DNA of 29,888 nt from Burkholderiales bacterium (GCA_035691445.1 DASSJA010000340.1:1-29888), one strand, 5' to 3'; shown: positions 1 through 29,888, counted from the first letter of the stretch. Made by a program: numbers and translations. Notes: a model not told the origin generated them from the sequence alone.

Positions 1-1000
1 GCGCCTCGAGCGCGCCGACGCAGCCGCGCAGCTCCTGCCCCTGGGTAAGGGTGACGAAGCTTGCGCGCGACTCGCAAAGCCAGGCCTCGTTCGCCTCCGG
101 CGGGTTTCCGCGGGCGCCCAGCGCATCGGCGATCGAGGCGCGGGCGATCCGAAGCAGGCGCCTTCCGTGCTCCGCGCCGTAGCCCGCGCCGTCGGGGGCG
201 AGCGCGAACGAGGCGTAGCCGACGACCCTGTGCCTGTCGCCAGCCGTGTCGCCCGAGTTGCGGCAGTCGAGGAGCCTCGCCGCGAGACCCTTGCGCTTTG
301 CCGCGAGCAGCATGCCGGCGACCGGGGTCGCGCCGCACGCCTGCTCGTGGGAGATGCCGGGGTCGAAATCGAGAATCGCCTGCACGGTGGCTCTGTCGAT
401 CTCGCGCGCCCTGTCGTACGAATGATAGTGCGAGAGGTCCGAGCTGATCACGATGAGGGTCTCGGGCCCGTCCCAAAGACGTTCGAGCACCTCGGCCACC
501 TTCCCGGGAGCCGCATCGCCTACGACGAACGGCACGAGCGAAAAATCCCCGAGCACCTGCTGCAGGAAGGGCAGCTGCACTTCGAGAGCGTGCTCTCCGG
601 CGTGCGTCGCCGCCGATTCCACGACCTGCGGCAGGGCGCGGATCCCCCGCACACCTTCTTCGTCGATCGGGATGCGGCCAAGCGGCGTATCGAAGGCGCC
701 GGCCCGGGGCAGCGCGAGGCCGTGCACCGGAACGCGGTGGCAAGGCCCCAGGAGCACGACGCGCTTCACGATGCCGCGCGCCGGGCGCAGCAGATCGTAG
801 GCGCTCGCCGCGACCGGCCCGGAATAGATGTAGCCGGCGTGGGGAACGATGACGGCTTTGGGAAATCCCGGCGCAAGGGGCGCCTCCTCGGTGCGGTCGA
901 GGTAGGCGGCGACCTCGTCGGCGAGCGCGCGCGCGTCCTCCGGATAGAACAGGCCGGCTACCGCGGGCGGCCGCGCCTCGGGACTCCGAAGGAAGGTCAT
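1..1000 (-). CDS. AmmeMemoRadiSam protein B (Memo) fused to protein A (AMMECR1 domain); truncated by the left window edge
   Basis: Absent from the ORF track because it has no stop inside the window. Hand translation from ATG at 1000 is open to position 2. Memo motifs: RPPAVAGLFYP, PHAGYIYSG, LLGPCH, EHALEVQLPFLQ, SSDLSHY, ACGA, NSGDT, VVGYASF. These are followed in the same frame by the AMMECR1 signature FVTL...ELRGCVG. Confidence 0.93.
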   Translation of the reverse strand, partial: MTFLRSPEARPPAVAGLFYPEDARALADEVAAYLDRTEEAPLAPGFPKAVIVPHAGYIYSGPVAASAYDLLRPARGIVKRVVLLGPCHRVPVHGLALPRAGAFDTPLGRIPIDEEGVRGIRALPQVVESAATHAGEHALEVQLPFLQQVLGDFSLVPFVVGDAAPGKVAEVLERLWDGPETLIVISSDLSHYHSYDRAREIDRATVQAILDFDPGISHEQACGATPVAGMLLAAKRKGLAARLLDCRNSGDTAGDRHRVVGYASFALAPDGAGYGAEHGRRLLRIARASIADALGARGNPPEANEAWLCESRASFVTLTQGQELRGCVGALEA

Positions 1001-1043
1001 GCCTTCAATATAGAACACCCGGCCGCCGGACCCAAGCGGGCGC

Positions 1044-1541
1044 TCATTCGGTTCCCTCCAGTCTGCGGAGCAGGCCTTCGAGCGCAAGCGCGACCGACTG
1101 CCGGCGTATCGTCGCGCGGCTGCCGCGCAGGCGCAGCACCGTGCTGTCCAGCGACCCCTTTTTCCCCGACCACGCGAAGCACACCGTGCCGACGGGCTTT
1201 CTTCGCGTGCCTCCGCCGGGTCCCGCGATACCGGTCACCGCGACCGAGACCTGCGCGCGGCTGCGCGCCAGCGCGCCGGCCGCCATTTCCCTCGCGGTCT
1301 CCTCGCTCACCGCCCCATGGCGCGACAGGGTGCGCTCGCGCACGCCGAGCAGCTCCTTCTTGGCCTGATTCGAATAGGTGACGAACCCGCGCTCGAACCA
1401 CCGCGAGCTCCCCGCGACGGAGGTGATCGCCTGCGCGACCCAGCCGCCGGTGCAGGACTCGGCGGTGGCGAGCTTCAGTTTGCGATTCTGCAGGCGCACG
1501 CCGACGCGCCTTGCCAACGCCCCCAGCGCATCCCTGGCCAT
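1044..1541 (-). CDS. pncC: CinA C-terminal family protein / NMN amidohydrolase
   Basis: LATAESCTGG, GSSRWFERGFVTYSN, GAVSEETAREMA, AVTGIAGPGGG, KPVGTVCFAW. Start placed at ATG 1541, overlapping the pgpA stop (TGATG). Confidence 0.93.
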   Translation of the reverse strand: MARDALGALARRVGVRLQNRKLKLATAESCTGGWVAQAITSVAGSSRWFERGFVTYSNQAKKELLGVRERTLSRHGAVSEETAREMAAGALARSRAQVSVAVTGIAGPGGGTRRKPVGTVCFAWSGKKGSLDSTVLRLRGSRATIRRQSVALALEGLLRRLEGTE

Positions 1542-2026
1542 CAGCCGAGCACCCTTTTCACGAGCGCGATGAGCAGCAGCGTGTAGAACGCGGCGAGGAT
1601 ATCGTCGAGCATCACGCCCAAGCCGCCTTTCAGCGCCCGGTCGATGTCGCCGATGGGCGGAGGCTTGACCACGTCGAAAAAACGGAACGCGAAGAACGCG
1701 AGCGTCCACCAAGCGGGGCCCCGCGGCGCGACCAGGAGCACGAGAAGCATGGCGACAACCTCGTCCCAGTTCATCGCGCCGTGGTCCGCGACGCCGAGGT
1801 CGCGCCCGGTGCGCCCGCACGCCCAGACGCCGATCGCAAAAAGAACCACGATCACCCCGAAAAGCGGCAAGGGGTCGAGCCAGGCGTCGAGCAGCACATA
1901 GATCGGAAACGCGAGCAGCGTGCCGGCCGTGCCCGGAGCCACGGGCACGAGCCCTGTCCCGAAGCCGAGCGCGATGATGCGCGCCGGGCGAGCGAACGCG
2001 AAGCCTGCGGTGATCCGCGGAATCAT
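1541..2026 (-). CDS. pgpA: Phosphatidylglycerophosphatase A
   Basis: LGFGTGLVPVAPGTAGT, DHGAMNWDEVV, FRFFDVVKPPPI, GGLGVMLDDILA; typical position after thiL. Confidence 0.96.
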   Translation of the reverse strand: MIPRITAGFAFARPARIIALGFGTGLVPVAPGTAGTLLAFPIYVLLDAWLDPLPLFGVIVVLFAIGVWACGRTGRDLGVADHGAMNWDEVVAMLLVLLVAPRGPAWWTLAFFAFRFFDVVKPPPIGDIDRALKGGLGVMLDDILAAFYTLLLIALVKRVLG

Positions 2027-2982
2027 GCGAAGTGATCGAAGCCCGCGCGCGGCGCGGAAACGGCCTTGCCCCGGGCGTCGCGCAGGTTGATCTTGGGCCT
2101 GCCGGCCACCGTCGCGCCGATGCGCGCGAGAGGAATCCCCAGGTTTCTTCCCAGTGCCTCTATCCTGGCCCGCCGGGAGCGCGACGCGGTGAAGAGCAAT
2201 TCGTAGTCGTCACCACCCGCGAGCAGGCAGTCTCTTGCAAGAATCCTGTCGGGGCACGAAGCGATCGCCTGAGCCCGCGGAAGCTCATCCCAGCGAAGTT
2301 CCGCACCCACGCCCGAAGCTCTGAGGACGTGTCCCAGATCGGCGAGCAACCCATCCGAGACGTCGATTGCGCTGCGCGCAAGACCGCGCAGCCGCCTTCC
2401 GAGCGCGACGCGCGGTTCGGGCGTGTGCAGGCGCGCGAGGCAGGCCTTGCGCGCCGCGCTCCGGAGCCTGACGCGGCCCTTGAGATGCGCGAGCGCGAGC
2501 GCGGCCTCGCCGGTCGTCCCCGAGAGCCAGATGTCCTCTCCTGCGCGCGCCGCGTCCCGCCGCAATGCGGAATCGCGGGGTATTTCGCCGATCGCCGTGA
2601 TCGAAATGGCGAGCGGGCCCCGGGTCGTGTCCCCGCCGATCAGCTCGACTCCGAAACGGCGGGCGAGCCGGAAGAAACCCCTTGCGAAGGCGGCGATCCA
2701 CTTTTCGTTCGCTCCGGGGAGCGCGATCGCAAGCAGCGCCCAGCGCGGGTCGGCGCCCATGGCGGCGAGATCCGATAGGTTGACGGCGAGCGCCTTGTGC
2801 CCGAGCTTGCCCGGATCGGCGCCGGCGAAAAAATGCCGCCCTGCGAGCAGCATGTCGGTCGACACCGCGAGCGTCGTGCCCGCGCGGGGGCTCAACAGGG
2901 CGCAGTCGTCCCCGATGCCGAGCAACGCGGTCGGCGCTGGCCGCGTGAAGTACTTTCGGATGATCTCGAATTCCGAGGGCAT
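2023..2982 (-). CDS. thiL: Thiamine-monophosphate kinase
   Basis: EFEIIRKYF, GIGDDCALL, STDMLLAGRHF, AVNLSDLAAMGA, LIGGDTTRG, IDVSDGLLADL, GGDDYELLF. Confidence 0.97.
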   Translation of the reverse strand: MPSEFEIIRKYFTRPAPTALLGIGDDCALLSPRAGTTLAVSTDMLLAGRHFFAGADPGKLGHKALAVNLSDLAAMGADPRWALLAIALPGANEKWIAAFARGFFRLARRFGVELIGGDTTRGPLAISITAIGEIPRDSALRRDAARAGEDIWLSGTTGEAALALAHLKGRVRLRSAARKACLARLHTPEPRVALGRRLRGLARSAIDVSDGLLADLGHVLRASGVGAELRWDELPRAQAIASCPDRILARDCLLAGGDDYELLFTASRSRRARIEALGRNLGIPLARIGATVAGRPKINLRDARGKAVSAPRAGFDHFA

Positions 2983-2988
2983 GGGACC

Positions 2989-3417
2989 TCAGCCCGTTTT
3001 CTTGCGCTCGTCCGGGCGCAGCGCCGCCGCGACCTTGTCGAGCACGCCGTTGACGTACTTGTGGCCGTCGGTGCCGCCGAATTCCTTGGCGAGCTCGATC
3101 GCCTCGTTGATGACCACCCTGTAGGGGATGTCGGGTGCGTGCTTGAGCTCGAACGCCGCGAGCAGCAGGATCCCGCGCTCCACCGGCGAGAGCTCCTTCA
3201 GCCTGCGGTCGAGTGTGGGCTCGATCACGCGCTCGAGCGCACCGGCCTCCTCGATGGTTCCCCGGAGCAGGCGCGCGAAATACTTTGAATCGGCCTTGCC
3301 GAATTCCTTCGATTCGGCGAGCTGGGTCTGCAGCCCCGCCGCGTCTTCGCCCGAGAGCTGCCAGGCGTACAGGGCTTGCAGCGCGAGCTCGCGTGAGCGG
3401 CGCCGCGCCGATTTCAT
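2989..3417 (-). CDS. nusB: Transcription antitermination factor NusB
   Basis: [37 protein letters not shown]. Real start is ATG 3417 (ATGA overlap with the ribH stop), not 3774. Confidence 0.97.
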
Positions 3418-3872
3418 CGGTGACTCTTCGCGACGTTCCTGGCGAGGTTCGCCATCTCCACCGCAACCTCGGCGCAATCTCTCCCCTTTCGCGCGGCGCG
3501 CGAGCGGGCCTGCTCCTCCGTGTCGGCAGTGAGGATTCCGTTCGCGACGGGAATGCCGGCGTCGAGCTGCACCTGCATCAGTCCCGACGCGGACTCGTTG
3601 GCGACGATCTCGAAATGGTAGGTCTCGCCCCGGATGACGGCGCCGAGCGCGATCAGCGCGTCGTAGCTCCCGGTGTTGGCGAGCTTTTGCAGCGCAAGCG
3701 GGACTTCCAGCGAGCCCGGGACCGTGACCACGGCGAGCGTGACAGCGCGCAGCTCGGCAAGCCGCTCGCGGCATGCTTCGAGCATGGCCGTGCCGATCTC
3801 CTCGTTGAAGCGCGAGCGCACTATCCCGACCCGCAGGCCCTCCCCGCTCAAGTCGGGCTTGATCTCGGTCAT
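3414..3872 (-). CDS. ribH: 6,7-dimethyl-8-ribityllumazine synthase
   Basis: [39 protein letters not shown]. Start ATG 3872 (TGATG overlap with ribBA). Confidence 0.97.
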
Positions 3873-4981
3873 CAGCCGTCCCGCGTCTTGGCCGCCTTCT
3901 CCGCGTAGCCGGTGACCTCGAGCTCCCATCCGGCCATGCTGGGCATCTTGCGCGGCGAGGCCATGAGCCGCATCTTGCCTACCCTGAGATCGCGCAGGAT
4001 CTGCGCGCCGATACCGTAGGTGAGGAAATCCATCCGGGACGCGTTGTCCGGCCGCTCGGCCGAGGCTACGCGCTCGATCAGCTGAGCGGCGCCCTCGGAG
4101 CAATTCAGCAGCACCATCACACCCCTGCCCTCGGCGGCGATGCGCTCGAGCGCATCGTCCACGGACCACGAGTGCGTGCCAGGGCCCGCTTCGAGGAGAT
4201 CGATGGCGGAAAGCGGCGCATGCACGCGCACGAGCGTCTCCCTGTCGGGAACGATCTCGCCTCGCACCAACGCGAGCTGCGTCCCGCCGGTCAGCTTTTC
4301 CAGGTAGGCGACGAGCCGGAACGGGCCGAAGCGCGTCTGGATCGCGCGCTCGGTGACGCGCTTGATGAGCGATTCATTCTGGCTGCGGTAGCGAATGAGA
4401 TCGGCGATCGAGCCGATCTTCAAGCCGTGGCGCGCGGAGAACTCGATCAGATCGGGCAGGCGCGCCATGCTGCCGTCGTCCTTCATGATCTCGCACAGCA
4501 CCGCCGCCGGATGCAGTCCAGCGAGTTGCGCCAGATCGCAGCACGCCTCGGTATGCCCCGCGCGCGCGAGCACCCCGCCCGCCTGCGCGACGAGCGGGAA
4601 CACGTGGCCCGGCTGGACGATGTCGCGGGGCGTCGCCCTTGCCGACGCCGCGACCTTGATGGTGCGCGCGCGGTCGGCGGCCGAGATCCCGGTAGTCACC
4701 CCCGAGGCGGCCTCGATCGAAACCGTGAAGTTCGTCCCGTGGATCGAGCGGTTGCGCGCCACCATCGGGAGAAGGTTCAGGCGCTCGGCGTGTGCTTCGG
4801 TGATCGGCATGCAGATCAGGCCGCGGCCGAACTTCGCCATGAAATTGATCTTCTCCGCGGTGACGAATTCCGCCGCGAAGATAAGATCACCCTCGTTCTC
4901 GCGATCCTCGTCGTCGACGAGGACAGCCATCCGCCCGGTTTTCAGCTCGGCGATGATTTCGGAAATCGAGTTGAGGCTCAT
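3872..4981 (-). CDS. ribBA: DHBP synthase fused to a degenerate GTP cyclohydrolase II-like domain (RibBA/RibBX type)
   Basis: RibB motifs [49 protein letters not shown]. The C-terminal domain has LVRVH and [11 protein letters not shown] but not the Zn-binding cysteines. Confidence 0.93.
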
Positions 4982-5000
4982 GGGAGAATGCCCTGCGCGG

Positions 5001-5006
5001 ATTTTA
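5001..5006 (-). promoter_or_regulatory. Candidate sigma70 -10 hexamer (TAAAAT) for ribBA-ribH-nusB-thiL-pgpA-pncC
   Basis: TAAAAT 19 nt upstream of the ribBA ATG; no clear -35. Confidence 0.4.
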
Positions 5007-5013
5007 CGCCTAA

Positions 5014-5028
5014 ACGGCGCAGCGCCGT
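5014..5028 (-). terminator. Possible weak intrinsic terminator / hairpin after rplS
   Basis: ACGGCGC-t-GCGCCGT inverted repeat followed by only a short T run on the minus strand. A second inverted repeat (CGGCGCC...GGCGCCG) lies at about 5040-5064. Confidence 0.3.
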
Positions 5029-5075
5029 CCCTCCCGAGCCGGCGCCACGCGAGCGGCGGCGCCGTCCGCGGCGTC

Positions 5076-5453
5076 CTACTGACCTTCGCCCTCTTCCTGG
5101 CCTTCGATCTTCTCGCGGATGCGCGCGCCCTTGCCCGACAGCGCGCGCATGTAGTAGAGCTTGGCGCGGCGCACGTCGCCTTTCCGCTTCAGCTCGACCG
5201 AGGCGATCATCGGCGAATAGGTCTGGAAGGTGCGCTCGACCCCCTCGCCCGAGGACACCTTGCGCACGGTGAACGAGGAATTGATGCCTCGGTTTCTCTT
5301 GGCGATCACCACGCCCTCGTAGGCCTGCACGCGCTTGCGCTCGCCTTCCACGACGCTCACGTTGACGATCACCGTGTCGCCCGGAGAAAACTCGGGGAGC
5401 GTGCGCCCCATGCGCTTGATTTCTTCCTGTTCGAGTTTTTCAATGATATTCAT
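5076..5453 (-). CDS. rplS: 50S ribosomal protein L19
   Basis: [52 protein letters not shown]. Confidence 0.99.
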
Positions 5454-5457
5454 TGCG

Positions 5458-6201
5458 CTATTCCTTCATCTCTCGCTTGAATTCCTCGAGCAGCCTGCGC
5501 TCGCTCTCGCTCAATTCCCGCCGCGCCATCAGCTCCGGCCGCCGCAGCCAGGTGCGCCCCAGCGACTGCTTCAGCCGCCAGCGCTCGATCTGCGCATGGT
5601 GCCCCGACATCAGGACCTCGGGCACCGCCGTTCCTTCGTATACTTCCGGCCGCGTGTACTGCGGGCAATCGAGCAGACCGTTCACGAACGAATCCTGCTC
5701 CGCCGACATCCCGTCTCCGAGCGCGCCGGGCAGCTGCCGCACCACGGCGTCGATCAGCACCATCGCCGCGAGCTCGCCGCCTGAGAGCACGTAGTCGCCG
5801 ATCGACAGCTCCTCGTCCACCGCGGCGCGTATCAAACGCTCGTCGACGCCCTCATAGCGTCCGCAGAGCAGAATCAAACGCGTCTCCCCGGAGAGCCGCA
5901 TCACCTTCGCGTGATCCATAACCGGCCCTTGAGGCGAGAGATGGATCACCTTCGCGTCGCCCGTCGCCGCCGCCTTCGCCGCGGCGATCGCCTTCGCGAG
6001 CGGCTCGGCGAGCATCACCATGCCGGGCCCGCCCCCGTACGGCCTGTCATCGACCGTGCGGTAGTTGTCCGTCGTGAAATCCCGCGGATTCCACAGGGCG
6101 AGACTCCACAGCCCTTCTTCGCGCGCCCGCCGCGTCACGCCGAACTCGCTCACCGCCGCGAACGCATCCGGGAAGAGCGTCACGCAGTCGAAGCGGATCA
6201 C
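5458..6201 (-). CDS. trmD: tRNA (guanine37-N1)-methyltransferase
   Basis: [59 protein letters not shown]. Start GTG 6201 overlaps the rimM stop (GTGA). Confidence 0.98.
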
Positions 6202-6707
6202 CAGTCCGCTCCCCACTCCACTTCGACCCTGCCGGCCTCCAGATCGATCCTCCGGATCACGTCCCCCGCGACAGGCAGGAGCCGCTCGCCGCCTTCGTGC
6301 TCGACGCGCATCACGTCGTGCACGCCGGCGCTGAAGAATTCCTTCACTCGACCCAGGACTTCGCCCCGGGCGTTCACTACTTCGAAGCCGACCACATCGC
6401 CCTGGTAGAACTCGTGCTCGGCGGTCTTGGGCAGATCCTTGCGCTCGATCCCGATCTCGGCCCCTCGATACATGCCCGCCTGCTCAGGATTCGCGCAGCC
6501 TTCGAAGCGCGCGACCAGGTAGCCTCCGTGCTCGCGGCACTCCGCCACCGCGACCTTCCTGTGCTTCCCCGGTTCGCCGACCCACCACTCGGAAAACTTC
6601 CAGAGGCTGGCACCGAAGCGCTCGATCTTTACGGCGCCTTTCACACCCCAGGGCGCCAACACGCGCCCCATTACCACCAGTTTGGTTGGCGCCGCCAACC
6701 AGCCCAC
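6198..6707 (-). CDS. rimM: Ribosome maturation factor RimM (start uncertain; alternative ATG at 6671)
   Basis: [43 protein letters not shown]; lies between rpsP and trmD. Confidence 0.93.
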
Positions 6708-6710
6708 CGC

Positions 6711-6974
6711 TTACTTGGCCGCGGCCTCGGCCGGCGCCTTGTAACCCTTGAACAGTCGCGCCACCGTCGGAGACAGCTTCGCGCCCTTGCCGCGCCAGAA
6801 AGCAAGCCGGTCGGTCGCAAAGCGCAGCGACTCGCGACCTTCGGGCCCCTTCGGGTCGTAGAAGCCCACGCGCTCGATGAAGAGCTTGCCGGCGGCGCGG
6901 CGCGAATCGGCGACCACCACGTTGTAAAAGGGCCGCTTCTTGGCCCCGCCGCGCGCGAGTCGAATCACCACCAT
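6711..6974 (-). CDS. rpsP: 30S ribosomal protein S16
   Basis: [48 protein letters not shown]. Confidence 0.98.
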
Positions 6975-7004
6975 GTCGGGATTACCGGAGTCGAAAAGGG
7001 CGTG

Positions 7005-7034
7005 ATTCTACGCGAGCCGGGCTCTGATTGGCAA
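7005..7034 (-). promoter_or_regulatory. Sigma70-type promoter of the rpsP-rimM-trmD-rplS operon
   Basis: TTGCCA (7034-7029), 18-nt spacer, TAGAAT (7010-7005). Confidence 0.7.
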
Positions 7035-7069
7035 GGGAAAATCGGTTTGGGCCCGCGGTCGCGCGACAG

Positions 7070-8419
7070 CTACCGCGTCCCCGGCATGAATCCCTTCATC
7101 CCCCGCGCCATGCGCGCGAGGCCGCCGCCCTTCATCGCTTTCATCATCTTCTGCATCTGCTCGAACTGGGCGAGGAGGCGGTTCACCTCCTGCACGGGAA
7201 CGCCCGCACCCACGGCGATGCGCCTTTTCCGGGACGCCTTGATGATCTCGGGCTTCGAGCGCTCCTCTGGGGTCATCGAGTTGATGATGCCTTCGACGCG
7301 GCGCAGCTGCTTTTCGTCCACCCGCTGCGACTGCAGGCCCTGGGCGAACTGCGCAGGAAGCTTCTCGATCAGCGCCGCCATGCCGCCCATCTTGCGCATC
7401 TGGCCGATCTGCTGCTTGAAGTCCTCGAGGTCGAAGCCCTTGCCTTTCTTCACCTTCTCGGCGAGCTTCTTCGCTTCCTCGACGTCGACGCTCCTGTGCG
7501 CCTCTTCGACGAGCGAGAGCACGTCACCCATGCCGAGGATGCGCGAGGCCATGCGCTCGGGATGGAAGACTTCGAGGCCGTCGGGCTTTTCGCTCACGCC
7601 CGCGAGCTTGATCGGCTTTCCCGTGACGTGGCGCACCGAGAGCGCAGCCCCGCCGCGCGCATCGCCGTCGAGCTTGGTGAGGACGACGCCGGTGAGCGGC
7701 AGCGCTTCGTTGAACGCGCGAGCGACGTTCACCGCATCCTGTCCCTGCATCGCATCGACGACGAAGAGCGTTTCGACGGGCGAGAGCGCTGCGTGGAGCT
7801 CGGTGATCTCCCGCATCATCGGCGCGTCGATCGCGAGGCGCCCGGCGGTGTCGACGACGAGAACGTCGTAGTAGCGTTTTTTTGCGTGGTCGAGCGCGGC
7901 AAGGGCGATGGCGAGCGGCTTGTCACCGGCGTGCGATGGAAAAAGATCGACACCAATCTGCGCAGCGAGCACGCCGAGCTGCTCGATCGCCGCAGGCCGG
8001 TAGACGTCGCAGGAGACCAGCAGGGGCTTCTTGCCGCGCTCGTCCTTCAGCATCTTCGCGAGCTTGGCCGCCGTTGTCGTTTTCCCCGAACCCTGCAGGC
8101 CCGCGAGGAGCACGACCGCGGGGGGCGCGACCGCGAGATCGAGCTCGGCGTTCTCCGTGCCCATGAGCGCAGCGAGCTCTCTGTGCACGACGCCGACGAG
8201 CGCCTGGCCCGGCGTTAGGCTCTCCGCAACGTCCTGCCCCAGCGCCGCCTCGCGCACGCGTTCGACGAAAGCCTTGACGACGGAAACTGCGGCGTCCGCC
8301 TCGAGGAGCGCCATGCGCACTTCGCGCAGCGCTTCCTGAACGTTCGATTCAGTGAGGCGCGCCTCGCCGCGAATCGTCTTGGCGACTCGTGCGAGCCGCC
8401 GGGTCAGGTTGTCGAGCAC
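7070..8419 (-). CDS. ffh: Signal recognition particle protein Ffh
   Basis: ALLEADA, GLQGSGKTTT, DVYRPAAIEQL, DTAGR, TKLDGDARGGAALS, FHPERMASRILGMGD, SRKRRIA M-domain; GTG start. Confidence 0.99.
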   Translation of the reverse strand: MLDNLTRRLARVAKTIRGEARLTESNVQEALREVRMALLEADAAVSVVKAFVERVREAALGQDVAESLTPGQALVGVVHRELAALMGTENAELDLAVAPPAVVLLAGLQGSGKTTTAAKLAKMLKDERGKKPLLVSCDVYRPAAIEQLGVLAAQIGVDLFPSHAGDKPLAIALAALDHAKKRYYDVLVVDTAGRLAIDAPMMREITELHAALSPVETLFVVDAMQGQDAVNVARAFNEALPLTGVVLTKLDGDARGGAALSVRHVTGKPIKLAGVSEKPDGLEVFHPERMASRILGMGDVLSLVEEAHRSVDVEEAKKLAEKVKKGKGFDLEDFKQQIGQMRKMGGMAALIEKLPAQFAQGLQSQRVDEKQLRRVEGIINSMTPEERSKPEIIKASRKRRIAVGAGVPVQEVNRLLAQFEQMQKMMKAMKGGGLARMARGMKGFMPGTR

Positions 8420-8451
8420 GGGAAGGCGCGGCGCCGGTGTACACTTTAGGA

Positions 8452-9273
8452 ATGCCGGCGATTCTACTCTACGGCGCGACGTTTCTCCTCTACGCGGCGC
8501 TCGGATTCCATTTCTGGCGCACGCGCTGGCGTGGTGCGTACGCGCCGAAATTCACACGCTGGGAACGTGCGGCCATCCTCGCGCCCCTGGCGCTGCATAC
8601 CTGGCTCGTTTACGACATGCTGCTCGGGCACGCCGAGCTGCGCTTCGGCTTCGGACAGGCGCTCTCGGTGATGCTGTGGCTCGCGGTGCTGATCTACTGG
8701 GTCGAGAGCCGCTTCCTCTCGGTCGAAGGCATGCAAGCGCCGATTCTCGCGCTCGCCGCGGTGTGCGTGCCCCTGCCCGCGCTCTTTCCCGGCCTGGCCA
8801 CGACCTCGTCTTCGCATTCCACCGAATTCCGCCTGCACCTCGCGCTGGCGATGATCGCTTACGGGATGTTCACGATCGCGGCGCTGCACGCGCTCCTGAT
8901 GACGCTGATGGAGCGGCGCCTGCACGGAGGCGCGCTCGTCGGGCCGCTCGCGGCGCTACCGCCGCTGCTCACGATGGAGCGTCTCCTCTTCCGGGTGATC
9001 CTCGTCGGGTTCGCGTTCCTGACCCTCACGCTGGTGACCGGGATCGCCTTCTCCGAGACGCTTTTCGGGCGTGCGATGAAGTTCGACCACAAGACGGTCT
9101 TCGCGGTCGCCTCCTGGTTCATTTTTGCGGCCTTGCTCGCGGGCCGCTACTTGTACGGCTGGCGCGGGCGCACGGCGCTGCGCTGGACGCTCGCCGGGTT
9201 CGTCGCCTTGCTGCTCGCCTACGTCGGCAGCCGCTTCGTTCTCGAAGTGGTCCTGCGGCGCGGCCTCGGGTAG
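8452..9273 (+). CDS. Cytochrome c assembly (CcsA/YpjD-like) inner-membrane protein
   Basis: Multiple hydrophobic helices, LHLALAMIAYG, LPPLLTMERLLF, GFAFLTLTLVTG, HKTVF, GWRGR, LLLAYVGSRFVLEV. Divergent from ffh as ypjD is in E. coli. Start ATG 8452. Confidence 0.88.
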   Translation: MPAILLYGATFLLYAALGFHFWRTRWRGAYAPKFTRWERAAILAPLALHTWLVYDMLLGHAELRFGFGQALSVMLWLAVLIYWVESRFLSVEGMQAPILALAAVCVPLPALFPGLATTSSSHSTEFRLHLALAMIAYGMFTIAALHALLMTLMERRLHGGALVGPLAALPPLLTMERLLFRVILVGFAFLTLTLVTGIAFSETLFGRAMKFDHKTVFAVASWFIFAALLAGRYLYGWRGRTALRWTLAGFVALLLAYVGSRFVLEVVLRRGLG

Positions 9274-9286
9274 GGGGAGCGCCGCC

Positions 9287-10573
9287 TTGGCCGACATCCC
9301 TCTGCTGCCGCAGTTCGCCGCGCTCGTCTTCCTCCTGGTCCTCTCGGGGTTCTTCGCGATGGCCGAGACCGGCATGATGGCTATCAACCGGTACCGCCTG
9401 CGCGCCCTCGAGCGCACCGGCCATCGGGGTGCGCGGCTCGCGTCCGATCTGCTTCGCGAAACCGACAGGCTCCTGTCGGTGCTGCTCGCGGGCAACACGC
9501 TGGTCAACGCCGCGATCACGATGCTCGCCGGGGTAATCACGATCGATCTCTTCGGACACGACAAGATCGTGCTCGGCGCCGCGACCCTCGCGGTCGCGTT
9601 CCTGATTCTCGTGTTCGCCGAGATCACGCCCAAGGTGATCGGAGCGCGCTATCCGGAGCAGACCGCCCTCGCGGCGAGCTACGTGCTGAAGCCGCTCGTC
9701 AAGGCGTTCGCGTGGACGCTCTGGATAGCGAACCTGTTCGTGCGCTGCCTGCTGTGGCTGCTGCGCATCCCGACCGAGCACAAGGGATCGCAGCGGCTGT
9801 CCGTGGAGGAGCTGCGCATGCTCGTGCTCGAGTCGGGTCAGTTCATGCCGAAGAAGCACCTGAGCATTCTCATCAACCTCTTCGACCTGGAAGCGATCAC
9901 CGTCGAGGACGTGATGACCCCGAGAGCGCAGATCGAGGCGGTCGACCTCGACGCTCCCGCGGAGACCCTCGTCACCCAGTTCACCACCGCGTACCACACC
10001 CGCCTTCCCGCGTACCGGGGCGAGCTCGGCAACCTCGCGGGCATCCTGCATCTGCGCAACGTCATGCACCTGCTGCGCTCCGAGGAATTCGACCGCAAGG
10101 CGCTCGCCGGGCTGCTGGCGAAGCCGTATTTCGTCCCGACGGGAACGCCGGTGTTCGCGCAGCTCCAGTATTTCCAGGAAAACCGCCAACGGATCGCGCT
10201 CGCCGTCGACGAGTACGGAGAGCTGCAAGGGCTGCTCACCGTGGAGGACATCATCGAGGAGATCATCGGCGAATTCACGACGACCGCTCCGGTCAGATCG
10301 GAGATCGACTCCTGGGACAAGGACGGAAGCGTTCTGGTGGAAGGATCGAGCATGCTGCGCGAGCTGAACCGCAAGCTCGGCCTCGCTCTGCCCCTGGACG
10401 GGCCCAAGACCCTGAACGGCCTCATCTTGGAGCACCTGCAGGATATCCCCGCGTCGGGAGTCGCGTTGAAGATCGCCGAGGTGCCGATGGAAATCGTCCA
10501 GACCCAGGACCGGGTGATCAAGACGGTGCGGCTTTTCCGCCCGCGCGTATCCGATCTCGCGCGGGCGGCGTAG
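9287..10573 (+). CDS. CorB/HlyC-CorC family CNNM transporter (DUF21 + CBS pair + CorC_HlyC domain)
   Basis: LSGFFAMAETGMM, GNTLVN, FAEITPK, VEDVMTPR, HTRLP, AVDEYGELQGLLTVEDIIEEIIGEF, PKTLNGLILEHLQDIP. TTG start at 9287 after a GGGGGAG SD. Confidence 0.92.
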   Translation: MADIPLLPQFAALVFLLVLSGFFAMAETGMMAINRYRLRALERTGHRGARLASDLLRETDRLLSVLLAGNTLVNAAITMLAGVITIDLFGHDKIVLGAATLAVAFLILVFAEITPKVIGARYPEQTALAASYVLKPLVKAFAWTLWIANLFVRCLLWLLRIPTEHKGSQRLSVEELRMLVLESGQFMPKKHLSILINLFDLEAITVEDVMTPRAQIEAVDLDAPAETLVTQFTTAYHTRLPAYRGELGNLAGILHLRNVMHLLRSEEFDRKALAGLLAKPYFVPTGTPVFAQLQYFQENRQRIALAVDEYGELQGLLTVEDIIEEIIGEFTTTAPVRSEIDSWDKDGSVLVEGSSMLRELNRKLGLALPLDGPKTLNGLILEHLQDIPASGVALKIAEVPMEIVQTQDRVIKTVRLFRPRVSDLARAA

Positions 10574-10771
10574 AGCGGCGGACTCGGCGCGACCGAGGAA
10601 GAAGTCACATTTACAGGTCCCCGATTACACCTTGTCTTCAACGTATTGCGCAAAGTACTTGAGACTTTACAAACGGCCGGTGCGCATGCATCATCGCGGG
10701 ACCGTCCGCAGCTAGAGGCCCAAGAAGCCCGCGAGCCTCGCAGCCAGGAATGAAGCCAGGAGGCCGCCGTC

Positions 10772-11992
10772 ATGGCAACCGCAGCAGCCGTCGCCAAGGT
10801 CAAGGAAGTCACCTACCTTTGGGAAGGCAAGGACAAGTCGGGCAAGATCATCAAAGGTCAGATGCGCGCGGGCGGCGAAGCGCTGGTCAACGTCACGCTA
10901 CGCCGCCAGGGCATCGTCGTCACGAAGGTCAGCAAGCAACGCATCGGCAGAGGGGGCAAGGTCTCCGACAAGGACGTTACGCTGTTCACCCGCCAGATGG
11001 CGACGATGATGAAAGCGGGCGTGCCGCTGCTGCAGTCCTTCGATATCGTCGGCAAGGGGCACGCCAACCCCGCGGTGTCGCGGCTGCTGATGGGGATCAA
11101 GACGGATGTGGAAACCGGATCTTCGCTCGCGTCGGCGTTTCGCAAGTACCCCCTTCACTTCGACGCTCTGTTCTGCAACCTGGTGCAGGCCGGCGAGCAG
11201 GCGGGGATCCTGGAGTCCCTCCTCGACCGCCTAGCGACCTACAAGGAAAAGATTCTCGCCATCAAGTCGAAGATCAAATCGGCGCTCTTCTATCCGATTG
11301 CGATCATCACGGTCGCCTTCATCATCATGGCGATCATCATGATCTTCGTGATCCCGGCGTTCAAGCAGGTGTTCACGAGCTTCGGGGCCGACCTGCCGGC
11401 GCCGACCTTGTTCGTGATGGGGGTCTCGGATTTCTTTGTCCACTACTGGTACATCATCTTCCCTGCGATCATCGGGGGCGTCTGGGGCTTTTTCGCGGTG
11501 TGGAGGCGCTCGGTGCCGGTCCAGATATTCATGGACCGGCTGACGCTCAAGATACCGGTATTCGGCGACCTCATCCGCAAATCGACCATCGCACGCTGGA
11601 CGCGGACGCTCTCGACCATGTTCGCGGCGGGCGTGCCCCTCGTCGAAGCCCTCGATTCGGTGGGCGGCGCATCCGGGAACTATATCTATGTGATGGCCAC
11701 CAAGGATATCCAGAGAAAGGTGAGCACGGGAACGAGCCTCACCGCTTCGATGCAGGAGTCGAACGTGTTTCCCAACATGGTCGTGCAGATGGTGTCGATC
11801 GGAGAGGAATCGGGGGCGCTCGACGCAATGCTCGGCAAGGTCGCGGACTTCTACGAGTCGGAGGTCGACGACGCGGTCGAGGCGCTCTCCAGCCTCATGG
11901 AACCGATGATCATGGTGGTGCTCGGCGTACTGATCGGCGGCATGGTGATCGCGATGTACCTGCCGATATTCAAAATCGGCCAGGCGGTCTGA
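10772..11992 (+). CDS. pilC: Type IV pilus platform protein (T2SS F family)
   Basis: FTRQMATMMKAGVPLLQ, AGEQAGILE, KIKSALFYP, DLPAPT, TRTLSTMFAAGVPLVEAL, IGEESGALDAML, EPMIMVVLG, YLPIF; GGAGG SD. Confidence 0.96.
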   Translation: MATAAAVAKVKEVTYLWEGKDKSGKIIKGQMRAGGEALVNVTLRRQGIVVTKVSKQRIGRGGKVSDKDVTLFTRQMATMMKAGVPLLQSFDIVGKGHANPAVSRLLMGIKTDVETGSSLASAFRKYPLHFDALFCNLVQAGEQAGILESLLDRLATYKEKILAIKSKIKSALFYPIAIITVAFIIMAIIMIFVIPAFKQVFTSFGADLPAPTLFVMGVSDFFVHYWYIIFPAIIGGVWGFFAVWRRSVPVQIFMDRLTLKIPVFGDLIRKSTIARWTRTLSTMFAAGVPLVEALDSVGGASGNYIYVMATKDIQRKVSTGTSLTASMQESNVFPNMVVQMVSIGEESGALDAMLGKVADFYESEVDDAVEALSSLMEPMIMVVLGVLIGGMVIAMYLPIFKIGQAV

Positions 11993-12029
11993 TAACACCC
12001 TCCTCGCGCAGCGGGGATCCGGCGGACCC

Positions 12030-12992
12030 ATGAGCGACATCCTCTGGGCGGCCTCCCACCCGGCCGCGTTTCCCTGGCTGAGCCTCGTGCTGGGGCTGGT
12101 CGTCGGCTCGTTTCTCAACGTCGTCATCCATCGGCTGCCCAAGATGATGGAGCGGAGCTGGCGGGAGGAATGCGCAGAGATCGAGGGCGCTCCCGCCGCA
12201 AACGCGGCAGGGGAACCCTACGGTTCCCCCGCAACCCCTCCCGCCACAAACGCAGCAGGAGAACCCTACGGTTCCCCCGCACCCCCTCCCCAACCGAAAA
12301 CCACGGAGACGTACAACTTGTTCGTGCCTCGCTCGCGCTGCCCCGCCTGCGGTCACGGCATCCGCGCCGCCGAGAACATCCCTCTCGTTTCATGGGCGTT
12401 GCTGCGCGGGCGCTGCTCGGCGTGCAAGGCGCGCATCAGCGTGCGCTACCCTCTTGTCGAACTGCTCGCCGGGATCGCCGCGGCGTGGTCGGCGACACGG
12501 TTCGGCTTCGGGCCGGCGGCGTTCGCGGCTATGGTGTTCCTGTGGTGCATCCTCGCCGCGGGCTTCATCGATTTCGATACGCAGCTGCTGCCCGATGCCA
12601 TCACGCTGCCCCTTTTGTGGCTGGGGCTGCTCCTCAACATCGCCGGGGTCTTCACCGACCTGCGCTCGGCGGTGATCGGCGCCGCCGCAGGATATCTGGT
12701 CCTGTGGAGCGTGTACTGGCTGTTCAAGCTCGCGACCGGCAAGGAAGGGATGGGATTCGGCGATTTCAAGCTGCTTGCCGCCATCGGCGCGTGGTGCGGA
12801 TGGCAGGTCCTGCCGCTTGTGATCGTGCTCTCGTCCTTCATCGGCGCCGCGGTGGGAATCGCCCTCATGATCTTCGCGCGTCGCGGTCGCAGCGTGCCCA
12901 TCCCCTTTGGACCCTTTCTGGGCGCCGCGGGGATCGTCGCATTGTTCTGGGGGCCTCAGCTCACCCGCCAGTACCTCAACCACTTCATGTGA
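12030..12992 (+). CDS. pilD: Prepilin peptidase/N-methyltransferase with a ~30-aa repeat insertion
   Basis: GSFLNVVIHRLP, RSRCPACGH, NIPLVSW..LRGRCSAC, IDFDTQLLPD, GMGFGDFKL, IPFGPFL; both catalytic Asp motifs present. Confidence 0.96.
   Translation: MSDILWAASHPAAFPWLSLVLGLVVGSFLNVVIHRLPKMMERSWREECAEIEGAPAANAAGEPYGSPATPPATNAAGEPYGSPAPPPQPKTTETYNLFVPRSRCPACGHGIRAAENIPLVSWALLRGRCSACKARISVRYPLVELLAGIAAAWSATRFGFGPAAFAAMVFLWCILAAGFIDFDTQLLPDAITLPLLWLGLLLNIAGVFTDLRSAVIGAAAGYLVLWSVYWLFKLATGKEGMGFGDFKLLAAIGAWCGWQVLPLVIVLSSFIGAAVGIALMIFARRGRSVPIPFGPFLGAAGIVALFWGPQLTRQYLNHFM
12190..12290. repeat. Two tandem 48-bp units (plus a partial third) with an internal palindrome, inside pilD
   Basis: Units start at 12190, 12238 and 12286 (CTCCC). 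Unit 1 contains GGGGAACC-ctac-GGTTCCCC; unit 2 has one stem mismatch. Encodes APAANAAGEPYGSPAT / PPATNAAGEPYGSPAP. Confidence 0.92.
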
Positions 12993-13609
12993 AGCCCTAC
13001 ACGGTCGGACTCACGGGCGGTATCGGCAGCGGCAAGAGCGCAGTCGCGCAACTCTTCACCAGGCTCGGCATCGCGGTGATCGACTCCGACAGCATCGCGC
13101 ACGACCTCACGCGGCCCGCGGGGGAAGCGATCGAGCCGATACGCGCGGCGTTCGGTTCGGGCGCGATCGGCGCGGATGGCTCGCTCGATCGCGTTCGGAT
13201 GCGCAAGCTCGCGTTCGGCGACGCTCAAGCGAGGAAAAAGCTGGAAGCCATTCTGCACCCGCTCATCCGGATCGAAAGCGCGCGCCGCTGCGAGCGCGCC
13301 CGCGGCCCTTACGCGATCCTCGTGGTCCCGCTCCTGGTGGAATCCGGCGTCGACCGCTCTCGCTACGCGCGGGTGCTCGTTGTCGATTGCCTCGAGACTC
13401 AGCAGCTGGAGCGCGTGATGGCGCGAAGCGGCCTTCCGGAGTCGGAGGTGCGCGCCATTCTCGCCGCCCAGGCGACGCGCGCGCAGCGCCTCGCCGCCGC
13501 CGACGACGTGATCGACAACAGCGGCATGCCCGCGGCCCTCGAGCGCCAGGTATCGAGCTTGAACGAGAAATATCTCACGCTCGCGGCGGAAACGAAGACA
13601 GCGCCGTAG
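12989..13609 (+). CDS. coaE: Dephospho-CoA kinase
   Basis: VGLTGGIGSGKS, IDSDSIAH, LEAILHPLI, VPLLVE, QATRAQRLAAADDVIDNSG. GTG 12989 overlaps the pilD stop. Confidence 0.97.
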   Translation: MKPYTVGLTGGIGSGKSAVAQLFTRLGIAVIDSDSIAHDLTRPAGEAIEPIRAAFGSGAIGADGSLDRVRMRKLAFGDAQARKKLEAILHPLIRIESARRCERARGPYAILVVPLLVESGVDRSRYARVLVVDCLETQQLERVMARSGLPESEVRAILAAQATRAQRLAAADDVIDNSGMPAALERQVSSLNEKYLTLAAETKTAP

Positions 13610-13619
13610 CCGGCGCCCG

Positions 13620-13648
13620 TTGTCAATTCACGGCGGATCGGGGAGAAT
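13620..13648 (+). promoter_or_regulatory. Candidate sigma70 promoter for zapD-yacG
   Basis: TTGTCA (13620-13625), 17-nt spacer, GAGAAT (13643-13648); first -10 base is non-consensus. Confidence 0.45.
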
Positions 13649-13699
13649 CAGGCAAAGATCTCTCTAATCAATCGCCTACCCTCGAGCCGCGGGCGTCAA

Positions 13700-14446
13700 G
13701 TGATCACTTACGAGTATCCGCTCAACGAGCGAATCCGGACGCTGCTGCGCCTCGAAAACCTGTTCGAGCGCGCCAACCATTTTCTGGTCAAGGAAGAGGA
13801 CTCGCGCGCGCATCACGCCGCGCTCCTGACGCTGTTCGAGATTCTCGAAGTAGCAAGCCGCGCCGATCTGAAGTCGGACCTCCTGCAGGAGCTCGAGCGG
13901 CAGAAACAGATCCTCCAGGGATTTCGCAACAATCCACAGATCGCGGAGAGCGCTCTCAAACAGGTCCTCGCGGACATCGAGCGCACGAGCGCGGCGCTCT
14001 TCGCCATGACCGGCAAGATCGGCCAGTACCTTCGGGAGAACGATTGGCTGATGTCGATCAAGCAGCGCACCGGGATTCCGGGCGGCGCCTGCGAGTTCGA
14101 CCTGCCCTCGTATCATTTCTGGCTGAACCGCGACGGGCACCGGCGCAACACCGACCTGCACGCGTGGATCTCTCCGTTGCTGCCGATCAAAGAGGCTTCG
14201 TCCATCGTGCTGAAGCTGCTGCGCGAGGGCGGCCGGCCGGTCAAGCACGTCGCCCAGCGCGCGCTCTTCTCGCAGATGCTGGGCGGTAAGGCCTCGCAGA
14301 TGGTACGCATCCGGCTGCCGCGCAGCTCTCAGTACATCCCCGAGATCAGCGCCAACAAATACGCGTTGAACGTGCGTTTCGGTACTTTCGGCACGCGGGT
14401 GTGCGAGGCTGACGTCGAGTTCGAGCTGACCTTCTGCAACCTGTAG
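13700..14446 (+). CDS. zapD: Cell division protein ZapD
   Basis: [74 protein letters not shown]. Confidence 0.96.
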
Positions 14447-14450
14447 AGCC

Positions 14451-14639
14451 GTGGGCGAGACGAAGCTCGTAAGCTGTCCGCGCTGCGCTGTTCAAGTGGC
14501 ATGGTTGCCGGCGAGCCGTTACCGTCCATTTTGTTCCCAGCGTTGCAGGCTGATCGATCTGGGCGATTGGGCAATGGAGAGGTACCGGGTACCGGTCGAG
14601 GGCGAGAAGGATACGCCCGAGACGAAGGAGCAGGACTAG
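14451..14639 (+). CDS. yacG: DNA gyrase inhibitor YacG
   Basis: CPRC...[22 protein letters not shown] zinc-finger pattern; follows zapD. Confidence 0.95.
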
Positions 14640-15583
14640 GCCCGCATTTCCCAGGCTCCACGCACCATGGCGATCCCGTGCGCGCCGCGGCTCATGGCCT
14701 GCTCCAGATCGCCGGGCTGAATTCCGCCGAGCGCATAGACCGGTACGGACGTATCCGCCGCAATCGCCCTGAATCGCTCCCAACCGAGCGGTACCGCAGC
14801 CGGGTGCGAGGGCGTCGCGTGAACCGGCCCGACTACGGCGAAATCGGCTCCGAGCGCCTCGGCGCGGCGCAGCTCCTCGCCCGAGTGGCACGAGGCGCCG
14901 CACCACGGGACGTCCGGACGGGCCGAAACACTGCGCAGCTGCTCGGCGGTGAGGTGCACGCCGTCCGCGCCGATCTCGCGGGCGAGCTCGAGGTCGGAGT
15001 TCACCAGAACCTTCGCGCCGTGAGCGCGGGCCAGGGCGAGCACACGCCCGGCGATATGCCTCAGGGCCGGGCGCGCGAGATTTTTTTCCCGTACCTGCAC
15101 CAGCCTGAGGCCACCGCGCAGGCGCGCCTCCAGCCGCGAAAGAAACGGCCCTTCGCCGAGCTCGCCGGCGCGCGTTATGGCGTACTCGGACGGCAGCGAC
15201 AGCGCGCGAAGCACCGGGCCGTTCGCCGGCAGGAGAGGACCGAGCTCGACCGCATCCGGGCGCCGCCAGGCGATCGCCTGGTGGTCGAGCGCGCGCGGCT
15301 CGCCCTGCCAGGAGGTGACGCGGTGGAAATGCAGGCGCACCGTCGCGTGCGGATAGACGAATACCCGGGTTATCCAGGGATAGGTCCGCCCGATCTCGAC
15401 GCCCAGCTCCTCGCGTATCTCGCGCTTGAGCGCGTCGAGGACCGGCTCGCCCGGTTCGACCTTGCCGCCAGGAAACTCCCAATAACCCGAGTAGACCTTG
15501 CTTTCGGGCCGGCGCGCGAGCAGCGCAGCACCGTCGGAACGGATGAGCACCGCCACGGCGACGTCCACCGGGGCCGACATCAT
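14636..15583 (-). CDS. MutT-like Nudix hydrolase fused to a thiamine-phosphate-synthase (ThiE/TenI)-like domain
   Basis: Nudix box [27 protein letters not shown], then [36 protein letters not shown]. Confidence 0.92.
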
Positions 15584-15592
15584 TCCCGCGAT

Positions 15593-16477
15593 TCAGCGCT
15601 TCGGCTTGCCGTCGCCGGCGTGGCGACCGGCGTAGTCGCGCGCGAACTGCCAGGCGACGCGGCCTGAGCGAGAGCCGCGCAGGAGCGCCCATTGAAGGGC
15701 CTCCTGTCTCGCCTTAGCGATCTCGCCCTCGCCGCAGCCGAGCTCGCGCAGCCAGTGGGCGACGATCGCGAGGAATTCGTCCTGGTCGAAGGGATAGAAC
15801 GAGACCCACAGCCCGAAACGCTCCGAGAGCGAGATTTTCTCCTCGACCGTTTCGCCGGGGTGGATCTCCTCGCCGAGGTGCTTGGTCTCGAGGTTCTCCT
15901 GCATGTACTCGGGCATGAGGTGACGCCGGTTGGACGTGGCGTAGATGAGCAGGTTCTCCGAGGTTGCGGCGACCGAGCCGTCCAGCACCGACTTGAGCGC
16001 CTTGTAGCCCGCCGCCTCCGACAGTTCGAACGACAGATCGTCGCAGAACAGGATGAAGCGCTCCGGCCGTGCGGCCACCTGGTCGACGATCTCCGGCAGG
16101 TCTATGAGGTCATGCTTCTCGACCTCGATCAGGCGCAGGCCCTGGCGGTGGAACTTGTCGAGGACCGCCTTGACGAGCGAAGACTTTCCGGTGCCGCGCG
16201 CGCCCGTCAGCAGCGCATTGTTGGCGGTCTTGCCCTCGACGAACTGGCGGGTGTTCTGCTCGATCAGCGCCTTCTGATTGTTCACGCCGTGGAGGTCGGA
16301 GAGGCGGATGCGGTGGACGTTCGCGATCGGCTGGATGAAGCGGCCGCGCGAGGTCTTGCGCCAGCGGAACGCGATGCTCGCCTGCCAGTCGACCGGGCGC
16401 GACGCGGGCGGGAGCAGCGTCTCGACGCGCTCAAGCAGCGCCTCGCCGCGCTTGATCAGCCGTTCCATCTCGGACAT
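15593..16477 (-). CDS. DUF815-family AAA+ ATP-binding protein
   Basis: AFRWR, NTRQFV.G..ANNALLTGARGTGKSSL (Walker A), LFCDDLSFE (Walker B), IYATSNRRHLMPE, EEKISLSERFGLW, RSGRVAWQF. Likely start ATG 16477. Confidence 0.9.
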   Translation of the reverse strand: MSEMERLIKRGEALLERVETLLPPASRPVDWQASIAFRWRKTSRGRFIQPIANVHRIRLSDLHGVNNQKALIEQNTRQFVEGKTANNALLTGARGTGKSSLVKAVLDKFHRQGLRLIEVEKHDLIDLPEIVDQVAARPERFILFCDDLSFELSEAAGYKALKSVLDGSVAATSENLLIYATSNRRHLMPEYMQENLETKHLGEEIHPGETVEEKISLSERFGLWVSFYPFDQDEFLAIVAHWLRELGCGEGEIAKARQEALQWALLRGSRSGRVAWQFARDYAGRHAGDGKPKR

Positions 16478-16485
16478 GCGGTGGC

Positions 16486-17679
16486 CTAGGTCCTGTATTC
16501 GGCGTTGATGGTAACGTATTCGTGCGACAGATCGCAGGTCCATACCGTCACGGAGGCGTTGCCGCGCTTCAGCACCACCCGGACCGTGATCTCGCTCTTT
16601 CCCATCACCCGCTTTCCCTCTTCCTCGCGGTAGCCGGGCGCGCGGCCGCCCTGCTTCGCGACCTGCACATCGTCGAGGTAAAGCTCGACGCGGTTGACGT
16701 CGAGATCACGAACGCCCGAGTTGCCGATCGCGGCGAGCAACCGCCCGAGATTCGGATCGGAAGCAAAGAACGCAGTCTTCACCAGCGGCGAGTGCGCGAT
16801 CGCGTAGGCGACGCTCCTGCACTCTCTCTCGTCCCGTCCCTTCTCCACCCGCACCGTGATGAACTTGGTCGCGCCCTCGCCGTCGCGCACGATCGCCTGG
16901 GCAAGGCCCTGCGACACCTCCAGCACCGCCTCGCGCAGGACGGCCGGGCCACAGCGCCCTGCAGCGCCCGTCGCGATCAGGATGAAGGAGTCGTTCGTCG
17001 AGGTGTCACCGTCGACGCTGATGCGGTTGAACGAATTCGCCGCCGCGTCGGCCACCAGGCGCTCGAGCACCTTTTGCGAAACGGCGGCGTCGGTCGCGAT
17101 GAATCCGAGCATGGTCGCCATGTCGGGGCGGATCATGCCTGCGCCTTTCGCGATCCCGGTGACTGCTGTCGCACCCGCGCGGCGCGACCTGGCCTTCGAC
17201 ACCGTATCAGTGGTCATGATCGCCTCCGCCGCATCACCCCAGGCGTCCTCTCGCAGGTCGGCGACACACGCCGGGAGTCCCGCGATGATGCGATCCAGGG
17301 GCAGCGGTTCCATGATCACGCCGGTCGAGAAGGGCAGCACTTCCTGCGGATGGCACCCGAGGAGCCGCGCCGCGTGTGCGCAGCTCTCCCGCGCGTCGGC
17401 GAGCCCGGGCTTCCCGGTGCCGGCATTGGCGTTGCCGGTATTGACGACGAGCGCCCGCGTAGCTCTCCCGGAGCCGAGGTGCTCCTTCGCGACCTGCACG
17501 GGCGCCGCGCAGAAGCGGTTCTGCGTAAACACGCCCGCGACGTGGGTCCCTTCCGCCAGCGAGATGAGCAGCAGGTCCTTGCGCCCCGCTTTCCGGATTC
17601 CCGCCCGGGCGACACCGAGCCTCACCCCCTTGACGGGCCGCAGGTCTTCCGGCCCCGGAGGGCTCAAATTGACAGCCAT
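16486..17679 (-). CDS. argJ: Ornithine acetyltransferase / N-acetylglutamate synthase ArgJ
   Basis: [85 protein letters not shown]. Confidence 0.97.
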
Positions 17680-17717
17680 ATTCTTGCGACCGCTCCGGGA
17701 GTCGTACCGATCCCGGT

Positions 17718-20489
<2,772 letters not shown>

Positions 20490-20523
20490 CGAAGAGTGAC
20501 GACCAGCATGGGAAAAAGTTCGA

Positions 20524-20532
20524 AGTCTACCA
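20524..20532 (-). promoter_or_regulatory. Candidate extended -10 promoter for secA
   Basis: TG-g-TAGACT, 34 nt upstream of the secA ATG, just downstream of a GGGATCG...CGATCCC hairpin. Confidence 0.5.
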
Positions 20533-20607
20533 CGCGGAGGGATCGATTCCCCCGATCCCGGACGGACTGCCGGGGAAACCGGGCCCGCGGGCGCCAAAGG
20601 CTTGCGG

Positions 20608-21528
20608 CTAGCGCGACGAGGCCTGGAGAAAGCGGATGGGGTTCTGCGCGACGCCGCGATAGCGCACTTCGAAGTGCAGGTGCGGGCCGGTGGCCCTGCC
20701 GGTCGAACCGGATTCGGCGATCTTGGCGCCGCGCTGCACGACTTCGCCTTCCTTGACCAGAAGCCTGGAGCAATGGGCGTAGCGCGTGGTGAAATCGTTG
20801 CCGTGGTCGATCTCGACCATGTAGCCGTACTGGGGGTGCGTCCCCGCGAACTTCACCACCCCGCCCGCGGCCGCAAAAATCGGCGTGCCGACGTCCACCG
20901 GGAAGTCCAGGCCTTCGTGCATAGCCAGCATCCCGTTGAACGGGTCGATGCGCCAACCGAAACTCGACGCGGTGTAGGCGGCATCGACGGGCGGGATCGT
21001 CGGCATCAGTTTCTTTTTGACCTTCGCGTCGAACATCTGCGACTCCAGGATCCCCAGCGAGTCGCTACGGTTTTCCATCTGCCTCGAGAGCTGGTCGAGT
21101 TGGCGGTTGAATTCCGCCATCGACAGGTCCTTCGGCGGAATGCTCGACATCGCGCCGCCGCGGCCCGGGACCTCGGTGAATCGGAATTCGCCGGGCTTGA
21201 GGCCGGCAAGCGCCGAGAGGCGTTCGCCTAGGGCGTCCAGGCACATGAGCTGGGCTTGCATCTCGCCCAGCTTCACGGCCATGGCATTGAGGTTTTCCCT
21301 CAAGAACTCCTCGGTCTTGCGCTGCTGCGCCTCCTGAGCCGATTTCACCAGCGAATCGAGGAGGGGAAACTTGAATTCGTTCGCATGACGCACGGTGATC
21401 CAGAAAAGGCCCAGCGTCAGGCTGAACACGAGCAGCGCCATGAATAGCACGCCGGCAACCACGTGGCGGCTGGTCAGAGTCAAGGACCCCGCCTTGGCCG
21501 CTCTGCTCGAAACAAGAATAATATGCAT
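20608..21528 (-). CDS. M23 family metallopeptidase with N-terminal TM and coiled coil
   Basis: [16 protein letters not shown] (HxxxD), [30 protein letters not shown] (HxH). ATG 21528 with an AAAGG SD. Confidence 0.93.
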
Positions 21529-21553
21529 GCTGCCTTTCTTACGGGCGCACACC

Positions 21554-21997
21554 ATGCATTCCCAAAACATGCATATGCAGCACCCTTGCGCCTACCTGGA
21601 TCAAGGCGATGGCATCTCCGCGCTCATGCCGCATGCCAAGCACTTGATCGAACTGCGCGAGATTCTCGCCTCGCTGCTGCCGGAACCCCTGGCGCGACAG
21701 TGCTCCGTCGCAAACTACAAACAGGGACGAGTCGTTGTTTTTGCCGCTAGCGGCGCCGTCGCCGCCAAACTCAAATTTATGCTCCCGGCATTGCTGGAGC
21801 AGATTTCGAAGCGAGCGTCGGAGGTTACCGGATTGACCGTGGCCGTGCAAGCCCTGGAGTCGAAGGATCAAGTCTCTGACAAATCAGCACAAATTAGCTC
21901 GGAGGCCGTTTTGGAGCTTGCCGAGCTCTGCAGCCAACTTCCTGATTCAGAATTGAAAACCGCGCTAGCGCGAATCGTCTTTCAGCATCGCCGCTAA
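21554..21997 (+). CDS. dciA: DciA (DUF721) replicative helicase loader family protein; start uncertain (21554/21569/21575)
   Basis: LLPEPLARQCSVAN...VVFAASGAVAAKLKFMLPALL...V.VQ, C-terminal DSELKTALARI; typical position between the M23 gene and lpxC. Confidence 0.75.
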   Translation: MHSQNMHMQHPCAYLDQGDGISALMPHAKHLIELREILASLLPEPLARQCSVANYKQGRVVVFAASGAVAAKLKFMLPALLEQISKRASEVTGLTVAVQALESKDQVSDKSAQISSEAVLELAELCSQLPDSELKTALARIVFQHRR

Positions 21998-22005
21998 GTG
22001 ACTGC

Positions 22006-22191
22006 CTAGACGAGCATAAATGCTCGTTCCAGTATCAAAAGTCCAAAGAAGAGCAGGGCAAAAATCAGGGCGTACTTGAATACGCGAAGGGCAAAACGAA
22101 GGTACTTCTTGTCCCGGGTGAGAAGGTACAGGACGACCCCGGTAACGGTGGCGAGCACCACCAAGATTGCCGCAATGCGCAGAGCGAGCAC
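22006..22191 (-). CDS. Small (61 aa) two-helix membrane protein of unknown function
   Basis: Hydrophobic helix, basic linker (TRDKKYLRFALR), hydrophobic helix. GTG start 18 nt after the lpxC stop. Confidence 0.75.
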   Translation of the reverse strand: MLALRIAAILVVLATVTGVVLYLLTRDKKYLRFALRVFKYALIFALLFFGLLILERAFMLV

Positions 22192-22209
22192 GGGCTCGCA
22201 CCTCTCCGC

Positions 22210-23127
22210 TCAGCCGGCTGGCAGGGCAAACAGCCGGGAGAGCGCGACCGGAGCATCCTCCTCCCGTTCAAAGGTCACCCATTCCCAAGTTTCCTTGGAG
22301 GCGAGTGCCGCGCGCAACAGTCGGTTGTTCAGGGCATGGCCCGATTTATGAGCCGAAAAGCTGCCGATCAGCGGGTGCCCGATCAGGTAGAGATCGCCGA
22401 TCGCGTCGAGCAGCTTGTGCTTGACGAATTCGTCGCTGTAGCGCAACCCTTCGGCGTTCAGCACGCGGTATTCGTCGACGACGATGGCGTTGTCGAGGCT
22501 CCCCCCCAGCGCGAGGCCTGAATCGCGCAGGGCTTCGACATCCTGGATGAAACCGAAGGTGCGCGCGCGCGCGACTTCCTTGACGTAGGAAGTTTCAGCG
22601 AAGTCGACGAAAGCGGTTTGCGCCGACTGCTCGAACGCCGGGTGATCGAACTCGATCGAGAACGAGAGCTTGAAGCCCTCGAAGGGTTCGAAGCGCGCCC
22701 ACTTGTCTCCGTCTTTCACCTCGACCGTGCTTTTGATCCGAAAAAAGCGCTTCGGCGCGGGTTGCTGTTCGATCCCCGCCGATTGAATCAGAAACACGAA
22801 GGGCGCGGCGCTCCCGTCCATGATCGGCACTTCGGACCCCGTGAGATCGACGTAAACGTTGTCGATGCCCAGTCAGGCGAATGCGGACATCAGGTGTTCG
22901 ACCGTAGCGACTTTGGCTCCGTTCGCCTCGAGCGCGCTGCACAGCCTCGTGTCCGTCACCTTGAAGGCGTCGGCGACGATATCGATCGGAACGGGCAGAT
23001 CGATGCGCCGGAATACGATCCCCGTATCAGGCGCCGCGGGCCGCAATGTCAGCGCGACCTTTTCACCGGTGTGCAAGCCCACACCGGTGGCGCGAATCAC
23101 GGACTTTAGGGAGCGCTGCTTGAACAT
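22210..23127 (-). pseudogene. lpxC: UDP-3-O-acyl-GlcNAc deacetylase LpxC interrupted by one in-frame TGA (22873-22875); true pseudogene, sequencing error or readthrough not resolved
   Basis: [80 protein letters not shown]. Both halves share one frame; total 918 nt, a normal LpxC length. Confidence 0.9.
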
Positions 23128-23169
23128 TTGCGTCGCCGCAGCAATGACGTAGCCGATTGAAAGTACGGG

Positions 23170-23178
23170 ATTTTAGCA
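23170..23178 (-). promoter_or_regulatory. Candidate extended -10 promoter for lpxC
   Basis: TG-c-TAAAAT, 42 nt upstream of the lpxC ATG. Confidence 0.55.
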
Positions 23179-23188
23179 CAGAGCCCGA

Positions 23189-23216
23189 CCTCGCCGGCCC
23201 GGAATTTCCGGCGAGG
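23189..23216. other. GC-rich 9-bp hairpin between the small ORF and the lpxC promoter
   Basis: CCTCGCCGG (23189-23197) / CCGGCGAGG (23208-23216), 10-nt loop, no U-tract on the minus strand. Confidence 0.6.
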
Positions 23217-23239
23217 CGCGCCCTGCTGCCAGCCCTTTT

Positions 23240-23389
23240 TCAGTGCGGCCGCTTGCGCAGGTAAGCAGGAACGAACGCCACGGTGCGGATCAGCACGGGG
23301 GCGGTTCGCCCGCGGAGTTGCACCGCGGGTCGAACAACCAGGGGCTTGCGCAGATAGCGAGGCATGCCGGGCCGTTTGGCTGTGCTCAT
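23240..23389 (-). CDS. Putative 49-aa small protein with two FtsZ C-terminal-peptide-like motifs
   Basis: Context is ftsZ TAG-GGAGAATCC-ATG (SD GGAG, 5-nt spacer). Translation: MSTAKRPGMPRYLRKPLVVRPAVQLRGRTAPVLIRTVAFVPAYLRKRPH*. Below the ORF-track length cutoff. Confidence 0.65.
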   Translation of the reverse strand: MSTAKRPGMPRYLRKPLVVRPAVQLRGRTAPVLIRTVAFVPAYLRKRPH

Positions 23390-23398
23390 GGATTCTCC

Positions 23399-24550
23399 CT
23401 AGTCCGCCTGCTTGCGAAGGAAAGCCGGGATGTCGTACTTGTCGACTCCGTTCGCCTGGAGCGCTTCGATGGTGGAAGCGCGGTTCTTGCGGATTACCGC
23501 CGGCATCTCGTCGAGCACGCGGAAGTCCACCCCTGCGACCGGCATGTTGTCGGTGCCGGTTTTCTGCACCAGCTTCGGCTTGGCCACTCGCGCGACCTGC
23601 GGCTGGCCCAGGCCGGTCGCGATCACGGTGACGCGCAGCTCCTCGCCCATGGGATCGTCGTACACCGCGCCGAAGATGATGGTTGCGTCGTCCGCGGCGA
23701 AACCGCGTATGGTATTCATCACCTCCTTGGTCTCGCGCAGTTTCAGGCTCGATTTGTTGGCGGTGATGTTCACCACGACGCCCCGCGCGCCGGACAGATT
23801 GACTCCTTCGAGGAGTGGACAAGCGACCGCCTGCTCGGCGGCGATGCGCGCGCGATCCACGCCCGAGGCAGCGGCCGAGCCCATCATCGCCATGCCCTGC
23901 TCGGCCATTACCGTGCGCACGTCCTGGAAATCCACGTTGATGAGGCCGGGCACGTTGATGATCTCGGAGATCCCGGCGACCGCGTTCTTCAGCACGCTGT
24001 CGGCGGCGGAGAATGCGTCCTCCATCGACACATCGTCGCCCAATACTTCTTCGAGCTTCTCGTTGAGGATCACGATCACCGAATCGACGTGCTGGGACAG
24101 CTCCTCGATACCGAGCTCTGCAGCCTGCATCCGGCGCACGCCCTCGAACGAGAACGGCTTGGTCACCACCGCAACGGTCAGGATACCCATCTCCTTGGCG
24201 ACCTCCGCGACCACCGGCGCAGCACCTGTCCCGGTGCCACCGCCCATTCCGGCGGTAATGAAGGCCATGTGCGAACCGTGCAGCGCGTCGGCGATCTGGT
24301 CGCGGGCCTCGAGCGCCGCCGAGCGACCGGCTTCGGGCTTGGCTCCCGCGCCCAGACCCGAGGATCCGAGCTGGATCTGATTCTTCGCCTGAGTGCGCGA
24401 CAGCGCCTGCGCGTCGGTGTTGGCGGTGATGAATTCGACGCCCGCCACGCCGTTCCGGATCATGTGGTCGACGGCGTTGCCGCCCGCGCCGCCGACACCG
24501 ATCACCTTGATCACGGTGCCGCTCAATGTGCTTTCGACGACTTCAAACAT
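23399..24550 (-). CDS. ftsZ: Cell division protein FtsZ
   Basis: IKVIGVGGAGGNAV, NTDAQAL, GLGAGAKPE, tubulin motif GMGGGTGTG, KPFSFEG, GLINVDFQDV, C-terminal DIPAFLRKQAD. ATG 24550 after AAGGAGG. Confidence 0.99.
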   Translation of the reverse strand: MFEVVESTLSGTVIKVIGVGGAGGNAVDHMIRNGVAGVEFITANTDAQALSRTQAKNQIQLGSSGLGAGAKPEAGRSAALEARDQIADALHGSHMAFITAGMGGGTGTGAAPVVAEVAKEMGILTVAVVTKPFSFEGVRRMQAAELGIEELSQHVDSVIVILNEKLEEVLGDDVSMEDAFSAADSVLKNAVAGISEIINVPGLINVDFQDVRTVMAEQGMAMMGSAAASGVDRARIAAEQAVACPLLEGVNLSGARGVVVNITANKSSLKLRETKEVMNTIRGFAADDATIIFGAVYDDPMGEELRVTVIATGLGQPQVARVAKPKLVQKTGTDNMPVAGVDFRVLDEMPAVIRKNRASTIEALQANGVDKYDIPAFLRKQAD

Positions 24551-24598
24551 GCTTACCTCCTTCCGGGTGAAATGAAAAAACTCTGCCTGCAAGCACGG

Positions 24599-25828
24599 TT
24601 AGAAATTGTGCTGAAACCATTCGCGCATCCTTCTTCCGACCTGACGCAGCGATCCGCCCTGGCGCGCGATGAGTCCGCGCTGCGTCTGCACCACCCCCTC
24701 GAGCAGGAGACCCACTCCGGTGGCGTAGCGCGGGCTGCGGATCACGTCGGCCAGCGAGCCGGTGTAGCGCGGAATGCCGAGCCGCACCGGCATGTGAAAA
24801 ATCTCCTCGCCCAGCTCGACCATGCCCTGCATCACCGCCGAACCGCCGGTGAGCACGACTCCCGAGGACAGCAACTCCTCGTAGCCGGAATCGCGGAGCA
24901 CCTGCTGGATGAGGGAATAGAGCTCCTCGACGCGAGGCTCGACGACTTCGGCGAGCGTCTGGCGTGAAAGCATCCGCGGCGGGCGGTCGCCCACGCCCGC
25001 CACCTCGATCATCTGGCCGGCCTCGGCGAGCTGCCTGAGCGCGCAGCCGTGATGGACCTTGAGTTCCTCGGCCTCGGCGGTGGGCGTGCGCAGCGCCATG
25101 GCGATGTCGTTGGTGATCTGATCGCCAGCGATCGGCACGACCGCCGTGTGGCGGATCGCGCCTTCGCGGAACACTGCGATATCGCTGGTCCCGCCTCCGA
25201 TGTCGACGAGGCACACGCCGAGCTCTTTCTCGTCCTCGGTCAGCACTGCCTGCGAGGAGGCGAGCGGCTGCAGGATCAGGTCATTCACCTCCAGCCCGCA
25301 ACGGCGCACGCACTTGACGATGTTCTGCGCGGCCGAGACAGCGCCGGTGACGATGTGCACCTTTACTTCGAGCCTCACGCCGCTCATGCCGAGCGGCTCG
25401 CGCACGCCGTCCTGGCCGTCGATGATGAATTCCTGGGTGAGGATGTGCAGCACCTGCTGGTCGGTGGGAATGGGCATCGCGCGTGCGGTTTCTATCGCGC
25501 GCTCGACATCGGTCTGCGTAACCTCCTTGTCCTTGATCGCCACCATGCCGGTGGAGTTGAAGCTCTTGATGTGGCTCCCCGCGATCCCGGTGAAGACGCG
25601 CTCGATCTTGCAGTCGGCCATCAGCTCGGCTTCCTCGAGTGTTCGCTGTATGGCGTTCACCGTCGCTTCGATGTTCACGACTACGCCCTTCTTCAGGCCC
25701 TTGGATTCGTGCCCTCCCATGCCGACGATGTCCATGCGCCCGTCGGGGAAGAGCTCGGCGACGATCGCCACGACCTTCGAGGTGCCGATGTCCAGGGCGA
25801 CGATGAGGTTCTTGTTTTCCTTCGCCAT
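24599..25828 (-). CDS. ftsA: Cell division protein FtsA
   Basis: LDIGTSKV, GLKKGVV, EPLGMSGVRLE, LVDIGGGTSD, AGDQITNDIA, EAEELK, VVLTGG, PRYATGVGLL, C-terminal amphipathic helix. Confidence 0.99.
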   Translation of the reverse strand: MAKENKNLIVALDIGTSKVVAIVAELFPDGRMDIVGMGGHESKGLKKGVVVNIEATVNAIQRTLEEAELMADCKIERVFTGIAGSHIKSFNSTGMVAIKDKEVTQTDVERAIETARAMPIPTDQQVLHILTQEFIIDGQDGVREPLGMSGVRLEVKVHIVTGAVSAAQNIVKCVRRCGLEVNDLILQPLASSQAVLTEDEKELGVCLVDIGGGTSDIAVFREGAIRHTAVVPIAGDQITNDIAMALRTPTAEAEELKVHHGCALRQLAEAGQMIEVAGVGDRPPRMLSRQTLAEVVEPRVEELYSLIQQVLRDSGYEELLSSGVVLTGGSAVMQGMVELGEEIFHMPVRLGIPRYTGSLADVIRSPRYATGVGLLLEGVVQTQRGLIARQGGSLRQVGRRMREWFQHNF

Positions 25829-25829
25829 G

Positions 25830-26588
25830 TCAGATTCCCGCGTGCGCCGTTTTCAGGGACTCCAGCTTCGGGGTCTCCGTGACGTGGAGCGCGAAGCCGT
25901 TGGGGTAGCGCAGATCCACGTAGTCGAGGCGCTGTCTGGATTTGCCGAGCGTTTGCGGGAATACCGACACGAACCTGGCGAGACGCACCTCGACGGGCTC
26001 CTTGTCCAAGTCGCGTCCGAGCTGCACCGTGAGGCCGTTCGAGAGCTTGAGCTGCCAGGCCAGGCGAGAGCTCAACAAGACCTGCCTCGGTGCGAGGCCG
26101 AGCGGTGCGAGGAGATCGCGGAATACGAGGTAGCGATGGGTAACCTCGCCCTCGCTGCCCGCCGGCCCGACCAGAACGGGCAGCGAGGCGTCGCTCTTTC
26201 CGCGGAAAAGCTCCCCATGAGTGTTGATCAGCTGGGTGTCCCTTCCCTGGCCCCAGCGCGCCAGCACCGCCTGCTCCTCGAGGGTCACTTCCAGGCAGTC
26301 GGGCCAGCTGCGGCGCAGTTCGGCATGGCGTACCCAGGGAATGCCCTCGAAAAGCAGGCGCACTGCTTCCAGGTCGACGGTGAAAAACGTGCCTTTTACC
26401 CTTCCCTGGAGCGCATTGACGATATCGCGGCGCTCGACATGCTCGAGTTGGCCTTCCACAACGATCGTCTTCAGCAGGAACACCGGCGATTCGAGCAGTA
26501 CCCGTGCCCCCGCTGTCGCCACCATCACGAGCGCCAGCGCGGCGAGAGCGCTTGCGGCAGCGTTGGCGAGGCGCGGGTTATCCCACAC
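25830..26588 (-). CDS. ftsQ: Cell division protein FtsQ
   Basis: Single N-terminal TM, POTRA (FFTVDL, IPWV, RRSWPD), [24 protein letters not shown]; lies between ddl and ftsA. Confidence 0.95.
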
Positions 26589-27516
26589 GATCGGCCCCCT
26601 TCTCGAGTCGCGCCGATTCGAGAATCTTCAGGCAGAGATCTTCGAACGACAGACCGGCGTGACGCGCGGCCATGGGTACCAGCGAATGGTCGGTCATCCC
26701 CGGGGAGGTGTTGACCTCGAGGAAATAAGGCTTTCCCGAGAGGTCGAGCATCAGATCGACGCGGCCCCAACCGCTGCACCCCAGGGTCCTGAACGCGAAC
26801 AGCGCTTCGTCCTGGACGATGCGCTCGGCGTCCGGCGGCAGCCCGCAGGGGATGACGTAGCGGGTGTCGTCCGCCTCGTACTTGGCTTCGTAGTCGTAGA
26901 ATTCACGCGGTGTTTCGAGCTTGATGGGCGGCAGGGGCTTGTCTCCGAGAATTCCCACCGTCAGCTCGACGCCGTTCACGAACGCCTCCGCGATCACCAC
27001 GCTGTCGTAGTTGGCGGCGAGCGCATGGGCTTCGGGCAGCTCGCGCGCGCTCTTCACCTTCGTCATTCCGATCGAGGAACCCTCGTTCGCCGGCTTCACC
27101 ATCAAAGGCAGTCCCAAGCGGGTCACCACCGCCTGCATGTCGCTGTCGCGCGCTAGAAGTTCCGAGCGCGGGGTCGGGATACCGCACGCCTGCCAGACGA
27201 GCTTCGCGTGCCACTTGTCCATGGCGAGCGCGCTGGCGAGCACGCCCGACCCGGTGTAGGGAACGCCGAGCAGTTCGAGGGCGCCCTGGATCGTCCCGTC
27301 TTCGCCGTAGCGGCCGTGCAGGATGATGAAAGCGCGATCGAAACGCTCCCGGGAGAGCGCCTCGATTCCGTGCTCCTTCGGGTCGAAAGCGTGGGCATCG
27401 ATGCCTTGCGCTTTCAGCGCAGCGAGGACTCTCTCCCCGCTCCTGAGCGACACCGGACGCTCCGCGGAACGCCCGCCCATGAGCACCGCTACCTTCCCGA
27501 AGTCGCGCGGGCTCAC
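26578..27516 (-). CDS. ddl: D-alanine--D-alanine ligase
   Basis: [71 protein letters not shown]. Confidence 0.98.
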
Positions 27517-28436
27517 GCGGCCTCCCCGATGATTCTCACTTCCGGGACGAGATCGACCGCGTAGCGGTGCCTGACGGTCTCGCGCGCCAGCGCGATCAGC
27601 GCCTCGATGTCCGAGGCGCGCGCCCTGCCCTTGGGGTTGACGATGAAATTCGCGTGCTTCTCAGAAATGCGCGCGCCGCCGATGTCGCGGCCCTTGAGTC
27701 CGCTCGCCTCGATCAGGCGCGCCGCGTGATCTCCGGGCGGGTTGCGGAACACCGAGCCGGCATTGGGCAGATCGAGCGGCTGCGTAGCGAGACGCCGCGC
27801 AAGCAATTCCTTGATGCGCCGCCGCGCGGCCTTCTCGTCCCCGCGGTGGAAGCGGAACCAGGCGGCGAGGAACCACTCGTCTTCACCCAGTTTCGACCGG
27901 CGCAGCTCGGCGCGCCGATAGCCGATGTCGAACTCGTCCGGCGCGCGCTCGGCGAGCTTCCCCGAGCGCGAAACCATCAGCACCCTGGCGACGACGTCCC
28001 AGGTTTCCGACCCGTAGCAGCCGGCGTTCATCGCGAGCGCGCCGCCGACGGTGCCGGGAACTCCCGCGAGGAATTCCGAGCCCTCGAATCCGTGCATCGC
28101 GGCAAAGCGCGCTACCTTGGGCGAGGCGGTCCCGGCGTCGGAGTAGATCAGATCGTCCTCCGCGCGCATCGCTCCGCCCGGGTCATGCATCAGCACCACC
28201 GTGCCGCGATAGCCGCCGTCGCGCACCAAGAGGTTGCTGCCCAGGCCGACGAAACACACCGGCTCACTCGCAGGGAGTGTTGCGAGAAACGCAGCCAGGT
28301 CCGAGGCGTCCGCGGGCGAGTAGGCGCGGGCCGCGACGCCGCCTGCACGCCAACTGACGTGCTTTCGCATCGGCTCGTTCAGCCGCAGGGTGCCGCGCAG
28401 GGCGACGGAATGGGCGATCGGCTCGGCCATGTTCAT
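27513..28436 (-). CDS. murB: UDP-N-acetylenolpyruvoylglucosamine reductase
   Basis: [66 protein letters not shown]. Confidence 0.97.
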
Positions 28437-29830
28437 CTGCCGCCCTTCAAAAGCGCTCCCGGCACGCCACCGATCGAACCCGCGCCCATGGTGAGAACCA
28501 CGTCGCCCGAGCGCGCGAGCTTGCGTATCGCATCGGGCATGTCGGCGATTCTTTCGACGAACACCGGTTCGATCTTTCCCGCGACGCGGATCGCCCGCGC
28601 GAGGGAACGCCCGTCAGCTGCGACGATTGGCGTCTCCCCTGCCGGATAGACGTCGGCCAGCAGCAGAGCGTCGACCCCGGAAAGCGCCTTGACGAAATCC
28701 TCGAAAAGGTCGCGAGTGCGGGTATAGCGGTGCGGCTGGAAGGCGAGCACGATGCGCCGCCCCGGGAAAGCCCCGCGCGCTGCGTCCAGAGTCGCGCGCA
28801 TCTCGGCCGGGTGGTGCCCGTAGTCGTCCACCAGGGTGAAGCTTCCGGAGGTCTTCCCGTTCGCTGCGAGCGGAATCTCGCCGTAGCGCTGGAACCGTCG
28901 GCCCACTCCCCGGAATTCCGCGAGTGCCTTGCGTATCGCCGCATCGGGTACGCCGAGCTCCGTGGCGACGGCGATGGCGGCGAGCGCGTTCTGCACGTTG
29001 TGCCGTCCGGGCAGATTCAACGTGACTTCGAGGGGAGGCGCGCCCTCGCGCATCGCCTTGAAGCGCATGCGCTCGCCGGCGACGACATCCGCGCCCCGGA
29101 CCATCGCGTCATCGCGCAACCCGTAGGTAACGATGGGTTTCGCCACCGAGGACATGATTTCGCGCACGCCGGCGTCGTCCGCACATAGGATCGCGCTCCC
29201 GTAGAAAGGCAGGTTCTGGAGGAACCCGACGAACGCCCGCTTCAGACGCGAAAGATCGTGCTGGTAGGTCTCCATGTGGTCGGCGTCGATGTTGGTCACC
29301 ACCGCCGCGACCGGCTGCAAGTGCAGGAAGGACGCGTCCGATTCGTCCGCCTCGACGACGATGAATTCGCCGCTGCCGAGCTTGGCATTGGAGGCCGTGC
29401 TGACCAGCCGTCCGCCGATGACGAATGTGGGATCCAAGCCGCCCTCGGCGAGCACACTCGCGACGAGGCTCGTCGTGGTCGTCTTGCCGTGCGTTCCCGC
29501 GATTGCGATCCCCTGCTTCAAGCGCATGAGCTCGGCGAGCATCAGCGCGCGCGGCACGACCGGAATGCGCTTGGACTGCGCCGCGACCACTTCGACGTTG
29601 TCGGGCGTCACCGCGGAGGACACGACCACCGCGTCCGCCGACGCGACGCTCTCGGGCATGTGTCCGAGCGTGACCTTCGCGCCGAGGCCTGCCAATCTTT
29701 CGGTTGCAGCGTTGGCGGCGAGATCGGACCCGCTCACCTGATATCCCAGATTGACGAGCACTTCGGCTATGCCGCTCATGCCCGAACCGCCTATCCCCAC
29801 AAAGTGGATGCGCTTGACCTTGTGCTTCAC
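28433..29830 (-). CDS. murC: UDP-N-acetylmuramate--L-alanine ligase
   Basis: [76 protein letters not shown] 29830 overlaps the murG stop. Confidence 0.98.
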
Positions 29831-29888
29831 CGGGCGAGCTCCATGCACGCCCGCGCAACCGCCTCGGTCGCGTCGGGCCGCCCGAGGG
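29827..29888 (-). CDS. murG: 3' end of MurG glycosyltransferase (partial)
   Basis: [19 protein letters not shown] ending at TGA 29827; position directly upstream of murC. Confidence 0.8.

What the first reader, a model, noticed from the sequence alone, without database searches (positions are those of the whole stretch)
23240..23389. Unannotated 49-aa protein behind ftsZ that carries two mimics of the FtsZ C-terminal peptide
Seen in sequence: nine nt after the ftsZ stop, an ATG with a GGAG SD opens a 49-codon ORF. Its C-terminus VPAYLRKRPH* aligns without gaps, stop included, to this genome's FtsZ tail IPAFLRKQAD*. The DNA is gtt cct gct tac ctg cgc aag cgg ccg cac tga versus atc ccg gct ttc ctt cgc aag cag gcg gac tag. 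In the core codons the differences are synonymous (P, L) or conservative (I to V, F to Y), and even the stop codon differs while staying a stop. A second copy, MPRYLRK, lies at residues 9-15. The protein has 9 Arg, 3 Lys and no Asp or Glu, and both motifs lack the Asp that precedes I-P in FtsZ. Established: the FtsZ conserved C-terminal peptide (D-I-P-x-F-L-R) is the docking site for FtsA, ZipA, ZapD, MinC, SlmA and ClpXP; ftsA and zapD are both in this window. Inference: this is a co-transcribed, bivalent FtsZ-tail mimic, probably born by duplication of the ftsZ 3' end. It could titrate or cross-link FtsA/ZapD or shield FtsZ from ClpXP. I know of no described chromosomal small protein of this type.
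Basis: partly seen in the sequence, partly recalled or inferred. Interest (0 to 1): 0.92.

Follow-up and report, generated by a model that had tools for sequence, protein, structure and literature searches.

The report
Small protein copying FtsZ's docking tail
Directly behind the cell-division gene ftsZ, one genus of uncultured soil Burkholderiales keeps a real, selected gene for a 49-residue, very basic, disordered protein. It carries two copies of the short peptide that FtsZ uses to dock onto its partners, so it is probably a built-in competitor or modulator of that docking, a kind of regulator I found no description of.

Summary
Window 23240-23389 (-) is a 49-codon ORF that starts 9 nt after the ftsZ stop, behind a GGAG. 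It carries MPRYLRK (residues 9-15) and VPAYLRKRPH-stop; the FtsZ tail is IPAFLRKQAD-stop.

- **Not chance:** in the six-frame translation of the whole MAG, [ILVM]-P-x-[FY]-L-R-[KR] occurs 6 times. Three of these are the FtsZ tail and the two ORF motifs.
- **A real gene:** all 28 same-genus genomes with ftsZ assembled have it, always right after ftsZ. Start and SD are conserved, indels are in frame, and pN/pS is 0.31 (0.14-0.17 in the motif-bearing ends) against 1.2-2.0 in four of five other frames.
- **Genus-restricted orphan:** no Pfam or NCBIfam match. Sister genera have only a hairpin and the lpxC promoter-like box there.
- **Shape:** AlphaFold predicts disorder, with helical turns only at the two motifs.
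- **Partners:** FtsA, ZapD and ZipA are present. MinC was not found in the family.
- **Origin:** duplication of the ftsZ 3' end is not detectable in the DNA.
- **Weak points:** the Leu matching FtsZ L378 is Gln/His in 27 of 111 clusters, always with Leu/Ile four residues later. The Asp before I-P is missing. Binding is untested.

The scan had already found this family on another genome (e1-3989379), with the same reading.

The parts
23240..23389 (-). Gene for a 49-aa basic small protein (net charge +12, no acidic residue)
   Evidence: The ORF was read. Orthologues are present in 28 of 28 genus genomes that have ftsZ assembled. Pooled pN/pS is 0.31, against 1.2-2.0 in four of five other frames, and third-position variability is 0.30 against 0.14 and 0.09. 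In public data the family forms 111 clusters at 90% identity.
23395..23398 (-). Shine-Dalgarno GGAG, inside the 9-nt gap between the ftsZ stop and the ATG
   Evidence: A GGAG or GGGAG box lies a few nucleotides before the start in most of the 29 loci, although the gap to ftsZ varies from 8 to 107 nt.
23345..23365 (-). N-terminal FtsZ-tail-like motif MPRYLRK (residues 9-15)
   Evidence: R11, Y12, L13, R14 and P16 are at least 90% conserved. pN/pS of codons 1-16 is 0.17. AF2 places a helical turn at residues 11-13.
23273..23299 (-). Most conserved block, PVLIRTVAF (residues 31-39). It has no counterpart in FtsZ.
   Evidence: V32, L33, R35, T36, V37 and F39 are invariant in 64 aligned sequences. 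Up to four synonymous codons are used per invariant residue.
23243..23272 (-). C-terminal FtsZ-tail-like motif VPAYLRKRPH, ending at the stop. Its Pro is ninth from the C-terminus, as in FtsZ.
   Evidence: P41, Y43, R45, R47 and H49 are invariant. pN/pS of the C-terminal 19 codons is 0.14. AF2 places a helical turn at residues 42-44. The Leu/Gln switch at residue 44 is coupled to residue 48.
23402..23431 (-). FtsZ's own conserved C-terminal peptide, IPAFLRKQAD
   Evidence: It is identical in all 29 genus loci and in 13 sister-genus loci, and it matches the E. coli tail quoted in PMC4117426.
23399..24592 (-). ftsZ. The open frame is as listed; the likely start is the ATG at 24550.
   Evidence: Pfam Tubulin and FtsZ_C domains.
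23189..23216 (-). GC-rich hairpin (CCTCGCCGG / CCGGCGAGG) just after the small ORF. It is probably the 3' end or stabiliser of the ftsZ-small ORF transcript; it has no U tract.
   Evidence: It is present after the ORF in 27 of 29 genus loci (all but L030 and L031), with changes on both arms (for example CTCACCGG/CCGGTGAG and CCCCTCCGG/CCGGGGGG). Most sister-genus loci with lpxC downstream show a comparable hairpin directly after ftsZ. The consensus terminator scan finds nothing here.
23170..23180 (-). Extended -10-like box TGTGCTAAAAT, upstream of lpxC
   Evidence: A GCTAAAAT-type box recurs in most genus loci. A TAnAAT-like box recurs in several sister-genus loci. It is the best-aligned non-coding part of the sub-threshold Rfam Xoo8 match. 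It is a consensus resemblance only; the strict promoter scan found no -35/-10 pair.
24599..25828 (-). ftsA, a candidate docking partner
   Evidence: Pfam FtsA and SHS2_FTSA domains.
13700..14446 (+). zapD, a candidate docking partner
   Evidence: PF07072 match at 265 bits.

Best explanation
**Shown.** The ORF is a real protein-coding gene. It sits in the ftsZ transcription unit, between the ftsZ stop and the hairpin that precedes the lpxC promoter-like box. It has its own SD and ATG a few nucleotides after the ftsZ stop.

**Shown.** Its product is a 49-53-residue peptide, strongly basic and predicted to be disordered. The selected parts are two short motifs of the form hydrophobic-P-x-Y/F-L-R-K/R, plus a PVLIRTVAF block.

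**Inferred.** The two motifs imitate the conserved C-terminal peptide of FtsZ (I-P-A-F-L-R-K). Each folds into a short helix in the pockets that normally receive the FtsZ tail. In this genus those pockets would be on FtsA, ZipA and ZapD; MinC was not found.

**Inferred.** A single FtsZ tail binds weakly and FtsZ polymers gain avidity through multivalency. A two-motif peptide made alongside FtsZ could therefore compete with FtsZ for these docking sites, or bridge two of them. That would tune membrane tethering or bundling of the Z ring.
For: **Gene reality:**
- Orthologues occur in 28 of 28 genus genomes with ftsZ assembled. They always sit right after ftsZ, with ATG (GTG once) and in most loci a GGAG-type SD. 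The frame relative to ftsZ and the ftsZ stop codon both vary.
- Lengths are 49, 50 or 53 residues, so the indels are in frame.
- Median NG86 dN/dS is 0.18 and pooled pN/pS is 0.31, against 1.2-2.0 in four of five other frames.
- The ORF alignment has no conserved RNA structure (alifold -2 kcal/mol).

**Transcription:**
- A contig from one RNA-Seq library bridges the ftsZ 3' end and the ORF. A contig from a soil metatranscriptome covers the whole ORF. The four ORF differences listed are third-codon-position changes, synonymous by my reading of the codons.

**Motif significance:**
- Of the 6 genome-wide six-frame hits to the motif, 3 are the FtsZ tail and the two ORF motifs.
- The Pro is ninth from the C-terminus in both proteins.
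- P, Y, R and K/R of the C-terminal motif are invariant, and the position matching I374 is always aliphatic.

**Helix-face constraint:**
- Where the L378-equivalent residue is Gln or His (27 of 111 clusters), the residue four positions later is always Leu or Ile.
- At least 3 such switches are forced on the ftsZ tree.

**Structure and partners:**
- AF2 predicts disorder, with helical turns only at residues 11-13 and 42-44.
- FtsA and ZapD are in the window. ZipA_C is in the own genome and in 27 of 30 genus genomes.

**Literature:**
- Free FtsZ tail peptide competes with FtsZ for SlmA. Single tails bind ZipA and FtsA at about 20 and 50 uM (PMC4117426).
- C-terminal FtsZ fragments inhibit E. coli in vivo and are predicted to bind FtsA and FtsZ (PMC11831152).
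Against: - No binding or phenotype data exist, and no complex could be modelled with these tools.
- The Asp that precedes I-P in FtsZ is absent from both motifs.
- The L378-equivalent residue, critical for ZipA, FtsA, MinC and SlmA in E. coli, is Gln or His in 27 of 111 clusters.
- The Pro of the N-terminal motif is Arg in some divergent members.
- The most invariant block, VLIRTVAF, has no FtsZ counterpart. So does the invariant terminal R-x-H, where FtsZ has Q-A-D. Something other than tail mimicry is therefore also under selection.
- No FtsA column co-varies with the Leu/Gln allele type.
- A +12 charge on 49 residues could by itself drive unrelated binding to nucleic acids, to acidic FtsZ or to membranes.
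- The gene is confined to one genus.
Confidence: 0.45

Rival explanations
1. The peptide acts on FtsZ itself rather than on FtsZ's partners. A polycationic, disordered peptide made next to acidic FtsZ binds the FtsZ core or linker. It could use the site where FtsZ's own tail is proposed to fold back. The result would be promotion or inhibition of lateral association or assembly.
For: - Net charge is +12 with no acidic residue.
- The gene is adjacent to ftsZ and has its own SD.
- FragFold predicts that C-terminal FtsZ fragments also bind FtsZ itself (PMC11831152).
- A B. subtilis study reports tail-core binding (PMC12747378 abstract).
Against: - Pure charge effects would not need invariant P, Y and H, or the coupled Leu positions.
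- No modelling or data are available here.
Confidence: 0.15
2. The resemblance to the FtsZ tail is convergent or incidental. Under this reading the protein is a basic small protein with another job, such as binding RNA, the ribosome, DNA or the membrane. It would merely have been born in the ftsZ-lpxC spacer.
For: - Its composition is extremely basic.
- The most conserved block, PVLIRTVAF, and the terminal R-x-H are unlike FtsZ.
- The family is a genus-restricted orphan.
- There is no DNA trace of descent from ftsZ.
Against: - Two copies of a motif that occurs only 6 times in the whole six-frame genome lie within 55 codons of the third copy, the FtsZ tail.
- The spacing to the C-terminus is the same as in FtsZ.
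- Two prolines limit any helix to about 7 residues, too short for a typical membrane-targeting amphipathic helix (inference).
Confidence: 0.2
3. The peptide is a ClpXP-directed decoy or substrate. Its basic C-terminus (L-R-K-R-x-H) would occupy the ClpX site that recognises the FtsZ C-terminus and so modulate FtsZ turnover.
For: E. coli ClpXP recognises the FtsZ C-terminus, including R379 and K380, and MinC competes with ClpXP there (PMC3983244). R45, K/R46 and R47 are conserved in the small protein.
Against: - The terminus does not fit the quoted C-motif-2 pattern (R/H-x-K/R-K-hydrophobic), because it ends in His.
- This reading gives no explanation for the N-terminal motif.
- It was not tested here.
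Confidence: 0.08
4. The peptide has no function. The stretch would be a neutral remnant of a duplication, or it would matter only as RNA: an ftsZ 3' UTR, an lpxC leader, or a Xoo8-like sRNA.
For: There is a sub-threshold Rfam match to RF02243 Xoo8 at 23055-23351 (40.1 bits, E 7.7e-10). Xoo8 is the RNA cloned from the ftsZ-lpxC spacer of Xanthomonas oryzae (PMC3039613).
Against: - The match is far below the gathering score of 90 bits. It is carried by the lpxC 5' coding end and the -10-like box, not by the ORF.
- The codon-position pattern, the in-frame indels, the conserved start and a dN/dS of 0.18 point to selection on the protein.
- The ORF has no conserved RNA structure.
- The promoter-like box for lpxC lies downstream of the ORF and hairpin.
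Confidence: 0.03

Closest known systems
The conserved C-terminal peptide of FtsZ (CCTP/CTP, E. coli D-I-P-A-F-L-R-K-Q-A-D). It docks FtsA, ZipA, ZapD, MinC, SlmA and ClpX.
   Same: The core is hydrophobic-P-x-aromatic-L-R-K. The C-terminal copy ends the protein with the same spacing, Pro ninth from the end. Both are embedded in disorder with a short helix predicted at the motif. The gene is adjacent to ftsZ.
   Different: It is free-standing rather than tethered to a polymerising GTPase. It has two copies on one 49-aa chain. The Asp before the motif is missing, and Tyr replaces Phe. The terminus is basic R-x-H instead of Q-A-D. The Leu can move one helical turn. Binding is untested.
Artificial free FtsZ tail peptides and fragments (Ztail peptide competing for SlmA, PMC4117426; inhibitory FtsZ 354-383 fragments, PMC11831152)
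   Same: Each is a soluble peptide bearing the tail motif that competes with FtsZ for partner sites. This shows the proposed mechanism is physically plausible.
   Different: Those are laboratory constructs of the native sequence, and they are monovalent. This is a natural, separately encoded, bivalent and divergent copy kept by selection.
Small protein modulators of FtsZ such as MciZ, SulA, lambda Kil and P1 Icd (Kil and Icd appear; the others are from my own knowledge)
   Same: They are small proteins that act on Z-ring assembly. Kil needs ZipA.
   Different: There is no sequence relationship. Those proteins are stress, sporulation or phage factors that target the FtsZ core, or act via ZipA, without imitating the tail. 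This one is constitutively placed in the ftsZ operon.
sRNA-Xoo8 (Rfam RF02243) and P. aeruginosa PA4406.1: RNAs reported from the ftsZ-lpxC spacer (PMC3039613)
   Same: Same genomic slot, with a hairpin plus a -10-like box before lpxC. There is a sub-threshold covariance-model match.
   Different: The match is below threshold and is carried by lpxC and the -10-like box. The ORF part shows protein-level rather than RNA-level conservation.

Membership tests
FtsZ C-terminal peptide motif class (a short linear motif; membership by motif, not by homology) | Core pattern: aliphatic-P-x-aromatic-L-R-(K/R) | tested here: met
   MPRYLRK and VPAYLRK compare with IPAFLRK. The motif occurs 6 times in the six-frame genome, and 3 of those are these. 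It is conserved across 29 loci and 111 clusters.
FtsZ C-terminal peptide motif class (a short linear motif; membership by motif, not by homology) | Position at the extreme C-terminus, followed by a short variable tail | tested here: met
   For the C-terminal copy, the Pro is ninth from the end in both proteins in all 29 loci. The N-terminal copy is internal.
FtsZ C-terminal peptide motif class (a short linear motif; membership by motif, not by homology) | Acidic residue (Asp) directly before the aliphatic-Pro | tested here: not met
   Phe and Gly (or Ser) precede the two motifs. Most members have no acidic residue at all.
FtsZ C-terminal peptide motif class (a short linear motif; membership by motif, not by homology) | Aliphatic residue at the position of E. 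coli L378, critical for ZipA, FtsA, MinC and SlmA (PMC4117426) | tested here: inconclusive
   Leu in 84 of 111 clusters. Gln or His in 27 of 111, always with Leu or Ile four residues later. At least 3 switches are forced on the ftsZ tree.
FtsZ C-terminal peptide motif class (a short linear motif; membership by motif, not by homology) | Binds the tail pockets of FtsA, ZipA or ZapD | not testable with these tools
   No complex prediction or assay was available. The partner genes are present.
Descent from the ftsZ 3' end (duplication origin) | Nucleotide similarity to the ftsZ tail beyond what the shared amino acids and codon usage give | tested here: not met
   19.1 of 30 nt observed against 18.6 expected, and 13.9 of 21 against 13.3. 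Synonymous sites are saturated (dS about 1), so an old duplication cannot be excluded.
Genuine protein-coding small gene | Purifying selection in this frame only, conserved start and SD, in-frame indels | tested here: met
   pN/pS is 0.31, against 1.2-2.0 in four other frames and 0.44 in the codon-aligned antisense frame. ATG in 28 of 29 loci and GTG in 1, with lengths of 49, 50 or 53 residues.
Known protein families (Pfam, NCBIfam), including known small division inhibitors | Significant profile match | tested here: not met
   0 families at E up to 10 in Pfam and NCBIfam. A profile search of 1.84 billion representatives found only 2 family clusters plus 2 repeat artefacts.
Rfam RF02243 Xoo8 (ftsZ-lpxC spacer sRNA) | Score at or above the gathering threshold, with conserved structure over the element | tested here: not met
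   40.1 bits against a threshold of 90. The alignment is carried by the lpxC 5' end and the -10-like box. The ORF alignment has essentially no consensus structure.

The most novel reading that the evidence does not exclude
An endogenous, operon-encoded, bivalent decoy of the FtsZ docking tail. This would be a new class of divisome regulator that sets how much FtsA, ZipA or ZapD is available to FtsZ polymers, or cross-links these partners. It would have arisen recently, within one genus, in the ftsZ-lpxC spacer, and it would have been kept in a family where the Min system was not found.
Probability: 0.4. Interest if true: 0.85.

Novelty: new variant of a known kind. Interest (0 to 1): 0.68.

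Why it matters
The FtsZ tail is the hub through which membrane anchors, bundlers, inhibitors and proteases all reach the Z ring. How access to that hub is shared out is an open question.

A natural free-standing copy of the tail, made from the same transcript as FtsZ, would be the first known cellular regulator that works by imitating the hub peptide. It would also be a clean example of a young orphan gene that gained function by motif mimicry.

It is unusually easy to test. The FtsZ tail of this lineage is identical to that of E. coli, so the peptide can be tried directly against E. coli FtsA, ZipA, ZapD, MinC, SlmA and ClpX.

If it binds, the divergent flanks may show how to make tighter tail-site ligands. 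Those flanks are VLIRTVAF upstream and the basic R-x-H end.

Tried and rejected
1. **Wider homology.** I ran Pfam and NCBIfam, a profile search of 200 family genomes, 1.84 billion representatives and ESM Atlas features. Nothing turned up outside the genus. The weak hits (E about 0.003; P0113, P0114) are noise or repeats.
2. **Duplication origin.** The DNA comparison with the ftsZ tail, checked against a codon-usage simulation, shows no excess identity.
3. **lpxC leader peptide.** Rejected, because the hairpin and the -10-like box lie between the ORF and lpxC.
4. **RNA element.** The Xoo8 match is sub-threshold and lies outside the ORF's conserved logic. The ORF has no conserved structure.
5. 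**Read-through extension of FtsZ.** The frame and the stop codon are not conserved.
6. **Co-variation with FtsA.** I fetched 26 genus FtsA sequences. No column tracks the Leu/Gln type, and the top columns lie in the C-terminal linker. This is uninformative. I did not extend it to ZipA or ZapD.
7. **Promoter and terminator scan.** No hits.
8. **A single-chain AF2 model of FtsA-FtsZ-ORF read through the stops.** Considered but not run, because the tool returns no contacts, so it could not show where the motifs dock.
9. **Checking the lpxC TGA in reads.** The DNA-run contigs do not cover that codon.

Full report
**1. What is there**

On the minus strand, ftsZ (23399-24592; Pfam Tubulin and FtsZ_C) ends in ...DKYDIPAFLRKQAD-TAG. 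Nine nucleotides later (GGAGAATCC) an ATG at 23387-23389 opens a 49-codon ORF that ends with TGA at 23240-23242.

The product is MSTAKRPGMPRYLRKPLVVRPAVQLRGRTAPVLIRTVAFVPAYLRKRPH. It has 9 Arg, 3 Lys and no acidic residue. ftsA lies directly upstream of ftsZ, and zapD is at 13700-14446 (+).

**2. Is the motif resemblance chance?**

I laid out the whole assembly, a 2.35-Mb, 437-contig MAG that is 70% complete, and translated it in six frames, giving 4.6 million residues.
- The pattern [ILVM]-P-x-[FY]-L-R-[KR] occurs six times.
- Three of those are the FtsZ tail and the two motifs of this ORF, all within about 55 codons.
- These three are the only hits that end in Lys.

At a rate of 1.3e-6 per residue, two hits in one 49-residue frame next to the third is not a chance event.

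**3. Is it a gene?**

Yes.
- A protein search of 60 relatives found it in 28 of 30 genomes of the same genus, at 55-86% identity, and nowhere else at a meaningful E-value.
- The two genus genomes without it also lack an assembled ftsZ. So it is present in 28 of 28 genomes where the locus exists.
- In all of them it follows ftsZ directly. It has ATG (GTG once) and in most loci a GGAG-type SD.
- Around it, things vary: the gap to ftsZ runs from 8 to 107 nt, the ftsZ stop is TAG, TGA or TAA, and the frame relative to ftsZ takes all three values.
- Lengths are 49, 50 or 53 residues, so the indels keep the frame.

On a codon alignment of the 29 loci:

| Measure | Value |
|---|---|
| Median NG86 dN/dS | 0.18 (dS about 1.06) |
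| Pooled pN/pS, whole ORF | 0.31 |
| pN/pS, codons 1-16 | 0.17 |
| pN/pS, variable middle | 0.68 |
| pN/pS, last 19 codons | 0.14 |
| pN/pS, same columns in four other frames | 1.2-2.0 |
| pN/pS, codon-aligned antisense frame | 0.44 |

The 0.44 in the antisense frame is expected, because that frame shares the wobble position. Variability by codon position is 0.14, 0.09 and 0.30, and invariant residues use up to four or five synonymous codons. The ORF alignment has essentially no consensus RNA structure.

In public data the family forms 111 clusters at 90% identity. All are about 49-56 residues long, and where named they are called 'hypothetical protein' in soil Burkholderiales MAGs. So the gene is not strictly unannotated.

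**4. Distribution and origin**

- A profile built from 64 members (A1) found the family only in this genus among 200 genomes of the GTDB family.
- An exhaustive profile search of 1.84 billion representatives gave two true clusters and two repeat artefacts.
- Pfam, NCBIfam and ESM Atlas features gave nothing.
- I fetched the ftsZ loci of 13 sister genera, whose FtsZ is 73-84% identical. Where lpxC lies downstream, the spacer mostly holds a strong GC hairpin and a TAnAAT-like box, and no locus has a comparable ORF or motif.
- In this genus the same kind of hairpin and a TGTGCTAAAAT-like box lie downstream of the small ORF in 27 of 29 loci. The hairpin is at 23189-23216 and shows changes on both arms across species.

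The ORF is therefore an addition to the 3' end of the ftsZ unit, made in the ancestor of one genus, and not a leader of lpxC.

The DNA does not show whether it came from a duplicated ftsZ tail. Identity between the last 10 codons of the two genes averages 19.1 of 30 nt, against 18.6 expected from the amino acids and local codon usage. For the N-terminal motif the figures are 13.9 of 21 against 13.3. With synonymous sites saturated, neither an old duplication nor convergence can be excluded.

**5. Transcription**

Public runs that hold near-identical sequence are soil and rhizosphere metagenomes, plus a few RNA libraries. The assembled contigs of these runs show the following:
- One contig from a root RNA-Seq library spans 23315-23540. 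It covers 142 nt of ftsZ and 75 nt of the ORF.
- One contig from a soil metatranscriptome spans 23239-23419, which is the whole ORF.
- The four listed differences inside the ORF (23288, 23324, 23336, 23339) all fall on third codon positions. By my reading of the codons they are synonymous.

This is compatible with co-transcription. DNA carry-over in such libraries cannot be excluded.

**6. What selection preserves**

- Invariant in 64 sequences: V32, L33, R35, T36, V37, F39, P41, Y43, R45, R47 and H49.
- At least 90% conserved: M1, R11, Y12, L13, R14, P16, P31, I34, A38 and A42.

So both tail-like motifs are under selection. So too is a PVLIRTVAF block just before the second motif, and the terminal R-x-H; neither resembles FtsZ.

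The residue matching E. coli FtsZ L378 behaves as follows:
- It is Leu in 84 of 111 clusters.
- It is Gln or His in 27 clusters, and in all 27 the residue four positions later is Leu or Ile.
- When Leu is kept, the later position is free (P, L, V, A, Q, I or S).

On an ftsZ tree of 27 genus members, well-supported branches force at least three switches. One reading is that an aliphatic side chain is required on one face of a short helix. This fits a motif that folds on binding a groove, as the FtsZ tail does on ZipA (from my own knowledge of the ZipA-peptide structure cited).

AlphaFold2 with the family alignment predicts a disordered chain (pLDDT 65, pTM 0.17). The only helical turns are at residues 11-13 and 42-44, which are the two motifs.

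**7. Partners available**

- FtsA and ZapD are in the window.
- A ZipA C-domain gene is in the own genome and in 27 of 30 genus genomes.
- MinC_C was found in 0 of 36 genomes of the family, including 0 of 30 of the genus. It was found in 10 of 24 other families of the order. MinC is therefore not a target here.
- The FtsZ tail is invariant across the genus and its sister genera, and it is identical to the E. coli tail.

**8. Mechanism**

Literature read here:
- I374 and L378 of the E. coli tail are critical for ZipA, FtsA, MinC and SlmA.
- A free tail peptide binds weakly, at about 20 uM for ZipA and 50 uM for FtsA.
- A free tail peptide nevertheless competes with FtsZ for SlmA (PMC4117426).
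- Fragments from the extreme FtsZ C-terminus inhibit E. coli in vivo and are predicted to bind FtsA and FtsZ (PMC11831152).
- ClpXP uses the same end of FtsZ (PMC3983244).

My best reading, at about 45%, is that a two-motif peptide made with FtsZ occupies or bridges the tail pockets of FtsA, ZipA or ZapD.

The rivals are:
- action on FtsZ itself (15%);
- an unrelated role for a polycationic peptide (20%);
- a ClpX decoy (8%);
- RNA-only function or a neutral remnant (3%);
- read-through extension of FtsZ (2%).

The read-through idea (note e1-5317684) is contradicted by the frame and the stop codon, which both vary. Only 7 of 29 loci are in frame.

A search for co-variation between the Leu/Gln allele and FtsA residues found nothing. 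This is unsurprising, because FtsA must still bind the invariant FtsZ tail.

**9. Comparison with the known**

Full-text searches for a natural FtsZ-tail mimic returned none. The nearest things are:
- the FtsZ tail itself;
- laboratory tail peptides;
- unrelated small FtsZ modulators;
- the RNA reported from the same spacer in Xanthomonas, sRNA-Xoo8.

The Xoo8 Rfam model matches here only below threshold (40.1 bits against 90), and mainly over the lpxC start and the -10-like box.

The scan had already met this family in another genome (e1-3989379), with the same reading. That is not independent evidence.

**Verdict**

The mimicry reading is plausible and is the best available, but it is unproven. 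The duplication origin is unsupported.

Noticed in passing
window 22873-22875 (-), inside lpxC (22210-23127): lpxC carries one in-frame TGA where the relatives read have Gly: GGG, GGA or GGC in the 20 loci where the codon was printed, and Gly in 7 more. The contigs of the best DNA run do not cover this codon. An assembly or strain-level error cannot be told apart from a true pseudogene.
   Followed up: partly
whole genomes of the GTDB family: The MinC C-domain was found in 0 of 36 genomes of this family, many of them more than 95% complete. It was found in 10 of 24 other families of the order. The family appears to lack the Min system, so Z-ring placement must rely on something else.
   Followed up: partly
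window 22006-22191 (-): A 61-aa ORF with two hydrophobic segments lies just downstream of lpxC and has no Pfam match. It is conserved at 57-80% identity in 24 genus loci. It is probably a real small membrane protein.
   Followed up: partly
window 23055-23351 (-): There is a sub-threshold Rfam match to sRNA Xoo8 (RF02243; 40.1 bits, E 7.7e-10). The model evidently contains the first ~70 nt of lpxC and its -10-like box, so this 'sRNA family' is largely the ftsZ-lpxC spacer plus the lpxC 5' end.
   Followed up: yes
window 23189-23216 (-) and the same slot in L004-L045: A GC-rich hairpin without a U tract sits between the ftsZ unit and the lpxC -10-like box. It is kept across the genus and in most sister-genus loci with lpxC downstream, with changes on both arms. 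It may be a transcript 3' end or stabiliser, or an unconventional terminator.
   Followed up: partly
window 12030-12992 (+), pilD: The prepilin peptidase N-terminal domain (84 profile positions) is spread over residues 20-158 of the protein. This is consistent with the in-frame insertion noted earlier (e1-5317686).
   Followed up: no
window 23240-25828 (-): In this MAG, ftsA, the listed ftsZ open frame and the small ORF all lie in one reading frame, separated only by stops and 6-9 nt. The small ORF's frame relative to ftsZ is not conserved in relatives, so this looks accidental.
   Followed up: yes
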